NCBI GenBank assembly: GCA_001819395.1
Contig: MHMQ01000032.1
Location: forward strand, 20,150 to 84,149
Origin: Candidatus Niyogibacteria bacterium RIFCSPLOWO2_01_FULL_45_48
GTDB taxonomy: Bacteria; Patescibacteriota; Minisyncoccia; HO2-45-28
DNA: 64,000 nucleotides
Direction of reading: 5' to 3'
The notes beneath the pieces are model-generated. The model was given only the letters and a program-made list of their open reading frames with translations. It was not told the DNA's origin and did no database searches. This document shows, piece by piece, positions 1-64,000 of the stretch. The translations under genes and the position numbers were made by a program. Each line of letters starts with the position of its first letter. The first letter of the stretch is position 1.

Positions 1-444
1 GGCCCCGACAAAAAGGATTTTAGGCGGGGCAGGGCGGCGGCCGTAAACATCGTGCCGTCATCCACGGGCGCTGCGGATGCCGTCATAAAAGCGGCTCCAT
101 TTATGAAAGGAAAGTTTGACGGAATTGCCATGCGCGTGCCTGTAATTTCCGGCTCATTGATTGATTTTACTTTTGTTGCGTCTCGCGAAACTTCGGTTGA
201 TGAAATAAACGATATTTTCAGGAAGGCAGCAAGAGCTCCAGAATGGAAAGGGATTTTACGAGTATGCGAGGAGCCGATAGTGTCATCTGATATTTTAGGA
301 GAGGAATACGGCTCAATAGTTGATCTGGCCTTCACTCGTGTTGTGGGTGGTGATCTCGTGAAAATTCTTTCATGGTATGACAATGAATGGGGATATGGCG
401 CCATGCTTTTGAAGCACGTTGAGAGTTTGAAGGATTATCTATGA
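1..444 (+). CDS. gap: glyceraldehyde-3-phosphate dehydrogenase, C-terminal part (5' end lies outside window)
   Basis: Frame open from nt 1; NIVPSSTGAA and SWYDNEWGY GAPDH signatures; stop overlaps next start (ATGA at 441-444). Confidence 0.85.
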   Translation, partial: GPDKKDFRRGRAAAVNIVPSSTGAADAVIKAAPFMKGKFDGIAMRVPVISGSLIDFTFVASRETSVDEINDIFRKAARAPEWKGILRVCEEPIVSSDILGEEYGSIVDLAFTRVVGGDLVKILSWYDNEWGYGAMLLKHVESLKDYL

Positions 445-887
445 AAGTCCATCTCGCGGCTGATCACGCCGGTTTTGAGCTTAAAGAAAAAATTAAGCAA
501 TTTTTGGGCGGGCTTGGGTACGAAGTTCAAGACCACGGCGCTTTTGAATATGACGAAAAAGACGATTATCCGGATTTAATAAGACCGGCTGCCGAAGCGG
601 TGGCCAAAGACCATGAAAGTCGCGGAATAATTTTAGGCGGTTCGGGTCAGGGTGAGGCAATGGTTGCGAACCGTTACAAAGGCGTAAGGGCTGCTGTGTA
701 TTATGACGGACCGGAGGAGATAATTAAACTTTCGCGTGAGCACAATGACGCCAATGTTTTGTCGTTGGGGGCAAGGTTTGTGTCTGGACAAACGGCTTTG
801 GATATGGTAAAATTATGGCTGGATACGGAATTTTCAGGCGAAGAGCGCCATAAAAGGCGCATTCAGAAAATAGACGGAGGTGAATGA
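441..887 (+). CDS. rpiB: ribose-5-phosphate isomerase B
   Basis: 148 aa, RpiB/LacAB-like sequence (MKVHLAADHAGFELK...GSGQGEAMVANR); ends with TGA. Confidence 0.8.
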   Translation: MKVHLAADHAGFELKEKIKQFLGGLGYEVQDHGAFEYDEKDDYPDLIRPAAEAVAKDHESRGIILGGSGQGEAMVANRYKGVRAAVYYDGPEEIIKLSREHNDANVLSLGARFVSGQTALDMVKLWLDTEFSGEERHKRRIQKIDGGE

Positions 888-1084
888 TGGACCTGCTGAT
901 AGACGTTTTGTTTGAACTTAGCGGGTTGCTTGAAACATTTTACTTTATTTTTGCGATAGCGGCTGCTTGGGCCGGAGTGGTTCTTTTGGGTAAAATAGTA
1001 AAAAAATGGAGGTAAGAAATATAAGAATGGCCTCGCGAATTCGCGGGGTTTTTTGTTTTGGGTTAATGGATTTATACTTAAAAA

Positions 1085-1735
1085 ATGAAGGCAAAACTGG
1101 TTCCGGCGGCAAATGAGGCGTCATTTGAAGAAGTCGTTAAAAAAGTACGGCTGATTGAGGAGTTGGCCAAAGAGTTTGATCTGGACGAAATGCAAATTGA
1201 CGTTTCGGACGGCACTTTTACGCCGACGACGGTTTGGCATGAGCCGAAAGATTTGGTTGGATTTGAAACCAAATTAAAACTGGATTTTCATCTGATGATT
1301 AGTGATATGGATACGCGCGTGGGCGATTGGCTGATTGAGCCTGTTCGCAAAATAACTTTTCACTTGGAGGCGGCGCATGACCCAGCGCTCGTTTTGGAAA
1401 AAATTAAAGAATCAGGCAGGGAAGCGGGGATTGCGTTCAATCCCGAAACGCCGGTTGAGTCGCTTGAGCCGTTTTTTGGCAAAGTAAATTCTTTTTTGAT
1501 TTTGGGAGTAAATCCGGGCGCTTCAGGGCAGGGAATGTTGCCCGAAACCGCAGAAAAAATACGCGCATTAAGAAATGCGTGCAAGGGGTGTATAATAGGA
1601 ATTGACGGCGGAGTGACTCTGGAAAACGCCCGCGAACTTACCGAAGCCGGAGCGGATTATATTGTCGCCGCTTCAGCGATTTTCAGAGCCGAAGACATAA
1701 AAAAAGCGATAAAAGATTTAATAAAAATTTTATGA
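1085..1735 (+). CDS. rpe: ribulose-phosphate 3-epimerase
   Basis: 216 aa; DVSDGTF...FHLMI...GVNPG...IDGG motifs typical of RPE TIM barrel. Confidence 0.75.
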   Translation: MKAKLVPAANEASFEEVVKKVRLIEELAKEFDLDEMQIDVSDGTFTPTTVWHEPKDLVGFETKLKLDFHLMISDMDTRVGDWLIEPVRKITFHLEAAHDPALVLEKIKESGREAGIAFNPETPVESLEPFFGKVNSFLILGVNPGASGQGMLPETAEKIRALRNACKGCIIGIDGGVTLENARELTEAGADYIVAASAIFRAEDIKKAIKDLIKIL

Positions 1736-2283
1736 AGAAAAAAGATTGGTGGTTCATTCTTACTGCTGGGCTTGTTATGGGAGTGATAAGGTCCATAATC
1801 TCTTATAAATATCTGGACGCTGACTATTTGGTCTTAAGCTTTGCTGGGGTTTTTATAGTAACGACGCCAATGTTTTTGCTTCTTGTTAAGTTATATCGTC
1901 TGTTTAAAGGTGAAGACCGGAATTTGCAAAATCAGGCGGAAATTTCAGTAGATAAAAAAGTATATTGGTCTCAATTTGGTAGGTTAACGGGATGGTCTTT
2001 TTTAGCTGCCGTTTCGGGTATTGTGTCTACGTTTTTGTTTTTATATTCCGCTTCCTTAGGATTTGGCGGATTGCTATTCCTCGCTTCTTTGATGTGGTTT
2101 TTGGGCATATTGTTTGTGATTTGGATGGCGTCTTCGTTTTTTATTTACCTCTCGTATAAGAATAGCCGCGACATAAACGACATAAAAAGGGGCGTCAGAT
2201 CTTTTAAATATGTTCTGTTGATACTGACGACTGTATTGCTTACAGTGGATTTGTATGTTGCTGTGCGTTGTTGTACGGGGTAG
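1732..2283 (+). CDS. hypothetical integral membrane protein
   Basis: 183 aa, several hydrophobic helices; start overlaps rpe stop (ATGA). Confidence 0.45.
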   Translation: MKKKDWWFILTAGLVMGVIRSIISYKYLDADYLVLSFAGVFIVTTPMFLLLVKLYRLFKGEDRNLQNQAEISVDKKVYWSQFGRLTGWSFLAAVSGIVSTFLFLYSASLGFGGLLFLASLMWFLGILFVIWMASSFFIYLSYKNSRDINDIKRGVRSFKYVLLILTTVLLTVDLYVAVRCCTG

Positions 2284-2307
2284 GTAAAATTAAATTTTTA
2301 GACAAAC

Positions 2308-3195
2308 ATGGCACACTTGCATGATGAGAAGATTAAAGAGTTAGAGAAGAAGGCGAATGAGATTCGCCAGACTTTGATTGAATCGTTAATTGAGGCGGGG
2401 TCGGGGCACTCGGCAGGGCCTTTGGGCATGGCTGATATTTTCACTTTGCTTTATTTTCATGTTTTGGAGCACGACCCGAAAAAACCGGATTGGCCGGAGC
2501 GCGACCGTTTGGTGCTTTCAAACGGCCACATTTGTCCCGTTCAATACGCGACAATGGCCCATGCAGGATATTTTTCAATCAAAGAAACCAAAACGCTTCG
2601 TAAATTAGGCACAAGGCTGCAGGGGCATCCTCATCGCACTTCGCTTCCGGGACTTGAGACGACCTCTGGCCCTTTGGGTTCCGGCCTTTCGCAGGCCGTC
2701 GGAATGGCGATTGCTTTAAGAATGGATGGCAAGAAAAACATCGTGTACTGTCTGATGTCTGACGGCGAGCACGACGCGGGGCAGACATGGGAGGCGGCAA
2801 TGCTTGCCGGCCGTGAAAAATTGTGGAATCTGGTTGCGATAATGGACAGGAACAACATCCAAATTGACGGTAACACAGAAGATATAATGCCGCTTGAACC
2901 TCTTCGCGCCAAATACGAAGCGTTCGGCTGGCATGTAATTGATGTAGGAGGGCATGACTTTCAAGAATTGAACTCGGCGATTGATGAGGCCAAGGCGGTT
3001 TTTGAAAAACCCACAATGATTATCGCGCACACCATTCCGGGCAAGGGCGTAGAATATATGGAGCGAGATTTTCGCTGGCACGGCGTTCCGCCGGGCAAGG
3101 GGCCCGAGGATAAATTCCCGCGCGACAAACAGGGCGCGGAGGCCATTAAAGAATTGCGCACATTATGGGGCAGAATAAAAAGCGAACATGAGTAA
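2308..3195 (+). CDS. transketolase, N-terminal (TPP-binding) subunit of a split enzyme
   Basis: 295 aa; GHSAGPLGMADI, LSNGH, GPLGSGLSQAVGMA, DGEHDAGQTWEA transketolase N-half signatures. Confidence 0.9.
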   Translation: MAHLHDEKIKELEKKANEIRQTLIESLIEAGSGHSAGPLGMADIFTLLYFHVLEHDPKKPDWPERDRLVLSNGHICPVQYATMAHAGYFSIKETKTLRKLGTRLQGHPHRTSLPGLETTSGPLGSGLSQAVGMAIALRMDGKKNIVYCLMSDGEHDAGQTWEAAMLAGREKLWNLVAIMDRNNIQIDGNTEDIMPLEPLRAKYEAFGWHVIDVGGHDFQELNSAIDEAKAVFEKPTMIIAHTIPGKGVEYMERDFRWHGVPPGKGPEDKFPRDKQGAEAIKELRTLWGRIKSEHE

Positions 3196-3197
3196 TT
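3170..3197. repeat. 28-bp direct repeat (copy 1) = 3' end of transketolase N-subunit gene
   Basis: GCAGAATAAAAAGCGAACATGAGTAATT; 27/28 identical copy at 4837-4864; partial copies at 3855-3871 and 3935-3948. Confidence 0.85.
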
Positions 3198-3200
3198 AAA

Positions 3201-3863
3201 ATGAATAATATAAACATGGGAACAAAAACAAAGATTTTTGCATTTAGTGCAATATTGACAATATCCTTAATATATCTGTTCAGTGGCTTATTTCGTTTAG
3301 GCGGGTATCTAAGCTATACATATTTGGGCGTTGACCTGTTTCTGGATAAGTATGGACCCGCTCTGCCCAAGCTAGCTTTCCTGCTTTTATGGATCTTAAT
3401 GGGTGTCGTCTTGTTAGTAATATTAAAGAGATATAAGGTTAAAAACTATGTATTGTCTAAAATCTTTTTGGTTTCTGCGTTTGAATTTTTCATATTTGTG
3501 ATCAATCTTGTGATAAGCAGTGCAGTTGGAGGTGTGCCGGGCATGACAGGAATATTTTCAGCAATGATAATAGTTTGTGCTTTGATGATTTTCTCAAGTC
3601 TGGTAAAAGATTTTGGAAACATGAAAATAGATCAATCAACGCTCGAGGCGCCGGAGATTTTGGCGAGAGATAATAGCGAGAAAAAAATCAGAAACCATAT
3701 CGTCAATCTCGTCATTATAATTTCGACTATGTTCATCGCTTGGGCTATTTTGAACTATTTCGTCTCCAGCGCGTATATACAATATTCTCTTTTTAGATTT
3801 AAAAGTCCTTATTATATTAACCCCTCCAGCTCTTTACGCCACCCAACTATTTGGGAAAAATAA
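3201..3863 (+). CDS. hypothetical integral membrane protein
   Basis: 220 aa, AT-rich, multiple TM helices; sits between the two transketolase subunit genes. Confidence 0.45.
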   Translation: MNNINMGTKTKIFAFSAILTISLIYLFSGLFRLGGYLSYTYLGVDLFLDKYGPALPKLAFLLLWILMGVVLLVILKRYKVKNYVLSKIFLVSAFEFFIFVINLVISSAVGGVPGMTGIFSAMIIVCALMIFSSLVKDFGNMKIDQSTLEAPEILARDNSEKKIRNHIVNLVIIISTMFIAWAILNYFVSSAYIQYSLFRFKSPYYINPSSSLRHPTIWEK

Positions 3864-3941
3864 AAAGCGAACACCAATGATTTTTATAAATTATAAATAT
3901 TGTGAAATCACGCACCGAACTTGTTCTGGTGCGAGGCGAAC

Positions 3942-4820
3942 ATGAGTAAATATTTTATAGCCAGCATTTTGATCGTTATCATTTTTGCTGTTGCCGGCGT
4001 TTACTTTCTGATAAAAGAAACCGACGTACTTGAAAATAAGGCTGGTCAAAACTTGGAACGAAATCCGGCGGAATCCGTTATAAATCCGAAAGATTATATT
4101 TTGGAGAGTTATCCCTTAAGTCAGTCGCCGATTTACGACAGTCTTGAGAAAAATTGTTTTGACCGGCATATAGCGAGCGCCAAAGACATCCGTCTCGTTA
4201 AAGATCAAAACATTTTGGTGCCGAGCTTGTTGCGTCTTGTTTATCAAAGTGAAAATCAAAAGCCCGGGTGCCTGGAATACGTTGTTTCAGTTTTTTCCGT
4301 GCCTACGGGTGGGGAATACCTGTATTTTCAGGCTTCCCTTAATCCTGATGCTAACGTAAAGTACGCAGGTCCTTTTGGAATATACGCACTGGACTTGTCC
4401 GACTTGTCATTAAAAAAATTGTCCGTATCAAAATTTGTTTTCAACTTAGACGAGTACTTGCCTATTTCGGAAGGCACTTATCAGATTTTGGCTGGGGGGA
4501 ATCAGTTGGTGGACTGGGATTCGGGAGGTGTGTATCTTATAAACTTGGAAACAGATACCAGAAGCAGTATTTATAAAACAAAAGATGGTCAATGGCTTGT
4601 TTCAAGAATAATATTTGGCATGGGGCCATATTTTGGCCACGGTGTAAGGGTTGTAAACGACGAAATTATTGTTGGGGTATATGATAAAACCAAAACAGAA
4701 GATGGCTATCCAATCAAAATAGATCAGTACGGTAATATTTTTGCAGAGTCAGCTTCCGGAGCAGTTCTACGCGAATTTAAACCCAAGTTTATAGAAAACA
4801 TAACTTTGTATGTAAAATGA
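3942..4820 (+). CDS. hypothetical protein with N-terminal TM anchor
   Basis: ATG at 3942 preceded by GAGG; one N-terminal TM helix then soluble domain; no recognisable motif. An alternative TTG start lies at 3921. Confidence 0.45.
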   Translation: MSKYFIASILIVIIFAVAGVYFLIKETDVLENKAGQNLERNPAESVINPKDYILESYPLSQSPIYDSLEKNCFDRHIASAKDIRLVKDQNILVPSLLRLVYQSENQKPGCLEYVVSVFSVPTGGEYLYFQASLNPDANVKYAGPFGIYALDLSDLSLKKLSVSKFVFNLDEYLPISEGTYQILAGGNQLVDWDSGGVYLINLETDTRSSIYKTKDGQWLVSRIIFGMGPYFGHGVRVVNDEIIVGVYDKTKTEDGYPIKIDQYGNIFAESASGAVLREFKPKFIENITLYVK

Positions 4821-4836
4821 TTAAAAATATTATAGA

Positions 4837-4864
4837 GCAGAATAAAAAGCGAGCATGAGTAATT
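4837..4864. repeat. 28-bp direct repeat (copy 2), encodes orphan ...SRIKSEHE* tail
   Basis: GCAGAATAAAAAGCGAGCATGAGTAATT just after the stop of the 3942-4820 gene. Confidence 0.85.
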
Positions 4865-4883
4865 CGGCTGTTGCGTTAAATGT

Positions 4884-4893
4884 GGGGGGGGGG
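4884..4893. repeat. homopolymeric G10 tract in the promoter region of the surface-protein gene
   Basis: tgtGGGGGGGGGGttatc, 48 nt upstream of ATG 4941; preceded by TTGCGT (possible -35) so the tract would sit in the -35/-10 spacer. Confidence 0.85.
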
Positions 4894-4940
4894 TTATCAT
4901 TTAAACATTATTAGTTATCAATATTATAAATAATAAATAT

Positions 4941-7061
4941 ATGAAAATGAGGGTATTTGCAGCGGTCGTTACAATTATTATATTTTTAGGCGTTTTCGGC
5001 GCTCCGAAAGCTCACGCGGCATTAACCGAAGCCCAGATCCAGGCGATTTTGGGCCTTCTGCAATCGTTTGGCGCTGACCAGAGCGTTATAAATAACGTCA
5101 ACTCGTCGCTTCGTGGCGGGGTAGCGGTTGCGCCTTCAGGAACCGTACAAATCGCGCTTTTCACCGAGAATCTGGGTTGGGGGTCCACGCATCCCGAAGT
5201 TTCAAAACTGCAGCAGTTTTTAAAGGAGCGTGGATATTTTACCGGAGAAGTGACCGGAAGCTTTTTTGGCGCGACAGCGCAGGCAGTCAAAACATTCCAG
5301 TCTAAATACCAAATTGAGCAGAGCGGCTATTTCGGCCCGCAAACCCGCGCGGTTGCCAATAATATTTTACAAGGCGGGCAGACCCAGCCTTCCATCACCG
5401 TCCTTTCGCCGAATGGGGGAGAGGTGTGGGAAATTGGTTCTACAAACAGAATTGAATGGAAAAATTCGAATCTCCCCAGTGGCTCGGATCCGATAAACAT
5501 ACAATTGGTAAATGAACAAGGGGTTCTTATTACGACAATTGCTCAAGGTGTAGCAACGGGGGGTGTTTCCACAGGAGTGGGCGGGGGGGCGTATATGTGG
5601 ACTATTCCAAGTTCAATGAGCTCGGGCACTTATCGTATTAGAGTTATTTGCACCAAAGAACTTGCAGACTGTTTTTCTGGAAGCCTTCCTGTTAGCGATA
5701 CAAGCGACGCGCCGTTCAGTATTGTGGCACCCACAACGACGACCCTGCCTTCCGCCGGCTCTCTTTCTGTTTCGCTTGATTCCGCGACAAGTTTTGGATT
5801 TAGGAATGTGCTTATCGGATCAACCGGTGTTAGCCTTGCCAGCCTTAGATTCACTGCGGTCGGCGAAGATATCGATGTCAAACAGATAGCGCTTCAACTT
5901 TCGGACACCGCCCTTAACACTCCGGACGACCTTTTAAATCGAGAAATTCAACTCTACGACGGGAACGCTGTTTTGATCGGCCGGGCGGTTTTTACAACCG
6001 GCGATTACGCGATATCGACAAACATAATTAATTTCAGGGTGCCCGGAGGAGGATCCAAAGTCATGTTTATCAAGGGCGATATTGCCGCCAATGCGACTAT
6101 CGGCGACACGCTGAAAGTTGATTACGACGGCAATAATGCCGGTCTTGGAGGAAATTATGGTGTTGGTTGGACATCAGGCAATACCATTATTCCAACAGGT
6201 TCTGACACCGCTTCAGCCGGAGTTAAAATTATAAGTCCAACATCGGCAACCCAGCCCTCAATCACCGTTCTTTCGCCGAATGGCGGAATCGCCCAACTGT
6301 CCGGAGGCGCGTTTGATATTAAGTATAGAACTTCGGGTGTTTCGCGAATTGGTTTGGTTTTGATTAAAAATGGCGTGACGGTTTCTAGTGTTGGTATGTT
6401 CGACCAACTTGCCGACGGCGAGCACAGCGTGGCTTTCCTTGTGGGCCCACACAACGAACAAACTATCGGAACAGGAAGCGGATACAAAGTTAAGATTTAT
6501 AATTGGGATAACGCGAGTACTGTTGATGAGAGCGATGCTTTGTTTAGTATCGTGAAGCCGTCCCTGACCGCAAGCCTTGATGCGGGTTCTCCTGCTGGTT
6601 CTATTCTGGCGGGGACCTCCCGCGTTTCTTTAATGAGGGTTAAATTGTCGGCGGGGGATAGTGACGTGAAAATCAACGGCGTAACTATTCAAGACAACGG
6701 CGCAGGCGGCAGAATATCAAATTTAGAACTAACGACACCGACGCAACAAGATGCCGAAACTCACTTGGCCAATGGCGTTGCCATGGGCGGCGGCAGATAT
6801 CAGTTTTCGGCTCCCATCACGATTCCGGCAAACGGCAGTAAATTGCTGGACATTAGAGTCAATGTTTCGCCAACAGCATCGGGAGGCGTGTGGCTGACGT
6901 TTGAAAGTGTTCTTCATGGTTATGGCAACAGTTTGGTTGTCAGCGGTTTGGGATTTCAGGGCTCAATTCTCAACATAACCGGAACGTCGTCAATTGTTCC
7001 CAATGCCAGAAACTTTGCGAATATTTTTCAGTGGTGGCCTTTGACGATGGCTCCTCGCTAG
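4941..7061 (+). CDS. secreted Ser/Thr/Gly-rich surface protein with peptidoglycan-binding (PG_binding_1-like) domain and internal repeats
   Basis: Signal peptide MKMRVFAAVVTIIIFLGVFGAPKAHA; PG-binding-like stretch HPEVSKLQQFLKERGYFTGEVTGSFFGATAQAVKTFQ; repeated QPSITVLSPNGGE modules at approx nt 5390 and 6250. Confidence 0.65.
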   Translation: MKMRVFAAVVTIIIFLGVFGAPKAHAALTEAQIQAILGLLQSFGADQSVINNVNSSLRGGVAVAPSGTVQIALFTENLGWGSTHPEVSKLQQFLKERGYFTGEVTGSFFGATAQAVKTFQSKYQIEQSGYFGPQTRAVANNILQGGQTQPSITVLSPNGGEVWEIGSTNRIEWKNSNLPSGSDPINIQLVNEQGVLITTIAQGVATGGVSTGVGGGAYMWTIPSSMSSGTYRIRVICTKELADCFSGSLPVSDTSDAPFSIVAPTTTTLPSAGSLSVSLDSATSFGFRNVLIGSTGVSLASLRFTAVGEDIDVKQIALQLSDTALNTPDDLLNREIQLYDGNAVLIGRAVFTTGDYAISTNIINFRVPGGGSKVMFIKGDIAANATIGDTLKVDYDGNNAGLGGNYGVGWTSGNTIIPTGSDTASAGVKIISPTSATQPSITVLSPNGGIAQLSGGAFDIKYRTSGVSRIGLVLIKNGVTVSSVGMFDQLADGEHSVAFLVGPHNEQTIGTGSGYKVKIYNWDNASTVDESDALFSIVKPSLTASLDAGSPAGSILAGTSRVSLMRVKLSAGDSDVKINGVTIQDNGAGGRISNLELTTPTQQDAETHLANGVAMGGGRYQFSAPITIPANGSKLLDIRVNVSPTASGGVWLTFESVLHGYGNSLVVSGLGFQGSILNITGTSSIVPNARNFANIFQWWPLTMAPR

Positions 7062-7077
7062 ATTTTGTTTAACTAAA

Positions 7078-8103
7078 GTGTCGGTTAACCCCAAATCAAA
7101 ATTAGTTAAAGAAGTTTTGGACTTAAAAAAAGTCGGGCAGGCGCCGACGAGGAACGGGTATGGGGAAGGATTGGTGGAGGCGGGCAGGAAAGACAAAAAT
7201 GTGGTGGTGCTTTGCGCTGACCTGACCGAATCCACGCGTTCGGAAGCGTTTGCCAAAGAATTTCCGGAGAGATTCGTTCAAATGGGTGTGGCCGAGCAAA
7301 ATATGGCTTCGGTTGCGTCCGGCATGGCCGCGGTCGGCAAAATTCCTTTCATTTCTTCTTACGCCATGTTTAGCCCGGGGAGGAACTGGGAGCAGATAAG
7401 AACGACGATTTGCTATAACGAACGGCATGTGATTATCGGAGGCGCGCATGCGGGGGTTTCGGTGGGTCCTGACGGCGCGACGCATCAGGCAATTGAAGAT
7501 ATTGCCATAACCCGCGTTTTGCCGAATATGACCGTGATTGTGCCTTGCGATGCGGTTGAGGCCAAAAAAGCGACTGTGGCCTCGGTGGGGCTGAAAGGCG
7601 CTGTGTATCTTCGCTTTGCCCGCGAAAAAACGCCGGTATTCACAACCGACAAAACTCCGTTTAAGGTTGGACGTGCTGAAATACTTTGGGATTCAAGCGG
7701 TAGTCCCTCGCTTCGCTCGGGACGATCACGGCTTGACGTAGCCGTGATCGCTTGTGGGCCGTTGGTTCATAACGCGCTTTTGGCCGCGGCAGATTTAGAA
7801 AAGAAAGGGATCAAGGTCCGCGTTATCAATAACCACACCATAAAGCCGATGGACGAGAAAACTATTTTGAAAGCCGCAAAAGATGCGGGCGCATTAGTAA
7901 CGGTTGAGGAGCATCAGATAAACGGGGGAATGGGCTCGGCCGTGGCCGAAATAATCACACGAAATTATCCCGTGCCGATTGAATTTGTCGGAGTCAAAAA
8001 CCGCTTCGGCGAGTCAGGAGAGCCAACCGAACTTATTGAACATTTCGGTATGTCGTCAAAGCACATAATTGAAGCGGCGCGTAGGGCGATAAAGAGAAAG
8101 TAA
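7078..8103 (+). CDS. transketolase, C-terminal (pyrimidine-binding/C-domain) subunit
   Basis: GTG start; GYGEGLVEAG, FVQMGVAEQNM, GATHQAIEDIA motifs of transketolase C-half. Confidence 0.9.
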   Translation: MSVNPKSKLVKEVLDLKKVGQAPTRNGYGEGLVEAGRKDKNVVVLCADLTESTRSEAFAKEFPERFVQMGVAEQNMASVASGMAAVGKIPFISSYAMFSPGRNWEQIRTTICYNERHVIIGGAHAGVSVGPDGATHQAIEDIAITRVLPNMTVIVPCDAVEAKKATVASVGLKGAVYLRFAREKTPVFTTDKTPFKVGRAEILWDSSGSPSLRSGRSRLDVAVIACGPLVHNALLAAADLEKKGIKVRVINNHTIKPMDEKTILKAAKDAGALVTVEEHQINGGMGSAVAEIITRNYPVPIEFVGVKNRFGESGEPTELIEHFGMSSKHIIEAARRAIKRK

Positions 8104-8201
8104 GAAATCAACTATAAATGTAAACCCTACGTCGCAAGCTCCTCAGGGTCCTCAAAAAATATAGTCGCTACAGCTCCTTATTTTTTGGGAAATAAAAAAA
8201 A

Positions 8202-8229
8202 CCGCCGCGGGAAGCGTTTCCCCGCGGCG
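8202..8229 (-). terminator. rho-independent terminator for the minus-strand gene ending at 8272
   Basis: CGCCGCGGG / CCCGCGGCG 9-bp GC stem preceded on + strand by an A-run (T-run on minus strand). Confidence 0.55.
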
Positions 8230-8271
8230 AGCGTTCTAAACGTCCCACTCAGACGTCTTTCGTGGCCAGTT

Positions 8272-8529
8272 TCATAATGTGAGTAGCAGAACAGCCGACG
8301 TCAGAATTGCGCCGATGGCCATCCCCCAGAACTGCCCCCATTCTTTCTGTTTCCAGCCAAGTTGGGCAAAAGTCAGCTGGATGTAAATTCCAAGGATAAG
8401 CATCGGGACTGACAATCCCGACACGTTCCTCGTTCTGATGACCGTTTCCAGTTGCAGAGCCCAAGCCAGCACGTTTACCACGCCGGCTGTCCACACTCTT
8501 GTTTCCAAGCTGAATATTTTTCTGAGCAC
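8272..8529 (-). CDS. SemiSWEET / PQ-loop (MtN3-like) small sugar transporter
   Basis: 85 aa, three TM helices, ALQLETVIRTRNVSGLS PQ-loop-like motif; size typical of bacterial SemiSWEETs. Confidence 0.5.
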   Translation of the reverse strand: MLRKIFSLETRVWTAGVVNVLAWALQLETVIRTRNVSGLSVPMLILGIYIQLTFAQLGWKQKEWGQFWGMAIGAILTSAVLLLTL

Positions 8530-8623
8530 GGCGCTGTCTCCTTGCGTGGTCTCCCGTGGTTTTTGTCAAAAAACTTCCCGCCAAAATTTTCAAATCTATA
8601 AAATTGTTTTAAAAACTTTGGTG

Positions 8624-8662
8624 GGGCCCCGACGCTTCGCCTAAGCGAAGGTCGGGGCATGA
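8624..8662. repeat. GC-rich palindromic hairpin GCCCCGACGCTTCGC-ctaa-GCGAAGGTCGGGGC (terminator-like)
   Basis: Near-perfect ~15-bp stem with CTAA loop, directly downstream (minus strand) of the 8669-8884 gene; core GCCCCGAC...GTCGGGGC recurs inside the 136-bp elements at 33879-34686. Confidence 0.6.
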
Positions 8663-8668
8663 TGCGAC

Positions 8669-8884
8669 TTACTTGTTGGAGGACCGGCTCATCGCCTGGT
8701 CCAGCAGGAAGGCAAAGCCCGCCTCCAACACGAAGATCAGTCCGCCGATCACGAGGGCGTTCTTCGTTTTGGCGAAGAACTCGACGGTGAGGCCGAAGGG
8801 CGGGGCGTTCAGCGTCAGCGTGTAGAACGCCGACCCGAACATGATGAGACCGCAAATCAACAGCGTAAATCCGATGTGTTTCAT
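8669..8884 (-). CDS. small hydrophobic membrane protein, hypothetical (GC-rich island)
   Basis: 71 aa, two TM helices; local GC clearly above surrounding genes. Confidence 0.35.
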   Translation of the reverse strand: MKHIGFTLLICGLIMFGSAFYTLTLNAPPFGLTVEFFAKTKNALVIGGLIFVLEAGFAFLLDQAMSRSSNK

Positions 8885-8992
8885 GTTCGTCTCCTTATCG
8901 TGTGTGCGAGTTTTGATCTCAATGGAACAATCCTTAAATTACTTTTTAATTATACCAAAAAATAGGCCGTTTGTCAATAGCTGAAGAAAAAT

Positions 8993-9014
8993 GCCTGCCT
9001 GCCGGCAGGCGGGG
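8993..9014. terminator. palindrome GCCTGCCTGCCGGCAGGCGGGG, bidirectional terminator-like (copy 1 of 2)
   Basis: Near-perfect palindrome immediately downstream of minus-strand pfkB gene (ends 9030), followed by T-run on minus strand; same palindrome at 15701-15722. Confidence 0.55.
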
Positions 9015-9029
9015 CTAAAATGGTCGTTT

Positions 9030-10022
9030 TTAAAGTCTTTTTGGTTTGTAGTCAGTGGGGGCTTCAGCTAAATATTTTTCTAGTTGTTTTCTGGTCAAGA
9101 GCCCTTTTTGCGCGCCTATTTGTTGGACGACTGACATTGAGTTGACCGGCCCCCACATGAGGGCGGTCGGAATGTCAAAACCGAGTGCCATGGCCGCGGT
9201 AAAAGTGGAAGAAAAAGAATCTCCGGCGCCGGTGCGTTCAAAGGGCGGTTTGGGGTCGGGATACATCGGCATATACCAGCATTCTTTGCCGTCGTGGGCG
9301 TAGGCGCCGTTCGGACCGTCGGTAATGACCGCAATTTTCGGGCCGAGCTCATGAATGCCCGAAAGTAATTTTTTAACGTCGCGCTCGCTTGTTTTTAAAA
9401 TTCGTTTGGCTTCGCCGACATTACAGAAAAAAAGTTCTGAAACAGAATAAATGTCGGCCAGCTGTTCCGAGCCCAGCTTTATCTGAAAAGTGCCGGGCTG
9501 GAATGCGAGTTTGGTTTCCGGATGGTTTTTGAGCCATTTGGCGATTTCGTGGTGGTAGGGAAGAGAGTTTTCCGCTAAAGACGAAAGATAGAGCCAGCGC
9601 GGGGCCGGAATATCCGGAAACTTATAATCGTATTCCTGGTGCTTTATTAAAATAGTCCGTTCTTCTTCATACCATAAAACATAATGATAGTTTGTTTCCT
9701 TGTCTTTATGGGTTTTGACGAATTCGGAGTTTACTTTTTCTTTTTTGAGTGTTTCCAGACATTCTTTGCCGTTTAGATCGTCGCCCATGTTTGAAACAAG
9801 ACCAGAAGCAAGGCCCAGGCGCGAGGCCGATACAGCGGCATTCGGGCTGTTGCCTACAGCCCGCACTACCTCCACGAATTCATAAGGCACCTTCTCGCCG
9901 AAGCTGAAACAGAGCTTGCAGTGCTCGCGGTTAATGTCGCAATTGACCGAGGCGTCTTTTATTCTGATAAAAGCATCTGTCGTAATGTCGCCCAAAGCGA
10001 CGAAATCCAGAGTTTTTTTCAT
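9030..10022 (-). CDS. PfkB-family carbohydrate/nucleoside kinase (ribokinase-like)
   Basis: 330 aa; C-terminal TGAGDSF...motif of ribokinase/PfkB family; GNSPNAAV N-terminal sugar-binding region. Confidence 0.75.
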   Translation of the reverse strand: MKKTLDFVALGDITTDAFIRIKDASVNCDINREHCKLCFSFGEKVPYEFVEVVRAVGNSPNAAVSASRLGLASGLVSNMGDDLNGKECLETLKKEKVNSEFVKTHKDKETNYHYVLWYEEERTILIKHQEYDYKFPDIPAPRWLYLSSLAENSLPYHHEIAKWLKNHPETKLAFQPGTFQIKLGSEQLADIYSVSELFFCNVGEAKRILKTSERDVKKLLSGIHELGPKIAVITDGPNGAYAHDGKECWYMPMYPDPKPPFERTGAGDSFSSTFTAAMALGFDIPTALMWGPVNSMSVVQQIGAQKGLLTRKQLEKYLAEAPTDYKPKRL

Positions 10023-10067
10023 AGGATTATTATAGCATCTGCCGAAGAATGTGTTAAAATGTGAATA

Positions 10068-10937
10068 ATGAAAATTCTTAAAGAGTATTTAGCGGAGGCT
10101 GGGAACGACGGCTTGGCCATAGGCCATTTCAACATTTCAAACCTTGTGCAGTTAAAAGGCATTTTATCAGCGGTAAAAAAGACGGGTGTTCCGGTAATGA
10201 TCGGGACGTCCGAGGGCGAGGCGGACTTTATCGGTTTTAAAATGGCCAGGGCCATGGTTGATGCGGTACGTGAGGAAACGGGGCTTCCGATATTTTTAAA
10301 CGCTGACCATTTTCACAGCTTTGAAAAAGTCAAAGAGGCGATTGACGCCGGATACGATTCTGTTTTGATTGACCTGTCGCGCGAGAATTATAAAAAAAAT
10401 CTGGAAGAAACCAAAAGGGTTGTTGAATACGCCCATAGCGTTAACCCAGCAATAAGCGTTGAAGGAGAGCTTGGTTATTTGGTGACCGAATCGTCAAAAG
10501 TGTACAAAGAGTCGTTTGAAATTCCTTCAGAATCGCTGACCAAGCCCGAAGAAGCCTTGAAATATGTAAACGAGACCGGTGTGGACAGATTCGCGCCAGC
10601 AGTCGGAAATTTGCACGGGATTGCGGCGAATGAACCGAAACTGGACTTCGAACTTATTAAAAAAATTCGGGCGGTTTTGCCTTCGGAAGTTGCGATGGTT
10701 TTACACGGAGGTTCTGGGATACCCGACGACCAGATGCGCGAGGCGGTCAAACTCGGTTTTAATAATATACATATTTCAACCGAAATCCGCGTGGCCTATG
10801 TTGACGCTCTTCGCAAAATGCTCGCCGCCGCCCCCGAAGAAACCACGCCCTATAAAATTTACAAACCAGTCATTGAGGCAGTTGCCTCCAAAACCGCCGA
10901 AAAACTGGAACTTTTCGGAAGTGTTAACAAAATTTAA
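10068..10937 (+). CDS. fba: class II fructose-bisphosphate aldolase
   Basis: 289 aa; LAIGHFN, DHFHSF, LHGGSG zinc-aldolase signatures. Confidence 0.85.
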   Translation: MKILKEYLAEAGNDGLAIGHFNISNLVQLKGILSAVKKTGVPVMIGTSEGEADFIGFKMARAMVDAVREETGLPIFLNADHFHSFEKVKEAIDAGYDSVLIDLSRENYKKNLEETKRVVEYAHSVNPAISVEGELGYLVTESSKVYKESFEIPSESLTKPEEALKYVNETGVDRFAPAVGNLHGIAANEPKLDFELIKKIRAVLPSEVAMVLHGGSGIPDDQMREAVKLGFNNIHISTEIRVAYVDALRKMLAAAPEETTPYKIYKPVIEAVASKTAEKLELFGSVNKI

Positions 10938-10948
10938 TATTAAGAATT

Positions 10949-11926
10949 ATGGAGAAAATATTTGTAACAAGGGCGGTTCCGGAGGCCGGAATAAATAAGT
11001 TAAAAGAAAAGGGATACGAGGTTGTCGTAAGTCCCAAAGACGGGGTTTTGGCGAAAGACGAATTGATCTCGGCGCTTAAGGCCGATAAATATGATGCAGT
11101 TTTATGTTTGTTGACAGATAAAATTGACGGAGATGTGCTGGACGCGGCAGGAAAGCAGACCAAAATTTTCGCAAATTACGCGGTTGGTTTTGATAACATT
11201 GACTTGAAAGCGGCCGAAGAGCGGGGAGTGATGATTACGAATACGCCGGGAGTTCTCACAAACACCGTTGCCGAACACACATTTGCTTTGATGCTTGCGA
11301 TATCGCATCGGATAGTTGAGGCGGATAAATTCACAAGGGCCGGTAAATATGACGGTTGGGCGCCGATGATGCTTTTGGGAAATGATTTGTCGGGCAAAAC
11401 AATCGGCGTTGTCGGCTTAGGGCGTATCGGTTCTCGCGTCGCGCATCACGCCTTCAACGGGTTTGACGCGAAAGTAATTTATAACGACATAAAAAGAAAT
11501 GAGGACTTTGAAAAAGAATTTGACGCTGTCTATAAAGAAAAACTGGAGGACCTGCTAAAAGAGGCCGACTATGTTTCAATACATGTTCCTCTTCTGGATT
11601 CAACGAGGCACTTAATAAATGCCGAGAGGTTGTCGCAAATGAAGCCGACAGCGTATTTGGTCAACACTTCCCGAGGCCCGATTGTGGACGAAAACGCTTT
11701 ATATGAAGCGTTGAAAAATAAAATTATAAAAGGAGCGGCAATTGATGTATTTGAAGAAGAGCCGAAGTTTGTTCCGGGCTTGGCCGAGTTGGATAATATC
11801 ATTTTAACCCCGCATATTGCATCAGCCACCGAGGAAACACGCAACGCCATGGCCGAACTTGCGGCCGAAAACGTAATTTCGGCTCTTGAGGGCCAAATCC
11901 CGCCCAATCTTGTCAAAAAGCAGTAA
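10949..11926 (+). CDS. D-isomer-specific 2-hydroxyacid dehydrogenase (glycerate/hydroxypyruvate reductase-like)
   Basis: 325 aa; NAD-binding VGLGRIGSRVA, catalytic HIASAT near C-terminus. Confidence 0.8.
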   Translation: MEKIFVTRAVPEAGINKLKEKGYEVVVSPKDGVLAKDELISALKADKYDAVLCLLTDKIDGDVLDAAGKQTKIFANYAVGFDNIDLKAAEERGVMITNTPGVLTNTVAEHTFALMLAISHRIVEADKFTRAGKYDGWAPMMLLGNDLSGKTIGVVGLGRIGSRVAHHAFNGFDAKVIYNDIKRNEDFEKEFDAVYKEKLEDLLKEADYVSIHVPLLDSTRHLINAERLSQMKPTAYLVNTSRGPIVDENALYEALKNKIIKGAAIDVFEEEPKFVPGLAELDNIILTPHIASATEETRNAMAELAAENVISALEGQIPPNLVKKQ

Positions 11927-11947
11927 AAGGGCTATGCTCATTTAATC

Positions 11948-12649
11948 ATGCTTACTTTAAAAGCTCGGGCCAGAGCAGTTTTGGGCAAGGGAAATAAAAC
12001 TCTTCGCAAAAAAGAGCTTATTCCGGCCGTGGTGTACGGGGCGGGCGAGCCTTCAAAATCAATCGAATTGAACCTTAAAGATTTTCAAAAGACATGGAAA
12101 GAGGCTGGCGAATCGGGTTTAATCGAGCTCGAAATGGAAAGCGAGAAGAAAAATGTTTTAATTAAAGACGTTCAGCTTGACCCGGTTAAAGATTTACCGA
12201 TTCACGCCGATTTTTATGCCGTTAAAATGGACAGAATGATTGAGGCCGCCGTTCCCATTAAATTTATTGGCGAATCAGTCGCGGTAAAAAATCTGGGGGC
12301 GAACTTGATCAGAGTTATGCATGAACTTGATATTGAAGCTTTGCCCAAAGATCTCCCGCATGAGTTGGAGGTGGATATTTCCGGGCTTGCCAATTTCGAC
12401 GATAGGTTTTTGGTTTCGGATTTGAAGTTGCCGACCGGTGTCAAGGTTTTGGCCGGACCCGAAGAAATAATAGCTTTGATTGAAGAGGTTAAGGTTGCGG
12501 AAGAAGTTCCGGCCGAAGCGCCGAGTCTTGAGGGCATAGAGGTTGTGGACAAGAAAGGCAAGAAGGAGGAAGAAGGCGCAGAATCCGGATCTGCCGAAAC
12601 GGAAGCAAAACCGAAATCCGAAACCGTAGAGAAAAAAACAAAAAAGTAA
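11948..12649 (+). CDS. rplY: ribosomal protein L25 / general stress protein Ctc form
   Basis: 233 aa; L25 beta-barrel core (KELIPAVVYG...) plus acidic/lysine-rich C-terminal extension. Confidence 0.75.
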   Translation: MLTLKARARAVLGKGNKTLRKKELIPAVVYGAGEPSKSIELNLKDFQKTWKEAGESGLIELEMESEKKNVLIKDVQLDPVKDLPIHADFYAVKMDRMIEAAVPIKFIGESVAVKNLGANLIRVMHELDIEALPKDLPHELEVDISGLANFDDRFLVSDLKLPTGVKVLAGPEEIIALIEEVKVAEEVPAEAPSLEGIEVVDKKGKKEEEGAESGSAETEAKPKSETVEKKTKK

Positions 12650-12663
12650 GCTATAATAAACTA

Positions 12664-13983
12664 ATGCTTAAAAACTTTAAGACCGCGCATGTGTTTGCGG
12701 TTTTGGCGCTTGGAATTTTTACAGCCGCCGCAGTGTTTGCCCAGACGGTAAATCCAGCCGATATTGGCGCAAGGCGAACTGAACTTGAGCAAGAACTTGC
12801 AGAACTTGAAAAAGAGGCCGAGGGACTGCGCGGCGTAATTTCCGGAAAACAGCAGGAATCGGCTTCTCTAGAGCGCGATATTTCAATACTTGATGCCCAG
12901 ATAAAAAAGGCCCAGCTTGAAATAAGGGCGCGGGATATATCTATAAGTAATATTACCGCGAGTATAGGAGAAAAGTCGGAAAAGATAGATGAGCTTTTAC
13001 TGAAAGTTGAACGGGAAAAAGACTCTCTCTCCGAGCTTATGCGCCGTCTCGACGAGCTGGATAAGGTTTCTTTGATTGAAACTCTTTTGGGCGGAGACAA
13101 TTTGTCTGAATTTTTCGCGGAACTTGACAGCCTCGAGTCAATCCAGCAATCTGTGCACGGCTCTATATCGCTTATAAAGGAAACTAAATCTTTGACCGAA
13201 GAGGAAATAGACAGTTTGGAATCCCGTAAAGCAGAAGAAACCCAGCTAAGAGGACTGCAGGTTTTGGAGAAGCGCAGGGTTGAAGAGCGGGAAGCCGAAA
13301 GAAAAAATATACTTAAAATTACCAAGGGACAGGAAGCCGAATATCAGAAGGTTTTAACCGCCAAACAAAAAGACGCGGCCACTATAAGGAGCCAGCTTTT
13401 TTTGCTGACCGGCTCTCCCGATATTCCTTTTGAGAAGGCGGTTGAACTCGCGAATAAAGCTTTTCAAAAAACGGGCGTTCGTCCGGCGTTTCTTTTGGGG
13501 GTTATAGCGGAGGAATCCAACCTTGGCGCGAATGTCGGAACAGGAAATTGGCGGGTTGACTTGTCTCATTCAAGGTGCGCTAAACAACGCGACGCGTTTG
13601 TGCAGATTACTTCGGAGCTGGGCCTCAATCCCGATTTGATGCCTGTTTCAAAAAAGGCCTGGTATGGCTACTGCGGAGGGGCGATGGGGCCTGCGCAGTT
13701 TATACCAACGACGTGGCAGTTATATAAAAATCTTGTAGCAAAACATACGGGACATAATCCGCCAAACCCCTGGGAACCCGAAGACGCATTTGTGGCATCA
13801 GCCCTACTTTTAAAAGACAACGGCGCGGCCGAAGGAACCTATACTGCCGAACGCAGGGCGGCCTTGAGATATCTTGCCGGCTCAAACTGGCAAAAATCAT
13901 CCTATGCTTTTTACGGAGATGATGTAATGGCTTTGGCCTCGAAATACCAGGAACAGATGAATATAATTCTTGCGCAAAGGTAG
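12664..13983 (+). CDS. secreted coiled-coil protein with C-terminal lytic-transglycosylase-like (lysozyme-like) domain
   Basis: Signal peptide; ~230 aa heptad-rich coiled coil; C-terminal LLGVIAEESN...GPAQFIPTTW resembles SLT-type catalytic Glu and GLMQ-like motif. Confidence 0.5.
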   Translation: MLKNFKTAHVFAVLALGIFTAAAVFAQTVNPADIGARRTELEQELAELEKEAEGLRGVISGKQQESASLERDISILDAQIKKAQLEIRARDISISNITASIGEKSEKIDELLLKVEREKDSLSELMRRLDELDKVSLIETLLGGDNLSEFFAELDSLESIQQSVHGSISLIKETKSLTEEEIDSLESRKAEETQLRGLQVLEKRRVEEREAERKNILKITKGQEAEYQKVLTAKQKDAATIRSQLFLLTGSPDIPFEKAVELANKAFQKTGVRPAFLLGVIAEESNLGANVGTGNWRVDLSHSRCAKQRDAFVQITSELGLNPDLMPVSKKAWYGYCGGAMGPAQFIPTTWQLYKNLVAKHTGHNPPNPWEPEDAFVASALLLKDNGAAEGTYTAERRAALRYLAGSNWQKSSYAFYGDDVMALASKYQEQMNIILAQR

Positions 13984-14033
13984 GGTTTGTGTTAAGTTTT
14001 GGGCGGTTGGACTTTGAGAGAGGAGGATTTGGT

Positions 14034-14780
14034 TTGAAAAGAGTGGTAATTATCACCGGCGCTTCGGGAGGAATAGGTCGAGCGGTTTCGAATTTATTTC
14101 AGTCAAGATGCGACATAATGAATACGGCGATAATTTGGGTTGACCGCCCTTTGGCAAGTCCCGTGGGCCTGGCTTGTAATCACAAATTTGTTCCTCTTGA
14201 TGTGACAGATAAATTTTCTTTTGCTCAAGGAATAAAAAATGTTTTGTCGTGGTATGTTAATCGTGGTCTCGTGTTGATAAATGCCGCGGGTGTTTTGCCC
14301 CCGCCCTCTCCTTTTGTAAAAACGAGCGAAGAAACAATAGAAAAAATACTCGCTGTTAATCTTCGTGGGACGATGAATTGCTGTAAGGCCGTTTTGCCGA
14401 TTATGCGCGAGCAAGGATACGGAAGAATCGTAAACGTTTCTTCAACCGCGGCGCAGAGCGGAGATCCGGGGAATACGGCTTACGCTGTATCCAAAGCCGC
14501 GGTGGAAAAACTGACAAAACAGCTTGCGATTGAAGCTCCTTTTAACAAAGACGGCGAGCCGTTTGACATAACCGTAAACGCAGTCGCGCCCGGAATCGTG
14601 GATACTCCGATGACCGCCGGCCTTTCTGAAAAAGCACTTGAGAAATATTTTGAACGCTCTCCCTTAAAAAGAAAAATAAAGCCGGAAGAAGTGGCCGAAG
14701 CCGTATACTTTTTGGCTACAGTTTCAGCCGCGATCAACGGCATTATTCTGCCGGTAGACGGCGGATACCTCGCGAGCTAA
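14034..14780 (+). CDS. short-chain dehydrogenase/reductase (SDR) family oxidoreductase
   Basis: TTG at 14034 7 nt after GGAGG; TGASGGIGRAV Rossmann motif, NAAG, YAVSKAAVEKLT catalytic Tyr-x3-Lys. Confidence 0.8.
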   Translation: MKRVVIITGASGGIGRAVSNLFQSRCDIMNTAIIWVDRPLASPVGLACNHKFVPLDVTDKFSFAQGIKNVLSWYVNRGLVLINAAGVLPPPSPFVKTSEETIEKILAVNLRGTMNCCKAVLPIMREQGYGRIVNVSSTAAQSGDPGNTAYAVSKAAVEKLTKQLAIEAPFNKDGEPFDITVNAVAPGIVDTPMTAGLSEKALEKYFERSPLKRKIKPEEVAEAVYFLATVSAAINGIILPVDGGYLAS

Positions 14781-14787
14781 CTTTTAA

Positions 14788-14822
14788 AATGTCGAACCTT
14801 CCAGGTTCGACATTTGTTTTGA
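14788..14822 (+). terminator. rho-independent terminator after SDR gene
   Basis: AATGTCGAACC-ttcca-GGTTCGACATT 11-bp stem followed by TGTTTTGAGTTTTTATTTTTTT. Confidence 0.7.
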
Positions 14823-15091
14823 GTTTTTATTTTTTTCTAAATGGTGCTGATTTAAAGCGATAGCAGATTTTTAGCACCTTTTTATTTTTTGACCAGTTGT
14901 TAAATTCGTCCATATGGTAAAAAATGACAACTTTTAGAAACATAGTCCAAAATCTATTCTCAAATTCTCAAGAATATTGGAATAGATTTAATTAAGCGCA
15001 AGCAAGGGTTTAAATGACTTGACAACAATGTTTTCCAGGCTTAATATTGGCGAGAGTAAGTTCTTTAAAAAGAGAGGGGGGGTAGGGCGCG

Positions 15092-15562
15092 ATGGCTGCC
15101 ATAAACGAAATTCTTTTTAGATATAACCGCTGCACACAGGAAGTCAAAGAAGCCGTAAATGTTTTATACACACAACTCGAAGGCTTGCAAAAATTGAGAA
15201 GGGAAATGAGGGGCTGTTTGGAAGGGTTGTGGGGAGCGTTGATGTGCGCTGTTGTCATGGCTTTTGTGGTCATACCGTTGATGTCAGGTTTTTTGCCAGC
15301 ACTTTTAGTTTTCGGAAAAAACTGGTTTTTTGTCGCGAGCTTCGTTTTGTGGTTTTTTGCGGTTTCTTTTATAAATTATATGACCGGATGGCGCATTTCT
15401 AAGCCGTATTTTGATGCGAAACGTCTGGAGTTGAAGAAAACCTTTTCGGGGTATGTAAACGAAAAAGACATTTTGGCTCTGCGATTTGTGTACGAATTTG
15501 ATCCTGATTTGGTAAGGTTGGCGGATCTTGAGTGGTTAGTTGCAAAACTGCGGGTTGATTAA
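15092..15562 (+). CDS. hypothetical membrane protein
   Basis: 156 aa, two to three TM helices, no motif. Confidence 0.35.
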   Translation: MAAINEILFRYNRCTQEVKEAVNVLYTQLEGLQKLRREMRGCLEGLWGALMCAVVMAFVVIPLMSGFLPALLVFGKNWFFVASFVLWFFAVSFINYMTGWRISKPYFDAKRLELKKTFSGYVNEKDILALRFVYEFDPDLVRLADLEWLVAKLRVD

Positions 15563-15700
15563 AATATTATCAAAACACAACTCGGATACACCGTATCCGA
15601 GTTTTTTATTTTTCCTGTTTTTGGAATGCTTTAACCACAGGATCCATGTCTCCGGACAAAATTCGCTCAATATTGTGCCACTTTTTGCCGATACGATGGT

Positions 15701-15722
15701 CCCTGCCTGCCGGCAGGCAGGG
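15701..15722. terminator. perfect palindrome CCCTGCCTGCCGGCAGGCAGGG (copy 2), bidirectional terminator-like
   Basis: 22-bp perfect palindrome between convergent genes (15562 end of + gene, 15733 end of prfA). Confidence 0.55.
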
Positions 15723-15732
15723 GTGATGTTAT

Positions 15733-16461
15733 CTATTTTTCAAAAGCCTTTATTATTGGGTCAAGGTTCCCTCCGAGTACTTTTTCAATATTATGGAATT
15801 TTTTACCTATTCTATGATCAGTAATCCTATCATCGGGAAAATTGTAAGTGCGGATTTTTTCGGAGCGGTCTTGCGTTCCGATCTGTTCTCTTCGCTGTTC
15901 TGTGGCGGAACCAGCTATTTTTTTCTCTTCCAGTTCAATGAGTTTTGAACGCAAAATATCCATTGCCCGTTCGCGGTTTGCCTGTTGTGAACGCTGGTCT
16001 TGCGAAAGCACCATCAATCCCGAGGATTTATGGACGACACGGACAGCCGTCTCCAATTTGTTGACGTTTTGCCCTCCGGGCCCGCTGGATCGGGTAAAAG
16101 AGATCTCAATATCCTGGGGTTTTATTTCAAAAGCTTCTATCGGATAAATTGGTAAAACCACCACAGACGCGGTGGAAGTATGGATTCGTCCCGATTTTTC
16201 CGTTGCGGGAATCCTCTGGACTCTATGTACCCCGGCTTCCTGTTTTAATTTTTCGTAAGCTTCCTGGTTTACTATTTCCATCACGAACTCTTTATATCCG
16301 CCCAGGTCGCTTGCCGACGAGCTTACAAAAACAGTTTTCCAGCCCTGCTTCTGGGAGTATTTTGTGTACATGTTCGCGAGCAGAGACGCAAATAAAGAAG
16401 CCTCCTGGCCTCCGGCGCCGGCTCTTATTTCCAGAATTATTGACTTTGGCGCCGAACTCAT
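15733..16461 (-). CDS. prfA: peptide chain release factor 1, lacking the N-terminal domain 1
   Basis: 242 aa; codon-recognition tripeptide PAT (RIPATEKSGRIHTS), GGQ motif (SGPGGQNVNK); begins at the position equivalent to E. coli RF1 residue ~110; in-frame TAA directly upstream of the ATG. Confidence 0.8.
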   Translation of the reverse strand: MSSAPKSIILEIRAGAGGQEASLFASLLANMYTKYSQKQGWKTVFVSSSASDLGGYKEFVMEIVNQEAYEKLKQEAGVHRVQRIPATEKSGRIHTSTASVVVLPIYPIEAFEIKPQDIEISFTRSSGPGGQNVNKLETAVRVVHKSSGLMVLSQDQRSQQANRERAMDILRSKLIELEEKKIAGSATEQRREQIGTQDRSEKIRTYNFPDDRITDHRIGKKFHNIEKVLGGNLDPIIKAFEK

Positions 16462-16694
16462 TTACCTTTTTTTACCGCACTCTTTGTTTTTGTCGCCCGT
16501 TCTCTTTTGGCTCTGAACTTCTCAACGCGTCCTGCGGTGTCAATTAGCTTTTCCTGTCCGGTAAAAAACGGGTGGCAATTGGCGCAGATTTCCACCTCTA
16601 TTTTTTCTTTGGCCGAGCCGATCTTATAAGTTTTTCCGCAGGCGCATTTTATAGTCGCTTGGGGATAATATGCCGGATGTGTATCTTTTTTCAT
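16458..16694 (-). CDS. rpmE: ribosomal protein L31
   Basis: 78 aa; CxxC...CxxCHPF zinc ribbon, DTAGRVEKF; TGA stop overlaps prfA start (ATGA). Confidence 0.9.
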   Translation of the reverse strand: MKKDTHPAYYPQATIKCACGKTYKIGSAKEKIEVEICANCHPFFTGQEKLIDTAGRVEKFRAKRERATKTKSAVKKGK

Positions 16695-16758
16695 GGTTTA
16701 AAGTTTAGCATAAAACTCGGACTTGCGCAATTGCTGGCAATGCCTTAAAATACCACCT

Positions 16759-17535
16759 ATGCCTGAAACCGAACTTAAAGAGCTTTCAGCGCCAATAAAC
16801 GTTGACCCCGAAATAGAAGAAATGTTCCGGGCCGGTTTGCATTTGGGCTATTCCAGGACCCGCCGGCATCCCAAAATGAAGCCGTATATATTTGGGTTGC
16901 GCAACAACATAGAAGTTTTTGACTTGGAAAAAGTTCGGGAAAAATTGCGTGAGGCCGAGGAGTTTTTGAAACAACTGGCATCCGAGCGCGGGATAATACT
17001 TATAGTCGGCTCAAAGCCGTCTGCCGCGCCACTTGTGGAAAAAGCCGGAGAAGAGCTGGGTATGCCGTATTCGGTTAGGCGGTGGCCGGGCGGATTTTTG
17101 ACCAATTTTGCCTCTCTTAAAAAGCGCGTTGAGCACCTTGAGGATTTAAAAGAAAAAAAATCATCGGGAGAACTTGCCAAATACACAAAGAAAGAACAGC
17201 TGGTTTTAGGAGACGAGATCATAAGACTTGAACGCAAATTCTATGGTTTGACGTCCCTTAAAAAATTGCCGGACGTGATGCTGATTATAGATCCGGGAGA
17301 AGAAAAAACCGCAACGACGGAAGCGCGCAAAATAGGTCTTAAAACTGTGGGAATCATGAATCTGGACTGCGACCCCGGTTTCGTGTCCTATCCAATTCCG
17401 GCCAATGACTCGGCCCATTCCAGCATTAAGTATGTTTTGGACCGTCTTGTCGCCGCATATAAATCCGGAGCCCAAATCGCCCCGGAACTAGCGGAAAAAA
17501 AAGAAAGCGAGACAAAAAAAGAAAAAGATGCCTGA
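16759..17535 (+). CDS. rpsB: ribosomal protein S2
   Basis: FRAGLHLGY...HPKMKPYIFGLRNNIEVFDLEKV S2 signature; ATG at 16759 chosen over upstream in-frame start. Confidence 0.85.
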   Translation: MPETELKELSAPINVDPEIEEMFRAGLHLGYSRTRRHPKMKPYIFGLRNNIEVFDLEKVREKLREAEEFLKQLASERGIILIVGSKPSAAPLVEKAGEELGMPYSVRRWPGGFLTNFASLKKRVEHLEDLKEKKSSGELAKYTKKEQLVLGDEIIRLERKFYGLTSLKKLPDVMLIIDPGEEKTATTEARKIGLKTVGIMNLDCDPGFVSYPIPANDSAHSSIKYVLDRLVAAYKSGAQIAPELAEKKESETKKEKDA

Positions 17536-17977
17536 TCTGGAGACCATAAAAAAACTTCGTTCAATTTGCGGGGCCTCAATGACTGACTGCAAAAGAGCTC
17601 TTGTGGAAGCCGGGGACGATCTCGGTAAAGCTCTTGAAATATTAAAAGAGCGCGGAGCTGAAATTGCCGAAAAAAAGGCATCCAGGGAAACCAAAGCCGG
17701 GGTCGTGGACGTCTACCTTCATTCCGATCGCAAGCTTGGCGCGATAGTCGAATTGAGAACTGAAACCGACTTTGTGGCGCGTACGGACGAATTTAAGGCG
17801 CTTGCGCACGATCTGGCAATGCAGATAGCGGCAGAGGGAGCGGAAAATACCGAAGAATTGTTGGTCCAGCCGTTTATAAAAGACCAATCAAAAACCGTAG
17901 GGGACTGTATCAAGGAGGCCACCGCTAAATTCGGGGAAAAAATAGAAGTGGCGAAGTTTTACAGAATAAACTTATAA
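17528..17977 (+). CDS. tsf: elongation factor Ts (short form)
   Basis: 149 aa; N-terminal UBA-like IKKLRSICGASMTDCKRALVEAGDDLGKALEILKERG; follows rpsB as in the conserved rpsB-tsf pair. Confidence 0.8.
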   Translation: MPDLETIKKLRSICGASMTDCKRALVEAGDDLGKALEILKERGAEIAEKKASRETKAGVVDVYLHSDRKLGAIVELRTETDFVARTDEFKALAHDLAMQIAAEGAENTEELLVQPFIKDQSKTVGDCIKEATAKFGEKIEVAKFYRINL

Positions 17978-17984
17978 TTAAATT

Positions 17985-18443
17985 ATGTTTACTTTTATTT
18001 TTTTCGCATCCCTCGCGGCCTTAAGCGCTGTTGGCGCTCTTTTGTTGGTCGGGTGGCAGATTTTGTCTTTGCGGTCTTTGTCCGAAAACGAACAAAAATC
18101 CAAAGCGGATGTCCTCCCGCCGTTTTTTGACTTTGTGCGCGAGGACGTTGTCCGGCCTTTTGAGGAGTTTGTGGCAGGCACTGTCAGGCCGGCCATGTTT
18201 AAAATCGGAGAAAAATTCTTACGCCGATTCAGGCTATTGGTTTTAAGGGCTGAAGCTCTTTTGCACCGCCTTTCCGACTACTTTCACGGAAAACGAATTG
18301 CTATTAAAAATGGCAACGGCGCATCTTCCCAATCCGGAAACGGCGGAAGTAAAAACTCCGAGTTTTGGGGCGAGATGCGTGAATTTAAAAACGGCCCGCA
18401 GAACAACCCCGATAACAATAAAACAAAAGATTCTGAAAAATAA
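17985..18443 (+). CDS. hypothetical protein with N-terminal TM helix
   Basis: 152 aa, low-complexity C-terminus. Confidence 0.3.
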   Translation: MFTFIFFASLAALSAVGALLLVGWQILSLRSLSENEQKSKADVLPPFFDFVREDVVRPFEEFVAGTVRPAMFKIGEKFLRRFRLLVLRAEALLHRLSDYFHGKRIAIKNGNGASSQSGNGGSKNSEFWGEMREFKNGPQNNPDNNKTKDSEK

Positions 18444-18447
18444 AAAA

Positions 18448-18522
18448 GCCGCCCTAGCTCAACGGCAGAGCAACGGTTTTGTAAACCGTAGGTTCCGAGT
18501 TCGAATCTCGGGGGCGGCTCCA
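18448..18522 (+). tRNA. tRNA-Thr (anticodon TGT), CCA encoded
   Basis: Acceptor GCCGCCC/GGGCGGC, D-stem GCTC/GAGC, anticodon stem ACGGT/ACCGT with loop TTTGTAA, T-loop TTCGAAT, 3' TCCA. Confidence 0.85.
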
Positions 18523-18532
18523 GAATCAAAAT

Positions 18533-18564
18533 AACCCCGTTCCGATGTCGGAACGGGGTTTTAA
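18533..18564. terminator. bidirectional rho-independent terminator
   Basis: AACCCCGTTCCGA-tg-TCGGAACGGGGTT 13-bp stem; T-runs on both strands; lies between tRNA-Thr and the convergent minus gene. Confidence 0.7.
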
Positions 18565-18998
18565 TGTGGAAAATCCGGCTGAACAATCGATTCGAAACAT
18601 CCTCGCGGGCCGAAAATCCAGATTGCGGCATAGTCATCTTCTATGCCGTATTCTTGTCCCCAGCGCGTTGCTATTGTGTAAGCTTCAATTTCAGCGACGT
18701 TGCGGCACTCATATTTTCTTTTGTTGTAATCTTGGAGAAAATGGACTAGTTCGTGAAGCATCGTTCTTTGGTCCTTTAAATCTTTTGGGTTAAAATCTTT
18801 CGGTAAGTATAAAGTGTTTTTGTCGTAGCTTGCCCTGACTTCTTTGTGTATAGTTGAACCTATTACGCCGTATACGATTATTTTCATCGCCTCAGCGGTT
18901 CTATACTCAATTTTTGGCAGTTCGGACTTATCCTTTGGCAGATTGAAGTCTGTGCGCATACCCAACCAGACAAGCAATGACAGAATCAGTGCTTCCAT
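18561..18998 (-). CDS. small secreted protein with HExxH motif (putative Zn-peptidase-like)
   Basis: 145 aa; signal peptide MEALILSLLVWLG; TMLHELVHFLQD. Confidence 0.35.
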   Translation of the reverse strand: MEALILSLLVWLGMRTDFNLPKDKSELPKIEYRTAEAMKIIVYGVIGSTIHKEVRASYDKNTLYLPKDFNPKDLKDQRTMLHELVHFLQDYNKRKYECRNVAEIEAYTIATRWGQEYGIEDDYAAIWIFGPRGCFESIVQPDFPH

Positions 18999-19034
18999 GG
19001 CGCCCTCCGTTTTTTTATTTTTGTCGGAGCGTTT

Positions 19035-19571
19035 TTACTTAACCGGCTGGAAAGTAAGGACACTGAAAATAAGAGCCGTGCTTAAGGTCATTAAAACGAG
19101 CTCACCCGCAATAAAACACCAGGCGATTTTTTTTGATTTCATGAACTTATCTTTTTCTTCCCAGCCCGCATCTTCTTTATATTCGGTTTTTCTAAAAGCG
19201 TTTACGCAGCTTACTGCCTCAATCCCGCCCAATATAGCATAACCAAAAGCCAGGATAAACAACATTAGCGGCAAGTAAGGCCAGAGCAAACTCGGTTTTA
19301 TAAACATTGACGCGACTATGGCCATGGAAGAAATGGCGATATGGGCGGAGCCGGTGTTTACGGCGTATTTGGTTTTTCCAACAGCCCACGCGAAGACACA
19401 GAGCGAAACGCCGATAATAATAAACGTAAATCCCAGCATCCATTCGTTTGAGATCGGGCCTAGCGCGTTTTCGAAATAAGTCCTGTTTTTCCTGACCCAG
19501 TCAAAAACAAAATAGAATGAGACCGGCATATAAACAGTTACAAGCGCGCCGACAACGAGCATCTTAAGCAC
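19035..19571 (-). CDS. hypothetical polytopic membrane protein
   Basis: 178 aa, 5-6 predicted TM helices. Confidence 0.4.
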   Translation of the reverse strand: MLKMLVVGALVTVYMPVSFYFVFDWVRKNRTYFENALGPISNEWMLGFTFIIIGVSLCVFAWAVGKTKYAVNTGSAHIAISSMAIVASMFIKPSLLWPYLPLMLFILAFGYAILGGIEAVSCVNAFRKTEYKEDAGWEEKDKFMKSKKIAWCFIAGELVLMTLSTALIFSVLTFQPVK

Positions 19572-19650
19572 GTTTTCTCCTTTGGAAAACAGCTTCTACT
19601 GTCAATATTAATCCTGGCGTGTCCTGGGCGCAATGGGTTAGAATTGTATT

Positions 19651-20883
19651 ATGAACAAGAGAGTCGCTGTCATAGTTGGCGGCGGGTTTGGCGGGGTAAG
19701 GGCGGCCTTGGACCTGTCGCGTCACAAGCATGATTTAAAAGTGGTTTTGGTTGACAAAAACGGATACCATTCGTATCCGGCCGACTACTATAAGCTTCTT
19801 TCGCCTTCGTCCGATCATAAAGAGCATTTCGGGCCAGCCAAATTCCGCCTGATGTTTTCAAGCGTTTCAATTCCTCTTCCTGAAATTTTTGAGGGCATTG
19901 AAAGCGTGGAAATTTTGACGGACGAAGCCGTGGGCTTCGATGTTCGCGCGAGCCTAGTCAAATTGGCCTCCGGCGGAGAAATAAAATACGACTGGCTTAT
20001 TCTTGCTCCGGGGTCGGTGACGAATTTTTACGGCGTGCCCGGCCTTAAGTCGCGTGCTTTGGAATTTAAAACAACGTCAGACTCACTGAATCTCCGCAAC
20101 GCGGTTGACGAGGTTTTTGAGCGAAAAGGAAAACGAGAGCCTATAAACATAGTTGTTGGCGGGGGAGGATTTACCGGATGCGAAGTGGCTTCGGAGCTTG
20201 TGGGGTATGCAGACAGTCTTTCGCGCATTCACGGCCATCCCAGAGACAGCGTTTATGTTTCAATAATAGAAGCTTCGCCGGTCTTGCTCGGGCCTTTAAG
20301 CGATTGGGCCAAGCGCAAGACGGAGGCGAGGTTAAAAAAACTTGGCGTTAAAATTTTTCTTTCCGACCCGATTATTGATGTTATGGATGGAGCATTGCGG
20401 CTAAAAAGCGGAAAAGAAATCCGGTTTGATGTTTTGGTTTGGGCCGCCGGAGTCAAAGCAAATTTTTTGGGCGAAAAAATTGAGGGAGCGGAGCTGGCCA
20501 AAGGATCGTGCTTAATGGTTGACGAATATTTAAGAGTCGGAAACCATGAAAATATTTTTGCCGTAGGCGATATCGCTTTTTGCGAAGGGTTTGATAAAAA
20601 GCCGATGCCGATGACCAGTCAGACCGCAGTATCGCAGGGGCAGTACGTCGCTTACTCAATCAAAAGACAGCTTCACGGCCGGAAAATTTTCAAATATCAT
20701 CCGAGGGAATCAAAATTTATCATGCCTCTCGGCGGTAAATACGCCATAACCGACTTGGGGTTCGTTAAAATTTCCGGATTTTTAGCGTGGTATCTTAAAC
20801 GTTTCGTGGCCCTGAAATATTTTTTAAGCATTTTACCCGCCACGAAAGCGTTTAAAGTTTGGTGGAGAGGGGCGAGGTTTTGA
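19651..20883 (+). CDS. ndh: type II NADH dehydrogenase (NDH-2) / FAD-dependent pyridine nucleotide-disulfide oxidoreductase
   Basis: 410 aa; two dinucleotide-binding motifs VAVIVGGGFGGV and IVVGGGGFTGCE; C-terminal amphipathic membrane anchor. Confidence 0.75.
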   Translation: MNKRVAVIVGGGFGGVRAALDLSRHKHDLKVVLVDKNGYHSYPADYYKLLSPSSDHKEHFGPAKFRLMFSSVSIPLPEIFEGIESVEILTDEAVGFDVRASLVKLASGGEIKYDWLILAPGSVTNFYGVPGLKSRALEFKTTSDSLNLRNAVDEVFERKGKREPINIVVGGGGFTGCEVASELVGYADSLSRIHGHPRDSVYVSIIEASPVLLGPLSDWAKRKTEARLKKLGVKIFLSDPIIDVMDGALRLKSGKEIRFDVLVWAAGVKANFLGEKIEGAELAKGSCLMVDEYLRVGNHENIFAVGDIAFCEGFDKKPMPMTSQTAVSQGQYVAYSIKRQLHGRKIFKYHPRESKFIMPLGGKYAITDLGFVKISGFLAWYLKRFVALKYFLSILPATKAFKVWWRGARF

Positions 20884-20916
20884 TTTTGATTGCTTGGCGT
20901 GGTAATTTTAGCGCGT

Positions 20917-21651
20917 ATGGCCGAGCTTTTGGAGATAAAAAATTTAAGTTCGTCGGTTGACGGTAAAAATGTTTTAAACGGGGTTGATTTAGAGGTTGGC
21001 GGGGGAGAGGCGCATGTGATTATGGGTCCGAACGGTTCCGGGAAAAGCACATTGGCTTTGTGCGTTATGGGGCATCCGGCTCACAAAATTAAAAATGGTG
21101 ATATTTTTTTTGCCGGTCAAAAATTAAACAATTTAAAAACAGACGAACGAGCGCGTCTCGGTATTTTTCTTGGATTTCAAAACCCTCTTGCGCTTGAGGG
21201 GGTGAGTTTTTTTTCTTTAATGCAAGCGGCAAAAAATTCACAGGATGTTTTCGGTTTGAGAGACGAAATTGCGCAAAAATTTTCAAATCTGGGTCTTTCC
21301 GACGATTTTATAATGCGTCCGGTTAATGACGGCGCCTCGGGAGGAGAGCGAAAAAAACTTGAATTGGCCCAATCGCAAATGCTTTTGCCAAAGCTCGCCA
21401 TTTTTGACGAAATTGACACCGGTTTGGACGTTGACGCATTAAAAAAAATAGGAGAAGAAATTAGTGAGTTTAAAAATAACGGAACGGCCGTGGTTTTGAT
21501 AACACACTATCAAAGAATTTTAAAATATGTTAGACCGAACAAGGTTCATATAATGATGGACGGTAAAATTGTTAAAAGCGGCAACGCGGATTTAGCCGAG
21601 CGTATAGGCAAATCCGGCTATTCATACTTAAAATGTCCCATTCAAAACTAA
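20917..21651 (+). CDS. sufC: Fe-S cluster assembly ATPase SufC
   Basis: Walker [13 protein letters not shown] signature SGGERKK, Walker [12 protein letters not shown]; ATG at 20917. Confidence 0.9.
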
Positions 21652-23027
21652 ATTTTAAATACAAATACGGGTTTTTTGATAAAGAAAAGCCGGTGAGCGC
21701 TTTTCAGGCGGGGCTTTCTGAAAATGTTGTGCGGGAACTCTCGGGGATAAAAAGTGAAGACGGGTGGATGCGCGATTTTCGCCTTCGCGCGCTTAAAATT
21801 TTTGAGAGCAAAAAAATGCCCGAATGGGGAGCGGATTTGTCCGGCATTGATTTTAACAATGTCATATATTTTGTTCGCCCTGCCGAACGTCAAGGGATAA
21901 GCTGGGACGAAGTGCCCCCATACATCAAAAACACCTTTGAAAAATTGGGAATACCCGAAGCCGAAAGAAAATATTTGGCCGGAGTTTCGGCGCAATACGA
22001 TTCAGAGGTGGTATATCACAATATGAAAGGCGACTGGGAAAAGAAGGGCGTTATTTTTTGCGACACCGATACCGCGTATAAAAAATATCCCGAAATTTTT
22101 AAAAAATATTTTGGCTCAATCATTCCGCCAGCGGACAACAAGCTCTCGGCTCTTAATTCAGCGGTTTGGTCGGGCGGAAGTTTTGTTTATGTTCCCGCGG
22201 GCGTAAAAGTTGACGTTCCTTTGCAGGCCTATTTCAGAATAAATGCCAAGAATATGGGTCAGTTTGAGCGGACTTTGATAATTGCCGAAGAGGGTTCGTC
22301 GGTTCACTATATTGAAGGATGCACCGCGCCCAATTATTCAACCGCCTCGCTCCATTCCGCGGTCGTGGAAATAATCGCCAAAAAAGGTTCAAATGTGCGC
22401 TACACGACAGTACAAAACTGGTCCAAAAATGTTTATAATCTCGTGACCAAACGCGCGTTTGTGGAAGAAGAAGCGAATGTTGAATGGATCGACGGCAACA
22501 TTGGTTCTTGCGTGACGATGAAGTACCCCGGTGTTATTTTAAGGGGTAGAAAAGCGCGCGGTTCGGTTTTATCTTTGGCATACGCCGGGGAAGGCCAGCA
22601 TCAGGACGCCGGAGCTAAAGCCATTCATTTAGCGCCCGAAACTTCAAGCCGGATAATATCAAAATCGGTGGCATCCCTCGGGGGCAGAACAAGTTATCGT
22701 GGAATGGTCAAAATAATTAAAGGAGCCAAAAACTCCAAAAGCAAAGTTGTCTGCGACGCCCTTTTACTTGACGCAAAATCCCGTTCCGATACTTACCCGA
22801 CGATGGACATAAAGGAGCCGTCATCCGCCGTTGAACACGAGGCATCCGTTTCAAAAATAGGGGAGGATAAAATTTTTTATCTCGGCTCTCGGGGAATTAA
22901 AGAGTCGGACGCGACCGGCCTTCTGGTTTCAGGATTTTTAAGCGACCTGACCCGCGAGTTGCCGATGGAGTATGCGGCTGAACTTAACCATTTATTAAAG
23001 TTAGAGATGGAAGGAAGCGTAGGATGA
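21633..23027 (+). CDS. sufB: Fe-S cluster assembly scaffold SufB
   Basis: 464 aa, SufB beta-helix region; follows sufC with 19-nt overlap. Confidence 0.9.
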
Positions 23028-23028
23028 T

Positions 23029-23622
23029 ATGGAAATAATTGATTTAAATTCGGATATTGAAAAGAAAATAAGTTTGGTTCAAAACGAAGAAAAGTTTTTT
23101 GTCTGGCTTCTGGGGAGTGGGGGAAATTTTGACGGAAATTTTGTTTTTGATCTGGATGCCGAAGCGAGGTTGACGAACATTTTTTTATTTTCAGCAAATG
23201 ACGCCGATGATTTCAGGGTCAACATTTCGGTAAGACACCTCGGAGAAAATTCTTTTTCAAACACTTTTATTTATGGACTTGGGTGCGGCGCAGCCAAGTC
23301 CTCTGTTCTTGCCAAGGCGCGAATTGATAAAGGGGCAAAACATTCAAGCGCGTGGATTGAGGGCAGAGCGCTTTTGTTCGGCGATTCACAATGCCGTATT
23401 GACCCCCTGCTTGAGGTTGAAACATCGGAGGTTGAGCGCGCGGGACACGCGGCCGCGGTGTCCAAGGTTTCGGACGAAGAACTTTTTTATATGGCTTCCC
23501 GCGGTGTCGCGAAACTTGAGGCCGAAAAGTTAAAAAGCGAAGGATTTTTGTTCTCACCTCTTTTAAAATCGGGAGTTGGTTTTAAAGAAGCGCGCGAGAT
23601 TGTAAAATCGCTTATAATATAA
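23029..23622 (+). CDS. sufD: SufD-like protein (short, beta-helix core only)
   Basis: 197 aa; FYMASRGV (cf. SufB/D FYLxSRG); position after sufB. Confidence 0.65.
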   Translation: MEIIDLNSDIEKKISLVQNEEKFFVWLLGSGGNFDGNFVFDLDAEARLTNIFLFSANDADDFRVNISVRHLGENSFSNTFIYGLGCGAAKSSVLAKARIDKGAKHSSAWIEGRALLFGDSQCRIDPLLEVETSEVERAGHAAAVSKVSDEELFYMASRGVAKLEAEKLKSEGFLFSPLLKSGVGFKEAREIVKSLII

Positions 23623-23627
23623 ATAAA

Positions 23628-24836
23628 ATGCCGCTCAATTCCGAAAAAGTTAAAAAAGACTTTCCGATACTAAAACGCGGAATTATTTATTTTGATAACG
23701 CCGCGACAACACAAAAGCCGCGAGTTTTGGCGGAAAGACTGGCTGAAAGATACGCAAAATCGCATGCCAATGTTCATCGCGGAGCTTATAAAATGGCCGA
23801 AGAAACTACCGAAGCGTTTGAAAACGCCCGCCAAAAAATCGCCGATTTTTTGAGCGCCGAAAGTTCCAAAGAGATTATTTTTACCAGAAATGCTACCGAG
23901 GCAATTAATCTTGTTGCTTATTCTTTCGGCAGGAAACTGAAAAGAGGCGACAGGATTTTAACTTGCGTTTCGGAACATCACTCAAATTTTGTCCCGTGGC
24001 TTCGCGTTGCCAAAGAGCGCGGTTTGAAGCTTGATGTTGTTGAACTGACGGCGAATCATAATTTTAATTTTGCCGATTTTAGGAAAAAATTAAACAAAAA
24101 AACAAAGTTGGTCGCAGTAGCGCATATTTCCAATGTTTCCGGATATATTTATCCGGTTGAACGTATTACGCGCGAGGCTCATAGAGTCGGCGCTTTGGTT
24201 TTGATTGATGGCGCGCAATCAGTCGGGCACATGCCGGTTAACGTCAAAAAAATCGGGTGCGATTTTTTTGCTTTCTCGGGCCACAAAATGCTTGGTCCCT
24301 CCGGTATAGGCGCACTTTGGGGAAGGGAGGAGATTCTGAAGAATATGGAGCCGTTTATGTCGGGTGGCGAGATGATTCGCGAAGTAACGCTTAAAAACGT
24401 GACATGGAACGATTTGCCGTGGAGGTTTGAGGCCGGAACTCCGAATATAGAAGGAGCGATTTTGTGGGGAGAGGCGATTGATTACTTAAAAAAAATCGGT
24501 ATGAAAAATATTGAGGCGTATGAGCGCGAGCTTTTGAAACATGCGCTTTTAAAAATGAAAAAACTGCCGTTTATCGATTTAATGAAAATGTTAGACCTAG
24601 GAGGTCGCACGGGGATAATTTCCTTTAATATCAAAGGCGTTCATCCTCATGACGCTTCAACCATGCTTGACCAATATGGAATCTGCGTTCGCGCGGGCAC
24701 CCACTGCGCCCAGCCGTTTATGAATCATTTGGGAGTGCCGTCAACACTGCGCGCGAGTTTTTATCTTTACAACACCAAGCGTGAAATTGACTACTTTATC
24801 CGCGCGCTTAAAGAAATTCATAAAAAATTTATCTAA
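23628..24836 (+). CDS. sufS: cysteine desulfurase SufS (class V aminotransferase)
   Basis: 402 aa; PLP-lysine region FFAFSGHKMLGPSG, active-site Cys loop GTHCAQP. Confidence 0.9.
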   Translation: MPLNSEKVKKDFPILKRGIIYFDNAATTQKPRVLAERLAERYAKSHANVHRGAYKMAEETTEAFENARQKIADFLSAESSKEIIFTRNATEAINLVAYSFGRKLKRGDRILTCVSEHHSNFVPWLRVAKERGLKLDVVELTANHNFNFADFRKKLNKKTKLVAVAHISNVSGYIYPVERITREAHRVGALVLIDGAQSVGHMPVNVKKIGCDFFAFSGHKMLGPSGIGALWGREEILKNMEPFMSGGEMIREVTLKNVTWNDLPWRFEAGTPNIEGAILWGEAIDYLKKIGMKNIEAYERELLKHALLKMKKLPFIDLMKMLDLGGRTGIISFNIKGVHPHDASTMLDQYGICVRAGTHCAQPFMNHLGVPSTLRASFYLYNTKREIDYFIRALKEIHKKFI

Positions 24837-24862
24837 AAATCTGTTCTAATATTCTTGAGAAT

Positions 24863-25279
24863 TTGAGAATGAATGATATATATCAGGAGTTGATAATGGA
24901 GCATGCGAGAAATCCGAGAAATGTCGGAGTTATTCGAGGTGCCAAGAAAATTTTGGCTAAAAATCCTTTTTGCGGAGACGAAGCGGAGATTTATTTAAAA
25001 ATTAAAAACAACAAGGTCATTGACATAAAATATCAGATTCAGGGGTGTATTTTATCTCGCGCTTCGCTCTCAATTTTTTCGGAATATATTAAGGGAAAGT
25101 CTACAAGCGCGGTCTCAAAAATCAAAGACGAAGATATTTTCAAAATGATCGGCGGCACCCCCTCACCCTCCCGCCAAAAGTGCGTTTTATTTGGATGCGA
25201 AGCAATTCATGCTAATTTAGATACATGGCCGAAGAAAAACCCATCGACAAGACTCATGACAAGAAGATCGCAAAAATAG
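24863..25279 (+). CDS. sufU: SufU/IscU-like Fe-S scaffold (NifU N-terminal domain)
   Basis: NPFCGD, QIQGCILSRAS, FGCEAIH cysteine triad; 3' tail overlaps ferredoxin gene. Confidence 0.7.
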   Translation: MRMNDIYQELIMEHARNPRNVGVIRGAKKILAKNPFCGDEAEIYLKIKNNKVIDIKYQIQGCILSRASLSIFSEYIKGKSTSAVSKIKDEDIFKMIGGTPSPSRQKCVLFGCEAIHANLDTWPKKNPSTRLMTRRSQK

Positions 25280-25479
25280 AGATTGACCGCGAGCTTTGCA
25301 CGGGAGCCGCGAGCTGCGTTGCCATAGCGCCCGGGGTTTTCGCGTTAGATAAAGAAAATAAGGCCTTTGTTGTTGATAAAGACGCGGCAGACCCGGAAAC
25401 CATACTTAATGCCGCAAAATCCTGTCCGACCAAAGCCATTGTTTTGTTTGATGAAGATGGAAAACAAATTTTTCCTTAG
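25225..25479 (+). CDS. small 4Fe-4S ferredoxin
   Basis: 84 aa; CTGAASCVAIAP...CPTKAI pattern of single-cluster ferredoxins; follows the suf genes. Confidence 0.65.
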   Translation: MAEEKPIDKTHDKKIAKIEIDRELCTGAASCVAIAPGVFALDKENKAFVVDKDAADPETILNAAKSCPTKAIVLFDEDGKQIFP

Positions 25480-25559
25480 TTTTTTATTGATCTTGACTAA
25501 GCCGAAAAACAATACAAGTATTTAAACAGATTCGGCTTATAGAAAAACCGGAGGCAGGG

Positions 25560-26501
25560 ATGGAAGTCGCGGTTGGTTTTGCCTTAAATCCCGAACTTGT
25601 CGTTGAATACGACAGCAAACAGGGACCGCCCAACGCCAAATTGAAAATTTTGTCCACCGCCGTTCAGACAGCCGGTTCATCGGCCAATGTCGCTACTGCT
25701 CTTCATAAACTCGGCAGGCAGCCACATCTTTTTGGCTTGGTTGGCGCGTACGGCGAATATGTTGAGGATATTTTGCTTAAACATGTTTCGCAATCTTTGG
25801 ATTTTGAATGGACGCCGATTCCCGCGCTTAATCGCACGGGTTTTGCCTTACTGCGTGTTGATCGCGCTAATCCCTCCGAAAAAGTAATTGGACGGAGAGG
25901 CGAGGTTCTTAAAAATAAAACGGAAGAAGGGCGTTGTTTGATTCGCAGTTGTGGTATTCATGATTCTGTCATCCGCGTTGCTACCGGAGTCAGCATTTCC
26001 GAAGTTCCTTTGGCTCTTGCGCTATTTGAGCGGGGCCAAACTATTCTTACGCCAAACGCCGAACTTTTAAATCATCTCGAGGAGTTCCACCGCTTGCTGG
26101 CTCGCACATCTATTCTGGTTTGGAATGAAAACGAAGCTGACCAGTATCTTAGATCGCAAGGCATAAAGAAAACCAGACGTTTTAATATTCACTTCATTGG
26201 TCTCAGAGCTATTATAACGACAATGGGAAGCAGGGGCGGAAAAATTCAGGTTGATGGATGGGCCGAGCGTTTGTTCTCGACTCAAAGGCCGACTGGACGC
26301 ATCTTGAGCACTCAAGGGGCGGGCGACTGGTTTTTGGCCGGATTTATAACGGCCATGCTCGAATCAGGGGAGAGGCTTTCTTCTTTAGCCAATCCGCCGG
26401 AGAGTTTGATGGACTGGTGCGTGTTTGGAGCCAAGGTTGCCGCAAAAAAGCTTTCGTTTTTAGGGTCTGGACAAGGTCCATCGCGAGGAGACATAGAGTA
26501 G
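25560..26501 (+). CDS. PfkB-family carbohydrate kinase (second copy)
   Basis: 313 aa; C-terminal GAGDWFLAGF (PfkB GAGD motif). Confidence 0.6.
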   Translation: MEVAVGFALNPELVVEYDSKQGPPNAKLKILSTAVQTAGSSANVATALHKLGRQPHLFGLVGAYGEYVEDILLKHVSQSLDFEWTPIPALNRTGFALLRVDRANPSEKVIGRRGEVLKNKTEEGRCLIRSCGIHDSVIRVATGVSISEVPLALALFERGQTILTPNAELLNHLEEFHRLLARTSILVWNENEADQYLRSQGIKKTRRFNIHFIGLRAIITTMGSRGGKIQVDGWAERLFSTQRPTGRILSTQGAGDWFLAGFITAMLESGERLSSLANPPESLMDWCVFGAKVAAKKLSFLGSGQGPSRGDIE

Positions 26502-26525
26502 CGCATTTATTTTTAATAAAATAAA

Positions 26526-26547
26526 GCCTCCCAAAAGGGAGGTTTTT
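26526..26547 (+). terminator. rho-independent terminator
   Basis: GCCTCCC-aaaa-GGGAGG followed by TTTTT. Confidence 0.65.
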
Positions 26548-26549
26548 GG

Positions 26550-26578
26550 TTGCCATCTTAAAAATTAAGATTTATCAT
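26550..26578 (+). promoter_or_regulatory. sigma-70-like promoter for sod
   Basis: TTGCCA - 17 nt - TATCAT, 8 nt before ATG 26587 (near-leaderless). Confidence 0.45.
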
Positions 26579-26586
26579 ATTTAAAT

Positions 26587-27213
26587 ATGAAACACGAATT
26601 GCTAAAATTGCCATACGATTATTCGGCGCTTGAGCCATATATTGATTCCAGAACGATGGAGATTCATCACTCCAAGCATCATCAGGCGTATGTTGACAAA
26701 TTAAACGCGGCGCTTGAAGCCCACCTTGATTTGCAGGAAAAATCGGTTGAGGACTTGCTGAAAGATTTAAACTCCGTTCCGGAAGATATTCGAACGGCGG
26801 TTCGCAACCACGGCGGAGGGCATTACAACCACTCTATTTTTTGGACATCAATGGATTCGCCGACAAAGGTTGCTGTGACGGGCGGAAGCCGGGAGCCCGC
26901 AGGCGCGATTGGCGACGCAATAGACAAAGAATTCGGCAGATTTTCTGACTTCAAAGAAAAGTTCGCAGCGGTCGCGGTTGGCGTTTTCGGAAGCGGTTGG
27001 GCGTGGCTTGTGAAAGATAATTTGGGCAAGCTTATAATTATATCAACTCCAAATCAGGATAGCCCCGTGTCGCAAGGCCTTGCGCCGCTTCTTGGCATTG
27101 ATGTCTGGGAGCACGCTTATTATTTGAAATATCAAAATCGCAGGGCGGAGTATGTTGAAAATTGGTGGAATGTTGTGAATTGGGAGGAGGTTGGAAGGAG
27201 GTTTGTGGTATAG
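26587..27213 (+). CDS. sod: Fe/Mn superoxide dismutase
   Basis: 208 aa; [25 protein letters not shown] signatures. Confidence 0.9.
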
Positions 27214-27214
27214 T

Positions 27215-27238
27215 TTGCAAGAATAACAATTCACTTTC
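27215..27238. repeat. left arm of perfect 24-bp inverted repeat TTGCAAGAATAACAATTCACTTTC
   Basis: Exact reverse complement at 27394-27417; arms separated by 155 bp. Confidence 0.9.
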
Positions 27239-27393
27239 TTATGACGGCGCTTCGAATCTTAAAAATTATGGTCGTTTTGTTCGCGAAAAATTAGCGCGAT
27301 ACCCCGTTTGCCCTCTTGCTTCGCAAAAAGTTTTCCGACCGCGATTTTTCGCTCCAAAACTCCCTAATTTTAAAATATTCTCCGCGAGTCAAC

Positions 27394-27417
27394 GAAAGTG
27401 AATTGTTATTCTTGCAA
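27394..27417. repeat. right arm of 24-bp inverted repeat GAAAGTGAATTGTTATTCTTGCAA
   Basis: See 27215-27238. Confidence 0.9.
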
Positions 27418-27423
27418 TAAAAT

Positions 27424-27645
27424 ATGGAATCACGCATAAAAGAAATTTTGGATAAAGAAGTGAGGCCAATGCTCGCGATGCATCTGGGCGATTTGGAGTT
27501 TATGGGATTTGAAAACGGCGTTGTGAAGTTAAGAATGAAAGGCAACTGCCAAGGGTGTCCGTTGAGCATCGTCACACTTAAAGCGGGCATTGAGCGAATT
27601 TTAAAATCCAAAATTCCGGAGGTTCAAAGCGTGGAGGAAGCATAA
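27424..27645 (+). CDS. NifU-like C-terminal domain protein (Nfu-type Fe-S carrier)
   Basis: 73 aa; GNCQGCPLS CxxC motif. Confidence 0.75.
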   Translation: MESRIKEILDKEVRPMLAMHLGDLEFMGFENGVVKLRMKGNCQGCPLSIVTLKAGIERILKSKIPEVQSVEEA

Positions 27646-27698
27646 AAAACAAAAACCCGTCGCTTTGCGGCGGCGGGTTTGAAAATTCTCGCTAAAAA

Positions 27699-28424
27699 CT
27701 ATTCTTCTCGTCCCATTCCCTTGAAAATTGCTTCGTAGTCCGGCTCCTGTCGGGCTTTCGCGATCGGGGCGTATTTTTCTTTCCAGTATCCCACGCGGTT
27801 CCAGAAATTCTGGGACATCAGGAACTCGCGGTGGGATTTGTACATATCCGGAGGAAGATCGGGAATTTTGAACCAGCCGGATCCCGATATCTCTTTTCTA
27901 TAAGATTTTCGCGGTACTCCCTCCGCGCAGGTGAAGCACAAGAAGTATACGGTGTCAACCTCTTTGTCTATTTTAACCCTTCCGAAAACATCCCTCACAA
28001 CTTTTCCATCATCGTTTCTTAAGGGGTACTTTCTCACGAAACGGAAACGCTCGAGAACTTCTATTTCTTCTTTCTTTATTCCCGATTCGTCATGCGCCTC
28101 AACACCGGCTTTGTCCAGAAGCATGGCGTTCCTCATTTCTTCGCTGAGGCCGAGCCAAATTCTCATCGAGTCGCCGTCCAAGTTTCCCAGGTTCGCCAGC
28201 TCTTTTTTCAGCCCGGAGCCCTGATAAATTAAACGCGTTCGTCCCTTTTTTTGATCGTCGCGAAGTTTGGTTACCAGGTCTCTTATGGTTGTTCTGCCCT
28301 GCGTAAATCCCCATCCGCTTTGTTTGCCGCCGTATGAGTTGTTTTTCACCAGCAATATTTCTTCAAATGAGGGTTTAAACAGGATAACCCCGGCAGTTAT
28401 GTGTTCAAGCAGTATCTCCACCAT
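27699..28424 (-). CDS. hypothetical protein, possible Nudix-like fold with degenerate Nudix box
   Basis: ATG at 28424 with GGAGG 7 nt upstream; AGVILF...ILLVKN...GGKQSGWGFTQG resembles start of Nudix fold but REx2EE glutamates are absent. Confidence 0.35.
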   Translation of the reverse strand: MVEILLEHITAGVILFKPSFEEILLVKNNSYGGKQSGWGFTQGRTTIRDLVTKLRDDQKKGRTRLIYQGSGLKKELANLGNLDGDSMRIWLGLSEEMRNAMLLDKAGVEAHDESGIKKEEIEVLERFRFVRKYPLRNDDGKVVRDVFGRVKIDKEVDTVYFLCFTCAEGVPRKSYRKEISGSGWFKIPDLPPDMYKSHREFLMSQNFWNRVGYWKEKYAPIAKARQEPDYEAIFKGMGREE

Positions 28425-28515
28425 TCTGTTCCTCCGGTTCGGGTTTGTTGACAAGAATCTATTTTCGTCTATAATTATATATATAAACGAATAAAAAGTC
28501 AAGCTTTTTGAACGT

Positions 28516-29778
28516 ATGGAGAATTTAACAAAAACCCAGCTGATATTGCTCGTTTTGTTGGTGAGTTTTATGACCTCGCTTGTGACCGGCATTGTCAGCG
28601 TCGCTCTTGTTAACCAGGCGCCTGCTCCGGTCACGCAGACAATCAACCGGGTTATTGAGAAGGTAACAACGGGCAAAATTGAAGAGCCTGGTGGCGGAGG
28701 CGCGTTGATTATTACCTCCGAAGATCTTATAACCAAACTGGTGGCCGACACCCTGCCTGCGGTTGTGAGCGTCATCGCCTCCAAGGACGTTCCGGTAATC
28801 GAGCAATATTTCATAAACCCTTTTGAAAATGACGATCTTTTTCGCCAATTTTTGGGCGATTCTTTGCCGCAGATTTTGATACCGCAGTATCGCCAAAAAG
28901 GAACCGAAAAAAAACAGGTTTCGGCCGGCACGGGATTTTTTGTTTCCGAAGACGGCTATTTGATAACCAATCGGCATGTTGTTGAAGACAATACCGCCGA
29001 ATACACGGTTTTGATGAACGATGGCCGAAAAATGAAGGCTGAGGTTTTGGCGCGAGACCAAGCGCAGGATATTGCTGTTTTAAAAGTTGAGGGTAGCGGG
29101 TTTAATTTTATTCCGCTTGGCGACTCGGAAAAATTAAGAGCGGGGCAGACGGTCGTGGCCATAGGCAACGCCTTGGGCGAGTTTCAAAATACCGTTTCGG
29201 TCGGAGTTATAGCCGGGCTTTCAAGGACAATCGTCGCTTCAGGGGCGGCTTCGGGTCCAGAAATTTTACAGGAAGTCATTCAGACCGATGCGGCGATAAA
29301 TCCGGGAAATTCCGGAGGGCCGCTTCTGGATTTGGCCGGACGGGCCATAGGCATTAATACCGCGGTCGCCGCGGACGCCCAAAGCATAGGATTTGCTTTG
29401 CCGATAAATTTCATAAAAAAAGCGGTGTCGGATGTGCGCGAGTTCGGTAAAATAAGTTATGCTTACCTCGGCGTTCGCTACGTTACGATTACGCCCCAGG
29501 TTAAAGAAGACAGAAAGCTGCCGGTTGATTATGGCGCGCTGTTGGCGGCCGCGGAAGGTCAGGCGGCGGTGATAAACGGCTCTCCCGCCCAAAAAGCGGG
29601 GCTTCGCGAAGGAGATGTGGTGCTTGAGTTTGGCGGAACAAAAGCAGATAAAGAAAACAGTCTGGCTAAGTTAATAAGCCAGAAAAAAGTCGGCGAGAAG
29701 GTTTCGCTGAAGGTTTTGCGCGACGGCAAAGAAATAATTATTGAAGTCGAACTTGCCGAAAGACCAACAAACTTATAA
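28516..29778 (+). CDS. htrA: HtrA/DegP-family serine protease with PDZ domain
   Basis: Catalytic triad context TNRHVVED, DIAVLKV, GNSGGPLLD; C-terminal PDZ. Confidence 0.9.
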   Translation: MENLTKTQLILLVLLVSFMTSLVTGIVSVALVNQAPAPVTQTINRVIEKVTTGKIEEPGGGGALIITSEDLITKLVADTLPAVVSVIASKDVPVIEQYFINPFENDDLFRQFLGDSLPQILIPQYRQKGTEKKQVSAGTGFFVSEDGYLITNRHVVEDNTAEYTVLMNDGRKMKAEVLARDQAQDIAVLKVEGSGFNFIPLGDSEKLRAGQTVVAIGNALGEFQNTVSVGVIAGLSRTIVASGAASGPEILQEVIQTDAAINPGNSGGPLLDLAGRAIGINTAVAADAQSIGFALPINFIKKAVSDVREFGKISYAYLGVRYVTITPQVKEDRKLPVDYGALLAAAEGQAAVINGSPAQKAGLREGDVVLEFGGTKADKENSLAKLISQKKVGEKVSLKVLRDGKEIIIEVELAERPTNL

Positions 29779-29801
29779 TCTTAAACCCCAGATTTTAAAT
29801 T

Positions 29802-32480
29802 ATGCCTCCATTTGGAAATTTCACCATTAAGGCGCAGGAAGCGATTCGCCGAGCTCACGAGCTGGCTATTGAGCGCGGTCAGAATCAGGTAGACGCCATG
29901 CATTTGCTCGCGGCCTTGATGCTTCAGGAAGAGGGCATAGTTATTTCTATTTTTGACAAAATGGATATTGACCCGGCCGACATTATGGATACGGTAATGG
30001 ACACTCTGGATTCAAAAACCAAGTCAAACGTTTTGATGCCGTCAAGCCAGATGTTTTTGAGCCAGGAATTCGGCCGTATTCTTGATACCGCTTACCGCAT
30101 AGCCCAGTCGATGAAAGACGAATTTATTTCAACCGAACATTTGTTTATGGCTCTCTTTGATGTTCCGTCCAAGGCCCAGAATGTTTTAGCTTCAAACCAC
30201 ATACAGCGCGAGACGGTAAAACATGCTCTTGACGATTTGCGGGGGTCGGGCCGCGTGACCGACCTTGAGCCCGAAACCAAAATGAAGGTTCTTGAGCGAT
30301 ACGGACGCAACTTGACCAAGCTTGCGCGCGAAGACAAGCTTGATCCGGTTATAGGCCGTGACAACGAAATACGCAGGATAATGCAGATACTTTCGCGCCG
30401 GACCAAAAACAATCCTGTCTTGATAGGAGAAGCGGGGGTGGGCAAAACCGCGGTTGTCGAGGGACTGGCGCGCAAGATTGTTTCCGGCGATATTCCGGAC
30501 GCTCTTAAAGACAAAGAGCTTATTGCTCTTGATCTGGCTTCGTTGGTCGCGGGAACGAAATACAGAGGCGAATTTGAGGAGAGGCTTAAAGCGGTTATGC
30601 GCGAAATAGAAAAAGCAGAGGGCAAAATAATACTTTTTATAGACGAATTACACACTATTGTGGGCGCGGGCGCGGCCGAGGGAGCGATTGACGCTTCAAA
30701 CATGCTTAAACCGGCTTTGGCCAGAGGAGAACTGCATGCCATAGGCGCCACAACCCTTAAAGAGTATCAGCGCCACATTGAAAAAGATTCGGCGTTAACC
30801 CGGCGTTTTCAGCCGGTTTACGTTGAGGAGCCTTCCCAAAAAGATGCGGTGAGTATTCTTCGCGGAATCAAGGAGCGCTACGAAATACACCACGGAGTGC
30901 AGATAACCGACGCCGCGCTTCAGTCCGCGGTTCAACTGTCCAGCCGTTACATAACCGACAGGTTTTTGCCGGATAAAGCGGTTGATTTGGTAGACGAAGC
31001 AGCCTCTGCTTTGCGTCTGGATCTCGACAGCATGCCGGGAGAACTTGAGAAAGCCAGAAACGACGCAACGAGAATGGAAATAGAGAAAGAGGCTCTGAAA
31101 AAAGAGGAGGGAGTTTCGCCAAAAAACAAAATAAAAAAATTACAGCGTGAAATAGACAGCTTGCGTGAAAAAACATCGGGGACGGAGATGAAATGGAAAA
31201 ACGAAAAGGAAACCATCGCCAATATAAGGCAATTCAAAAAAGATTTGGACGCTCTTCGCCAGGAAGCCGAAGCGGCGGAACGAGCGGCCGATTTGTCGAA
31301 AGTTGCCGAAATAAGATATGGCCGGGTTCCGGAGCTTGAGCGCCGGCTTTTGGCGGAAGAGACGCGCTTGCGCAAGCTTCAGTCTTCGCGCAGCATTTTA
31401 AAGCAGAAAGTCGGACCGGAAGATGTGGCCGAGGTTGTCGCCCGCTGGACCGGAATTCCGGTGACTAATTTATTGGAAACAGAGGCAAAAAAGCTTTTAC
31501 GCATGGAGGAAGAACTCGGGCAGAAGGTTGTCGGACAAGAAGAGGCGATTTCCAAAATCGCAAATGCGGTAAGACGCTCGAGGGCCGGAATAGGAGATCC
31601 GTCGCGTCCGATAGGATCGTTTATGTTTCTGGGTCCCACAGGGGTTGGAAAAACGGAACTTGCGCGCAGGCTTGCCGAATTTATGTTTGATGACGAAAAA
31701 GCCATGATCCGCGTTGATATGTCCGAATACATGGAAAAACACGCGGTATCGAAACTTATCGGCTCTCCTCCGGGCTATGTCGGCTACGAAGAAGGGGGAC
31801 AGCTTGCCGAATTGATACGCCACCGGCCTTACGCGGTCGTGCTTTTTGACGAGATAGAAAAGGCCCATCCGGAGGTATTTCACATAATGCTTCAGATTCT
31901 TGATAATGGACGTTTGACCGACGCCAAGGGCCGGCATATTAATTTTAAAAACACGATTGTTATTATGACTTCGAACGTCGGCTCGGAATTCGCGCGCGAG
32001 CTTGGCCGGCTTGGTTTTGAAACATCGGAAGACAGAGACGGAGACGGAAACCGCGAAAAAGGCCTGAAAGACAAAATTATGATGTCGCTTGAGCAAAGAT
32101 TCAGGCCGGAATTTTTAAACCGGCTCGATGAAATAATTATTTTCAACCCATTGGGCCGCGAAGAAATCGCGAAGATCGTTGATATCCAGCTGCGGGAAGT
32201 GCGTGAACGGTTGGCCGACAAAGGGGTGGGTTTTGAGTTAAGCAAAGAAGCAAAAAATTATTTGGCCAGCACGGGCTATGACCCGAATTTTGGCGCGCGT
32301 CCGTTGAGGCGGCTGATCCAGTCCAAAATACTGAATGCCGTTGCCGAGCGCATGATAGCCGGTTCGGTTAAGGCCGGCGACAGATTGGTTATCGATGAAA
32401 AAGGGGGGAACTTGGCAATAGAATCAAAATCGGAAGTCCGTAAAAAGACTTCAAAAAAGGCCAAAAGCGCGGTAAGATAA
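29802..32480 (+). CDS. clpB: chaperone ClpB (two AAA+ modules)
   Basis: 892 aa; N-domain, two Walker A motifs ([20 protein letters not shown]), long middle coiled coil, GYVGY pore loop. Confidence 0.95.
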
Positions 32481-32488
32481 GTTTCGAT

Positions 32489-32572
32489 GCATGGGTGGCG
32501 GAGTGGTCAATCGCACTTGGCTGTAAACCAAGCGCCCTATGGGCTTCGGGGGTTCGAATCCCTCCCCATGCA
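32489..32572 (+). tRNA. tRNA-Tyr (anticodon GTA), long variable arm, CCA not encoded
   Basis: Acceptor GCATGGG/CCCATGC, anticodon stem CTTGG/CCAAG with loop CTGTAAA, variable stem GCCC/GGGC, T-loop TTCGAAT. Confidence 0.8.
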
Positions 32573-32588
32573 CAAATAATTTTAATTT

Positions 32589-32972
32589 ATGAAATTTTAT
32601 ATTGCGGCCCGTTTTGATAAACGAGATGAAGTCAAAGAACTTCATAAAGTTCTTATTGAAACTGGTCACGAAATAGTAGGCGATTGGACGGGACACCAAC
32701 CGATAAAGCCGTATGATAAAAATCAGGACATGGCCAAAGAGTATTCCGTGGATGATATAAACAGCGCAAAAGACGCGGATGTTTTTATAATTTTAAGCGA
32801 TGAGGCCGGCACCGGAATGTATGTTGAGCTTGGCGCGGCAATCGCGTCTAATCTTTTGATCGGCAAGCCAAAAATTTACGCGGTAGGCGAGCACAACTCG
32901 CGTTCAATGTTTTATTTCCATCCCTCGGTGGAGAGATTCTCGAGCGTCGAAGACGTTTTGAGTGTTATTTAA
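32589..32972 (+). CDS. nucleoside 2-deoxyribosyltransferase-like (flavodoxin-like fold) protein
   Basis: 127 aa; MKFYIAARF...N-terminal motif and size match Ndt/DUF4406-type small proteins; tentative. Confidence 0.45.
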   Translation: MKFYIAARFDKRDEVKELHKVLIETGHEIVGDWTGHQPIKPYDKNQDMAKEYSVDDINSAKDADVFIILSDEAGTGMYVELGAAIASNLLIGKPKIYAVGEHNSRSMFYFHPSVERFSSVEDVLSVI

Positions 32973-33027
32973 ATTGACAGAGTAAAAATCCGCTCCGTCT
33001 GCCAGCTGGCGAACGGAACGGATTTGC

Positions 33028-33438
33028 CTACCTTTTTATTTCTCCTAAGAAATATTTTAAAACGATCATCCACAACGCTCCTACAAAAAAATCAAATCCA
33101 ACCGCGCTGAATATACTAATGGCCGGAGACATTCCCAGAATATAAACCGCGATAAACGTCAGGCCCAAAGAAAAAGCTATTCCGTCGGTAGTCGTTGTTC
33201 TGGCCACATAGCCGAGATCCAGAGCTTGGTCGGAAGTTTTTTTATACAGAGACACGACATAAAAAGCTCCGGACAGATACCCCGCTAATTTCAGGTCCGC
33301 GATCTTTGGTTGCATAAAGAAAGACAGCGCGTAGGGTAAAATACCTCCGAATATCATGATAAAAAGAATACGAAACGAATAAGGCACGCGCAAACTAAGA
33401 AAATTTTTTCCCCCTTCTTTTTCGTTTTCTTCGGACAT
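33028..33438 (-). CDS. hypothetical membrane protein
   Basis: 136 aa, 3-4 TM helices. Confidence 0.4.
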   Translation of the reverse strand: MSEENEKEGGKNFLSLRVPYSFRILFIMIFGGILPYALSFFMQPKIADLKLAGYLSGAFYVVSLYKKTSDQALDLGYVARTTTTDGIAFSLGLTFIAVYILGMSPAISIFSAVGFDFFVGALWMIVLKYFLGEIKR

Positions 33439-33559
33439 TTGGCAAGTCTCCAGTTTGGGAAGATCGGGTTCAACGAACTTTAAAATATGTTAGCATTGTT
33501 TTTTGACTTTGTAAAGACAGCTGGCGGGAGCCTAAGAAGTTTGCTATAAATAAAAATGC

Positions 33560-33632
33560 GCCAACGTAGCTCAGTTGGTAGAGCAACTCCATGGTAAGGA
33601 GTAGGTCGCCGGTTCAAATCCGGCCGTTGGCT
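33560..33632 (+). tRNA. tRNA-Thr (anticodon GGT)
   Basis: Acceptor GCCAACG/CGTTGGC, D-stem GCTC/GAGC, anticodon stem ACTCC/GGAGT loop ATGGTAA, T-arm GCCGG-TTCAAAT-CCGGC. Confidence 0.85.
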
Positions 33633-33672
33633 CAAGGTTGATTTTTTTAGAAATTGCGTTAAGATAATCAGT

Positions 33673-33837
33673 ATGCCGCAACCGAATCTATTTAAATTCA
33701 AATGTTCCGTTTGCAAACGCGGAAACTATTACAGCACCAAAAACAAGAAAAAAGTTGAGCGAAAAATAGAGCTCAAAAAGTTTTGTAAGTGGTGCAAAAA
33801 ACATACCTTGCATAAAGAGGCAAAAATCACTGCTTGA
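33673..33837 (+). CDS. rpmG: ribosomal protein L33
   Basis: 54 aa (below ORF-track cutoff): MPQPNLFKFKCSVCKRGNYYSTKNKK...KFCKWCKKHTLHKEAK, the CxxC...CxxC zinc ribbon of L33; TGA stop. Confidence 0.8.
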   Translation: MPQPNLFKFKCSVCKRGNYYSTKNKKKVERKIELKKFCKWCKKHTLHKEAKITA

Positions 33838-33878
33838 TTTTTGATATTATTATATAGTATTTTTTGCGCCATTTGCGC

Positions 33879-34014
33879 GAAAGGGGGTCGGGGAAAAGCG
33901 GAAGGGTTTCCCCGCGGAGGAAAACAGACCCGACGCGCGAAGCGGTCGGGGCGCTAGAAACCGAGGGTTTCTAGGGAGCACGAGCGAATCCCTTGAGGTG
34001 AGCGAGCTGCGACG
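33879..34014. repeat. 136-bp GC-rich structured element, copy 1
   Basis: GAAAGGGGGTCGGGG...CTAGAAACCGAGGGTTTCTAG...GCGAGCTGCGACG; identical to copies 2 and 3 except one substitution (A for C in ACAGACCCGAC). Confidence 0.9.
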
Positions 34015-34074
34015 AAAATGGTGCAGAAAGCACACGGTTCATAAAGAAGTCAAAATAACGGCTTAGATTTTTTT

Positions 34075-34145
34075 GGGGGTATGGTTCAATGGTAGAACAT
34101 TGGTCTCCAAAACCAAAGATCAGGGTTCGATTCCTTGTACCCCCG
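34075..34145 (+). tRNA. tRNA-Trp (anticodon CCA), copy 1
   Basis: Acceptor GGGGGTA/TACCCCC, D-stem GTTC/GAAC, anticodon stem TTGGT/ACCAA with loop CTCCAAA, T-arm CAGGG-TTCGATT-CCTTG (one G-U). Confidence 0.85.
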
Positions 34146-34193
34146 CATTGAAAATTTTGGCATCTTTTGATGCCTAGAATTTCAAATTTGATA

Positions 34194-34212
34194 GGTACAA
34201 GGAATCGAACCC
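34194..34212. repeat. inverted 19-nt copy of the tRNA-Trp T-arm/acceptor 3' end
   Basis: GGTACAAGGAATCGAACCC is the exact reverse complement of GGGTTCGATTCCTTGTACC in the upstream tRNA; second copy at 34530-34548. Confidence 0.85.
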
Positions 34213-34214
34213 AC

Positions 34215-34350
34215 GAAAGGGGGTCGGGGAAAAGCGGAAGGGTTTCCCCGCGGAGGAAAACAGCCCCGACGCGCGAAGCGGTCGGGGCGCTAGAAACCGA
34301 GGGTTTCTAGGGAGCACGAGCGAATCCCTTGAGGTGAGCGAGCTGCGACG
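34215..34350. repeat. 136-bp GC-rich element, copy 2
   Basis: Exact 336-bp period with copy 1. Confidence 0.9.
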
Positions 34351-34410
34351 AAAATGGTGCAGAAAGCACACGGTTCATAAAGAAGTCAAAATAACGGCTT
34401 AGATTTTTTT

Positions 34411-34481
34411 GGGGGTATGGTTCAATGGTAGAACATTGGTCTCCAAAACCAAAGATCAGGGTTCGATTCCTTGTACCCCCG
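34411..34481 (+). tRNA. tRNA-Trp (anticodon CCA), copy 2, identical to copy 1
   Basis: Same sequence 336 bp downstream. Confidence 0.85.
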
Positions 34482-34529
34482 CATTGAAAATTTTGGCATC
34501 TTTTGATGCCTAGAATTTCAAATTTGATA

Positions 34530-34548
34530 GGTACAAGGAATCGAACCC
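34530..34548. repeat. second inverted tRNA-Trp 3' fragment
   Basis: GGTACAAGGAATCGAACCC. Confidence 0.85.
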
Positions 34549-34550
34549 AC

Positions 34551-34686
34551 GAAAGGGGGTCGGGGAAAAGCGGAAGGGTTTCCCCGCGGAGGAAAACAGC
34601 CCCGACGCGCGAAGCGGTCGGGGCGCTAGAAACCGAGGGTTTCTAGGGAGCACGAGCGAATCCCTTGAGGTGAGCGAGCTGCGACG
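34551..34686. repeat. 136-bp GC-rich element, copy 3
   Basis: Identical to copy 2. Confidence 0.9.
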
Positions 34687-34730
34687 GGTTCGATTCCCTC
34701 AGCTCCCGCAAATTTAGACGGGCGATTTCT
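34687..34730 (+). pseudogene. decayed 3' remnant of a third tRNA-Trp copy
   Basis: GGTTCGATTCCCTCAGCTCCCGCA aligns to the tRNA-Trp T-loop/acceptor (GGGTTCGATTCCTTGTACCCCCGCA) with substitutions that break the stems; a further TATACCCCCGC fragment follows. Confidence 0.5.
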
Positions 34731-34805
34731 TATACCCCCGCTTTACACCAACTGTCTAATCCTTTAGTGTTTTAACAGATAGTTTTTTGATTTGAGGAGA
34801 CGAGC

Positions 34806-35468
34806 GTGAACGAAATCACGAAATTCGGGGCGCGTTATTACGGTCCGGGCTATACTTGGAGCGCCTACAGGGAATTGCAAAACGAATATAACAATTTTGC
34901 GCTTAAAGAAACCGGTAAGCCGTGGTGGGAAGAATTCGCAAAGCGTTTGCGTAGAGGCCACAAAGTCTTGGACTTGGGATGCGGCAGCGGTGTTCCGGCG
35001 CGCTTTCTTTCCGGTCACGGCCTTAGAGTGGTAGGCGTGGATGTTTCTGGAGACATGGTCACGCTTGCGCGGAAACAGGATCCGCAAGGAGTTTTCTTTC
35101 GCGCCGAGATGGATGAAATAAGATGGCCCATGTATAGTTTTGGCGGCGTCTGTTCGTTTTTCTCTTTTTTGCATTTGCCGAAGCGAAGGGTCAAAAAACT
35201 GATAAGAGATATTCATGAGTGGCTGCTCCCCGGAGGAGTTTTTGCGGTAACCATTGTTGAAGGCGAGGGCGAAGGATTATGCGAAAACTTTATGGGCAGG
35301 GGTATCCCTATTTATCTTTCTTACTATAAACAACCGGAGTTTTGTGACATGTTGAGGGTGGCGGGCTTTACTGTTAAGGACACGAAGCGCTTGGAGGTAA
35401 AAACAGATAATTTTGATGAAACGGAGCTGTTCTTTTTAGCTAGTAAAACTGGCACGTTGGGCGAGTGA
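34806..35468 (+). CDS. class I SAM-dependent methyltransferase
   Basis: GTG start after GGAGA; VLDLGCGSGVPARFL motif I, LLPGGVFAV motif III. Confidence 0.75.
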   Translation: MNEITKFGARYYGPGYTWSAYRELQNEYNNFALKETGKPWWEEFAKRLRRGHKVLDLGCGSGVPARFLSGHGLRVVGVDVSGDMVTLARKQDPQGVFFRAEMDEIRWPMYSFGGVCSFFSFLHLPKRRVKKLIRDIHEWLLPGGVFAVTIVEGEGEGLCENFMGRGIPIYLSYYKQPEFCDMLRVAGFTVKDTKRLEVKTDNFDETELFFLASKTGTLGE

Positions 35469-35484
35469 GAAAAAAGAGAAAGGT

Positions 35485-35691
35485 GTGAGTAACTTTGAGG
35501 ACATGATCAATCATCCGTCTCTGCAGCGCGAATTTAGCAGGTTTAGGTCTTTGGGTGGTCAAATAAGAATAGATAACAACAAGATTGTTTTATATTCAAT
35601 GATTATTCCTGAAGATATCACGGAATTATTCGCGCAACGCATTCGCCGTCTTGATGTGGAAAACCTTCTTGAGGTTGTTGTGGAAATTTAG
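35485..35691 (+). CDS. hypothetical small protein
   Basis: 68 aa, GTG start, followed by weak hairpin+T-run terminator. Confidence 0.3.
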   Translation: MSNFEDMINHPSLQREFSRFRSLGGQIRIDNNKIVLYSMIIPEDITELFAQRIRRLDVENLLEVVVEI

Positions 35692-35804
35692 GCGCGAAAC
35701 TCGCCCCCTTTTTGTTTGGCCGCACATGCTTTTCAAATATATTGTTTTATGCAAGTATTCTTTTGGCGAGAGGTGCGCCTCTCAATGCCAGAAAGGAGGA
35801 GGGT

Positions 35805-36437
35805 ATGCCCTTCACCGAAGGACTGGAAGCGTTGATTGGAAAAAAAGGCCGTATTACCGATACAGAGTGGTTGGTCTTGATTGAGGCCAGGCGCAAACTC
35901 ATTAAACCGCACCTTGATTCATTTACTCTTCCGATACTTGGGTCATTAAAATGTTTGCGAAACGAACTTAGTTTTAAACACGAGATTGATTGTGATATTT
36001 CCGTATCCGGTGGGGATCAGCGTTTTTCGCTAAAAACTCAAGGGTTTTTCTGGGCCCAACCTTGGTCTGCTGTGGAAAGGATTTCTAATAGCGGATCTTG
36101 TAATTGGCCCGGCTACGTAGCTTGTCCTGACGGAACTATGCATATCTGGGGCCTTACGCGTTCTGGTTTGTGGGTTCTCGTGACCATTGAATTTGTCGGC
36201 GAATCCGGATATAAAGAGCGTGGCTATGAGCGGGCAAAATCTGTAAAAATTTTTGAAGCCGATTTACGCGCGATCATAGAAAAAACGAAAGAAAATCCAA
36301 GACACATGTGGAGTCATCTCGGCGCGGTTATTAAAAGTTTCGCAGAGCGCCGTAAGTGTCTGTATAACCAAGCTCTTGATCTTGCCCGAATGGTCGAAAT
36401 TGAGGAACTGGCTCTTTCAATTGTTTTGGGGAAGTAA
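35805..36437 (+). CDS. hypothetical protein
   Basis: ATG at 35805 preceded by GGAGGAGGG; 210 aa, Cys-containing, no known motif. Upstream in-frame start at 35712 lacks RBS. Confidence 0.4.
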   Translation: MPFTEGLEALIGKKGRITDTEWLVLIEARRKLIKPHLDSFTLPILGSLKCLRNELSFKHEIDCDISVSGGDQRFSLKTQGFFWAQPWSAVERISNSGSCNWPGYVACPDGTMHIWGLTRSGLWVLVTIEFVGESGYKERGYERAKSVKIFEADLRAIIEKTKENPRHMWSHLGAVIKSFAERRKCLYNQALDLARMVEIEELALSIVLGK

Positions 36438-36449
36438 AAAGGTCAATAT

Positions 36450-36477
36450 AAGGCGCAAAACTCGCGCCTTTTTTATT
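36450..36477 (+). terminator. rho-independent terminator
   Basis: AGGCGC-aaaactc-GCGCCT then TTTTTTATTT; a similar hairpin (GGCGCGAAACTCGCC+T-run) at 35692-35720. Confidence 0.65.
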
Positions 36478-36503
36478 TACTTGGGATTTGATATTTTAAA
36501 TTT

Positions 36504-36860
36504 ATGGAGAACAAAAAACATTTTTACACTTGGAAAAATTTTGAATCGGATGTTAAGAAATTAACATCGGCATTAAAGCACAAAAAATTTGACGGCATCT
36601 GGGGGCCGGCGAGGGGAGGGTTGCCTATCGCGGTCTGCCTTTCGCACGCCCTTGATCTGCCGTTTTTAGAAAAATCAAAAAGCGAAAAAACCTTGATTGT
36701 TGACGACATAGCGGACACCGGAAAAACTCTTGAACCGTTTTTTAAAAAAGGCCATACGATTGCCACAATTTTTTACCATCACCAAAGCAGATTTGAACCT
36801 CACATCTGGCTTCGCGAGAAAAAAGACGAATGGATAGTTTTCCCGTGGGAAAAAACATGA
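36504..36860 (+). CDS. small phosphoribosyltransferase-domain protein (purine PRTase-like)
   Basis: 118 aa; PRPP-binding motif LIVDDIADTGKTL. Confidence 0.65.
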   Translation: MENKKHFYTWKNFESDVKKLTSALKHKKFDGIWGPARGGLPIAVCLSHALDLPFLEKSKSEKTLIVDDIADTGKTLEPFFKKGHTIATIFYHHQSRFEPHIWLREKKDEWIVFPWEKT

Positions 36861-36892
36861 ATTAACAACTGGTAAGTTATGCACACTTATAT

Positions 36893-36920
36893 TTGCTGGT
36901 TTTTTTTTAAGGTTTATAAT
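36893..36920 (+). promoter_or_regulatory. sigma-70-like promoter upstream of guaB
   Basis: TTGCTG - 16 nt - TATAAT. Confidence 0.45.
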
Positions 36921-36935
36921 TGTCAGAGGATGTGC

Positions 36936-36960
36936 AAAACCCCGCGAAGCGGGGTTTTAT
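36936..36960 (+). terminator. leader hairpin/terminator 20 nt upstream of guaB start
   Basis: AAACCCCGC-gaa-GCGGGGTTTT followed by AT; lies inside the predicted guaB leader. Confidence 0.5.
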
Positions 36961-36979
36961 CGTGTCCGGCTAAAAATTT

Positions 36980-38401
36980 ATGAAAGAAGGCCTAACTTTT
37001 GATGATGTCTTATTGACCCCGAAAAAGTCTCGGGTTTTTTCACGTAAAGATGTTTCGCTCAAAACTTTATTTTCAAAAAATATAGAATTATCCGCGCCGA
37101 TTGTTTCAGCCAACATGGACACCGTAACCGAATCGCGGATGGCGAGATTCTTGGCCGAATCCGGCGGGATCGGCATAATTCACCGATTTTTATCTATTGA
37201 ACAGGAGGCCGAAGAAGTAAAAAAAGTAAAAAGAGCCGAAAATATAATTATTGACGATCCGTATACTATTTTGCCTCACCAGACGGTTGCCGAAGCGCGC
37301 ATGCTGATGGGCCATGACGGCGTATCCGGACTTTTGGTAACGGACGAAAAAAAGAGACTCGTTGGCATCGTAACCGCGCGCGATCTTTTATTTGAAAAAG
37401 ACGAAAACCGGAAGATGGGCGAAGTTATGACCAAAAAGGTCATAACCGCGCCGGTTAATATTTCTCCATCTCGCGCCAAAGAAATTTTGCATAAGTATAG
37501 AATTGAAAAACTGCCCCTCGTTTCTAAAAACGGCGTTGTTAAGGGCCTCATTACCTCAAAAGATATTTTGAAAAAAAGTCAGAACCCCATCGCTTCAAAA
37601 GACAAAAGAGGCAGGCTTTTGGTGGGGGCTGCGGTCGGCGTAAAAGAGGACGCGCTGGCGCGAACAAAAGCGCTGCTTGATGCCGGAGCTGACGCGATAG
37701 TTATTGATATTGCCCACGGCCATAATATGCGCGCGCTGGAAATGACAAAAACATTAAAGAAAAAATTTAAAGGAATAGAGCTTGTTGCCGGAAATGTTGC
37801 TACTGCCGAAGGCGCAGTTGATTTGATAAAAGCGGGGGCGGACGCGGTAAAGGTGGGGATTGGGCCGGGGGCCGCGTGTACCACAAGAGTTGTCACTGGA
37901 GTCGGTGTGCCACAGCTTACGGCGATCACAGATTGCGTAAAAGCCGTTTCAAAATTTGATATACCGATCATAGCCGACGGCGGAGTAAAAAATTCGGGAG
38001 ATTTTTCTAAGGCGCTGGCCGCAGGCTCTTCGTCCGTCATGATTGGCAGCTTGTTTGCGGGGACTGACGAGGCCCCCGGCGAATATATCATTGAAGATGG
38101 CGTCGCTTATAAACTTTACCGCGGAATGGCGTCTCGTGACGCGGCAGAGGATAAAAACAAATTGGATGGAATCGACCCTTCGACTGCGCTCGGGGCAAGC
38201 GGTTTTTCAAGGAATCCTGAAGGCAAGGCCGGACGGGTTTCATACCGCGGTTCGGCTAAAAATGTAATAGGTGATTTGGTCGGCGGGCTTCGTTCGTCAA
38301 TGAGCTATCTTGGCGCCAAAAACCTTAAAGAATTCAGCAAGAACACCGAATTTATAAAAATCACCCCCGCCTCTTTCAGAGAAGGCCAAGCGAGGAATTA
38401 A
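36980..38401 (+). CDS. guaB: IMP dehydrogenase
   Basis: 473 aa; tandem CBS insert, catalytic loop GIGPGAACTTR, GGV...G phosphate-binding. Confidence 0.9.
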   Translation: MKEGLTFDDVLLTPKKSRVFSRKDVSLKTLFSKNIELSAPIVSANMDTVTESRMARFLAESGGIGIIHRFLSIEQEAEEVKKVKRAENIIIDDPYTILPHQTVAEARMLMGHDGVSGLLVTDEKKRLVGIVTARDLLFEKDENRKMGEVMTKKVITAPVNISPSRAKEILHKYRIEKLPLVSKNGVVKGLITSKDILKKSQNPIASKDKRGRLLVGAAVGVKEDALARTKALLDAGADAIVIDIAHGHNMRALEMTKTLKKKFKGIELVAGNVATAEGAVDLIKAGADAVKVGIGPGAACTTRVVTGVGVPQLTAITDCVKAVSKFDIPIIADGGVKNSGDFSKALAAGSSSVMIGSLFAGTDEAPGEYIIEDGVAYKLYRGMASRDAAEDKNKLDGIDPSTALGASGFSRNPEGKAGRVSYRGSAKNVIGDLVGGLRSSMSYLGAKNLKEFSKNTEFIKITPASFREGQARN

Positions 38402-38527
38402 ATTTTTTGGGGTTGACACCGGCCATTTTTATACGGCTGGTTTTGTTTTTTGTTTGATTTTTTTGGCTGGCGGTTTATATTCTGGATAGGTTATCCGCCC
38501 GTTGAAAACTGAATAAGGAGAAAAAAG

Positions 38528-39856
38528 ATGACCAAAATTTCCGAATGTCTGAAAAAGAAAATTGGAGAAGAACTTTGGGAAACCTTAAAAAGAATTCGTC
38601 ACGAAAACAAAAAGGGGTTTATTAGAACCCCCGAAGCGAAAGCTGTTTTGTCCCGGCTTGTGGAAATTAATCTGAAGCCGAAAGAATTTGAGGACCTGCT
38701 TGGATACAAGTGGGGAAGTGTCAAAAACGCACTTTCTTATCACCAAATCAAGAAACCAGTTCACAAAGCCGAAGTTGCGGCACACGACATTAATTCCCCC
38801 GAATTTAGCGAAAGATTTTTTAAGTTTGTGCGCAGCAAGACGGTTGTGGAAATGTGCGAGGAATTTAATTTGAGTGACGAACAGGTAAGTACGCTTTTGG
38901 CAAATCCGCCTGCGGAACATGGCATATATAAGGATTCCAGCAGGCACACGGCTACCTACTTCTGTATTTTTAAAGGCAAAAATGTCGAGCCGAAAGATAG
39001 GATTTGGAATTATGTTTTGGCTAAAGACGATGGAGCCGCGGTTGATATCGTGTTTCCGAAAGATATTGGTTGGAAAAAAGAAAGGTCCGGAGATTCGTCT
39101 GAGCGCAGATTGGAAAAAATGCGCATTGTGCCCATGGCCGACATTTGGCTTGGCGACCCTCTTCACGACTCAGCGCTTTTGGACGAGAGAATAGCCTGGA
39201 TTGCCAGAGAGCCGCACATTTTTTGGTTTTTTAACGGAGATGCGATTAAACCCCCGACAGCAAAAGAAATTAAAGACGGCGTGCTGGAAAAACTTTATCT
39301 TGAGTTGAGAACAAAACTTGCGCCGATTTCACACAAGTGGCTTTGGGCGCAAGAAGGGTGTTTTGAGACGAAGTTGCATGCGACCAAAGACGCATTTGAT
39401 CCGATTGACGACCTTTGTGATGAGTGGGATGTGCCATATTTCAGAACTCCGGTTTCCGTCGGCCTTCATTGGGCTGGAAATTTATTTAAGTTTTACTGTA
39501 TTCATGGAAAATCGCAGGCTCAGAAAAAGGGTTCAAAAATCAACGCCATCGCGCGCATCCTTGGTGAAGTGGAATTCAACCATTTTTATGTTATGTCTCA
39601 CATCAAGGATTCGATTTCTAGCAAACAAGTGCGTGTTTCCCAAGACGTGTTGAATTTTGATTTGGCGGAAAAAAAACAATATTTATTCATCACACCCTCT
39701 TTTGTGAAGTACGATCGGTCTCGTGATGCGAAGTGGGGATATCCTCTTCCTGCCAGAGGGCAAGCAAGCTGCGCCTTGTATATAGACGGCGATTATCATT
39801 TTTATTCTTCACCAATAGCCACAGGTCTGGTTGCTGTGGGGGAGGACAACATATGA
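38528..39856 (+). CDS. calcineurin-like metallophosphoesterase paralog with degenerate metal-binding motifs (probable pseudoenzyme) plus unknown N-domain
   Basis: 442 aa; aligns motif-for-motif with next gene: VPMADIWLGD / LVPLSDLQWG, FFNGDAIKP / FLNGDILNN, but GNHE replaced by QEGCFE and GHVHE by SHIKD; RBS AAGGAG 8 nt before ATG. Confidence 0.5.
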   Translation: MTKISECLKKKIGEELWETLKRIRHENKKGFIRTPEAKAVLSRLVEINLKPKEFEDLLGYKWGSVKNALSYHQIKKPVHKAEVAAHDINSPEFSERFFKFVRSKTVVEMCEEFNLSDEQVSTLLANPPAEHGIYKDSSRHTATYFCIFKGKNVEPKDRIWNYVLAKDDGAAVDIVFPKDIGWKKERSGDSSERRLEKMRIVPMADIWLGDPLHDSALLDERIAWIAREPHIFWFFNGDAIKPPTAKEIKDGVLEKLYLELRTKLAPISHKWLWAQEGCFETKLHATKDAFDPIDDLCDEWDVPYFRTPVSVGLHWAGNLFKFYCIHGKSQAQKKGSKINAIARILGEVEFNHFYVMSHIKDSISSKQVRVSQDVLNFDLAEKKQYLFITPSFVKYDRSRDAKWGYPLPARGQASCALYIDGDYHFYSSPIATGLVAVGEDNI

Positions 39857-40890
39857 CCTCGCAAAAATTCACCTTACTTGGAAAAAAATTTGAAGAATTA
39901 ATGAAAAGAGGAATTGTTCCCAAAGAATCTTTACTCAAAGAGTCCGGTTTTTCGGAAGAGCAGATTAAAAAAATGCTTGGCCGCGATGTGGAAGGCGGCC
40001 GCATTTTTGAACAAAGGGTTGAAAAGGAAATTTATTACCGCTTAATCAGAGAAACACCGCCGGTAGTTACTCAGGAGCGCGTTTGGCAATACGCCCAGTG
40101 CGCGGATCGCAGAAAGCCGTATTTCTGGTTTCAATTTCCGAATACCGATTGGAAAAAAATAATTTTGGTTCCTCTTTCCGACCTTCAGTGGGGTTCGGAA
40201 GAATGTGACGTCGCCCAACTTAAAGATTATGTCAAATATATCGGGGAGAATGACCATGTTTTCGCGTTTCTCAACGGAGATATCCTGAATAACGCTTTGC
40301 CGGATTCTCCCGGCGGTTCAATTTTTTGGGATGTGGCGAGACCCCGCGAGCAAGTAAGGACCGTGATTGATTTACTGGCCCCAATCGCTCACAAAATTCT
40401 TTGGGCATTGCCCGGTAATCACGAAGAGCGCACAATCAAGAGGGCAGATATAGATCCTTTGTTCTGGATTTGCCAGAAACTTGGCATTCCTTATTCGGAT
40501 CAGCCAATTTTTGCCGATATTCTTTGGCGGAGCCACCGTTTCAATTTCTATTGTTTTCATGGCATCAGCGGTTCCAGAACTATGGGTGGCAAGTTAAACG
40601 CGGCCATGCGTCCGATTGATTGGACCGAGTTCACGATGTTTTACATAATGGGGCATGTTCATGAACCAATGGGCAACCCTGTTACAAGAAGGTGTGTTCT
40701 TAGGGAGTATGACAGCAAGGGGGGTTTGACCGGCTTGCGGGTTGTTGACAGAGATCAGTATGTGATTATATGCGCGGCTTGGCTGAAGTTTTGGGGAGGT
40801 TACGGCGCAAAGATGGGTTTTTCTCCGCAGTCTCAAGGCGGAACCCCGTGCCTTTTGTATAAAAACGGCGATTACGGAATCTCGGAGTAA
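39853..40890 (+). CDS. calcineurin-like metallophosphoesterase (Mre11/SbcD-type motif set) with ~110-aa N-terminal extension
   Basis: ATG 39853 overlaps previous stop (ATGA), GGAGGA 6 nt upstream; motifs SDLQWG, GDILN, GNHEE, FHGISGS, GHVHEP. Confidence 0.6.
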   Translation: MTSQKFTLLGKKFEELMKRGIVPKESLLKESGFSEEQIKKMLGRDVEGGRIFEQRVEKEIYYRLIRETPPVVTQERVWQYAQCADRRKPYFWFQFPNTDWKKIILVPLSDLQWGSEECDVAQLKDYVKYIGENDHVFAFLNGDILNNALPDSPGGSIFWDVARPREQVRTVIDLLAPIAHKILWALPGNHEERTIKRADIDPLFWICQKLGIPYSDQPIFADILWRSHRFNFYCFHGISGSRTMGGKLNAAMRPIDWTEFTMFYIMGHVHEPMGNPVTRRCVLREYDSKGGLTGLRVVDRDQYVIICAAWLKFWGGYGAKMGFSPQSQGGTPCLLYKNGDYGISE

Positions 40891-40921
40891 GTGTTTTGGT
40901 TAATTTTAAGTTAAATTTTAT

Positions 40922-40957
40922 AATCCCCTCGGCAATTTGTCGGGGGATTTTCTTTTT
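40922..40957 (+). terminator. rho-independent terminator after phosphoesterase gene
   Basis: AATCCCC-13 nt loop-GGGGATT followed by TTCTTTTT. Confidence 0.5.
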
Positions 40958-40996
40958 GGAGGATTTTAGTATAATGAACCAAGACACGACGGTTTT

Positions 40997-43135
40997 TTGA
41001 AAACAAACCCTCGGGAGGCAAAACCCATGGTCGGTAGCGAGAAAAACGGAAATCCGGCCGGGGGCGGTTCTTCCGGCGGGATTCCAGAAATTTTGCGGAT
41101 ATTGCCTGCCAGCATAACCAAAACCGTGGTCTTTCCTCACCGGCTTTTCACGAACCTTTCTTACGCCACAAACAACAAGAAAATGGTCTCCGACCTAAAA
41201 CTGGCCGCAGAAGACGGCCATGCGTTTGTTTTGGTCTCGGTAAACGGCAAGGTGACGGAAATAGGAGTTTTGTGCGAAACAAAGAATTTCAGATTTTTCC
41301 CTAAAAACGGAGTGGTGTCTGTTGATATCAAGCCGCTTAAACGCGTTTACTGCACTGAGATTGTGTTTGCTCCCGATCCGGCTGCCGGGTTTACGCGCGT
41401 GAAGTGGAATTACCGAAACGAAATCGCGGTTAGTCCCGAAAGAGGAGAAGAAAAAAGCTTTGTTGATAAGATGATTGCCCTATGTTTTTCTTTCCATGAG
41501 TTTGAGAGTGCCATTGGCGGATCTCTTAGCGAGTCCGAAGGGAAATATTTTGAAAATGCCAATAGGCTTTTGGGAGAGCTGAACGCGGAAAATTTGTCCG
41601 AAACTCTGGATATAATAATGGCCGTTTTACAAAACGTTTATTGGACTTGGGAAGATTTTGACTTCGGAACCCCGGCATTCATCATATTAAAAGAAGAGAA
41701 TGTTGAAACCAGGTTGGATAGGGTTGTAGAATTGCTGGAGATTATTTTCCATCATGTTATGGATTATGGCTTGCTTGGCGACGACGATGTCTGGAGGACC
41801 GGTTCATTGCCGGAAAGGGCGCTCGTAAAATATGACGCGAAAAAACCGGCTGTAGACACGTCTTTGGCCGAGGTAAATATCCGGGAAGAGCTTGCAAAAC
41901 CGAGAAAAACAACAAAACCTCCCATGATCATTTCGGCTGGCGTTCGCCACGGATCAACGACTTTGCTGGACCACAAGAAACCCGACGCTTTTTCCAAAAA
42001 TGTAGTTGAATTTCTTGACCAGCGCGTTGTTGGTCAGGAGAGGGCGAAGATTCATATGGCCAGAGTGTTTTTGCGCATAAAACTTGGACGAACCGATCCG
42101 CGCCGCCCGTTAATAGGCGGAATCTTTTGCGGTCCGACAGGTGTTGGAAAAACAGAATTGGTTAAGGCCGGCGCCGAATTTATGTTCGGAGATTTTAACG
42201 GTTATACTCACATAGGATGCAATACTTTGCAGGAGCATCATGACGTCAAGTGTCTTGATGGCGCGCCGCCAAGCTACGTTGGCTACAACGACGACACAAT
42301 TTTAGCCCAATGGCGCCTTGATAGGCCGCATTTTCTGTGGCACATGAGCCAAAAGCACGGAGTTAAAATTGGCGATACGAAAAAAGTTTTAAGCGAGCTT
42401 TCATCAAAACACCCGCAGTTTACCGAAAAACAAGTAATGACCGCATCTGGATATAGGCCCGAGGATAAGTACTGGTCAATCGTACTTTTGGATGAGATAG
42501 AACGGGCGCACCCGGCTCTTTACTCGTTTTTGCTGCGAATTTTTGATGACGGAACTCTTGCCTTAAAGAACGGCGAATTCACGGATTTGAAGCGGACTGT
42601 GTTTTTTTTGACATCAAATATTCACGGAAAAGAAATTCTTGAAGAAGGGTCCGGAAAAAATATAGGCTTCCATCAGGCCGGAGAAAACTTGTCCGTAGAG
42701 AAAAGATTCGTGAGCCAGACATGGAAAGAGGTTGTTGGCGCTGTTGTGAAGCACTTTTCTTCAAACCCGGCTTTTTTGGGCAGGATCGGAAAAGAAAACC
42801 TGATTGTCTTTTACCCGCTTGGAGCGAAAGAGCTTTTGCAAATTCTTGAAAATATATATTTGCCGGAATTTACAGAATACATGAAAGAAAAAGCAGGAAT
42901 AGACAAATTTTTTATAACGGATAAGGCAAAAAACCTTGTTATTGCGGAAACAAGAGATCCGACAAGCAGAGTTTTGGGCGCAAGAGCACTTAAGAAGGTT
43001 TTTGAGCGTATGGTTGAAATCCCCGTTTTAAATCTTCTGGCGCGAGCCGAAGAGGGAGACGGGCTGAAAGCAGGCGATCGCGTTTTGGTTGACGCAAAGG
43101 ACGGCGCGATGTTCATTTTTAAGGAAGCAGATTAG
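40997..43135 (+). CDS. orphan single-module Clp/Hsp100 D2-type AAA+ ATPase with unknown ~330-aa N-terminal domain
   Basis: C-terminal ~380 aa align with D2 of the clpB in this window: VVGQERAKIHMARVF...[10 protein letters not shown] (Walker A), PSYVGY pore loop, IVLLDEIERAHP (Walker B), FLTSN sensor-1, C-terminal small domain; ~45-aa insertion between pore loop and Walker B; N-terminal half has no recognisable motif. Internal ATG at 41027 preceded by GGGAGG may be the true start; TATAAT at 40970-40975 upstream. Confidence 0.7.
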   Translation: MKTNPREAKPMVGSEKNGNPAGGGSSGGIPEILRILPASITKTVVFPHRLFTNLSYATNNKKMVSDLKLAAEDGHAFVLVSVNGKVTEIGVLCETKNFRFFPKNGVVSVDIKPLKRVYCTEIVFAPDPAAGFTRVKWNYRNEIAVSPERGEEKSFVDKMIALCFSFHEFESAIGGSLSESEGKYFENANRLLGELNAENLSETLDIIMAVLQNVYWTWEDFDFGTPAFIILKEENVETRLDRVVELLEIIFHHVMDYGLLGDDDVWRTGSLPERALVKYDAKKPAVDTSLAEVNIREELAKPRKTTKPPMIISAGVRHGSTTLLDHKKPDAFSKNVVEFLDQRVVGQERAKIHMARVFLRIKLGRTDPRRPLIGGIFCGPTGVGKTELVKAGAEFMFGDFNGYTHIGCNTLQEHHDVKCLDGAPPSYVGYNDDTILAQWRLDRPHFLWHMSQKHGVKIGDTKKVLSELSSKHPQFTEKQVMTASGYRPEDKYWSIVLLDEIERAHPALYSFLLRIFDDGTLALKNGEFTDLKRTVFFLTSNIHGKEILEEGSGKNIGFHQAGENLSVEKRFVSQTWKEVVGAVVKHFSSNPAFLGRIGKENLIVFYPLGAKELLQILENIYLPEFTEYMKEKAGIDKFFITDKAKNLVIAETRDPTSRVLGARALKKVFERMVEIPVLNLLARAEEGDGLKAGDRVLVDAKDGAMFIFKEAD

Positions 43136-43138
43136 CTA

Positions 43139-43168
43139 AACAGGGCTCGTTCGGAGCCCTGTTTTTTG
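43139..43168 (+). terminator. rho-independent terminator after AAA+ gene
   Basis: AACAGGGCTC-gttcg-GAGCCCTGTT then TTTTTTG. Confidence 0.75.
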
Positions 43169-43183
43169 CTAGACTTCGTTTAT

Positions 43184-43816
43184 ATGAATCCGTTGCCGGC
43201 TTATTTGCAACGAACAGGTGTTTTAAAAGCAGGCCCGATTTTAGAGTCGTTTGGAGCGATTGACCGCGCCGATTTTGTTCCGGAAGAACTGAAATCAAGA
43301 GCTTATGCCGACGAGGCTTTGCCGATTGGCGGAGGGCAGACGATATCACAGCCTTACACCGTTGCTTTTATGTTAAATTTGCTTGATCCGAGGCGTGGAG
43401 AAAAAATCATGGATGTTGGAGCGGGTTCCGGCTGGCAGACGGCCCTTTTGGCGCATGTTGTGGGTAATACCGGCAAAGTTTTTGCCATTGAGCGCGTGCC
43501 GGAACTTTGTGAGTTTGGCCGCGTAAATGTTTCTAAATATAATTTTATCGCGAGCGGTGTTGTTGAATGGTTTTGTCAGGACGCGACATCGGGGCTTCCG
43601 GACAAAGCCCCGATGGACAAAATAATAGCGGCGGCTAGCATTGTGGATCTAAAAGTCCCGAAAGCGTGGGAAGAACAACTAAAAGTCGGCGGGAAAATGG
43701 TGGTACCAATAGGAAATTCAATTTGGCTTTTTATCAAACAGCCCGACGGAACATTTCACGAGAAAGAATTTCCTGGTTTTATTTTCGTGCCCTTTATTAA
43801 AAATGACAGAACTTGA
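43184..43816 (+). CDS. pcm: protein-L-isoaspartate O-methyltransferase
   Basis: GQTISQPYTVAFML, MDVGAGSGWQTALLA SAM motif; ATG 43184 preferred because upstream TTG (43166) lies in the terminator T-run. Confidence 0.8.
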   Translation: MNPLPAYLQRTGVLKAGPILESFGAIDRADFVPEELKSRAYADEALPIGGGQTISQPYTVAFMLNLLDPRRGEKIMDVGAGSGWQTALLAHVVGNTGKVFAIERVPELCEFGRVNVSKYNFIASGVVEWFCQDATSGLPDKAPMDKIIAAASIVDLKVPKAWEEQLKVGGKMVVPIGNSIWLFIKQPDGTFHEKEFPGFIFVPFIKNDRT

Positions 43817-44762
43817 TTTAAAAATAAAAAAACTGGCAATACTCACCGGCGCGATTTTGTTTGTTGTTTCCCTTGTCGCGCACTCTATTTTTTCCGTTCC
43901 GTCCGGCTTCGGCAAAAATCGTCTAGTTAATATAAAACAGGGGAGGGGCTTGAGTGAGATTGCGGATAGTTTGGAAAAAGACGGTGTTATAAAATCGCCA
44001 TTTATTTTTAAGGCGCTGACCTTTTTATTTTTGGAACATAAAAACATAAAAGCTGGGGATTATTTTTTTGAAGAGCCGTTGTCTGCTTTTGGGGTTGTAA
44101 AAAGATTAACGCGAGGCGTTTACGGACTTTCTCCAACGAGAGCGACGGTTTTGGAGGGCTGGACGGCTTGGCAAATGGGCGGGTATTTTGAAGAGCTTGG
44201 ATTTTTTTCGCGTGAAAAATGGACAGAATCCGCCGAGGACAAAGAAGGATATCTGTTCCCGGACACATATTTTTTTCTGCCGAATACCGGGGTTAAAAGG
44301 GTAATTGAAATAATGCGGGAAAATTTTAATGCAAAGGTTTCGCCTTTGCTGGCCGATATTGAGAGTGCGGGGCGAAGTTTTGAGGATATTGTTGTGATAG
44401 CTTCCATAATAGAAAAAGAAGCAAGCGATTTTGAAGACGCGAAAATAATTTCCGGAATTTTATGGAAGCGGCTTGATGCCGGAATGGGACTTCAGGTGGA
44501 CGCGGCTTTGACTTACGTCACGGGAAAGTCCTCCATGGAACTTACCGAAAAAGATTTAGCAATTGATTCGCCTTATAACACCTACAAATACCGCGGTCTT
44601 CCGCCGACACCTATAGGAAACCCGGGTTTAGACGCGATTAAGGCCGCCGTATATCCCGAAGAAACTTTGTATTGGTATTATCTGCACGGTCGTGACGGGG
44701 AGCCCAGATACGCCGTTGACTTTGAGGAACATAAAGAAAACAAGCAAAAATATTTGCGTTGA
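43803..44762 (+). CDS. mltG: endolytic murein transglycosylase MltG (YceG-like)
   Basis: N-terminal TM anchor; YceG signatures IASIIEKEA, GLQVDAALTYV, YNTYKYRGLPPTPIGNPG. Confidence 0.85.
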   Translation: MTELDLKIKKLAILTGAILFVVSLVAHSIFSVPSGFGKNRLVNIKQGRGLSEIADSLEKDGVIKSPFIFKALTFLFLEHKNIKAGDYFFEEPLSAFGVVKRLTRGVYGLSPTRATVLEGWTAWQMGGYFEELGFFSREKWTESAEDKEGYLFPDTYFFLPNTGVKRVIEIMRENFNAKVSPLLADIESAGRSFEDIVVIASIIEKEASDFEDAKIISGILWKRLDAGMGLQVDAALTYVTGKSSMELTEKDLAIDSPYNTYKYRGLPPTPIGNPGLDAIKAAVYPEETLYWYYLHGRDGEPRYAVDFEEHKENKQKYLR

Positions 44763-44817
44763 TTTATTTTTGTATACATAGTATCTTTTGAAAAGATTTC
44801 TTTAAAGGAGATACGCC

Positions 44818-45588
44818 ATGCGCTGGCTGAAGGATATGCGCGTCTGGCTTTTTGCCGCGACTTTTTTGACCGTTTCTTTTGCCGGAGCTTCTTTTTCGGG
44901 TCTTATGGATTTTCACAGACCGTTAAGTATTTTTTACGGAATGCCTTTTGCTGTTTCTTTGCTCGTGATTTTGCTTGCGCACGAAATGGGGCACTACGTC
45001 GCGGCCAGAAGATGGGGCGTGGAAGTGGATGGACCGTATTTCATACCCTTTCCGTTTTTTCTCGGCACCTTCGGGGCGTTTATAAGGGTAAAAAGTCCTA
45101 TTCCGAATCGGATTGCTCTTTGTGATATCGGCGCTGCCGGCCCTTGGGCCGGAATGGGAACGGCCGTCGCGATTCTTTTTTTAGTTTATCCGCTTCGTTT
45201 AGAACTTGGGGATTTTGCGGCTAATCAGGTCAGGCTCGCTATTTTGGTTGGTTTCATTGTTACTCTTGTTAATCTTCTTCCGAGCGGTTCGCTTGACGGC
45301 GGTCATTTGGCTTATGCCTTTTTTGGGAATTTGAATCAGCGTATTGTCGGGCTTGTGATGTTTTTCTCCTCTTTGCTTACGATGGTATTTGTGGTCTTTT
45401 TCAATTCCGCGATAAGTCCTCTGGTCTTTTTTATTCTTTATATTGTTGGTGGCGGCACGATACATCCCCCTACCGAAAATGATTTATTGCCGTTAGATTG
45501 GAAGAGAAAGGTTGTGGTTATAATTACCCTTATTATTTACGCAGTTCTTCTTTACGGCTCAACCCTTGTGAGGTTTGGTTCAAAGTAA
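44818..45588 (+). CDS. membrane metalloprotease, site-2 protease (M50)-like
   Basis: Polytopic; intramembrane LAHEMGHYVAARRWG HExxH motif and downstream LDGG. Confidence 0.55.
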   Translation: MRWLKDMRVWLFAATFLTVSFAGASFSGLMDFHRPLSIFYGMPFAVSLLVILLAHEMGHYVAARRWGVEVDGPYFIPFPFFLGTFGAFIRVKSPIPNRIALCDIGAAGPWAGMGTAVAILFLVYPLRLELGDFAANQVRLAILVGFIVTLVNLLPSGSLDGGHLAYAFFGNLNQRIVGLVMFFSSLLTMVFVVFFNSAISPLVFFILYIVGGGTIHPPTENDLLPLDWKRKVVVIITLIIYAVLLYGSTLVRFGSK

Positions 45589-45661
45589 ACAAATTCGCTT
45601 GGAATTTCCAAGCGAATTTTGATTTTTAATGAGGTTTTTGTTATATTTCGTAATATCCAAC

Positions 45662-46768
45662 ATGAAAAGTCAAGTTAAAAAGCCGAAGGTCTTCGTGGCC
45701 ATGTCTGGAGGAGTGGACTCGTCTGTTGCGGCCGCTTTGCTTAAAAAGGGCGGTGAATTCAGTGTGGTCGGATGTTATATGAAATGCTGGTCGGCTTGGG
45801 ATCAGTGCTCGGTTGAGCGCGATGCCGAAGACGCGAGGGCTGTTGCGGAAAAATTAGATATACCCTTTTATATTTTTGATTTTGAGAAAGAGTATCGCGA
45901 GCGAGTTTTTAATTACATGGTTAGAGAATATGCCGCAGGGCGCACGCCTAACCCCGATGTGCTTTGCAACTCGGAAATTAAATTCGGAATTTTTTTGGAG
46001 AAAGCGCTGGCCCTAGGCGCAGATTTTGTGGCAACGGGGCATTATGTGAGAGCCTCCGAAAGCTTTTCAGAACAGAACGCCGTCTCGCTTTGTCAGGCCG
46101 TGGACCAAAATAAAGACCAAAGTTATTTTTTGTGGCGTCTTACGCAAAAACAGCTTAAACATGTTTTGTTTCCGATAGGGGATTATTTAAAACCCGAAGT
46201 TCGCGAAATGGCGCGCGAGTTTGGATTGCCGACTGCGGATAAAAAAGATTCGCAGGGGCTTTGTTTTGTGGGAAAAGTGCCGTTTGACGAATTTTTACGC
46301 GATATTTTACCAAAAAATCCCGGGCCGATTATGACTACTTCCGGAAAGGTGATAGGCGATCATGACGGCCTTTCGTTTTACACTTTGGGTCAGCGCCACG
46401 GCATTAAAATAGGCGGAGGGACGCCCTATTATGTCGCGTCAAAAGAATTTCAGACCAACACTTTGGTTGTGGCCGAAGGAAATAAAGACGAGATACTTTT
46501 TAAAAAAGAAATTGAAGTCTCGGACATAAATTGGATTGGAGGCGCCCAACCAAAATTTCCTTTAAAATGCAAAGCGCGCATCCGTTACCGCCAGCCTCTT
46601 CAAAAATGCGCCGTATTCCCACTTGGACATCGGATGTCCAAGTTAAGGGTTGTGTTTGATGAACCGCAAAAAGCCGCAACCCCGGGCCAGTCGGCTGTAT
46701 TTTACGTGCCCGCCAAAGCTTTAGTGAAGGAGGGTGGAGAACTTCTGGGTGGAGGGGTAATGGTGTAA
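45662..46768 (+). CDS. mnmA: tRNA-specific 2-thiouridylase MnmA
   Basis: PP-loop VAMSGGVDSSV; catalytic Cys context; ATG 45662 (in-frame upstream start at 45629 adds only a hydrophobic leader). Confidence 0.85.
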   Translation: MKSQVKKPKVFVAMSGGVDSSVAAALLKKGGEFSVVGCYMKCWSAWDQCSVERDAEDARAVAEKLDIPFYIFDFEKEYRERVFNYMVREYAAGRTPNPDVLCNSEIKFGIFLEKALALGADFVATGHYVRASESFSEQNAVSLCQAVDQNKDQSYFLWRLTQKQLKHVLFPIGDYLKPEVREMAREFGLPTADKKDSQGLCFVGKVPFDEFLRDILPKNPGPIMTTSGKVIGDHDGLSFYTLGQRHGIKIGGGTPYYVASKEFQTNTLVVAEGNKDEILFKKEIEVSDINWIGGAQPKFPLKCKARIRYRQPLQKCAVFPLGHRMSKLRVVFDEPQKAATPGQSAVFYVPAKALVKEGGELLGGGVMV

Positions 46769-46801
46769 GAGACCAAAAAATTTGTTAAAATAAAATTACA
46801 G

Positions 46802-48532
46802 ATGATTTCTCAAGAAATAAGAGAAAAGTTTTTGGAATTTTTTAAAAAGAAGGGACACGCGGTTGTGCCTTCTTCTTCGCTTATTCCAGACGACCCGTCG
46901 GTGCTTTTTACGACCGCCGGAATGCAGCAATTCAAGCCGTATTACACCGGCGATGCCGATGCCATGCGCGATTTTGGCTCGTTAAACACAGCTTCAATCC
47001 AAAAATGTCTTCGCACATCTGATATTGATGAGGTTGGCGACGAGTCCCACCTGACATTTTTTGAAATGTTGGGGAATTTTTCTTTCGGCGGGTATTTCAA
47101 AAAAGAGGCGATAGAATGGGGCCATGAATTTATAACCAAAGAGATGGGATTGAAAATTGATTATGTTTCTGTTTTTGGGGGCGAGGGAAATATTCCAAAG
47201 GATACGGAGTCAGAAAAAATATGGAAGTCAATTGACCCGAAAATAAAAATAAAATACGCAGGCCGCGCTGATAACTTTTGGGGTCCGACGGGGGAGGAAG
47301 GCCCATGCGGGCCGACAACCGAAATTTATGTAAACGGGCTAGAAATTTGGAACATAGTTTTTAACGAATTTTATTGCAAGAAGGGGGGAAAACTAGAACC
47401 GCTTAAAACTCCTGGCATAGACACCGGAATGGGCCTTGAGCGTTTGGCGATGGTCAGCCAAGAAAAAAGCAATATTTTTGAAACTGATTTGTTTAAACCA
47501 CACATGTCTGTTTTGCCGGAAGAGCTTCCGGAAAGAATCGCGAGAATAATCGGAGATCACTCTAGGGCCTCGGTATTTTTACTTACTGACGGAGTTCGGC
47601 CCTCAAACAAAGAACAGGGTTATGTTCTTCGCCGGCTTATGAGGCGGATGCTTGTTTACGAAAATTTGCATGGAATATCCCGGCACATTTTTGACGAAGT
47701 TCTTTTTGTGATTGCTAAAACTTACGGCGCGGACTATCCTGAACTTTTGAGCAAAAAAGAAGAAATACGCGGAGAATTTTCCGAGGAACGCGAAAGATTT
47801 TCGGCCACGCTTAAAAAGGGTATTCGCGAACTTGAACGGAGGGCCAAAACCGGCTCGATCAACGCCAAAGTCGCATTTGACCTCTACCAGACCTTCGGAA
47901 TTCCGTACGAAATTGTGAAAGAGTTAGGCGGCGAATCGGCAGACAAACTTACTCGCGAAGACTTTGACAAGGAATTTGCTAAGCACCAAGAAATTTCAAA
48001 AGCGGGACAGGAAAAAAAATTCGGAGGGCACGGGTTGATTTTGGATACCGGAGAACTAAAGGCGGGAAGCGAGGAAGAATTAAAGAGGGTTACAAGGCTT
48101 CATACCGCGACCCACCTTTTGCAGGCGGCTTTACGCGAAGTTTTGGGCCCCGAGGTGCGTCAGATGGGCTCGGATATCACGCCCGAACGCACGCGCTTTG
48201 ATTTTTCGTTTAACCGCAAACTGACGCCGGAAGAATTAAAAAAAATATCGGAATTGGTCAACGGCATGATAAAGGCCGATCTAAGTGTTAAAATGAAAGA
48301 GATGGATTACGAAGACGCTGTTAAGTCCGGGGCATTATCTTTTTTTAAGCATAAATACCCCAAAAGAGTGAAGGTTTATAGCGTTGGAGAAGAAGGTGAA
48401 GAGGTTTCCAAAGAATTTTGCGGAGGACCGCACGTTTCCAATACGGGCGAAATAGGGAAACTGTCCATCGTCAAAGAAGAGGCGGTGGCGGCCGGCGTGC
48501 GCCGGATAAGAGCAAAAGTAGAGAACAACTGA
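46802..48532 (+). CDS. alaS: alanyl-tRNA synthetase, short form lacking the C-terminal C-Ala domain
   Basis: 576 aa; class II catalytic core (FTTAGMQQFKPYYTG), editing-domain HxxxH (HTATHLLQAAL) and CGGPHV; ends directly after editing domain. Confidence 0.85.
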   Translation: MISQEIREKFLEFFKKKGHAVVPSSSLIPDDPSVLFTTAGMQQFKPYYTGDADAMRDFGSLNTASIQKCLRTSDIDEVGDESHLTFFEMLGNFSFGGYFKKEAIEWGHEFITKEMGLKIDYVSVFGGEGNIPKDTESEKIWKSIDPKIKIKYAGRADNFWGPTGEEGPCGPTTEIYVNGLEIWNIVFNEFYCKKGGKLEPLKTPGIDTGMGLERLAMVSQEKSNIFETDLFKPHMSVLPEELPERIARIIGDHSRASVFLLTDGVRPSNKEQGYVLRRLMRRMLVYENLHGISRHIFDEVLFVIAKTYGADYPELLSKKEEIRGEFSEERERFSATLKKGIRELERRAKTGSINAKVAFDLYQTFGIPYEIVKELGGESADKLTREDFDKEFAKHQEISKAGQEKKFGGHGLILDTGELKAGSEEELKRVTRLHTATHLLQAALREVLGPEVRQMGSDITPERTRFDFSFNRKLTPEELKKISELVNGMIKADLSVKMKEMDYEDAVKSGALSFFKHKYPKRVKVYSVGEEGEEVSKEFCGGPHVSNTGEIGKLSIVKEEAVAAGVRRIRAKVENN

Positions 48533-49671
48533 TGAAAAGAAAACTTATTTTTGATATAGGAAGCTCGCGGGTTAACGGCGCTTTAGTCGTTTTTAACCGA
48601 AAGAAGGAAGCGAGCATAGAAAGAGTTTTTCAATCCGAAAGCATAATTTTACCGGAAACGGATTTACATAGGCTGTGGAAAAAAATGGCTTTGCTGATTG
48701 ACGGGATGGTTAAAGATTTTAAGGACAGTGCTCTTGCGGTCGATGAGGCCCTGGTCGTGTTTTCGTCGCCGTGGTATTTTTCCGAAATACGTGAAATCAA
48801 AAAGGATTTTGGCGAACCGGTTGCGATTACCGGAGACTTTATAGAAAAACTTTTAACCGAGGATGCCGAAAACTTCAAAAAACACTATACGGATAACTTT
48901 AATCTCGGCGTCGGGGATCTGATGCACGCGAGTTCCCGTATTATGAGCGCAAAACTTAACGATTATCCGATTTTAGAGCCGTTAAAAAATATGCCGGATA
49001 AAAAAACCCAGACAATCTCCGCGTTTGTTTATGCCTCGGCAGTATTCGGCGAAGCGGCCGCCCGTATAAAAATGGCTCTGGAAGACTGCGGTGTAAAATC
49101 CGTCGAGTTTCAGAGTTCGCCATTTGTTTTTTTGAAAGTTTTTTTGAAAGAGGGTTTGGGCGACCTTCTGGTTGTGGATATCGGGGGAGAGATAACAGAT
49201 GTTATAGTAATTAAGGGCGGAAAAATATTTAAAATGGCCTCTTTTGGACGCGGCCTTAATTATGCCGCAAGGCGCCTCGGTCCGTCTTTTAAGGTTGGTC
49301 TGGACGAGGTTATGGCGCTTCTTTCGAATTATATTGAAGGAAAGCTTGAAAAATCATTCCAAGAATCCGTGGCCCAAGCGCTGAAAGACGCTTTAACGGA
49401 GTGGCAGAGCCTGCTGAAAGAAGCCCTGGAAAAACATATTTTTCCGGATCTCGTACCCCAAAAAGTTTTTGTAACCGGACACGGCGGAGGCGTTGCCGAA
49501 TTCAAAAAAGCCCTGAATCTGCCGGATTCGGCAAAATTTACCGAACATGGCCGGCCGTTCGAGATTTTCGAAAGCAAGCCGGCTATATCCCATTTTAAAA
49601 ACGCCTCCTATGTTTTAAACAAACCGCATTTGTCTTTAATAGGGCTTTATTCAACATATGCCATCCAATAA
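48532..49671 (+). CDS. actin-like ATPase-fold protein (FtsA/PilM-like)
   Basis: ATG overlaps alaS stop (TGATG); LIFDIGSSRVNGALV and LVVDIGGEITDVIVI phosphate-binding loops of ASKHA/actin fold. Confidence 0.45.
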   Translation: MKRKLIFDIGSSRVNGALVVFNRKKEASIERVFQSESIILPETDLHRLWKKMALLIDGMVKDFKDSALAVDEALVVFSSPWYFSEIREIKKDFGEPVAITGDFIEKLLTEDAENFKKHYTDNFNLGVGDLMHASSRIMSAKLNDYPILEPLKNMPDKKTQTISAFVYASAVFGEAAARIKMALEDCGVKSVEFQSSPFVFLKVFLKEGLGDLLVVDIGGEITDVIVIKGGKIFKMASFGRGLNYAARRLGPSFKVGLDEVMALLSNYIEGKLEKSFQESVAQALKDALTEWQSLLKEALEKHIFPDLVPQKVFVTGHGGGVAEFKKALNLPDSAKFTEHGRPFEIFESKPAISHFKNASYVLNKPHLSLIGLYSTYAIQ

Positions 49672-50947
49672 CAATTTGGTCAGGGATATCGTGCCGTCGA
49701 GCGGCCACCGTTTAACTATGCGGACGTCACCGAAAAGGGCGGCAACAAAGCCGTTGAAACCCGATTTTGCGCCGCCGAAAAAAGAAAAACAAAGGTCGGA
49801 TTCGATTTCGGGAGCCAAATCCGGCAAAGGGCGCTTGAAATTCATAACTGCGGCCGTGATTTTGTACGCCGCGGCCTTGTTTGCGGTCGGCTTTTTTGCG
49901 AAAGCCGAAGTTAACTTATATCTTAAAAAAGAAATTTTTGACGTGAAAAAAACCGTGTCTGCCGGCGTTTCCAATTCCGAAATTAAAGCCGAGGCGGTTA
50001 TTTTTGATGAACAAAAAAGCGGAACGTCCGTAACCTCCGAAAGAAAAAATTTCAGCGAGCGGGCATCCGGTACTGTTGTTATCTACAATGCTTACAGTTC
50101 GGAGCCGCAGGCTCTGATCGCGAACACCCGGTTTGAATCTGCTGACGGAAAAATTTACCGAATAACAAAACCGCTCATTGTTCCGGGAGCTAAGATAATT
50201 GACGGCAAAATTGAACCGAGTTCCGTTGAAACCGGGGTTTTGGCCGAAGAAGCAGGAGAGGCGTACAACATAAGCCTTTCCGATTTCACAATTCCCGGAT
50301 TCAAAGGCACTCCGAAGTATGATAAATTTTATGCTAGGTCCAAGACTCCGATGTCGGGCGGTTTTGTCGGAGAAGCGAAAGTGATTACTGAAAAAGAGGT
50401 ACAGGCTTTGCGTCAAAAACTTGAAGAGGATCTTCGCGAAGCTCTTTTTGCCAAAATGAATTCTGAACTTCCTGAAGGTTTCTTCATGCCTGACGGGGCT
50501 TATAAATACGAAGCAGAAATTCGGCCTGACGCGCCCAAAATCGGCTCAAAAGCGGACGAACTTGGCTTGACCGTCAGCGGGCGGCTGACAGCCCTTTTTG
50601 TCCGCGAAGACGATGTGAAAAGAAAAATTCTGGAGCCCTACAAGGATGATCCTGATTTTAAAAACATGGATGTCGTCAATTTCGGCTCCATTCAGATTTC
50701 GGCCCAGGACACCGATTTTAAAACGCTTGGTTTGAGGCTGGCTATTAGCGGACGGCCGGAGGCGGTTTGGAACGTGGATATCGGGACGCTGGCGGAAAAA
50801 CTGGCATTGGCTTCAAGTTCGTCCGAACGCGCGAATATTTTCCAGCAGTATCCTCAGATAAGACAGGCCAGTATCGTTTACCGCCCGTTTTGGTGGGCCG
50901 TATTTCCCAAAGAGGCCGACAAGATTATTATTTTTAGCTTATATTGA
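49658..50947 (+). CDS. hypothetical membrane-anchored protein (basic N-terminus, single TM, large extracytoplasmic domain)
   Basis: 429 aa; overlaps previous gene by 14 nt; no motif. Confidence 0.4.
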   Translation: MPSNNNLVRDIVPSSGHRLTMRTSPKRAATKPLKPDFAPPKKEKQRSDSISGAKSGKGRLKFITAAVILYAAALFAVGFFAKAEVNLYLKKEIFDVKKTVSAGVSNSEIKAEAVIFDEQKSGTSVTSERKNFSERASGTVVIYNAYSSEPQALIANTRFESADGKIYRITKPLIVPGAKIIDGKIEPSSVETGVLAEEAGEAYNISLSDFTIPGFKGTPKYDKFYARSKTPMSGGFVGEAKVITEKEVQALRQKLEEDLREALFAKMNSELPEGFFMPDGAYKYEAEIRPDAPKIGSKADELGLTVSGRLTALFVREDDVKRKILEPYKDDPDFKNMDVVNFGSIQISAQDTDFKTLGLRLAISGRPEAVWNVDIGTLAEKLALASSSSERANIFQQYPQIRQASIVYRPFWWAVFPKEADKIIIFSLY

Positions 50948-50949
50948 CC

Positions 50950-50977
50950 GGGGTTGACTTCACAACCCCTTTGATTT
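50950..50977 (+). terminator. rho-independent terminator
   Basis: GGGGTTG-acttca-CAACCCC then TTTGATTT. Confidence 0.6.
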
Positions 50978-50998
50978 AAGATTGTATTTGTATTTTTA

Positions 50999-51220
50999 AT
51001 GTCCGCGGATAAAGAAAATAAGGAAATTAAACTGGGGACGGTTATGGAGGCTTTGCCCGATACTATGTTTCGGGTACAACTTGACGACGGGCCGTTAATG
51101 CTCGCGTATCTGGCCGGAAAAATGCGCCACTTCAGGATAACCGTTTTGGTCGGCGACAGGGTGAAAGTGGAGTTTAGCCCTTATGACCAAGCCCGCGGCC
51201 GTATAATACAAAGGTTATAA
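50999..51220 (+). CDS. infA: translation initiation factor IF-1
   Basis: 73 aa S1-like OB fold; [10 protein letters not shown]...[24 protein letters not shown]. Confidence 0.9.
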
Positions 51221-51225
51221 ACATC

Positions 51226-51339
51226 ATGAAAGTCAGAGCATCCGTCAAACCAATTTGCAAAAAATGCAAAGTTATAAGGCGCAAGGGCAGAGTGCGTATA
51301 ATTTGTTCTAACCCCAAACATAAACAGCGACAAGGGTAG
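51226..51339 (+). CDS. rpmJ: ribosomal protein L36
   Basis: 37 aa (below ORF-track cutoff): [37 protein letters not shown], zinc-ribbon L36. Confidence 0.85.
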
Positions 51340-51383
51340 TTGGTAAGTTTATTAGTTTACTGGTTAATTTAATTAAATTAAAA

Positions 51384-51770
51384 ATGGTACGCATTGCCGG
51401 AGTAAATATACCCGATAAAAAACGTATAGATTTTTCTCTGCCGTATATTTATGGCGTCGGCCGGTCTTTGGCTAAGCGTGTATTAAATGAAGCCAAGGTG
51501 GATGCCAATAAATTGACCAACGCTCTTACGGCCGAAGAGGTAAATCGCATACGCTCGATTTTGGAAGGAAACTATCAGGTCGAAGGCGATCTAAAAAGGC
51601 TCGTCAGTTCAAACATAAAGCGCCTGAGGGATATAAAAAGTTATCGCGGAGTCAGGCACATGAAGGGCCTGCCATCCAAGGGCCAGAGAACCAAAACGAA
51701 TTCCAGAACGAGACGCGGAAATGTGCGCCGAACCACGATCAGCGGAAAGAGAAAAGTTGAGAAGAAATAA
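51384..51770 (+). CDS. rpsM: ribosomal protein S13
   Basis: MVRIAGVNIPDKKRIDFSLPYIYGVG. Confidence 0.9.
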   Translation: MVRIAGVNIPDKKRIDFSLPYIYGVGRSLAKRVLNEAKVDANKLTNALTAEEVNRIRSILEGNYQVEGDLKRLVSSNIKRLRDIKSYRGVRHMKGLPSKGQRTKTNSRTRRGNVRRTTISGKRKVEKK

Positions 51771-51773
51771 AAT

Positions 51774-52208
51774 ATGGGAAAGAAACGAGTTATCAAAAAA
51801 ACAACCGGCGGTGTGGACCACGAGCTTCGGGCTCGGGCTGTCGGACGTTTGCCAAGGAAAAAGCTTGAACGCGGTATTTTAAACATACAGTCAACCTACA
51901 ACAACACGATGATGATGATAGCCGATGATAAAGGCAATGCTATTTTTTGGGCATCCAGCGGTTCGCTCGGTTTTAAAGGCGCAAGGAAGGGAACTCCCTA
52001 TGCCGCCTCCAAAGTTGCCGAGCTTATGGTCGAAAAAGCGAAAATGGCCGGATTGAAAAGCATAACCATTAATGTCAAAGGCGTGGGCGCTGGCCGCGAG
52101 TCCGCGATACGCTCTTTTTTGTCCAGCGACATAACCCTGGATACTATCCGCGACTTGACGCCCGTACCTCATAATGGCCCAAAATCGCCCAAACCACGGC
52201 GGGTTTAA
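51774..52208 (+). CDS. rpsK: ribosomal protein S11
   Basis: 144 aa; ASSGSLGFKGARKGTPYAA. Confidence 0.9.
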   Translation: MGKKRVIKKTTGGVDHELRARAVGRLPRKKLERGILNIQSTYNNTMMMIADDKGNAIFWASSGSLGFKGARKGTPYAASKVAELMVEKAKMAGLKSITINVKGVGAGRESAIRSFLSSDITLDTIRDLTPVPHNGPKSPKPRRV

Positions 52209-52215
52209 TCAAAAT

Positions 52216-52836
52216 ATGCCAAAAATTACTTGTAAAACTTGCAGGCGTCTCGGCTTCTCCGTTTGCGGAAAGGAAAAGTGCGCTTTCAAAAGAAAGCCTT
52301 ATTCGCCGGGCATTCACGGCCGCAAAAAGGGCGGGTTTAAAAGGCGCTCTAATCAGTCTGAATATGGAAACCAGCTTAAAGAAAAGCAAAAGGTTAAATT
52401 TTTATACGGCTTAAGAGAAAAACAATTTAGAAATTTAGTTGCCAAGGCCATCGCGGCCAAGAGCGCCGAAACTTCACGCAGAATAGTGGAACTATTGGAA
52501 ACCAGGCTCGACAACGTCGTTTACCGTCTGGGTTTCGCTTCTTCCCGCAAAGCCGCGCGTCAGATTGTTAACCACGGCCACATTATGGTTAACGGCAAAA
52601 AGACCAACATTCCGTCGCGCGCTCTTAAAATCGGCCAGCAAGTTTCCGTAAGGCCGCAAAGTCTTGGACTTGGAATTTTCCGCGATCTGGATTTGCGTCT
52701 TAAAAAACACCAAGTCCCCTCGTGGCTTAACTTGAAGCAGGATCAGCGTGAAGGACACATAGTTGCCTTCCCGTCGGCGGAGGAAGTTGACACCGGAGCA
52801 AACCTTAACTCGATTATTGAATTTTATTCCCGATAA
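52216..52836 (+). CDS. rpsD: ribosomal protein S4
   Basis: Zinc-finger CKTCRRLG...C; S4 RNA-binding domain; ATG 52216 after rpsK stop. Confidence 0.9.
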   Translation: MPKITCKTCRRLGFSVCGKEKCAFKRKPYSPGIHGRKKGGFKRRSNQSEYGNQLKEKQKVKFLYGLREKQFRNLVAKAIAAKSAETSRRIVELLETRLDNVVYRLGFASSRKAARQIVNHGHIMVNGKKTNIPSRALKIGQQVSVRPQSLGLGIFRDLDLRLKKHQVPSWLNLKQDQREGHIVAFPSAEEVDTGANLNSIIEFYSR

Positions 52837-52893
52837 TGTTATAATTTATTAATTAATTTTCTAAATTAAAAGCCGATTTTTATATATTAAAAC

Positions 52894-53862
52894 ATGGATA
52901 TATCAATTATTTTACCGTCAAAGCCTAGAGTGGTCCTTGAGGAACAGGATAAGGGGGTTTATGAAATTGACGGCCTTTATCCCGGATACGGCCACACCTT
53001 GGGCAACAGCCTGCGCCGGATTCTTTTGTCGTCCTTGCCGGGTGCAGCCGTTACTAGGGCCAAAATAGAAGGCGCCTCTCATGAATTTTCCACTATACCT
53101 GGAGTAAGAGAAGATGTCGTGGCCATACTTCTGAATCTGAAAAAAATGCGTTTTAAGATGCTTACCGATGAACCGCAGATCGTGAAAATAAAAACCAAGG
53201 GTGCCAAGGTTGTTAAGGCCGAAGACGCGGATTTGCCCGGGCAGGTTGAAATAGCCAACCCGGATTTGGTTATAGCCACACTTACCGATAAGAGCTCCGT
53301 TTTTGAAGCCGAGCTGACCGTTGAAAAAGGACTTGGTTATGTTATGAGAGATGTTTTGCAAAAAGAGAAAGCTCAAGTTGGCGAAATGGTTTTGGATGCC
53401 GTTTTCACGCCCATGAGGAGAGTTAATTATGAAGTCGAAAACATGCGCGTAGGAGACCGCACCGACTTCAATCGCTTGCGTCTGACCATTCAGACCGATG
53501 ACACCATAACTCCGCACGACGCCTTGGAGGAGGCTATTAGAATAATGATCAACCAGCTTAAAGCCATCGTCGGATTTCAGGAAGAAGAGGTTGCGGAAAC
53601 GCATCCGGATAAATCCGAGCCGGAGGAGACCGGATCCGCTGATGCCGGAGATCAAAGCGAAGATAAAAACAAAATGCGAATCGAAGACCTTGATCTTTCC
53701 GAACGCATCGTTAAAGCTTTGTCTGAAGCAAGCATACGGACTGTTGGGGGACTGGTGCGCCGGACATCTAAAGACCTTATGGGTTTGGAGGGCATAGGCG
53801 ACAAGGCTATAACCGAGTTAAAACGAGCCGTAGGAAAGCTGGGCCTGACCTTAAAGGATTAA
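52894..53862 (+). CDS. rpoA: DNA-directed RNA polymerase alpha subunit
   Basis: 322 aa; N-terminal dimerisation domain GHTLGNSLRRILLSSLPG, C-terminal alphaCTD helix-hairpin-helix. Confidence 0.9.
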   Translation: MDISIILPSKPRVVLEEQDKGVYEIDGLYPGYGHTLGNSLRRILLSSLPGAAVTRAKIEGASHEFSTIPGVREDVVAILLNLKKMRFKMLTDEPQIVKIKTKGAKVVKAEDADLPGQVEIANPDLVIATLTDKSSVFEAELTVEKGLGYVMRDVLQKEKAQVGEMVLDAVFTPMRRVNYEVENMRVGDRTDFNRLRLTIQTDDTITPHDALEEAIRIMINQLKAIVGFQEEEVAETHPDKSEPEETGSADAGDQSEDKNKMRIEDLDLSERIVKALSEASIRTVGGLVRRTSKDLMGLEGIGDKAITELKRAVGKLGLTLKD

Positions 53863-53878
53863 AAATTATTTTTTTAAA

Positions 53879-54226
53879 ATGCGCCATCGTGTCAAGGGTC
53901 GAAAATTCGGACGTGTAAGAAAAACCCGCAGGGCTTTTTTAAAGTCGGTTTTGCGCTCTTTTGTTGAGCACGGAAAAATCGAAACCACGCTGGCTCGGGC
54001 GAAATCAACAAGGATTTTGGCGGAAAAGCTGGTTACCAAAGCCAAGAAAGGGGGTTTGTCCCGGCGGCGCGAGATAGAAAAAATGCTTGGTCCGAAGCAG
54101 ACGTCAAAAATCTTTGAAGTGTCCTCCTCTTTTAAAGATCGCCGCGGAGGTTACACAAGAATCACCAGGACCCGGCGCAGGAATCACGATCAGGCCGAAA
54201 TGGCCGTCTTGGAATTCGTTAAATAA
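53879..54226 (+). CDS. rplQ: ribosomal protein L17
   Basis: MRHRVKGRKFGR... Confidence 0.9.
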   Translation: MRHRVKGRKFGRVRKTRRAFLKSVLRSFVEHGKIETTLARAKSTRILAEKLVTKAKKGGLSRRREIEKMLGPKQTSKIFEVSSSFKDRRGGYTRITRTRRRNHDQAEMAVLEFVK

Positions 54227-54230
54227 AAAT

Positions 54231-54593
54231 ATGCAGGCCGCAAAAACCAAAGAAAAAATAGTGATAGACTTGAAAGGCATGTCTCTGGGACGCGCCGCTT
54301 CCCGGGCGGCTGTGATTTTGCGCGGAAAAAACAGACCGGATTTCGCTCCCAACCGTTCCTCGGGCACGATAATCGAAATAAAAAACTTGGATCAGCTTAA
54401 AATCGAGGAAAAAAAAGCCGAACAAAAATTTTATAAACACTACAGCGGATATCCGTCCGGCTTGAAAGAGACCAAGCTGGCGGAGCTTTACAAAAAAAAC
54501 CCGAAAGAAGTTTTTGTGCGCGCGGTCAAAGGCATGCTCGCCAAAAACAGACTGCGTAAGGAACTTATAAAGAATATTGTTTTTTCCGTGTAG
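54231..54593 (+). CDS. rplM: ribosomal protein L13
   Basis: Internal ATG at 54231 gives MQAAKTKEKIVIDLKGMSLGRAASRAAVILRGKNRPDFAPN, the L13 N-terminus; upstream part of the ORF-track entry overlaps rplQ. Confidence 0.85.
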   Translation: MQAAKTKEKIVIDLKGMSLGRAASRAAVILRGKNRPDFAPNRSSGTIIEIKNLDQLKIEEKKAEQKFYKHYSGYPSGLKETKLAELYKKNPKEVFVRAVKGMLAKNRLRKELIKNIVFSV

Positions 54594-54605
54594 TATATAA
54601 AAAAC

Positions 54606-55097
54606 ATGGCGGTCAAAAAAATTAAAACAGAAAAAAAAGACAAAAAAACCAAGCGGCAGACAAAAAGTGTTCCGGCTTTTTCGAAACCCAGCCAAACTTC
54701 GGTAAAACCGAAGACTTATATTGAAGCCGTTGGACGAAGAAAAACATCAACCGCGAGGGTCAGAATTTTCTCCGGTGCCGGAGAAATAAAAATCAACGGC
54801 AAAACTTTTCGGGAGTATTTTCCGACGGAAGAAATGCAAAAGATTGTCGCATCTCCCTTTAAAAAAGCGAATCTGGGCGAAAGTTTTTCGGTAAACGCCA
54901 AAGTTTACGGAGGCGGAATACACTCGCAATCAGAGGCCGTAAGGCACGGCATATCAAGAGCTTTGGTGGCCCACGACATCGAACTTAGGAAAAGGCTTAA
55001 AAAATTCGGCTTTTTAAAACGCGATCCCCGCATGAAAGAGCGCCGGAAGTTCGGTCTCAAAAAAGCCCGCAAAGCCCCGCAGTGGGCAAAACGATAA
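54606..55097 (+). CDS. rpsI: ribosomal protein S9 with Lys-rich N-terminal extension
   Basis: C-terminal GGGIHSQSEAVRHGISRAL...RDPRMKERRKFGLKKARKAPQWAKR. Confidence 0.9.
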   Translation: MAVKKIKTEKKDKKTKRQTKSVPAFSKPSQTSVKPKTYIEAVGRRKTSTARVRIFSGAGEIKINGKTFREYFPTEEMQKIVASPFKKANLGESFSVNAKVYGGGIHSQSEAVRHGISRALVAHDIELRKRLKKFGFLKRDPRMKERRKFGLKKARKAPQWAKR

Positions 55098-55170
55098 ACT
55101 GTTTAAAAACGCCCGGGTCTTTCACGACCCCAACTTTAATATAATTTTTAATAATCTCAAAACACAACAT

Positions 55171-55767
55171 ATGGTAAAATTTGAGAATATATTGGAAAAA
55201 TTCGTGTTGTCTCGTGGCCCATCTGCTACCGCGGCTAAGGTTTTATTAGCTTTGGTGGCGCTCGGAACCATTATTATAGTAGGAGCGGTAGCCCCGAATA
55301 TATTTAGCGCCTTTGGAAAATTTAGATATAAAAGTTTTTCTAAGAACCAAACGACCAAGGCCTTTTATAACTTAAAAAGACGAAAGTTGATTGAAACCAT
55401 ACGGGATAAGAATGACGTTGTGATTGTGCGTCTGACCAAAAAGGGGGAAACCAAAATTAGGAAGTTTTCAATCGATGTTTTAAAAATTGTAAAACCCAAA
55501 AAATGGGACAAAAAATGGAGACTGGTTATGTTCGATGTGCCCAACTATTTAAGTAAGGCCCGCAGGGCTTTAAGCGACACTTTCAAGGACTTGGGATTAT
55601 ACCAATTGCAAAAAAGTGTTTGGGTTTATCCGTATCCTTGCGAAGATGAAATACTTTTTGTTGCCCATTTTTTTGGAGTTGAACGATTTATTGAAATTAT
55701 AGAAACAACGGAGTTTGTCAATCCATTGACTGAACAAACTCTTGCAAATTTTTTTAGTATGACCTAA
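55171..55767 (+). CDS. hypothetical protein, N-terminal TM helix + possible winged-helix/PaaX-C-like domain
   Basis: 198 aa; WRLVMFDVPN...ARRALSDTFKDLGLYQLQKSVWVYP loosely resembles PaaX C-terminal domain; tentative. Confidence 0.3.
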   Translation: MVKFENILEKFVLSRGPSATAAKVLLALVALGTIIIVGAVAPNIFSAFGKFRYKSFSKNQTTKAFYNLKRRKLIETIRDKNDVVIVRLTKKGETKIRKFSIDVLKIVKPKKWDKKWRLVMFDVPNYLSKARRALSDTFKDLGLYQLQKSVWVYPYPCEDEILFVAHFFGVERFIEIIETTEFVNPLTEQTLANFFSMT

Positions 55768-55895
55768 ACCACAGGATGAATAACGGCGTCTGTTATGGTC
55801 TTAAAATTAAACATACGGTAAAAAATAAGAATAAGTGGTTGGTACACACCGCCTCTTGACGCAAATTGGTTTTGTGATATAATTGCTTGTAGTGC

Positions 55896-56105
55896 TTGTG
55901 TGAGTTCTTAAACACATTGAGGAGGACAGCGGCGATGTTTGAGGTCAAGGATTATTTTCATGTCGCCAAGGCCAATGAAAGAGTATTCAGAAACATATTG
56001 AGAGACATGAGAGACAATAGAGAAAAAAGAACGATGGGGTATTTGATTCCCGAAAATTTGGAAACGGAAGCGAAGCTCGGAACGTTCTTTCAGAAGTTGA
56101 TATGA
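55896..56105 (+). CDS. hypothetical small protein
   Basis: 69 aa, no motif. Confidence 0.25.
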   Translation: MCEFLNTLRRTAAMFEVKDYFHVAKANERVFRNILRDMRDNREKRTMGYLIPENLETEAKLGTFFQKLI

Positions 56106-56150
56106 ATAAGCACTAGAAGAAAAACGAGGGCACCAAGCCCTCGTTTGTTT

Positions 56151-56597
56151 TTATACTATGTCCGCGATTTTTATTTTTAGTTTGCGGGCTGTTTTACGCT
56201 CCCATCTCGCGCCAATTGAGCTTTTCCACTTCGGCATAAAGTTCAATTTTTTAATGAGACCCGATTTAAAGAGGCGAAGATAAAACCTATTCAGTATATC
56301 GTCTCTTGCGTGATCCCGACTTTCATATCGTTCTTTTTCAATTCGTTCCATTTCTTTTTCAAAGGGCATTTGGTCAAAAACGCTTATTCCGCATTTTTTG
56401 ATACGGCGTATATATTTTCCAAATTCCTTCAAATTGGCCTTTATTGATCCGAGTCCTCCGCTTGAGATTGGTCCACAGACCATTTCAGCCGGCTGTGGCA
56501 TTCTTTGTAGAATCCTAAGGCCGACCTCGGCAAGTTCGTCAAAATCTTTAGCCTTTTTCTTACACAGCCAATCTTTTTTCGTCCAGTATCGGCGCAA
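56151..56597 (-). CDS. hypothetical protein, DUF4406/nucleoside 2-deoxyribosyltransferase-like fold
   Basis: MVCGPISSGGLGSIKANLKEF resembles the G-P-I-(T/S)-G N-terminal motif of DUF4406 proteins. Confidence 0.35.
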   Translation of the reverse strand: MRRYWTKKDWLCKKKAKDFDELAEVGLRILQRMPQPAEMVCGPISSGGLGSIKANLKEFGKYIRRIKKCGISVFDQMPFEKEMERIEKERYESRDHARDDILNRFYLRLFKSGLIKKLNFMPKWKSSIGARWERKTARKLKIKIADIV

Positions 56598-56671
56598 GCC
56601 GTCTCTCCTTGCGTGCTTGTCTTGGTAAAGAATACCTTAACGATCCGGCATTTGCAATATTTTCGTCTTTT

Positions 56672-56698
56672 TTAGCACTCTTGACAGAGGAGTGCTAA
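56672..56698 (+). promoter_or_regulatory. CIRCE operator (HrcA binding site)
   Basis: TTAGCACTC-ttgacagag-GAGTGCTAA perfect 9-bp inverted repeat with 9-nt spacer, 11 nt before hrcA. Confidence 0.9.
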
Positions 56699-56708
56699 AT
56701 TTTATATA

Positions 56709-57389
56709 ATGGGCTTTATGCTGTTAAGCGAGAGAGAAAACACGATACTTGATTTTCTTGTGCGCGATTTTATAAAAACGGCCGAGCCGGTATCTTCTTC
56801 AAAGATACGCGAGGGTTTGCGCCTTAAAGAAAGTCCCGCAACCATACGCAACATCGTGGCCGATTTGGACGAGTCCGGATATTTGGAACAGCCGCATACG
56901 TCCGCCGGACGCGTTCCCACAGACATGGCCTACCGTTATTTTGTGGACAACCTGATGTCCGAAGTGGAATTAAGCCGTCAAATTTCTTTAAGGATGAAAA
57001 GACTGACGCTTGATCGCGAAATAAGCCGTTTTTTGGCCGAAACGCTTAATTTGATGGGTTTTTCCAGTGTTGACGAAGGACATTTTGACGGACACGGACT
57101 TTTTCGCCTGCTCAAAAATCCGGAATTTAAAAAGGAAGAATCGGTTCTTGACGCGGGATATTTTGTTGACCACATAAATGAGCTTGCCAAAATTTACGGA
57201 CGGCAGGCGACCAAAAATACGGAAATTTTTATCGGCAAGGAAAATCCGGCGCGCTGCGCCCGGGAGTTCGGAGTTTTTTACGCGGAATCATACGGCAGGG
57301 GCGTAAAACAAATCACAATTCTTGTGGGCCCGAAAAGAATGAATTATGAACTTGTTTCGGGTTATATTAATTTATTTTTTGATGAATAA
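56709..57389 (+). CDS. hrcA: heat-inducible transcription repressor HrcA (short)
   Basis: N-terminal wHTH EPVSSSKIREGL...HTSAGRVPT; CIRCE immediately upstream; followed by grpE-dnaK-dnaJ. Confidence 0.8.
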   Translation: MGFMLLSERENTILDFLVRDFIKTAEPVSSSKIREGLRLKESPATIRNIVADLDESGYLEQPHTSAGRVPTDMAYRYFVDNLMSEVELSRQISLRMKRLTLDREISRFLAETLNLMGFSSVDEGHFDGHGLFRLLKNPEFKKEESVLDAGYFVDHINELAKIYGRQATKNTEIFIGKENPARCAREFGVFYAESYGRGVKQITILVGPKRMNYELVSGYINLFFDE

Positions 57390-57391
57390 CC

Positions 57392-57940
57392 ATGGAAAAC
57401 GAAAACAAAGATCAAACGGATGATTTAAGCATAGAAGAGGAGGATTTTGGTTCCGAGATCGAATCTAAAATTAAAAAACTGAAAGCGGAGCTTAAAGAGT
57501 GCCGGAAAAAATCAGCCGAATATCTCTCTGGATGGCAAAGAGCCAAGGCCGACCTGATAAACGCCCGAAAGGATGAAGAGAAAAGAAACGAGGCAATGGC
57601 GGTTTATGCCAACGAAAGACTTCTTTTTGACCTGCTGAACGTTTTTGACAGTTTCGACAGAGCGTTATCTGATGGGCGGGTTGCTGATCCGGAGAAGGCG
57701 GGTTTGAGCCAGATCAACGGTCAATTAGCGCAAATCGCGCGTGGATATGGACTGCAGGAGATCAAAGCGCTGGGCCAAAAATTCAATCCTCAAGAACATG
57801 AAGGCGTTATACAAGAGGACGTTTCCGACCCCGAAAAAGATCAGACGGTTTTGGAGGAACTGCAGAAAGGCTATAAAATACATGATAAAGTTTTGCGGCC
57901 GGCCAGGGTTAAAATAGGAAGTTATAAAAAAACAAATTAA
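57392..57940 (+). CDS. grpE: nucleotide exchange factor GrpE
   Basis: Coiled-coil N-terminus; C-terminal GrpE core. Confidence 0.9.
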   Translation: MENENKDQTDDLSIEEEDFGSEIESKIKKLKAELKECRKKSAEYLSGWQRAKADLINARKDEEKRNEAMAVYANERLLFDLLNVFDSFDRALSDGRVADPEKAGLSQINGQLAQIARGYGLQEIKALGQKFNPQEHEGVIQEDVSDPEKDQTVLEELQKGYKIHDKVLRPARVKIGSYKKTN

Positions 57941-57969
57941 AAAATTAAAATCTTAAAACAGAAACAAAT

Positions 57970-59856
57970 ATGTCAAAAATTTTGGGAATAGATTTAGGAA
58001 CAACCAATTCGGCCATGGCCGTGGTGGAGGCGGGTGAGCCGAGGATTATTGAAAATACCGAGGGAAATCGGACAACTCCGTCTATTGCCGCAGTTTCAAA
58101 ATCCGGAGACCGGCTGGTCGGACTTTTGGCCAAGCGACAAGCGGTGACCAATCCCCAAAACACTATTTTTTCGGTTAAGCGTCTTATTGGCCGAAAGTTT
58201 AAAGACAAAGAGGTTCAGCACGACAAAACTCTTTTGCCGTACGAAATACGAGAGTCGGCCAACGGAGGAGTGGAAGTTAAAATTGGGGAGAATTGGCACA
58301 GGCCCGAGGAAATTTCGGCAATGGTTTTGCAAAAACTTAAGGCTGATGCCGAATCCAAGCTGGGGATAAGTATTAAAGAAGCGATTATAACCGTGCCCGC
58401 GTACTTTGACGACTCACAGAGAAAAGCCACCAAGGACGCCGGAGAAATAGCCGGACTGACCGTAAATCGCGTTATCAACGAACCCACCGCTGCGGCTTTG
58501 GCTTACGGTTTCAATAAAAAAAAGGACGAAAAAATCGTCGTTTATGATTTTGGCGGAGGAACATTTGATGTCTCGGTGCTTGAAGTTTCGGCGGATACAA
58601 TTGAGGTTAAAGCCACCGGCGGGGACACTCACTTGGGAGGGGATGACATAGACAACAGACTGATAAAGTTTCTGACCGAAGAATTCAAAAAATCAAGCGG
58701 AGTCGATGTGTCAAAAGACCACTTAGCTCTTCAGCGCCTTAAGGATGCGGCCGAGAAGGCCAAGCACGAACTTTCAAGCTCCGCGCAGACGGATATCAAC
58801 GTTCCTTTTTTAACCGCCGATGCTTCAGGACCTAAGCATTTTGAAATGAAGCTGACAAGGTCCAAACTGGAATCTTTGGTTCAGGATTTTATTGATAAGT
58901 CAATTGAGCTTACTGAAAATACCGTACGTGAGGCAGGGTTTGGGTTGAAAGAAATTAATGAGGTGGTTTTGGTCGGAGGGCAGACGAGAATGCCGGCCAT
59001 AATTGAAGCGGTCAAAAAACTTTTTGGGCGTGAACCGCACAAAAACATCAATCCCGACGAGGTTGTGGCCGTGGGCGCGGCCATTCAGGGCGGTATTCTG
59101 CGGGGTGACGTAAAGGACGTTCTGCTTCTGGATGTGACGCCTCTTTCGCTTGGCATAGAAACTCTTGGCGGGGTTTCTACGAAAGTCATCGAAAAAAATA
59201 CAACCGTTCCTGTTTCGCGCTCGCAGGTTTTTTCAACCGCGGCCGATAACCAGACGCAGGTTGAAATTCATGTCTTGCAGGGCGAGCGCGAAATGGCCCA
59301 AGACAATAAAACATTGGGAAAATTTATTCTGGACGGCATTCCGCCCGCCCCCCGGGGAATGCCCCAAGTTGAGGTTTCGTTTGATATAGACGCCAACGGA
59401 ATTTTGAACGTAAAGGCCAAGGACAAGGCGACGAGCAAGGAACAGTCCATTCGTATAGAAGCGTCTTCCGGCCTTGCCAAAGAGGATGTGGAAAGGATGA
59501 AAAAAGACGCCGAACTTCACGCCTCCGAAGACCGTAAAAAGCGCGAGTTGATTGACGCCAAAAATTCCGCCGACGCCTTAATTTATACGGCAGAAAAGGC
59601 TTTACGCGACGCGGGGGACAAGGTCGTTGAAAGCGACAAAAAAGCGGTAAATGAGGCCCTGGAGAGCCTTAAAAAAGCCAAAGATTCCGCCGGGGAAGTT
59701 TCGGAGATTAAAAAAGCAAGCGAAGACCTTTCGCGTTCTCTTTCCAAAATAGGCGAAGCGTTATATAAACAAACGACTGCCGAAGAGGGCAAAAAAGAGG
59801 AAAGCGCGAAAGAACCGAAAGATGTCGGGCATGAGGATGTTGATGATAAAAAATGA
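57970..59856 (+). CDS. dnaK: chaperone DnaK (Hsp70)
   Basis: [31 protein letters not shown] signatures. Confidence 0.95.
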
Positions 59857-60938
59857 GCGACTATTATACAATTTTGGGCGTAGAGAAAAATGCCTCAAAA
59901 GAGGAAATAAAAAGAGCTTACAGAAAGCTGGCTCATAAGTATCATCCGGACAAAAGCGGCGGATCGGATACGGAATTCAAACGAATAAATGAGGCGTATT
60001 ACGTTTTGGGTGACGACAAGCGAAAAGCCGAGTATGACCGATTCGGAACTTTTTCAGGCGGCCGCGGAGGGTTTGCAGGACAGGGAGATTTCGGCTTTGA
60101 GGAAATGTGGAAAAATTTCGGAGGTTCGGGCGGATTTTCATTCGGCGGAGGGGATTTTACGGATATTTTTGAAAGTCTTTTCGGAGTCGGATTTGAGGGC
60201 TCGGCCCGTCAGTCAAAAAGAGGCCGGGACATTTCAATAGAAATAATGATTCCGTTTTCGGAGGCTGTATTCGGGACAACGCGGAAAATTTTGCTTAATA
60301 AAAGAGCTACTTGCGAAGAATGCAAAGGGAGCGGGGCGACAGGGGCAAGTAAAACAGAAAAATGCGAGACTTGTTCCGGTTCCGGAACGGTTCGTGAATC
60401 AAGACGCTCAATCTTCGGCGTTTTTACGAGCCTTTCCGAATGTCCAAAATGCAAAGGAAGAGGGGAGGTCATAAAAAATCCGTGCAAGGCCTGTAAGGGC
60501 GAAGGCGTTTTGCGCCGCGAAAATGAGGTTGAGATTTCAATACCCGCGGGCATAAATAACGGCGAAATGCTGCGTCTTACCGGAGAAGGAGAGGCAAAAA
60601 GGGGCGGGGCGGCCGGAGATCTGTATGTTAAAATACATGTTGAACCTCATCGGCTTTTTGCCAGAGAAGGACACGACCTGATTTCCGAAATTGAAGTTAG
60701 TCTGACCGATGCGCTTTTAGGCGCCCAAAAACAGATAGAAGCGCTTGACGGAAAAATAAAAATAGAGATTCCGCAAGGCGTTGATTCCGGAGATATGCTT
60801 CGCGTCCGCGGGCGCGGAGTTCCGAAAGAGCGTTCAGGTAGAGGCGATTTGCTTTTTAAAGTCAAAATTAAAAATCCCAAAAAATTATCCAGAAAAGCGC
60901 GTGAGCTAATTGAAGAACTCAAAAAAGAAGGGCTGTAA
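59853..60938 (+). CDS. dnaJ: co-chaperone DnaJ
   Basis: J-domain HPD (YHPDK), G/F-rich linker, four CxxCxGxG zinc-finger repeats. Confidence 0.9.
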
Positions 60939-60945
60939 AAAATAA

Positions 60946-60963
60946 AAAAGCCCCGAAGGGCTT
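60946..60963. terminator. bidirectional terminator
   Basis: AAAGCCC-cgaa-GGGCTTT between convergent dnaJ and minus gene; long A/T runs on both sides. Confidence 0.7.
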
Positions 60964-60973
60964 TGGGTGTGCT

Positions 60974-61555
60974 TTATGGTTTCGGGGGAGAAATGCGCTG
61001 GGGCGCGGACGGGGCGTCGGCTTTTGAAAGACGCCGGGCTTTGTTTCTTGCCTCAATTATGCTCTGATGCCATTCATACAGTTCTTCGTCGTTGGCGACG
61101 ATGATTCGGACGTTGTTGGAAACGCAAGGAGTAAAACATTCAGCTCGCCTTACGCCTATTAAGACTTTCCCGGGCTCAATTTTATCGCTCCATTCCACCT
61201 CAATTTTTCCGTTAAGGTTTACATGCAGGTCTCGGCCGCGCAAACTAAGGACTTTTGTAAAAACAACGACTGATCCGTCCTTTTCGCCATATTTGTAATA
61301 CGCGTTTTTAAAAGGCGAACCGCCGAAGCTCGCAACCAAATCAGAGTAAACTGCAGTTTTTGATACCGACTTTTCGGCGAAATACCCGAATTTAAGCTCG
61401 GGAAGGCCGTAGAAGTTGAAGTAGATAATGGCGGAAACAAAGGCAAGAAAGCCCATAACCATCCAAAACGGCGCACATGGGCAGCAACAGCATTTTGTTT
61501 GATTGTTGTCCGGCGCCGGCTTTGCTTGGGGAATCGGATTTCCGTTTGGCAACAC
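60974..61555 (-). CDS. hypothetical membrane-anchored protein with N-terminal Cys cluster
   Basis: 193 aa; CCCCPCAP then TM helix then soluble beta-rich domain. Confidence 0.4.
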   Translation of the reverse strand: MLPNGNPIPQAKPAPDNNQTKCCCCPCAPFWMVMGFLAFVSAIIYFNFYGLPELKFGYFAEKSVSKTAVYSDLVASFGGSPFKNAYYKYGEKDGSVVVFTKVLSLRGRDLHVNLNGKIEVEWSDKIEPGKVLIGVRRAECFTPCVSNNVRIIVANDEELYEWHQSIIEARNKARRLSKADAPSAPQRISPPKP

Positions 61556-61650
61556 ATGCCTCCTTAATGAAAAAGAAAATCTAAAAACCAGTTTAGTTTT
61601 TTTATTTTATCTTGTCAAGAGGCACTTAAACGGGTACAATATTTAATAAT

Positions 61651-61723
61651 CCGCCCGTAGCTCAGTTGGCAGAGCAGCTCCCTTTTAAGGAGATGGTCGT
61701 AGGTTCGACTCCTACCGGGCGGA
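61651..61723 (+). tRNA. tRNA-Lys (anticodon TTT), C1:G72 first pair
   Basis: Acceptor CCGCCCG/CGGGCGG, D-arm GCTC-AGTTGGCA-GAGC, anticodon loop CTTTTAA, T-arm GTAGG-TTCGACT-CCTAC; strongly resembles bacterial tRNA-Lys(UUU). Confidence 0.75.
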
Positions 61724-61724
61724 C

Positions 61725-61753
61725 TTGACTTTTAATAACATTTTTGATATAAT
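61725..61753 (+). promoter_or_regulatory. near-consensus sigma-70 promoter
   Basis: TTGACT - 17 nt - TATAAT, starting 2 nt after tRNA-Lys. Confidence 0.6.
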
Positions 61754-61810
61754 CTTGAAGTAAGTTTGTTTTTTGTGTTTTCAACCCAAATCAGAGAAAA
61801 AGGAGATATT

Positions 61811-62029
61811 GTGGGCCAGGGCTGGGGAAATTTAAATCCGTTTCCGGACCCGAAGCAAACCGCGGTGGTTATCAAAGGAAGCGCTTCGTTAAACGAAGTT
61901 CGCGAAGCGGCGAAAACGCTGGTCGAAATCCTTGAAGCGCCGAACGAGCAAAGAACACCGGAATGGCATTTGGCGCTACGTCAGAATCTTCAGAGAATTC
62001 GCTCGCTTGCCTCTCAAGCTCTGGGATGA
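61811..62029 (+). CDS. small hypothetical protein (72 aa)
   Basis: GTG 61811 6 nt after AAGGAGA; alternative in-frame TTG 61766 lacks RBS; ends ...RSLASQALG. Confidence 0.4.
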   Translation: MGQGWGNLNPFPDPKQTAVVIKGSASLNEVREAAKTLVEILEAPNEQRTPEWHLALRQNLQRIRSLASQALG

Positions 62030-62048
62030 CCAGTGGCGAGTGTACGTG

Positions 62049-62083
62049 CCGGCCGTTCTCGAGAGGGAACGGCCGGATTTTTT
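62049..62083 (+). terminator. strong rho-independent terminator
   Basis: CCGGCCGTTC-tcgagagg-GAACGGCCGG 10-bp GC stem then ATTTTTT. Confidence 0.8.
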
Positions 62084-62122
62084 AAAAGCCAGATTTGTGT
62101 CATAATTTAATTAAATTAATTA

Positions 62123-63547
62123 ATGAAAAACCCGGAAGGTTTTTATGAAGCCCTAAAACTTTTTAAAGAATCGGCGCGCAAAGTGCCGGCATATAAGTCG
62201 TTTTTAAAAAAGCGCGGTATTAATCCAGAGCGCGTAAGGTCATATCAAGATTTTAAAAAAATCCCCGCGACAGACAAAGATAACTATTTAAAGGCCCATG
62301 GGTTTTTCAAACTTTTTCCCGAAAGCAAAATTCCTGACATGATCTCGGCAAGCTCCGGCTCTTCGGGAAAACCATTTTATTGGCCGAGGGGTATCGAGCA
62401 GGAGGAGGTGGGAGGAAAATTACATGAAAGGATTTTCAGAGATATTTTCGGAGTCAAAAAAAACGAATCCGCGCTTGTGATAGTGTGTTTTTCAATGGGA
62501 ACGTGGATCGCTGGAACTTTCACGATGTCTTCGGCGAGGTGGCTGGCAAAAAACGGCTATAAAATTTCAGTTATTACTCCTTCGATTGAAAAAGAAGACG
62601 CGGTAAATATTTTACGGGATCTGGCGCCTTTGTTTGGGCGCGTTATTTTGGCCGGATATCCGCCGTTTTTACGAGACGTGATTGAAGAAGCAAAAGCCCA
62701 GAAGGTCGGGATTTCAAAACTCAACTTAAATTTGCTTTTTGCCGGAGAAAATTTTTCCGAAAAATACAGGGAAATAATGCATAAAATTTCGGGAGTAAAA
62801 GACAGATTCGGTGGTTCCGCCAGCATTTACGGTACGGCTGATGCCGGGGCCATAGGCCATGAAACTCCGGTAAGCGTTTTTATAAGAAAAACGGCGTCTA
62901 AAAATAAAAAATTCGCGGAGTTGATTGGGTTGAATTCGTTTGTGCCGTCAATCGTGCAGTATGATCCGAAGCAGGTTTTTTTTGAAATGCCGGACGGAGA
63001 AATGCTTTTTACGACTCGTTCCGGTATTCCGCTTATCCGTTATAACATTCATGACACCGGAATGATAATCAGCCATAAAGAGATGGAGATGTTTTTGAAA
63101 AAAGCGGGCATTTTTGATCAGGCGAGTAAACTCGGCTTTGAAAAATGGAAAATGCCTTTTATTTTCCTCGGTTCTAGAAGTGACGTCGCCACGACCTTTT
63201 ATGCTCTGAACATTTACCCCGAAAATATCAAGGCCGGGCTTGAAAATAAGGATGTTTATAAATTTGTCTCCGGAAAATTTATAGCCTACACCCGTCTTTT
63301 CAGGAGCGGACGCGACCAGAAACTGTTTATTGAAGTTGAGTTGGCGCGAGGGGTAGAGCTTTCTCAAAATCTTATAACCAAAATTCGCCAAAGCATTTTT
63401 GATAACCTAACTAAACTGAATATGGAGTACAGGAAACTTCATCGCTCAATCGGCGTAAAGGCACTTCCCGTAATTATTCTTATCCAATTCGGCGATCCCA
63501 AATTTGTGGTTAAAAAGGGCAAGCACAAATGGTCCAAAAAGAGTTAA
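62123..63547 (+). CDS. adenylate-forming enzyme, phenylacetate-CoA ligase (PaaK)/F390-synthetase-like
   Basis: 474 aa; ISASSGSSGKPF P-loop-like AMP-binding motif, YGTADAG, overall PaaK-family layout. Confidence 0.65.
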   Translation: MKNPEGFYEALKLFKESARKVPAYKSFLKKRGINPERVRSYQDFKKIPATDKDNYLKAHGFFKLFPESKIPDMISASSGSSGKPFYWPRGIEQEEVGGKLHERIFRDIFGVKKNESALVIVCFSMGTWIAGTFTMSSARWLAKNGYKISVITPSIEKEDAVNILRDLAPLFGRVILAGYPPFLRDVIEEAKAQKVGISKLNLNLLFAGENFSEKYREIMHKISGVKDRFGGSASIYGTADAGAIGHETPVSVFIRKTASKNKKFAELIGLNSFVPSIVQYDPKQVFFEMPDGEMLFTTRSGIPLIRYNIHDTGMIISHKEMEMFLKKAGIFDQASKLGFEKWKMPFIFLGSRSDVATTFYALNIYPENIKAGLENKDVYKFVSGKFIAYTRLFRSGRDQKLFIEVELARGVELSQNLITKIRQSIFDNLTKLNMEYRKLHRSIGVKALPVIILIQFGDPKFVVKKGKHKWSKKS

Positions 63548-63556
63548 TATAAAAAT

Positions 63557-64000
63557 ATGGACAAGCCTTTCGACTACGCTCAAGACAAGCCGCAATTTTT
63601 TAACAAAAAAAAAGAACTGCCGAGAGGGGCGGATGTTATTGACGCGTTTTCGCGCTCGCTTGAAGAATTGTTTTTTGTCCGCAATCCGCGGTTTAAAAAA
63701 GGAATGCCGGGAGCGGACGAAGCACTAGCCAAGTTTATGAACGAGGATGCAAAAGTAATAAACGGGGTTTATGTTTATTATCCATGGATGGGCAAGACAG
63801 TTTATCTGCCGGAAGAAAAAATTTATTTTGAACTTCGCACCGCGCGCAATAAAAATATTATAAATAAAGAGGAGCAGGATAAATACCGCGGAGTTAAAAT
63901 CGGGATTGCGGGGATGTCGGTGGGTTCAAACGTCGCTTCAACCCTTGCCTTGACGGGCGGGCCAAAGAGCATGCGTCTTGCCGATTTCGACGAAATTGAG
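63557..64000 (+). CDS. E1-like (ThiF/MoeB/HesA-family) adenylyltransferase with ~110-aa N-terminal extension; 3' end outside window
   Basis: Open to window end; KIGIAGMSVGSNVASTLALTGGPKSMRLADFDEIE matches the ThiF Rossmann GxGxxG + DxD motif; not listed in ORF track because it is unterminated. Confidence 0.6.
   Translation, partial: MDKPFDYAQDKPQFFNKKKELPRGADVIDAFSRSLEELFFVRNPRFKKGMPGADEALAKFMNEDAKVINGVYVYYPWMGKTVYLPEEKIYFELRTARNKNIINKEEQDKYRGVKIGIAGMSVGSNVASTLALTGGPKSMRLADFDEIE

Follow-up and report, generated by a model that had tools for sequence, protein, structure and literature searches.

In a groundwater member of the Patescibacteria (Niyogibacteria), tktN and tktC, the genes for the two subunits of a split transketolase, are separated by three unrelated envelope-protein genes. 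How did these genes enter the operon, and what traces did their entry leave? A preliminary description of the window (the whole 64-kb stretch of DNA analysed here) proposed one insertion, or two successive ones, that had duplicated the target. We re-examined the locus together with its counterparts in relatives.

Layout of the tktN-tktC locus

The transketolase is split by domain content, with Transketolase_N on one ORF and Transket_pyr plus Transketolase_C on the other (Table 1). As described before, the two subunit genes are not adjacent, and their Pfam domains are as expected; the distance between them is 3883 nt and holds three ORFs, designated genes A, B and C. The tktN product ends in ...LWGRIKSEHE*, and a ...G[KR]IKSEH[EQ]* tail is kept across 80 Patescibacteria loci.

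Table 1 Features of the tktN-tktC locus in window coordinates
Feature	Positions	Strand	Description
tktN, transketolase N-terminal (ThDP-binding) subunit	2308-3195	+	Pfam Transketolase_N, E 2.4e-63
R1, functional junction copy	3162-3197	+	last 34 nt of tktN, stop TAA 3193-3195
Gene A, 220 aa	3201-3863	+	~5 predicted TM segments, 35.6% GC
R2a, left part of decayed middle copy	3847-3873	+	CTATTTGGGAAAAATAAAAAGCGAACA
R2 spacer, 62 nt	3874-3935	+	splits R2 into R2a/R2b
R2b, right part of middle copy	3936-3952	+	GCGAACATGAGTAAATA
Gene B, 292 aa	3942-4820	+	N-terminal TM anchor, all-beta ectodomain, 39.5% GC
R3, orphan junction copy	4829-4864	+	33/36 identical to R1
Remnant sORF	4855-4914	+	MSNSAVALNVGGGLSFKHY*, begins with ancestral tktC start (MSN)
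Gene C, 706 aa, secreted	4941-7061	+	signal/TM, PG_binding_1, Kre9_KNH Ig-like domains, 49% GC
tktC, transketolase C-terminal subunit	7078-8103	+	Pfam Transket_pyr + Transketolase_C, 5.2e-39 and 6.7e-30

The near-identical repeat reported at both ends of A and B was indeed found. The 28-mer GCAGAATAAAAAGCGAACATGAGTAATT at 3170-3197 occurs again at 4837-4864 with one mismatch (27/28), and ungapped extension of the pair gives 36 nt (3162-3197 versus 4829-4864, 33/36 identical). No further occurrence of the 28-mer at up to three mismatches was seen in the 64 kb, where the chance expectation is 0.00. The shorter pieces mentioned in the preliminary description are also real, and their coordinates could be refined: AATAAAAAGCGAACA has an exact match at 3859-3873, and GCGAACATGAGTAA at 3936-3949, the latter containing the start ATG of gene B (3942) as had been stated. 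Outside R1, R2 and R3, the junction motif has no occurrence in the 64 kb.

Each copy carries gene ends of its own. R1 holds, besides the tktN stop, the overlapping ATG (3188) that is the tktC start in relatives and that in the window opens merely MSN* (3188-3199); gene A starts 2 nt past this mini-ORF, and its last codons and stop lie inside R2a, which supplies the end ...IWEK*. Gene B (MSK...) now begins at the ancestral tktC ATG within R2b. R2a has the state GGGAAAAAT, as in L095 and many other tails, and R1 and R3 share the lineage-specific state GGGGCAGAAT. The R2 spacer contains an AT-rich stretch (3877-3900) that is 20/24 like 4917-4940 upstream of gene C, together with a hairpin, CGCACC-N11-GGTGCG, at 3911-3933, and GCGAACA stands on each side of it (3867-3873 and 3936-3942). 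The hairpin sequence is unique within the window, and 9/9 contigs of the organism that reach the spacer have it. After gene B, R3 reads *LKIL*SRIKSEHE* in the tktN tail frame, which agrees with the orphan SRIKSEHE* tail noticed earlier; its internal stop has arisen by TGG>TAG, and R1 and R3 differ by one nonsense, one missense and one synonymous change. The ancestral tktC ATG in R3 (4855) heads a 19-codon remnant ORF, whose G10 tract (4884-4893) is G8 in one assembly. In the window tktC starts with GTG (MSVNPKSK...), 17 nt past the gene C stop; the N-termini in relatives are MSNPKAK, MINPKAK or MISPKAK.

The layout in independent assemblies

Ten independently assembled samples have contigs with the window-type tktN. 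The whole tktN-to-tktC region is spanned by six contigs, five of which are identical; one SNP and a different poly-G length are all that sets the sixth apart. Another three contigs show no difference over the extent that they cover. The tenth contig, L010, includes R1 but diverges 69 nt into gene A. Its divergent end, Lon-protease-like past window position 3269, was considered as a variant allele and is probably an assembly chimera. All region-spanning contigs of the organism show one layout, and no circular intermediate, polymorphic population or single-cassette form (B only, C only) was found in the assembled contigs. The tktN-to-tktC layout is not an assembly artefact.

Empty sites and junction duplications in relatives

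The supposition that the subunit genes are adjacent in related genomes held. The tktN stop and tktC start codons overlap in L095 (95% amino acid identity), L113 (96%), L120 (94%) and L114 (93%), and in L117 (90%) a 16-nt gap without insert lies between the genes. In most close relatives (tktN 90-96% identical at the amino acid level) the overlap has the form ATGAGTAA or ATGA; the empty site of L095 reads ...GCGAACATGAGTAATCCCAAAGC, and the ATG there is the tktC start, MSNPKAKLVK. The empty site of L113 comes from the same sample as one window-type contig. Because tktN and tktC overlap in most close relatives, the repeat can be recognised as the old tktN-stop/tktC-start junction. This comparison indicates that the ancestral genes overlapped, with the tktC start inside the last tktN codons (cATGAGTAA or ATGA).

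At this point the sister lineage L111/L112 (98% amino acid and 89% nucleotide identity to the window) has another gene, encoding 666 aa, flanked by a duplication of that lineage's own junction. This duplication is perfect over 58 nt and 60/61 identical overall; besides the ATGA overlap it takes in 41 nt of tktN tail and, from tktC, the first ~17 nt. The newcomer gene is fused in frame to the first 7 codons of tktC. Gene C and the L111 gene at the same site share 29-38% identity over domains only and are different genes. The earlier proposal of insertion with target duplication is therefore supported both by the empty sites and by this independent event.

A systematic scan for duplicated tails or junctions covered 79 species and 14 metagenome loci. 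Duplications were significant only in the window, in L111, in L014 (with L012), where a 14-nt tail copy (13/14 in L014) adjoins the tktC ATG after a hairpin spacer, and in L034, which has a 20/25 copy of the first ~10 tktC codons; L039 is a weaker, AT-rich case, and the older insertions in the same scan have no such duplication. The repeat of each lineage is its own junction (...CATGAGTAA in the window, ...CATCAATGATAAGTCC in L111), and the duplications are hence target-derived. Their length differs between events: 14, 36 and 58-61 nt. The left boundaries of the R2, R3 and L111 duplications lie ~36-53 nt before the stop (n = 3, with biased detection), and this similarity could hint at a defined site or element.

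Several other candidates were examined. An extra tail copy downstream of tktC, at +1199 in L014 (18/20; 16/20 in L012), is a coincidence, since it lies within the next gene, a sugar kinase, coding for ...SLGSKIKID.... The window match at 8169-8200 was rejected as a tail copy, being a low-complexity A/T run beside a terminator hairpin. No duplications were found at the rpiB|rpe junction, nor any rpe-tail copies around the TM gene at 1732-2283 in the window.

The inserted genes

Gene A has no match in Pfam, PHROG or PADLOC and no relative but itself among 5.8 billion proteins; one marginal match (E 6.5e-4) was found among 1.84 billion representatives. Gene B is likewise without a Pfam match and has 12 homologues (29-47% identity), all on Patescibacteria-type contigs, in unrelated gene contexts and not at tkt junctions. 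Its AlphaFold model (pLDDT 75) gave at most weak beta-propeller-like matches (TM 0.2-0.33), and we assign it no function. The expectation that the cargo would be met elsewhere between the same repeats was thus not borne out: close copies were not found, and gene A has essentially no relatives. Gene C has an AT-rich, promoter-like region at its 5' side and no junction copy at its 3' side. A promoter consensus scan located a promoter-like site ahead of gene C, at 4900-4927; for the R2 spacer it reported no + strand site.

The GC content of A and B is 36-40%, compared with 51% for the tkt genes. No paralogue of A, B or C that could be an intragenomic source was detected elsewhere in the 64 kb. 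A phage or virus origin of the cargo was rejected, A and B being without PHROG match and gene C matching via its peptidoglycan-binding domain only; no viral contigs carrying gene B relatives or the junction repeat were found. We also rejected a defence-system cargo, as there is no PADLOC match.

Stepwise insertion, probably by recombination

In this lineage ~3.9 kb of DNA was inserted precisely where tktN and tktC had overlapped, and this took three or more events. Two or more of them duplicated roughly 33-50 nt of the tktN tail together with the stop/start overlap, with R1 as the working tktN end, R2 as an older, decayed and split copy and R3 as an orphan; the ancestral tktC ATG stayed behind in the R copies. 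As to the extent of the insertion, A and B do lie between R1 and R3 as was proposed, and two points needed refinement: the repeated unit is at least 36 nt long and includes the old tktC start, and gene C is a separate event: it entered between the tktC body and the old start codon, left no long duplicate and obliged tktC to adopt a GTG start located where the inserted DNA ends.

Rather than transposition, recombinational duplicative insertion is the likeliest mechanism, and we consider it probable that such insertion at the junction, in at least three steps and without a mobile-element enzyme, produced the locus. The duplications would then be by-products of recombination, likely by one of two routes: a DNA circle with a short stretch homologous to the junction integrated by a Campbell-type single crossover, or replication switched template and re-entered the chromosome upstream of its exit point. 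The junction copies may survive because they are useful: the left copy would keep the conserved ...KSEHE* end of an essential enzyme, and the right copy would provide the following gene with a translation start already in place and coupled to tktN. Had gene C been the first to arrive, ahead of A and B, R3 would never have served tktC, and the usefulness argument would be limited to R1 and R2. We infer the physical mechanism from sequence comparison, and the order of events is not fixed by the data. No transposase, integrase or endonuclease domain was found in A, B, C or the genes from -8.6 kb to +10 kb. Terminal inverted repeats are likewise absent, the best inverted matches being AT-rich strings of 7-12 nt away from the termini. 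R has no significant fold (z -1.0 for the R1 region, +1.1 for the R3 region and +0.5 for the L111 repeat) and no match in Rfam.

Could the cargo instead have been imported together with a foreign tail? It may have stood already beside tktN in another Niyogibacteria strain, and a donor fragment, made of the donor tktN 3' end plus cargo, would have recombined homologously inside tktN and been joined illegitimately just upstream of the recipient tail. The left repeat would then be the donor tail and the right repeat the recipient tail. We regard this as rather unlikely, yet R2 speaks in its favour, since its tail shows the consensus GGGAAAAATAAAAAGCGAACATGAGTAA found in L095 and further species instead of the lineage's CAG state; the GGGAAAAAT state of R2 fits donor-tail import better than simple in-situ duplication. 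Other species hold a large pool of genes at the tktN-tktC junction, and between the rpmG tail copy in the window and its working counterpart there are 7 synonymous and 3 conservative changes, a pattern expected for two orthologous tails rather than for a decaying copy. C-terminal duplications in fungal mtDNA (PMC6279837) offer an analogue from the literature. R1 and R3, however, have lineage-specific bases in common, and their differences resemble random decay and fit in-situ decay of R3. Moreover, known relatives diverge by at least 10% in tktN at the DNA level, yet the L111 copies match at 60/61 positions, which argues that this event was intragenomic or within one population, and the detectable relatives of gene B are not at tkt junctions.

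Site-specific recombination, with the junction as an attB-like site, a tyrosine or serine recombinase acting in trans, integron-like or XerCD/IMEX-like cassettes, and R1, R2 and R3 as attL/attR-type cores, would account for the 36-58 nt direct repeats that flank the cargo, the tandem order R1-A-R2-B-R3 as in tandem integration, the similar left boundaries in independent events and the reuse of the same site across species. It is nevertheless improbable: besides the missing recombinase gene in the cargo and its surroundings (-8.6 kb to +10 kb), the repeats are each genome's own coding sequence, lineage-specific synonymous differences included, rather than a conserved element-borne site, their length varies, R does not fold into a palindromic or attC-like structure (z -1.0 and +0.5), and the cargo differs each time without common end sequences or inverted repeats. 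An origin from a transposon, IS element or MITE, with the repeat as target-site duplication, is very improbable, and for A, B and C this reading is largely refuted. Direct repeats do flank the inserted DNA, and the 7-nt GCGAACA around the 62-nt R2 spacer has a length like that of target-site duplications, which for transposases are typically 2-14 bp. Duplications of 36 and 58-61 nt are too long and variable, however, that of L014 (14 nt) being at the top of the range; there are neither transposase nor terminal inverted repeats, and the spacer with its hairpin, single in the window, is confined to contigs of the organism. A reading without any insertion signature, in which the repeat arose by chance or misassembly or is a motif for regulation or termination that recurs after genes, is the least probable of all and is refuted; in its favour, the repeat is A-rich and sits at gene ends. 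The terminator or regulatory-motif identity was rejected, contradicting the concern that the repeat is a common terminator-like motif: it occupies only three sites in the 64 kb (chance expectation 0.00), it is a tktN coding tail conserved at the protein level, and it has neither fold nor Rfam match. The same layout appears in every independent assembly covering the locus, and the site is empty in relatives.

Comparison with known systems

Integrative elements insert into the 3' end of tRNA or protein genes and restore the gene with an element-borne copy, leaving attL/attR repeats. R1 and R3 flank A and B with tktN intact, like att-core direct repeats that restore a target gene; a duplicated target 3' end, an intact gene and possible tandem arrays of three repeats are shared with such elements. 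Unlike them, the window has no integrase, its cargo consists of single genes of 0.7-2 kb, and its repeats are target-derived and differ in sequence and length between lineages. As for integrons, no integrase domain was found in neighbouring genes and no attC-like fold at R1, R3 or the L111 repeat. Homology-facilitated illegitimate recombination and microhomology or template-switch insertion are known from transformation experiments and rearrangement breakpoints. They resemble the present case in placing foreign DNA beside a conserved anchor gene without mobile-element enzymes and in their variable junctions, which can delete or duplicate the target. To our knowledge, these routes have never been described as recurrent loading of genes into an overlapping-gene junction, and literature searches for a described equivalent in Patescibacteria returned nothing specific.

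In the mtDNA of Endoconidiophora resinifera, cob and atp6 have C-terminal host-gene duplications beside free-standing homing-endonuclease ORFs (PMC6279837). The likeness lies in the insertion at the 3' end of a conserved gene, with the working tail upstream and the orphan copy downstream; the tail is duplicated on both sides of the insert, here in R1, R2 and R3 and in the L111 repeat. Import of a donor tail, considered above, resembles both these fungal duplications and homology-facilitated illegitimate recombination. In contrast to the fungal ORFs, A, B and C have no LAGLIDADG, GIY-YIG, HNH or similar nuclease domain, the duplicate in the window includes the following gene's start as well, and the setting is an operon junction in a bacterium. 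A further parallel is the modular shuffling mediated by PeSL (promoter-early stem-loop) elements in T4-type phages, with mini-circles: short direct repeats with expression signals flank non-essential ORFan genes in hyperplastic regions that lie between conserved genes, and recombination between the repeats explains gain, loss and possible circles without a dedicated recombinase (PMC2839356, PMC4122927). The repeats in the window differ from these promoter-terminator modules in being a coding gene end plus start codon without a stem-loop; an AT-rich stretch with a hairpin occurs in the R2 spacer only, and the locus is chromosomal rather than phage-borne.

The junction as a landing site

The locus is a clear but fairly ordinary record of new genes wired into an essential operon, and it reveals neither a new enzyme nor a new class of mobile element. 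Its interest lies in the stepwise sequence record, with the empty overlap in relatives, a fresh 58-nt duplication in the sister lineage and older, decaying, reused copies in the window. By duplication of a stop/start overlap, the upstream enzyme stays intact and the newcomer receives a coupled start codon. Patescibacteria genomes are tiny, gene-dense and rich in lineage-specific membrane proteins, whose entry route is poorly understood.

A bolder proposal, which we find doubtful, is that the duplicated junction is a recombinase-free landing pad: repeat recombination would loop out a circle that re-enters by single crossover, as at an integron-like cassette site. If so, the circle would re-enter at the tktN tail, either in its own cell or in a related one, and the excised site would read tktN-R joined to ...CGGCTGTTGCG. 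ORFan envelope genes would thereby enter a constitutively expressed essential operon, each given the tktC translation start, and this would also account for the gene ends that are duplicated at rpmG and rpe|tktN in the clade.

For small genes, most of them of the envelope or selfish kind, the tktN-tktC junction serves as a general landing site across the Patescibacteria. With an occupied junction defined as at least 130 nt between tktN and tktC, unrelated genes, all co-oriented, are present there in 33/79 species (42%), and the junction is therefore a hotspot. Knowledge of the hotspot helps annotators to recognise orphan tail fragments and start codons that have moved, and it also serves studies of strain-level variation in groundwater communities. 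The gap is at most 30 nt in 37/79 species, and the genes overlap in 21. In 23 of the 33 occupied junctions the first ORF has its start within 20 nt of the tktN stop. The contents include PCC, Gp49 plus HTH, 23S_rRNA_IVP, pilin-like, DUF5671, DUF1653 and TM proteins, as well as a GIY-YIG gene in L062 only.

Structure of the tkt locus

The window is part of a Patescibacteria genome from groundwater. As the preliminary description had noted, three genes separate the two transketolase subunit genes tktN and tktC, here the open reading frames (ORFs) A, B and C. The exact tktN protein also occurs on NCBI contig MHMR01000008.1, among others. The layout was identical in each of the independently assembled contigs with this tktN (n=10) that reaches the region, and the only differences were a G10/G8 tract and one SNP. 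The G10 homopolymer (4884-4893; G8 in the independent assembly L006) lies inside a remnant small ORF, upstream of the promoter-like region of gene C, and may mark a tract prone to slippage or be an effect of sequencing. One contig with the exact tktN (L010, 2999-3094) follows the window for only the first 69 nt of gene A; its Lon-protease-like continuation, at the very end of the contig, probably reflects chimeric assembly and not an alternative allele. On the 3' side of tktC, a strong, GC-rich hairpin flanked by T-runs (8202-8230) resembles a bidirectional terminator placed between tktC and a convergent small gene (8272-8529).

Coordinates of genes and junction copies (R1 to R3) at the tkt locus
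Feature	Position	Description
tktN	2308-3195	Expected transketolase domains
R1	3162-3197	Junction copy at the end of tktN
Gene A	3201-3863	ORF between tktN and tktC
R2a	3847-3873	Includes exact AATAAAAAGCGAACA; carries the last codons and stop of gene A
R2b	3936-3952	Includes exact GCGAACATGAGTAA; its ATG is the start of gene B
Gene B	3942-4820	ORF between tktN and tktC
R3	4829-4864	Junction copy after gene B
Gene C	4941-7061	ORF between tktN and tktC
tktC	7078-8103	Expected transketolase domains

The gene A protein has about five transmembrane (TM) segments (gene GC 35.6%) and no family match; it was its own only relative among 5.8 billion proteins and had one marginal N-terminal match among 1.84 billion representatives. 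Gene B (GC 39.5%) encodes an N-terminal TM anchor and an all-beta ectodomain, whose predicted structure gave weak beta-propeller-like matches only; its 12 relatives (29-47% identity) lie in unrelated neighbourhoods on Patescibacteria-type contigs. The product of gene C is secreted, peptidoglycan-binding and Ig-like. No transposase, integrase, nuclease, phage or defence signature was found in A, B or C, or in the neighbouring genes between -8.6 kb and +10 kb. The inserts have no terminal inverted repeats at their ends, no paralogues of the three genes occur within the window, and no link to viral contigs was found.

The repeat corresponds to the tktN/tktC junction

The 28-nt repeat of the tktN end after gene B, reported in the preliminary description, was indeed present at 3170-3197 and 4837-4864 with one mismatch; 64 kb of sequence held no further match with up to three mismatches, and neither did 100 shuffles. 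It extends to 36 nt, with R1 and R3 identical at 33/36 positions. The shorter pieces described earlier, one of them giving the start of gene B, also proved real and make up a third copy, R2, split by a 62-nt spacer that consists of an AT-rich stretch and a hairpin with GCGAACA on either flank. The repeat corresponds to the end of the tktN coding sequence (...LWGRIKSEHE*), a tail conserved as protein in 80/80 related loci from species-representative genomes, and it holds a +2-frame ATG within cATGAGTAA. That it might be a common terminator-like motif was rejected, since it shows no significant secondary structure, has no Rfam match and occurs in the window only as these three copies.

In several close relatives, the two subunit genes are adjacent. 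In L095 (tktN 95% identical at the amino acid level) they overlap by exactly the 8 nt of ATGAGTAA, the ATG starting tktC (MSNPKAKLVK...) and the TAA ending tktN. They overlap by ATGA in L113 (96%), which shares its sample of origin with a window-type contig, in L120 (94%) and in L114 (93%, complete genome CP066691.1), and lie 16 nt apart in L117 (90%). The repeat is therefore the ancestral tktN-stop/tktC-start junction, and these relatives represent empty sites. The differences of R3 from R1 (one nonsense, one missense and one synonymous change) look like neutral decay.

The junction is a phylum-wide insertion hotspot

Among 79 species-level Patescibacteria loci having both genes, tktN and tktC overlap in 21 and are at most 30 nt apart in 37, whereas 130-2500 nt intervene in 33 (42%), making the junction an insertion hotspot across the phylum. 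All intervening ORFs share the orientation of tkt, and in 23 of the 33 occupied loci the first one begins no more than 20 nt from the tktN stop, in many cases with the very ATG inside the tail. The contents are unrelated: PCC domain proteins, a Gp49/HTH toxin-antitoxin pair, GIY-YIG, 23S_rRNA_IVP, a pilin-like protein, DUF5671, DUF1653, and small TM and Cys-rich TM proteins. Around most of the older insertions no duplication was detectable, as expected if unneeded copies decay. A PCC-domain gene of about 140 aa recurs at the junction in L042, L060, L066, L074 and L080, with a 162-aa relative in L048, and a Cys-rich TM protein family in L023, L024, L034, L044 and L046.

A different newcomer occupies the same point in L111/L112 (tktN 98% identical in amino acids, 89% in nucleotides). 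It encodes a 666-aa secreted protein with PG_binding_1 and Kre9_KNH domains, 29-38% identical to the gene C product over those domains only, and is flanked by a direct repeat (60/61 identical; perfect 58-nt core TGCGCACATTATGGGGCAGAATAAAAAGCGAGCATCAATGATAAGTCCAAAGGCAAAA) that takes in 41 nt of tktN tail together with the ATGA overlap and about 17 nt at the beginning of tktC. Its left copy terminates tktN and supplies the newcomer with the tktC start and first seven codons (MISPKAK...), while the right copy restores the tktC start. In L014 and L012 (76-77%), a hairpin spacer of 36-50 nt (z -3.9) is followed by a 14-nt copy of the tail end adjoining the tktC ATG (13/14 in L014, more diverged in L012), and in L034 the left junction retains a 20/25 copy of the first ~10 codons of tktC. 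In every case, including the window, the repeat equals the genome's own junction, and its length varies between events (14, 36 and 58-61 nt). The empty sites and the event in the sister lineage L111/L112 support the insertion first proposed for the window. More precisely, the repeat is a duplicated overlap of two essential genes, and the event recurred independently in that lineage.

Proposed mechanism of insertion

Starting from overlapping genes, gene B would have entered just past the old tktC start codon, so that it begins MSK, from ATGAGTAAA, and the junction would have been duplicated to its right as R3. Gene A may then have entered the left junction copy with a further duplication (R1 plus R2), and the 62-nt segment would have split R2. 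Gene C, before or after A and B, would have inserted between ATGAGTAAT(TCGG) and the tktC body, duplicating 3-4 nt at most; the inserted DNA ends in the GTG triplet from which tktC now starts (MSVNPKSK versus MSNPKAK in L095).

The pattern fits recombinational duplicative insertion. Candidate routes would be a circle with short junction homology integrating by single crossover, a template switch during replication, or import from a relative anchored by homology. Survivors of selection would be those that retain the ...KSEHE* end of tktN and provide a start for the downstream gene, with junction copies put to new use as stop and start signals. The target-derived, variable-length repeats, the lack of mobility genes or inverted repeats, the ever-different cargo and the constant co-orientation argue against transposition and an element-borne att site; mobile-element machinery probably plays no part at this junction. 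A site-specific recombinase acting in trans is very improbable, and there is a small chance that the junction copies serve as a cassette site that works without a recombinase. R2 has the GGGAAAAAT state, shared with L095 and many other species, whereas R1 and R3 have CAG, as do L111, L113 and L120; this hints that at least one cassette may have brought along a donor's tail. As a general account such import is unlikely, and we regard duplicative insertion in situ as the probable explanation.

Among the closest parallels are the cob and atp6 C-terminal duplications next to homing-endonuclease ORFs in fungal mitochondria (PMC6279837), the PeSL-mediated cassette shuffling of T4-type phages (PMC2839356), integrative elements whose insertion leaves the 3' end of the target gene restored, and homology-facilitated or microhomology-mediated illegitimate recombination. 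By their defining tests, the locus does not qualify as a transposon, an integrase island, an integron or a homing-endonuclease gene. It is a variant of a known event type and no new class, and offers a clean natural example of newcomers being wired into an operon.

Other duplicated ends and intervening genes

A second duplicated gene tail, from rpmG (L33), lies at 33673-34710. The rpmG 3' end (33786-33842, ...KWCKKHTLHKEAKITA*) has a 43/57 copy at about 34015-34071, encoding KWCRKHTVHKEVKITA* with seven synonymous and three conservative changes, and another 336 nt on. Each tail copy is preceded by a GC-rich element of ~137 nt, which has no Rfam match. The 336-nt unit of element, tail copy and tRNA-Trp(CCA) forms 2.4 tandem repeats that are 99-100% identical.

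The rpe|tktN junction has a history similar to that of tktN/tktC. The rpe stop overlaps the tktN start in L095 (about 262), L117 and L120 (about 249). L111 (620-715) and L113 (about 1605-1700) retain an orphan old tktN start (MSHLHED/N), followed by a hairpin (z -2.6), AT-rich DNA and the current start (MAHLHDE). The window has only the right arm of this hairpin left (2272-2310), because the end of a gene for a TM protein (1732-2283) falls within the hairpin; L113 has a homologous TM gene of 203 aa, and L111 has none. Between rpiB and rpe, the window carries an ORF of 43 aa with a single TM segment and, after it, a hairpin (884-1015); 3-14 nt separate rpiB from rpe in L117 and L119, and a different 189-aa gene lies there in L114.

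What the first reader, a model, noticed from the sequence alone, without database searches (positions are those of the whole stretch)
4871..4940. Poly-G(10) tract in the promoter region of a large surface protein: candidate phase-variation switch
Ten consecutive G at 4884-4893 lie 48 nt upstream of the start of the 706-aa secreted PG-binding, Ser/Thr-rich protein. They sit immediately after a TTGCGT hexamer and inside an AT-rich promoter-like stretch. Homopolymeric tracts of this length are slipped-strand mispairing hot spots. Placement in a -35/-10 spacer is the classic mechanism for on/off switching of surface antigens. A second shorter tract (G7, 5584-5590) lies inside the coding region (VGGGAYMW), where length changes would frameshift the protein.
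Basis: partly seen in the sequence, partly recalled or inferred. Interest (0 to 1): 0.6.

Follow-up and report, generated by a model that had tools for sequence, protein, structure and literature searches.

The report
Length-variable poly-G tract upstream of surface-protein gene
A run of ten G's in front of a cell-surface protein gene of an uncultured groundwater bacterium (Candidatus Niyogibacteria) is real and is eight G's long in two otherwise almost identical assemblies, so it is an unstable repeat, but whether it controls the gene is unproven.

Summary
The G10 tract is at 4884-4893, 47 nt before the ATG of a 706-aa secreted protein with a peptidoglycan-binding domain and Ig-like domains. 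It is the only G/C run of 8 or more in the 64-kb window. Across 15 same-species contigs from the Rifle aquifer, 13 carry G10 and 2 carry G8. Those two differ from the window by 0 SNPs in 2.7 kb and 2 SNPs in 8.5 kb. No other homopolymer changed length in about 160 kb of aligned same-species sequence. The tract is therefore a genuine indel hot spot.

The regulatory reading is only partly supported. A spacer placement needs TTGCGT-N18-TATCAT, which scores 8/12 and is expected by chance about 0.1 times in this spacer region. Two or three other promoter readings put the tract upstream of the -35 or in a 5' UTR. The gene lies inside a split transketolase operon, and tktC starts 16 nt after its stop with no terminator upstream. 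Read-through therefore makes a clean on/off switch unlikely; graded modulation or neutrality are the live options.

The G7 tract is at 5583-5589, one base off, and was invariant. The mechanism is a known kind, in a lineage where a literature search found no report of it. Interest is moderate to low.

The parts
4884..4893 (+). Poly-G tract: G10 in the window and 12 other contigs, G8 in 2 contigs
4871..4876 (+). TTGCGT, candidate -35 of promoter reading P1 (tract in spacer)
   Evidence: Read from the sequence. The regex match TTGNNN-N18-TANNNT starts at 4871. It was not reported by the consensus scan.
4895..4900 (+). TATCAT, candidate -10 of P1. The spacer is 18 nt with G10, 17 with G9 and 16 with G8.
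   Evidence: The same hexamer forms TTGCCA-17-TATCAT upstream of the gene at 26587.
4900..4927 (+). Alternative promoter reading P2: TTTAAA-16-TATTAT. The tract would lie 7-16 nt upstream of the -35.
   Evidence: 9/12. The variant contig L093 has an A>G change at 4926 inside this -10.
4929..4934 (+). Alternative P3: AATAAT, a leaderless-type -10 placed 6 nt before the ATG
   Evidence: By analogy with the genes at 10068, 10022(-), 16694(-), 26587, 1085 and 32589, which carry a -10-like hexamer 6-8 nt before their start codon
4829..4864 (+). Duplicate (92%) of the 3' end of tktN (3162-3197, coding ...RIKSEHE*). It is a junction scar of the hyp220+hyp292 insertion and ends 19 nt before the tract.
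   Evidence: (family D4)
3162..3197 (+). Original tktN 3' end, the source copy of the junction repeat
4855..4914 (+). 19-codon ORF (MSNSAVALNVGGGLSFKHY*) that starts in the duplicated tktN end and runs across the tract. No tract length fuses it to the 706-aa ORF, because of the in-frame TAA at 4902-4904.
   Evidence: Read from the sequence
4941..7061 (+). 706-aa secreted PG-binding / Ig-like surface-type protein (PGB706)
5583..5589 (+). Coding G7 (GGC GGG GGG GCG), invariant in all contigs
2308..3195 (+). Transketolase N-terminal half (tktN)
3201..3863 (+). hyp220, a lineage-specific inserted gene with an N-terminal hydrophobic segment
3942..4820 (+). hyp292, a lineage-specific inserted gene with an N-terminal transmembrane segment. 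Its start lies within a further copy of GCGAACATGAGTAA.
7078..8103 (+). Transketolase C-terminal half (tktC). Its GTG start is 16 nt after the PGB706 stop, and its N-terminus aligns with relatives.

Best explanation
The tract is a genuine, length-unstable simple sequence repeat in the 120-nt spacer upstream of a secreted peptidoglycan-binding/Ig-like surface protein gene of a Candidatus Niyogibacteria (CPR/Patescibacteria) population. Replication slippage changes its length; G10 is the common allele and G8 a minority allele.

The most likely consequence is graded modulation of an internal sigma-70-type promoter, not on/off switching. In the best-fitting reading, TTGCGT and TATCAT are separated by 18, 17 or 16 nt for G10, G9 or G8. 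That modulation would be superimposed on read-through from the transketolase operon. It would affect the surface protein and the co-transcribed tktC.

Shown here: the tract, its rarity, its length polymorphism on near-identical backgrounds, and the absence of any terminator, known RNA family, significant fold or ORF fusion. Inferred: the slippage mechanism, the promoter position, and any effect on expression.
For: G10 versus G8. 15 contigs of the same species were examined: 13 have G10, and L090 (ERZ27254845) and L092 (ERZ27254846) have G8. L092 has no other difference in 2.7 kb. L090 has 2 SNPs in 8.5 kb outside a divergent contig end. On the L090 figure (2 SNPs in 8.5 kb), this 10-nt site changes at least about 100 times faster than the background per-site divergence.

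Controls. No other indel, apart from the in-frame ones in the divergent allele L093 and a scaffolding N-run in L100, and no other homopolymer length change (A7-A8, T7, G7) was found in about 160 kb of same-species alignments. These include 10 contigs around the intergenic G7 at 15076. G8 and G10 both occur among MEGAHIT k141 assemblies, so the difference is not specific to one assembler.

Rarity. The expectation is 0.003-0.03 in the intergenic DNA of the window, and none of 10 or more was seen in 1.09 Mb of relatives.

Promoter plausibility. The organism has clear TTGACA-17-TATAAT-like sites, including TTGCCA-17-TATCAT. Two homologous CPR surface-protein genes have a similar layout, with a promoter-like site 30-50 nt upstream and an AU-rich leader without a Shine-Dalgarno sequence.

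Target type. The downstream protein has a signal peptide, PG_binding_1 and Kre9_KNH Ig-like domains. It has no close full-length homologue outside its own population, and a divergent allele was seen in L093. This is typical of fast-evolving surface proteins.

Precedent. Poly-C or poly-G promoter tracts tune transcription in Neisseria opc (cited in PMC6389960), and intergenic G/C tracts are part of the Campylobacter set of phase-variable loci (PMC8355987).
Against: No transcription start site is known. P1 scores only 8/12 and has a chance expectation of about 0.1 in this spacer region. P2, P3 and P0 (TTGTAT 4806 -16- TATTAT 4833) are equally possible and change the tract's role.

tktC, which has no room for its own promoter (16-nt gap), must be transcribed through the gene, and no terminator precedes the tract. 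Read-through therefore probably masks any promoter effect.

Only two alleles were seen, at consensus level, and no G9. The two G8 assemblies have adjacent accessions and may not be independent; L092 could be a mosaic of co-occurring haplotypes.

Long G/C tracts are not a general strategy here. This is the only one in 64 kb, there are 3 of 8 nt or more in 1.09 Mb of relatives, and none upstream of two homologous surface-protein genes.
Confidence: 0.45

Rival explanations
1. The tract is a neutral, mutation-prone homopolymer. It is unstable simply because it is long, and it has no regulatory role. The gene is expressed by operon read-through and/or a promoter downstream of the tract (P2 or the leaderless P3). 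The tract is a by-product of the turbulent insertion history of this junction.
For: The operon layout has a 16-nt gap to tktC and no terminator. The junction-duplication scar ends 19 nt upstream of the tract, and several relatives also carry insertions and duplications at the tktN 3' end. P1 is not statistically distinguishable from chance. No other such tracts are present in the window, and none lie upstream of the homologues examined. Only two alleles were seen, with one dominant.
Against: A G10 in a 22% G+C spacer is very improbable from local composition. It sits exactly where regulatory DNA for a surface protein is expected. Long G/C runs are strongly avoided in these genomes, so its persistence suggests that it is tolerated or selected.
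Confidence: 0.38
2. The tract regulates expression from outside the core promoter. It could change the distance or helical phase between an upstream site and the -35 (readings P2/P3). One candidate site is the 7-nt inverted repeat TTAAATG (4876-4882) / CATTTAA (4898-4904) that brackets the tract. Alternatively, it could act as a 5'-UTR element if transcription starts at P0.
For: The consensus scan's only hit in this spacer region is P2, downstream of the tract. Leaderless-type starts are common in this genome. The inverted repeat is read from the sequence. SSR effects mediated through the 5' UTR are documented in Haemophilus influenzae (PMC12721329).
Against: The inverted repeat is short and AT-rich, so it is probably a chance match. 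There is no evidence for a regulator. The RNA fold of the region is no better than shuffled sequence (z = +1.16). L093 carries a change in the -10 of P2.
Confidence: 0.15
3. The length difference is an artefact. G10 is a stable chance feature, and the G8 contigs reflect sequencing or assembly errors at a poly-G run.
For: Only consensus contigs were available, with no reads. The two G8 assemblies have adjacent accession numbers. Whole-window shuffles give a G10 in 16% of trials.
Against: A consensus 2-nt deletion would need the -2 product to outnumber both the parent and the -1 product in two data sets. Five other contigs of the same k141 type (ERZ27254754, ERZ27254745, ERZ27254842, ERZ4903070) or from Logan give G10. 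L090 and L092 differ at position 5118, so they are not copies of one contig. No other homopolymer is miscalled in about 160 kb.
Confidence: 0.08
4. The tract is a translational frameshift switch. It would lie inside a coding sequence: an N-terminal extension of the 706-aa protein, the 19-codon ORF at 4855-4914, or the antisense 58-codon ORF at 4724-4900, whose codons 3-6 are the poly-C.
For: Both small ORFs exist in the sequence. A tract near the 5' end of an ORF is the classic arrangement for translational phase variation.
Against: An in-frame TAA at 4902-4904 blocks any extension of the 706-aa ORF, and every tract length ends the 19-codon ORF before 4941 (read from the sequence). The 19-codon ORF starts inside a duplicated fragment of tktN. 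The antisense ORF overlaps the 3' end of hyp292 and was not called by any annotation pipeline in 15 contigs.
Confidence: 0.03

Closest known systems
Neisseria meningitidis opc (poly-C) and porA (poly-G) promoter tracts
   Same: A G/C homopolymer of about 10 nt lies next to or inside the -35/-10 region of a surface-protein gene. Its length changes by slippage and alters the spacing of promoter elements, giving graded expression. The opc case is as cited in PMC6389960; the porA case is from my own knowledge.
   Different: In this locus the start site and any expression effect are unmapped. Only two alleles were seen, at consensus level. The gene is embedded in a metabolic operon with probable read-through. 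The organism is an uncultured groundwater CPR bacterium, not a host-adapted pathogen.
Campylobacter jejuni intergenic and intragenic poly-G/C contingency loci
   Same: Poly-G tracts of 8 or more act as indel hot spots affecting surface structures, and a minority are intergenic (PMC8355987).
   Different: Campylobacter carries tens of such tracts per genome and lacks mismatch repair, with measured rates of 1e-4 to 1.6e-3 per division. In this window a single tract is seen in 64 kb, the status of mismatch repair is unknown, and no rate has been measured.
Bordetella pertussis homopolymeric tracts (e.g. fim promoters)
   Same: Poly-C/G tracts in promoter regions of surface-protein genes vary between isolates of a clonal population (PMC1891110).
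   Different: In the fim genes the tract lies between an activator (BvgA) site and the -10 (my own knowledge). No activator site is known for this locus.
Hypervariable 9-mer repeat gene in a Gracilibacteria (CPR) genome
   Same: This was the only slipped-strand-type hypervariation in a CPR genome found in the literature search, and it also concerns a putative extracellular protein (PMC6851277).
   Different: That case is a coding 9-nt repeat array that changes the protein sequence. It is not a promoter homopolymer.

Membership tests
SSR-mediated transcriptional phase variation (promoter homopolymeric tract) | G/C homopolymer at or above the length at which slippage becomes frequent (about 8-9 nt or more) | tested here: met
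   G10 at 4884-4893
SSR-mediated transcriptional phase variation (promoter homopolymeric tract) | Tract length differs among cells or isolates of one strain far more often than flanking sequence changes | tested here: met
   G8 in 2 of 15 contigs, with 0 SNPs in 2.7 kb and 2 SNPs in 8.5 kb of flanks, and no other homopolymer change in about 160 kb. This is consensus-level evidence only, with no read pile-ups.
SSR-mediated transcriptional phase variation (promoter homopolymeric tract) | Tract lies within or directly beside mapped promoter elements of the regulated gene | tested here: inconclusive
   P1 (tract in the spacer) scores 8/12 and is compatible with chance. P2, P3 and P0 place the tract elsewhere. 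No start-site data are available.
SSR-mediated transcriptional phase variation (promoter homopolymeric tract) | Expression of the gene depends on tract length | not testable with these tools
   Needs reporter fusions, in-vitro transcription or metatranscriptomes.
SSR-mediated transcriptional phase variation (promoter homopolymeric tract) | Switching is reversible and frequent (about 1e-5 to 1e-2 per division) | not testable with these tools
   The organism is uncultured and only consensus contigs were available.
SSR-mediated transcriptional phase variation (promoter homopolymeric tract) | The gene depends on this promoter and is not transcribed by read-through | tested here: inconclusive
   The layout argues against it. 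The genes tktN-hyp220-hyp292-PGB706-tktC are on the same strand, no terminator is predicted, and there is a 16-nt gap before tktC.
SSR-mediated transcriptional phase variation (promoter homopolymeric tract) | The regulated product is surface-exposed or otherwise a contingency function | tested here: met
   Signal-peptide-like N-terminus, PG_binding_1 and Kre9_KNH Ig-like domains. The protein is a species-level singleton, and a divergent allele occurs in L093. The location is inferred, not shown.
Translational (intragenic) SSR phase variation, for the coding G7 at 5583-5589 | Tract length varies in the population and produces frameshifted alleles | tested here: not met
   G7 is found in all contigs that cover it, including those retrieved through neighbouring genes (L088-L092, L096-L099).
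Translational (intragenic) SSR phase variation, for G10 | Tract lies inside the reading frame of the regulated gene | tested here: not met
   An in-frame TAA at 4902-4904 lies between the tract and the ATG at 4941, and no tract length fuses the upstream 19-codon ORF to the gene.
Intrinsic terminator or structured RNA element | Stable G+C-rich hairpin followed by a U run, or a match to a known RNA family | tested here: not met
   No terminator-like site lies between 4821 and 4940. The fold is -13.2 kcal/mol with z = +1.16 against shuffles. There is no Rfam match at E <= 1.

The most novel reading that the evidence does not exclude
This would be the first simple-sequence contingency locus described in the Candidate Phyla Radiation. 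In this reading, a poly-G tract in the spacer of an internal promoter stochastically tunes a peptidoglycan-binding surface protein, plausibly involved in cell-envelope or host contact in an episymbiont. Because of the operon layout, it would also tune the C-terminal half of a split transketolase. Surface variation and core pentose-phosphate metabolism would then be coupled to one slippage-prone repeat.
Probability: 0.25. Interest if true: 0.55.

Novelty: new member of a known kind. Interest (0 to 1): 0.35.

Why it matters
CPR/Patescibacteria are uncultured, ultra-small and probably symbiotic, and how they vary their surfaces is poorly known. Diversity-generating retroelements (my own knowledge) and one coding repeat array (PMC6851277) have been reported. 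Four full-text searches found no report of promoter simple-sequence-repeat variation in this group.

If tract length tunes expression, this locus would extend the classic pathogen strategy of 'contingency loci' to free-living groundwater symbionts. It would also be directly testable in the existing Rifle time-series reads.

If the tract is neutral, the finding is just an unstable homopolymer. Its practical relevance would be limited to being an assembly and variant-calling hot spot.

Tried and rejected
1. Comparison with orthologous loci in related species was not possible. In 80 related Parcubacteria species tktN and tktC are adjacent or separated by unrelated DNA, and none has hyp220, hyp292 or PGB706 there. 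PGB706 has no full-length homologue outside its own 90% cluster.
2. Two DNA-pattern scans of the JGI metagenome collection for the tract flanks found nothing, although JGI contigs with the locus exist (L005, L006). The collection scanned evidently lacks them, and both scans are spent.
3. Look-ups through tktN, hyp220 and tktC added no new tract alleles, because near-identical places are collapsed by the tool (9-17 'similar places not shown'). No variant lacking the hyp220/hyp292 insertion was found.
4. Terminator, riboswitch or structured-RNA readings were rejected.
5. ORF-fusion and frameshift readings were rejected (from the sequence; for the antisense 58-codon ORF, whose homologues I did not search).
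6. Generality was tested and rejected for the cases checked. Two homologous CPR surface-protein genes (P0013, P0057; many contigs each) have no homopolymer upstream.
7. I first took L093 (G10 with a divergent allele) as evidence that G10 is maintained across lineages. I rejected this because the contig is identical to the window up to 4925 and diverges only from 4926, so its tract is not an independent observation.
8. Phage or defence origin of the inserted genes found no support. The only hits were to the PG-binding domain.
9. No mutS or mutL is present among the large ORFs of the window that I scanned. The rest of the genome could not be reached.

Full report
**Observation**

The window carries ten consecutive G at 4884-4893 on the + strand. 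It is the only G or C run of 8 or more in 64 kb. The next longest are two G7, at 5583 and 15076.

The tract lies in the 120-nt spacer between hyp292 (stop at 4818-4820) and the ATG at 4941 of a 706-aa ORF, with 47 nt between the tract and the ATG. The TTGCGT hexamer (4871-4876) is separated from the tract by TAAATGT. The coding G7 is at 5583-5589, not 5584-5590.

The protein description holds:
- A signal-peptide-like N-terminus.
- PG_binding_1 at residues 83-137 and a Kre9_KNH Ig-like domain at 156-238.
- S+T 19%.

**Is it more than chance?**

Dinucleotide-preserving shuffles of the whole window give a G10/C10 in 16 of 100 trials. Presence alone is therefore not significant at window scale.

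The tract is intergenic, however, in a spacer of 22% G+C. The expectation for the 7.4 kb of intergenic DNA is 0.003-0.03. Empirically, 1.09 Mb from 80 related species contains six runs of 7, one of 8, two of 9 and none of 10 or more.

**Organism and context**

The sequence is Candidatus Niyogibacteria (Parcubacteria/CPR) from the Rifle aquifer. Identical proteins occur in three NCBI genome bins and many ENA, JGI and Logan assemblies.

The locus is a sugar-phosphate operon: GAPDH, rpiB, rpe, a hypothetical gene, then a split transketolase. In all 80 related species tktN and tktC are neighbours, and none has homologues of hyp220, hyp292 or PGB706 between them. The three genes at 3201-7061 are therefore lineage-specific insertions.

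A 36-nt copy (92%) of the tktN 3' end (3162-3197, coding ...RIKSEHE*) sits at 4829-4864, 19 nt upstream of the tract. Weaker copies lie at 3847-3882 and at the hyp292 start. I read this as a junction duplication left by insertion of hyp220+hyp292. On that reading, the tract-bearing spacer once followed the tktN stop directly.

Several relatives also carry duplications or small membrane-protein ORFs at this junction, so it is a recurrent insertion site.

tktC begins with a GTG at 7078, only 16 nt after the PGB706 stop, and its N-terminus aligns with relatives. It must therefore be transcribed through PGB706.

**Does the tract vary?**

Exact-protein look-ups on PGB706, hyp292, tktC, hyp220 and tktN returned contigs from many assemblies. 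Counting distinct contigs plus the window gives 13 with G10 and 2 with G8. The G8 contigs are L090 (ERZ27254845) and L092 (ERZ27254846).
- L092 is otherwise identical to the window over 2.7 kb.
- L090 has two SNPs (5118 G>T, G60W in PGB706; 7981 G>C) in 8.5 kb, apart from a divergent first 288 nt.
- The two G8 contigs differ at 5118, so they are not duplicates.

Across about 160 kb of same-species alignments, no other homopolymer changes length. This includes a 47-kb control set around the intergenic G7 at 15076. The only other indels are in-frame ones in the divergent allele L093 and a scaffolding N-run.

G10 and G8 both occur among MEGAHIT k141 assemblies, which rules out a pipeline effect. 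I conclude that the tract is a real indel hot spot, at least about 100-fold above the background divergence seen on the L090 contig. Three caveats apply:
- The data are consensus only.
- The two G8 samples may be related.
- No G9 was seen.

The coding G7 never varies, including in contigs fetched through neighbouring genes.

**Does it sit in a promoter?**

This genome has recognisable sigma-70-type sites, for example TTGACA-17-TAATAT at 15092, TTGACT-17-TATAAT at 61766 and TTGCCA-17-TATCAT at 26587. It has two kinds of gene start: starts led by a Shine-Dalgarno sequence, and leaderless-type starts with a -10 box 6-8 nt before the ATG. In the spacer upstream of PGB706, four promoter readings are possible:
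- **P1:** TTGCGT (4871) -N18- TATCAT (4895-4900). The tract fills the spacer, which is 18, 17 or 16 nt for G10, G9 or G8. A G sits at -14.
- **P2:** TTTAAA (4900) -16- TATTAT (4927). This is the only hit of the consensus scan in this spacer.
- **P3:** AATAAT (4929-4934) plus 6 nt plus the ATG, a leaderless-type arrangement.
- **P0:** TTGTAT (4806) -16- TATTAT (4833). This would put the tract in a 5' UTR.

P1 scores 8/12. Its loose pattern occurs 122 times in the window, about 0.1 expected in this spacer, so it cannot be distinguished from chance.

Two homologous surface-protein genes in other CPR genomes show a P1-like layout: a promoter-like site 30-50 nt upstream and an AU-rich leader without a Shine-Dalgarno sequence. 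Neither has a homopolymer there.

There is no terminator, no significant RNA fold (z = +1.16) and no Rfam match. An in-frame TAA at 4902-4904, together with stops in every frame, excludes any translational fusion across the tract. The 19-codon ORF at 4855-4914 begins inside the duplicated tktN fragment. An antisense 58-codon ORF (4724-4900) was never called by any pipeline.

**Mechanism**

The tract is best explained as a slippage-prone repeat. If it has a function, it most likely tunes an internal promoter in a graded way rather than switching the gene on and off, because read-through from the operon should transcribe PGB706 and tktC at any length. My estimates:
- About 0.8 that the length polymorphism is real.
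- About 0.45 for the combined statement that the tract is a regulatory repeat of the promoter-tract kind.
- About 0.38 that it is neutral.
- About 0.08 that the G8 alleles are artefacts.

**Comparison with known systems**

The closest are the Neisseria opc poly-C and porA poly-G promoter tracts, Bordetella promoter tracts and the intergenic poly-G tracts of Campylobacter (PMC6389960, PMC1891110, PMC8355987). The shared features are tract type and length, position upstream of a surface-protein gene, and length polymorphism in a near-clonal population.

The defining functional features are untested: a mapped promoter, length-dependent expression and reversible high-frequency switching. The operon context differs from these examples.

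Full-text searches found no report of promoter simple-sequence-repeat variation in CPR/Patescibacteria. The nearest is a coding 9-mer repeat array in a Gracilibacterium (PMC6851277).

**Verdict**

This is a new member of a known kind, in a lineage where a literature search found no report of it. Interest is moderate to low (0.35). It would rise to about 0.55 if read pile-ups and start-site mapping confirm length-dependent control.

Noticed in passing
window 3162-3197, 3847-3882, 3932-3945, 4829-4864; loci L008, L009, L011, L012, L015: The 3' end of tktN (GCGARCAYGARTAA, coding ...SEHE*) is duplicated several times around the inserted genes. Relatives also show duplications or small membrane-protein ORFs overlapping the tktN stop. 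The tktN-tktC gap ranges from 44 nt to about 2.5 kb across 80 species. The junction of the split transketolase looks like a recurrent insertion site for accessory envelope genes.
   Followed up: partly
window 33878-34686: A tandem repeat of 336 nt is present as two 300-nt copies at 100% identity (33878-34177 and 34214-34513), with a third copy of the first 137 nt. It carries two identical tRNA-Trp(CCA) genes at 34075-34146 and 34411-34482.
   Followed up: partly
locus L093 (ERZ27254745 k141_2696473), equivalent to window 4926-5480: This contig is identical to the window up to 4925. It then carries SNPs (4926 in the spacer; M3I, A7T and A8T in the signal peptide). From about 5422 it encodes a quite different Ig-like domain sequence (GGEQWLVGSSQVVKWESKNML...). 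It is either a mosaic or recombinant allele of the surface protein or a chimeric assembly.
   Followed up: partly
window about 4246-4254, 4608, 4640-4662 (inside hyp292): Several independent assemblies break their contigs inside hyp292: ERZ27254842, GCA_001819415.1 and JGI 3300025311. This hints at population-level structural or strain heterogeneity just upstream of the tract. No repeat explaining it was found in the window.
   Followed up: no
window 4876-4882 and 4898-4904: A perfect 7-nt inverted repeat, TTAAATG / CATTTAA, brackets the G tract with 15 nt between the arms. Tract length would change the half-site spacing. The repeat is short and AT-rich, so it may be a chance match.
   Followed up: no
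window, gene starts at 10068, 10022(-), 16694(-), 26587, 1085, 32589 versus 38528, 34806, 25560, 61555(-): Two classes of gene start coexist. Leaderless-type starts have a -10-like hexamer (often with TG) 6-8 nt before the ATG and no Shine-Dalgarno sequence. Classical starts have AAGGAG or GGAGG.
   Followed up: no
window 14956-14989 and 24837-24870: A 34-nt inverted repeat, 94% complementary, with arms 9.8 kb apart and both intergenic (I1). Its function is unknown.
   Followed up: no
L037 16368-16376; L040 4884-4892; L030 5543-5550: These are the only other G/C runs of 8 or more in 1.09 Mb of related genomes, and all are intergenic. One is a G9 21 nt before what reads, by eye, like the N-terminus of a reverse transcriptase (not tested against any family). 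One is a G9 upstream of GAPDH next to a 244-aa minus-strand ORF that looked transposase-like by eye (not tested). One is a G8 forming a terminator stem.
   Followed up: partly
L121-L130, about 60-85 nt upstream of the P0057 gene: A homologous surface-protein gene (its cluster is named Candidatus Nealsonbacteria in the source record) has a promoter-like site TTGACA-18-TAAAAT. The -35 is polymorphic between contigs (TTGACA versus TTGGCA).
   Followed up: no
window 15076-15082: A G7 forms part of the ribosome-binding region (AGAGGGGGGGTAG) of the gene at 15092, downstream of a strong promoter-like site (TTGACA-17-TAATAT). It was invariant in 9 contigs.
   Followed up: yes

Follow-up and report, generated by a model that had tools for sequence, protein, structure and literature searches.

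In operons such as malE-malF of Escherichia coli, stem-loops and REP sequences between cistrons stabilise the part of the mRNA that precedes them, and integron gene-cassette arrays consist of a promoter followed by ORF-attC units. To our knowledge, hardly anything is known about how bacteria of the candidate phyla radiation (CPR) punctuate and terminate their transcripts or turn over gene cassettes. A further point of comparison is provided by the nut sites of rrn operons and lambda, for which a boxA consensus, GYTCTTTAANA, has been published for gamma-proteobacteria (PMC5725501); boxA also acts outside rRNA operons and varies between phyla (PMC7665894).

Here, we analysed a 64-kb stretch of DNA from Candidatus Niyogibacteria (hereafter the window), in which the original prediction had marked a GC-rich island and linked it to a possibly horizontally acquired small gene, together with a copy of a dispersed REP-like hairpin. 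Our analysis instead indicates that the island probably constitutes the first cistron and the 3' RNA structure of a lineage-specific, strain-variable small-protein operon, in which two stacked hairpins, H1 and H2, would act as an attenuator or stabiliser.

A GC-rich first cistron between pfkB and transketolase

The gene in question encodes 71 aa and, as first cistron, opens a variable operon of small genes located between pfkB and the transketolase gene (tkt) of Candidatus Niyogibacteria. In the direction of transcription, the locus comprises the following features:

9030-10022, minus strand: pfkB-family kinase gene (Pfam PfkB, E 2.6e-28), upstream of the operon
8993-9010, minus strand: predicted intrinsic terminator of the pfkB-family gene (terminator scan), GCCTGCCGGCAGGCAGGC followed by ATTTTTC
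8949-8977, minus strand: sigma-70-type promoter, TTGACA-17-TATAAT with upstream TG, 12/12 matches
8890-8895, minus strand: Shine-Dalgarno AAGGAG, 5 nt before the ATG at 8884, read from the sequence
8669-8884, minus strand: 71-aa gene, two predicted helices, conserved PPFGLT loop, GC3 0.875
8626-8658, minus strand: H1, perfect outer stem GCCCCGAC/GTCGGGGC, on the gene strand GCCCCGACCUUCGC-UUAG-GCGAAGCGUCGGGGC
8577-8625, minus strand: H2, CCCACCAAAGUUUUU-loop-AAAAUUUUGGCGGG, A.C mismatch, AU-rich upper stem
8560-8576, minus strand: tract 3' of H2, AAG followed by GUUUUUUGACAAAAA, with a U6 run 3 nt past H2
8272-8529, minus strand: second cistron, 85-aa membrane protein, GTG start, AAGGAGA Shine-Dalgarno, GC3 0.605
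8202-8230: terminal hairpin T, CCGCCGCGGGGAAACGCUUCCCGCGGCG followed by U8 on the minus strand
7078-8103, convergent with the operon: transketolase gene, with T lying between gene and operon

Judging from the terminator scan, the putative terminator at 8993-9010 would isolate the small-gene operon from pfkB. With a promoter, a Shine-Dalgarno sequence, a predicted two-helix product and homologues, the 71-aa gene is real, as the original prediction of a small membrane-protein gene at 8669-8884 had it. Its product is predicted to be a two-helix membrane protein, with helices at residues 4-25 and 34-68 and an AlphaFold model that likewise consists of two helices (pLDDT 69). The promoter, GCTATTGACAAA...TATAAT, is kept upstream of homologous cassettes in the related loci L011, L013 and L017. 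The 85-aa product of the second cistron exhibits sub-threshold similarity to SemiSWEET/MtN3, a promoter scan between H2 and its gene returned no promoter-like site, and other strains carry different small genes in its place. The operon is closed by T, a canonical terminator hairpin of 12 pairs (9/12 G-C) with its U8 run; T-type hairpins also close the cassettes in L011 and L013, and similar hairpins with CCGCGG stems close those in L017 and L048. Compared to the strain variants L004/L005, the window diverges completely from 8569 downward, after GGCGGGAAGTTTT. At the same locus, L013 has the arrangement promoter-X-H1-H2-small gene-T-tkt with a non-coding X, for which an origin as a pseudogene of the 71-aa family was considered and dropped after an empty tblastn search.

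An exhaustive HMMER search of 1.84 billion cluster representatives of ~15 billion proteins, complemented by a profile search, returned four homologues, all of them small and all on CPR-like contigs, three of which adjoin Niyogibacteria-type neighbours or carry the same promoter and module motifs. Together with the window gene they form a family of five members of 67-73 aa with 16 invariant columns and dN/dS values of 0.34-0.74. One homologue occupies the same pfkB-tkt locus in another genome, tandem paralogues are found in L011/L012, and the homologue in L013 lies at a different genomic position behind the same promoter. The 71-aa protein matched no Pfam family at E up to 0.1, and PHROGs and NCBIfam searches with all five members gave sub-threshold noise only. 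As a side observation, the N- and C-termini within the family are mosaic.

Two stacked hairpins behind the 71-aa gene

H1 begins 10 nt past the stop codon of the 71-aa gene and touches H2 with a 0-nt spacer, and its predicted fold on the gene strand is highly stable (MFE -29.1 kcal/mol, z = -4.2), with none of 200 shuffles reaching the same stability. The hairpin originally placed at 8624-8662 is thus present, though its extent is 8626-8658, as positions 8624-8625 belong to H2. Twelve H1 instances were collected, each a GC-rich hairpin of 7-19 bp with a 0-nt spacer to H2 and all of unrelated sequence. Among homologous cassettes the sequence varies likewise (CCCCGAUG..., GCUGGUUCGGCAG..., GCCGAAGCGA...), while pairing and position are kept, and comparison of the window with L011 revealed a compensatory C:G to U:A change. 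The idea that H1 together with CCACCA mimics a tRNA minihelix or a CCACCA tag was dropped because the variants found with the covariance model, CCCGCC (L017) and CTCGCC (L013), replace A by G.

H2 is conserved in sequence and structure. The covariance model R1 recovers the window copy with 55.7 bits (E 1.7e-10) as the sole significant copy in the 64 kb; weaker matches at 20833, 47044 and 46706 have E > 0.5 and were left out as module copies. In CPR genomes and metagenomes, 26 distinct H2 instances were identified. For H2, 93.5% of cells are paired compared to 87.5% in shuffles, and free pairs of the upper stem covary, pair 18/36 being AU in 11 sequences, GC in 6, CG in 1 and UA in 1. In relatives, the position of the window tract 8560-8576 is taken by a conserved GTTCTTT box. 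A search of Rfam 15 over 8150-9050 returned no match beyond chance level (E >= 0.88). The same intercistronic arrangement of the module is found in L004, L011, L013, L017, L022, L026 and L048, and H1-H2 modules are clustered, with two to four per locus. Three or four modules were also seen in L020, a locus left aside on account of its uninterpretable ORF map.

Comparison with intrinsic and attenuating terminators revealed both agreement and discrepancy. As in these, stable stem-loops end the cistron, the G+C-rich stem-loop is present in H1 as well as in T, T is canonical with its U8, and H2 is followed by U6. In contrast to them, H1 has no adjacent U-tract, since CCCACCAAAG comes before the first U-run; the U-run of H2 is offset by 3 nt in the window and is U4 or absent in relatives, and the genes downstream of H1-H2 appear to need read-through. 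We therefore regard neither hairpin as a canonical intrinsic terminator. The REP units of the malE-malF type offer a further parallel, in that H1 is a GC-rich palindrome between cistrons that follows a presumably strongly expressed first gene and, without an adjacent U-tract, would be expected to block 3'-exonucleases and to set differential expression. They differ in copy number, the window holding one H2 and two GCCCCGAC hairpins rather than a high-copy family, in the freedom of the H1 sequence to vary between cassettes, and in the coupling of H1 to an H2 whose sequence is conserved across CPR lineages.

According to the explanation that we consider probable, a consensus promoter and a strong ribosome-binding site would drive synthesis of the 71-aa two-helix membrane protein. 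The transcript would then enter H1, ten bases past the stop codon and stacked directly on H2, followed by the short U-run or, in relatives, by the GTTCTTT box, and would continue into further small genes, which have ribosome-binding sites of their own and no promoter-like site, before ending at T. We infer that H1-H2 may act at the RNA level, partially terminating transcription and/or forming a barrier to a 3'-exonuclease or processing, which would allow the first cistron a much stronger expression than the downstream genes.

Codon usage of the 71-aa gene family

Sliding-window GC and codon-usage analysis over the 64 kb placed the segment beyond gene-to-gene variance, bearing out the description of a GC-rich island with GC-ending codons. 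The GC maximum of the window lies in the 216 nt starting at 8621 (0.634 GC), and the ORF at 8669-8884 on the minus strand has 57.4% GC in surroundings of 45.4%; the latter value also means that the background, described as an AT-biased genome, is only mildly biased. Enrichment is limited to H1 and the 71-aa ORF (8626-8884, 59% GC), which are flanked by 27% GC at 8560-8625 and 35% GC at 8885-8985. Within the ORF, GC1/GC2/GC3 amount to 0.47/0.375/0.875, with GC1 and GC2 not raised and GC3 outside the range of the 64 window ORFs of at least 100 aa (0.468, sd 0.041, maximum 0.557). Given the protein sequence, 60 of 68 synonymous-choice codons end in G or C, where the codon usage of the window would predict 31.8 ± 3.9 (z = 7.2). 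The protein itself is Lys-rich and Arg-poor (K:R 4:1, FYMINK 0.35), as is found in a protein of a low-GC organism.

The GC3 skew is a trait of the whole family and common to all five members: the four homologues have GC3 values of 0.75-0.84 compared to 0.40-0.58 for neighbouring genes, and G-ending codons (ACG, GCG, CTG) are favoured alongside C-ending ones. In most comparisons with the distant paralogues, codon identity at conserved residues is near the independent expectation (z -0.1 to 1.6; 2.1 for one pair), and these paralogues still hold GC3 values of 0.82-0.84, from which we infer that G/C-ending codon usage persists in the family and outlasts synonymous saturation, rather than being the unameliorated trace of a recent import. 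Three close orthologues showed more codon identity at conserved residues than most neighbouring genes, with an excess, by our own calculation, of ~0.5 vs 0.12-0.5 in the neighbours.

Several general causes of the skew were considered. Compared with 60 synonymous permutations per coding sequence, the five coding sequences gave fold-stability z values of -2.1, -0.1, -0.1, -1.1 and +0.6, and as this amounts to no consistent excess stability, selection for a particular mRNA fold is unsupported. Translational selection is judged unlikely, since no window gene of at least 100 aa, L25 and ClpB included, exceeds a GC3 of 0.557, and so is regional biased gene conversion, as the 5' UTR/promoter with 35% GC and H2 with 27% GC directly flank the ORF. 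A skew that is confined to synonymous sites, family-wide and combined with a low-GC-type protein led to the conclusion that a gene-specific force must keep third positions G or C in a genome of 45% GC, with RNA stability, cassette exchange and biased conversion as candidates. The nature of this force would matter for the interpretation of codon usage in uncultivated lineages. Extreme outliers of this kind, if found at a strain-variable locus, are commonly taken for recent horizontal transfers, and the present gene is a counter-example.

A possible CPR-wide module and cassette exchange

The H1-H2 module is also found 3' of GC3-enriched small ORFs in several CPR lineages, the ORF before the module having GC3 values of 0.64 vs 0.39 in L019, 0.68 vs 0.39 in L022, 0.75 vs 0.38 in L028, 0.69 vs 0.44 in L030 and 0.69 vs 0.35 in L040. 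H1-H2 is thus a conserved structured element without an Rfam family that occurs in several CPR lineages and coincides with strain-level junctions, and it supplies a motif and a covariance model for searching other genomes. In a tentative reading that we hold to be possible rather than probable, H1-H2 with GTTCTTT might represent an undescribed CPR-wide punctuation module that delimits GC-rich cassettes with actively maintained G/C-ending codons. The module would then signal processing or antitermination, or else provide the site at which an integron-like system without a recognisable integrase recombines, and selection or a bias specific to the cassettes would keep up the codon skew against the mutational background of the host.

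A related reading, which appears somewhat unlikely, treats the ORF with H1 and part of H2 as a translocatable GC-rich cassette that is exchanged among CPR genomes, with H2 as recombination site, an integron-like array behind one promoter, and a GC3 skew that reflects the composition of the cassette pool and not selection within the host. The resemblance to integron arrays is considerable: one promoter precedes small ORFs that are each closed by an imperfect palindrome with a conserved mismatch, replacement at strain level takes place at the palindrome, and cassette composition is unlike that of the host. Differences between strains and between related genomes are confined to one side of the module, as seen where the window and L004/L005 part after GGCGGGAAGTTTT and where L019 and L028 have the downstream flank in common with different upstream content. 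Small ORFs with raised GC3 precede the module in at least four other CPR backgrounds, L028 contains a 1.4-kb island of 52-61% GC in a genome of 27-41% GC, and both the L013 homologue, at another locus with the same promoter, and the high synonymous identity of close orthologues would be accommodated.

However, neither H1 nor H2 contains attC-type R''/R' core sequences (RYYYAAC/GTTRRRY), as read from the sequences, and no integrase or mobility gene was seen in or near the inspected islands (L019, L028). Unlike in integrons, the first cassette takes its promoter along when at another locus; the promoter and 5' UTR travel with the 71-aa family, whose amino-acid composition is of the low-GC type. 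Conserved hairpins are moreover natural sites of homologous recombination, so that the junctions need no dedicated recombinase. A phage origin was rejected, since the module had no match in 2.9 million viral contigs of IMG/VR and the cassette found no match in INPHARED and no significant PHROG match. Overall, the data hint at cassette exchange between related CPR genomes. The codon identity of close orthologues, the position in L013 and the mosaic termini fit lateral exchange among relatives and maintenance in place equally well.

Similarity to boxA sites

Compatible with the explanation of H1-H2 as an attenuator or stabiliser, albeit unlikely, is a role of H2 and GTTCTTT as a boxB-boxA-like site of the nut/rrn type or as an RNA-processing mark, the former of which would load Nus factors and let RNA polymerase read through into poorly translated small genes. 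GTTCTTT lies 2-15 nt past H2 in nine instances from four lineages and corresponds to the first seven positions of GYTCTTTAANA (PMC5725501), so that, as in rrn and lambda nut sites, a hairpin is followed by the box within a few bases. In L048 the match extends to 10/11 positions (GTTCTTTAACG), CPR rRNA leaders carry GCACTTTAACAA (L023) and GCTGTTTGAAAA (L025), and H2-like hairpins of the T variant lie in the leaders of stable-RNA genes in other CPR bacteria, in L049 directly 5' of tmRNA and in L034 upstream of a tRNA. Nevertheless, only the 5' half of boxA is matched and the 3' half is not conserved; the window copy, GTTTTTTGACA, is degenerate and sits at the strain breakpoint. The T-variant contexts carry the box inconsistently, and one T-variant match is a native 23S rRNA helix on the opposite strand. 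Unlike a nut site, H2 with its box lies between cistrons rather than in a leader. Neither GYTCTTTAANA nor AGTTCTTT is enriched in the window. The sole perfect consensus match, at 15060-15070, precedes an orphan 156-aa ORF that is not a Nus factor and is within chance.

The proposed foreign import and the tRNA-Trp repeat

The original reading, a recent acquisition from a high-GC outside organism accompanied by a REP-like hairpin copy, is largely refuted and in our view very improbable. It is true that the gene is an extreme codon outlier within the GC-richest 216 nt of the window, that its composition and codon usage are atypical, that the locus differs between strains and that the hairpin core recurs near tRNA-Trp; the sharp local GC and codon anomaly in a strain-variable locus is what horizontal-transfer islands display. 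Unlike in such islands, however, the anomaly is confined to the synonymous sites of a 216-nt ORF and a hairpin, with GC1 and GC2 not raised and no GC-type amino-acid composition, and the skew is found in all diverged family members in similar genomes. The search for homologues outside the lineage, run against the 1.84 billion representatives, found none, so that no donor emerged: beyond the five small proteins on CPR-like contigs nothing was recovered from ~15 billion proteins, and the homologues, one of them in the same pfkB-tkt locus elsewhere, are equally GC3-skewed. Their high GC3 in combination with low-GC-like amino acids makes a recent import from a high-GC donor unlikely. The neighbours are pfkB and the transketolase gene; the pfkB-tkt stretch examined showed neither a mobility gene nor a tRNA nor a direct repeat, and no flanking direct repeat was found among the 20 largest repeat families listed.

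The hairpin part of this reading concerns related material outside the operon:

33878-34686, plus strand: 336-bp tandem repeat with three 136-bp GC-rich elements
33878-34014, 34214-34350 and 34550-34686, plus strand: the 136-bp elements, near tRNA-Trp
34263-34288 and 34599-34624, plus strand: hairpin B in elements 2 and 3, GCCCCGACGC...GCGAAG...GGTCGGGGC

As predicted, the GCCCCGAC/GTCGGGGC stem of H1 recurs in each 136-bp element, with element 1 carrying GACCCGAC in place of the core of elements 2 and 3. Taken alone, the shared 10-mer is at chance level (E 6.2; one of ~16 such 10-mers), and the window contains only ~13 independent perfect GC-rich 8-bp hairpins. Two further matches were identified: T at 8210-8227 agrees with positions 23-40 of the 136-bp element in 17/18 nt (E 0.025), and the exact 14-mer TTGAAAATTTTGGC is found at 8580-8593 on the minus strand and at 34148-34161 and 34484-34497 on the plus strand, with 0.35 expected even if one mismatch is allowed. 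Taken jointly, these three short matches are not due to chance, and the operon is linked non-randomly to the tRNA-Trp repeat; the segment 8161-8640 ranks first of ~520 for 9-, 10- and 11-mers in common with the repeat unit. We conclude that two loci have reused a few hairpin pieces of the terminator type, through descent or recombination, and that the common core goes back to this reuse.

A dispersed REP-like family did not emerge. H1 is intercistronic, lying between the 71-aa stop codon and the next cistron, as REP units are. The GCCCCGAC-N-GTCGGGGC pattern occurs at two loci only in the 64 kb, and GCCCCGAC-N(4-30)-GTCGGGGC was recovered from the same two loci only across 55 related loci (~300 kb), compared to the tens to hundreds of dispersed copies of REP families; these copy numbers are lower bounds that cover 64 kb of the genome. 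The palindrome is not conserved either, since the H1 sequence differs among homologous cassettes and only the tRNA-Trp element has the same 8-bp stem, and the covariance model finds one significant H2 copy in the window. The 136-bp element was further considered as a known RNA (tmRNA, SRP, tRNA-Sec or similar), which was rejected with a 15-bit tRNA-Sec match at E 9 as the only match; Rfam searches over the element gave no non-tRNA match of note.

A type I toxin-antitoxin-like arrangement, in which an antisense RNA encoded in the 3' flank controls a small hydrophobic toxin made from a structured mRNA of high stability, would suit the predicted two-helix membrane product, the strong promoter, the heavily structured 3' end and the lineage-restricted family with its tandem paralogues, but seems extremely improbable given that the promoter scan gave no promoter-like site on the opposite strand of the 3' flank, the Shine-Dalgarno is not conspicuously sequestered in the predicted fold, 71 aa is long for most type I toxins, and the gene apparently shares its transcript with other small genes. 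Small membrane proteins and Cys-rich proteins have their hot spot in this operon; the lineage is of the episymbiont type, and small proteins of this kind plausibly serve the interaction with a host or with competitors; in L011, the gene order reads pfkB, P0005-like gene, Cys-rich ORF, P0002, 84-aa gene and tkt.

Organization of the pfkB–tkt interval

The window stems from a candidate phyla radiation (CPR) genome out of groundwater metagenomes and has a GC content of 45.4%, meaning that the genome, initially described as AT-biased, is only mildly so. The interval between the genes for a PfkB-family kinase (pfkB) and transketolase (tkt) comprises the following features:

9030–10022, minus strand: pfkB-family kinase gene
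9010–8993, minus strand: terminator of the pfkB-family kinase gene
8977–8949, minus strand: promoter of the 71-aa gene
8884–8669, minus strand: 71-aa ORF, followed by two hairpins (H1 and H2)
8529–8272, minus strand: 85-aa ORF
8230–8202, minus strand: terminator hairpin T, facing the end of the transketolase gene
7078–8103, plus strand: transketolase gene

The promoter matches TTGACA-17-TATAAT at 12/12 positions and carries an extended-minus-10 TG, while an AAGGAG site lies 5 nt upstream of the ATG of the 71-aa gene. The operon ends with T, a canonical terminator with a U8 tail. Ribosome-binding sites are present on the genes downstream of H1-H2, and no promoter-like site was detected in a scan between H2 and the 85-aa gene, an arrangement also seen in relatives; given that the operon ends at T, H1-H2 is therefore intercistronic.

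Two strain variants from the window's own population (L004 and L005) are identical to the window across the promoter, the 71-aa gene, H1 and H2, but wholly different from window position 8569 downward, where other small genes replace the 85-aa gene. One homologue of the 71-aa protein (P0002, 63% identity) is encoded in a related MAG within the same pfkB-to-transketolase interval, with a paralogue of the P0005 type and a Cys-rich 68-aa ORF upstream. A second homologue (P0008, 62% identity) is located after an SLT_2 gene in another relative, whose pfkB–tkt frame is the same as the window's and holds a promoter, a 134-nt GC-rich non-coding stretch, H1, H2, a 63-aa membrane gene, the T hairpin and tkt. 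Because of these homologue contexts and strain differences, we conclude that the interval is a variable small-gene operon.

The 71-aa protein family and its codon skew

The 71-aa protein is the same, residue for residue, as a hypothetical protein from Candidatus Niyogibacteria bacterium RIFCSPLOWO2_01_FULL. Among 5.8 billion protein clusters, a word-indexed search recovered this protein alone; HMMER, run exhaustively over 1.84 billion representatives, yielded three small homologues (long, multi-stretch matches being taken as spurious), and a profile search added one more, giving five proteins in all. These are 67–73 aa long and have 16 invariant columns in common, among them an initial M-K, the PFxLT loop and a GGL motif, with a dN/dS of 0.34–0.74 within the family. 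The AlphaFold model features two predicted helices (residues 4–25 and 34–68, pLDDT 69), and searches of Pfam, NCBIfam and PHROGs returned no significant match. The gene is real and lineage-restricted. The N-terminus of the window protein is closer to P0002 and its C-terminus closer to P0008. As a side observation, the public annotation of L011 5326–5610 (CAYPMM010000008.1) places a 94-aa ORF with a GC1 of 0.75 on the wrong strand, the real gene being a P0005-type 73-aa paralogue on the opposite strand; in these genomes, small genes with a high GC3 are easily mis-called on the antisense strand.

The 71-aa ORF has a GC content of 57.4% with GC1/GC2/GC3 values of 0.47/0.375/0.875, compared with a GC3 of 0.468 ± 0.041 (maximum 0.557) for the 64 window ORFs of at least 100 aa. 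Of the 68 codons with synonymous choice, 60 end in G or C, where the amino-acid sequence and the codon usage of the window would predict 31.8 ± 3.9 (z = 7.2). The GC-richest 216-nt window of the 64 kb starts at 8621, and the enrichment is sharply bounded at both edges, with 59% GC in H1 plus the ORF (8626–8884) against 27% in 8560–8625 and 35% in the 5' UTR and promoter. Both the GC-rich island and the GC-ending codons of the original prediction were thereby confirmed.

The prediction that the small gene may have been acquired horizontally was not supported for a source outside the lineage, as the homologue search produced only the four small homologues and the high GC3 is shared within the family (0.75–0.84 in the homologues, 0.40–0.58 in their neighbour genes). 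In addition, the family proteins are rich in FYMINK residues and Lys-rich but Arg-poor (K:R about 4:1 vs 1.4:1 in the window), with ordinary GC1 and GC2, a low-GC-type composition that would be the opposite of what is expected for a gene from a 60–65% GC donor. The 71-aa gene thus does not qualify as an island imported from outside the lineage, and the GC3 skew is best regarded as a trait of the family. Across the five pooled members, TTC outnumbers TTT by 33 to 6 (window usage 28:72), ATC, ATT and ATA occur 13, 2 and 0 times, TAC and TAT 10 and 0 times, and the G-ending codons CTG, ACG and GCG are likewise preferred.

In most comparisons with the distant paralogues, codon identity at conserved residues hardly departs from what independence would give (z −0.1 to 1.6; 2.1 for one pair), yet GC3 in these paralogues is still 0.82–0.84, which argues that the skew has outlasted synonymous turnover. 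The three close orthologues exceed most neighbouring genes in codon identity at conserved residues, with a calculated excess over expectation of about 0.5 compared with 0.12–0.5 for neighbours. Either their synonymous sites would be constrained or the cassette would have been exchanged among relatives, two readings that fit equally well. Translational selection is an unlikely cause of the skew, given that no larger window gene has the bias, and regional biased conversion is unlikely in view of the AT-rich flanks, while selection for a particular mRNA fold is unsupported, the z values against synonymous permutations being −2.1, −0.1, −0.1, −1.1 and +0.6 for the five coding sequences.

Hairpins H1 and H2

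The hairpin initially placed at 8624–8662 (H1) is real, although its perfect outer stem spans 8626–8658 (−29.1 kcal/mol, z = −4.2). The H1-H2 architecture recurs 3' of every member of the 71-aa family and of GC3-enriched small ORFs on other CPR contigs, with H2, of sequence (Y)CCCACCAAAGUUUUU-loop-AAAAUUUUGGCGGG, adjoining H1 without a spacer. H1 is a GC-rich hairpin of 7–19 bp with a different, unrelated sequence in each case, and a C:G pair in the window is replaced by U:A in L011, which argues that what is conserved in H1 is its structure and fixed position and not a repeat sequence.

Copies of H2 were gathered by an exact two-part pattern, and the pairs left free by this pattern were used for covariation. 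The pattern was found at 4 loci in GTDB species representatives and 28 in JGI metagenomes, with none in IMG/VR. In the alignment of 20 distinct copies the freely varying pairs covary (pair 18/36 being AU 11, GC 6, CG 1 and UA 1 times), and 93.5% of cells are paired compared with 87.5% in shuffles. The resulting covariance model gave a single significant match in the window (8574–8627, 55.7 bits) and clusters of two to four copies at several other loci.

U-type copies (CACCUAAG) at the variable position were found in settings other than small-ORF modules:

L025 6654–6696: on the strand opposite a native 23S rRNA helix
L023 1906–1951: close to the 3' end of a 16S gene that contains an intron and a LAGLIDADG-type ORF
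L049 5155–5203: directly 5' of the tmRNA gene, downstream of smpB
L034 643–684: about 30 nt upstream of a tRNA

These CACCUAAG-type hairpins may be convergent AU-rich hairpins, coincidence or a broader CPR processing motif; the A-type copies after small ORFs are the relevant class for H1-H2.

H1 has no U-tract, while H2 in the window is followed by AAG and then U6, relatives having less. We infer that H1-H2 may terminate transcription incompletely and/or obstruct 3' exonucleases or processing, whereby the first cistron would become much more abundant than the downstream ones. REP and other intercistronic stem-loops raise upstream cistron abundance in this way in E. coli operons. Another possibility is that H2 together with a GTTCTTT box constitutes a boxB/boxA-like site: such a box lies 2–15 nt 3' of H2 in nine copies and equals the 5' half of the boxA consensus GYTCTTTAANA (PMC5725501; see also PMC7665894), but the window's own copy is degenerate and the window shows no enrichment of the motif.

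Overall, the unit would work as an operon that carries a stabiliser or attenuator between its cistrons. In layout and strain-level junctions it is similar to an integron array, but, unlike an integron, has neither attC cores nor a visible integrase. No Rfam family matches H1-H2 and literature searches found nothing on CPR terminators or intergenic hairpins; both H1-H2 and the lasting GC skew at synonymous sites appear undescribed.

Relation to the tRNA-Trp element

As predicted, the 136-bp elements near tRNA-Trp also contain the H1 core GCCCCGACGC...GCGAAG...GGTCGGGGC. The 10-nt arm match alone is at chance level (E 6.2), but three more findings alter this view: two of only about 13 independent perfect GC-rich 8-bp hairpins in the window share this stem; T shares 17/18 nt with another part of the element (8210–8227 vs element positions 23–40, E 0.025); and the 3' arm of H2 (8580–8593, minus strand) shares the exact 14-mer TTGAAAATTTTGGC with the hairpin following tRNA-Trp in each repeat unit (34148–34161 and 34484–34497; 0.35 expected even with one mismatch allowed). 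The segment 8161–8640 ranks first of about 520 for 9-, 10- and 11-mers in common with the repeat unit. The shared matches are not colinear in orientation. We conclude that a few building blocks of the terminator type are common to the operon and the tRNA-Trp locus, through either descent or recombination.

A third hairpin (36938–36956) has the same CCCCG...GCGAAGC design. The dispersed REP-like family originally envisaged was not recovered, since neither the rest of the window nor about 300 kb of related loci contained a further GCCCCGAC-N-GTCGGGGC; H1 is not a REP element by the defining tests, and the hairpins would represent a small repertoire.

The element itself is present in three copies in a 336-bp tandem repeat in the window (33878–34710) and in two copies in the NCBI contig MHMP01000022.1 as well as in two ENA assemblies from this population; several contigs break inside the repeat, and the number of copies is accordingly uncertain or variable. 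A unit is built from the element, a copy of the rpmG 3' end that has diverged (about 75% identity by eye), a complete tRNA-Trp, a hairpin and the Trp T-arm in inverted copy. The last element is followed by a displaced tRNA 3' end, GGGTTCGATTCCCTCAGCTCCCG, which is not that of tRNA-Trp.

Additional observations

In the co-occurring strain (L004 3590–4071 and L005, against window 8250–8570), H2 is followed by a 70-aa membrane ORF and an ORF beginning MNVSKFKVGDLVEA, similar to the 84-aa gene of L011, which stand in for the SemiSWEET-like 85-aa gene.

Four other loci (L019 4950–5760, L028 3200–4600, L026 and L040) contain GC-rich islands (52–61% GC in a 27–41% GC genome) between a putative TrmB-like regulator, assigned by eye, and a UvrD-like helicase gene. 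They hold a conserved tiny ORF (KYYVVNGVVYRSRAEAIAARQK), differing small ORFs (43-aa Cys-rich, 105-aa) and about 150 nt of conserved GC-rich sequence without obvious ORF or Rfam match, and end with H1-H2; no mobility gene was seen in them.

Within the window, a 34-nt inverted repeat (94% complementary) has its arms at 14956–14989 and 24837–24870, 9.8 kb apart and both between called ORFs. A perfect 24-nt inverted repeat, TTGCAAGAATAACAATTCACTTTC (27215–27238 / 27394–27417), brackets 155 nt and overlaps a 106-aa minus-strand ORF (27291–27611). The segment 15030–15095 contains a promoter-like TTGACA...TAATAT and, after it, GTTCTTTAAAA (15060–15070), the only perfect window match to the gamma-proteobacterial boxA consensus, in the 5' UTR of a 156-aa ORF without Pfam match; a single occurrence is compatible with chance (0.62 expected). 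Finally, a 36-nt direct repeat, 72–92% identical (3162–3197, 3847–3882 and 4829–4864), lies just 5' of three consecutive plus-strand genes, the third of which (4941–7061) encodes a 706-aa PG_binding_1/Kre9_KNH protein, and resembles a leader or ribosome-binding region common to paralogous genes.
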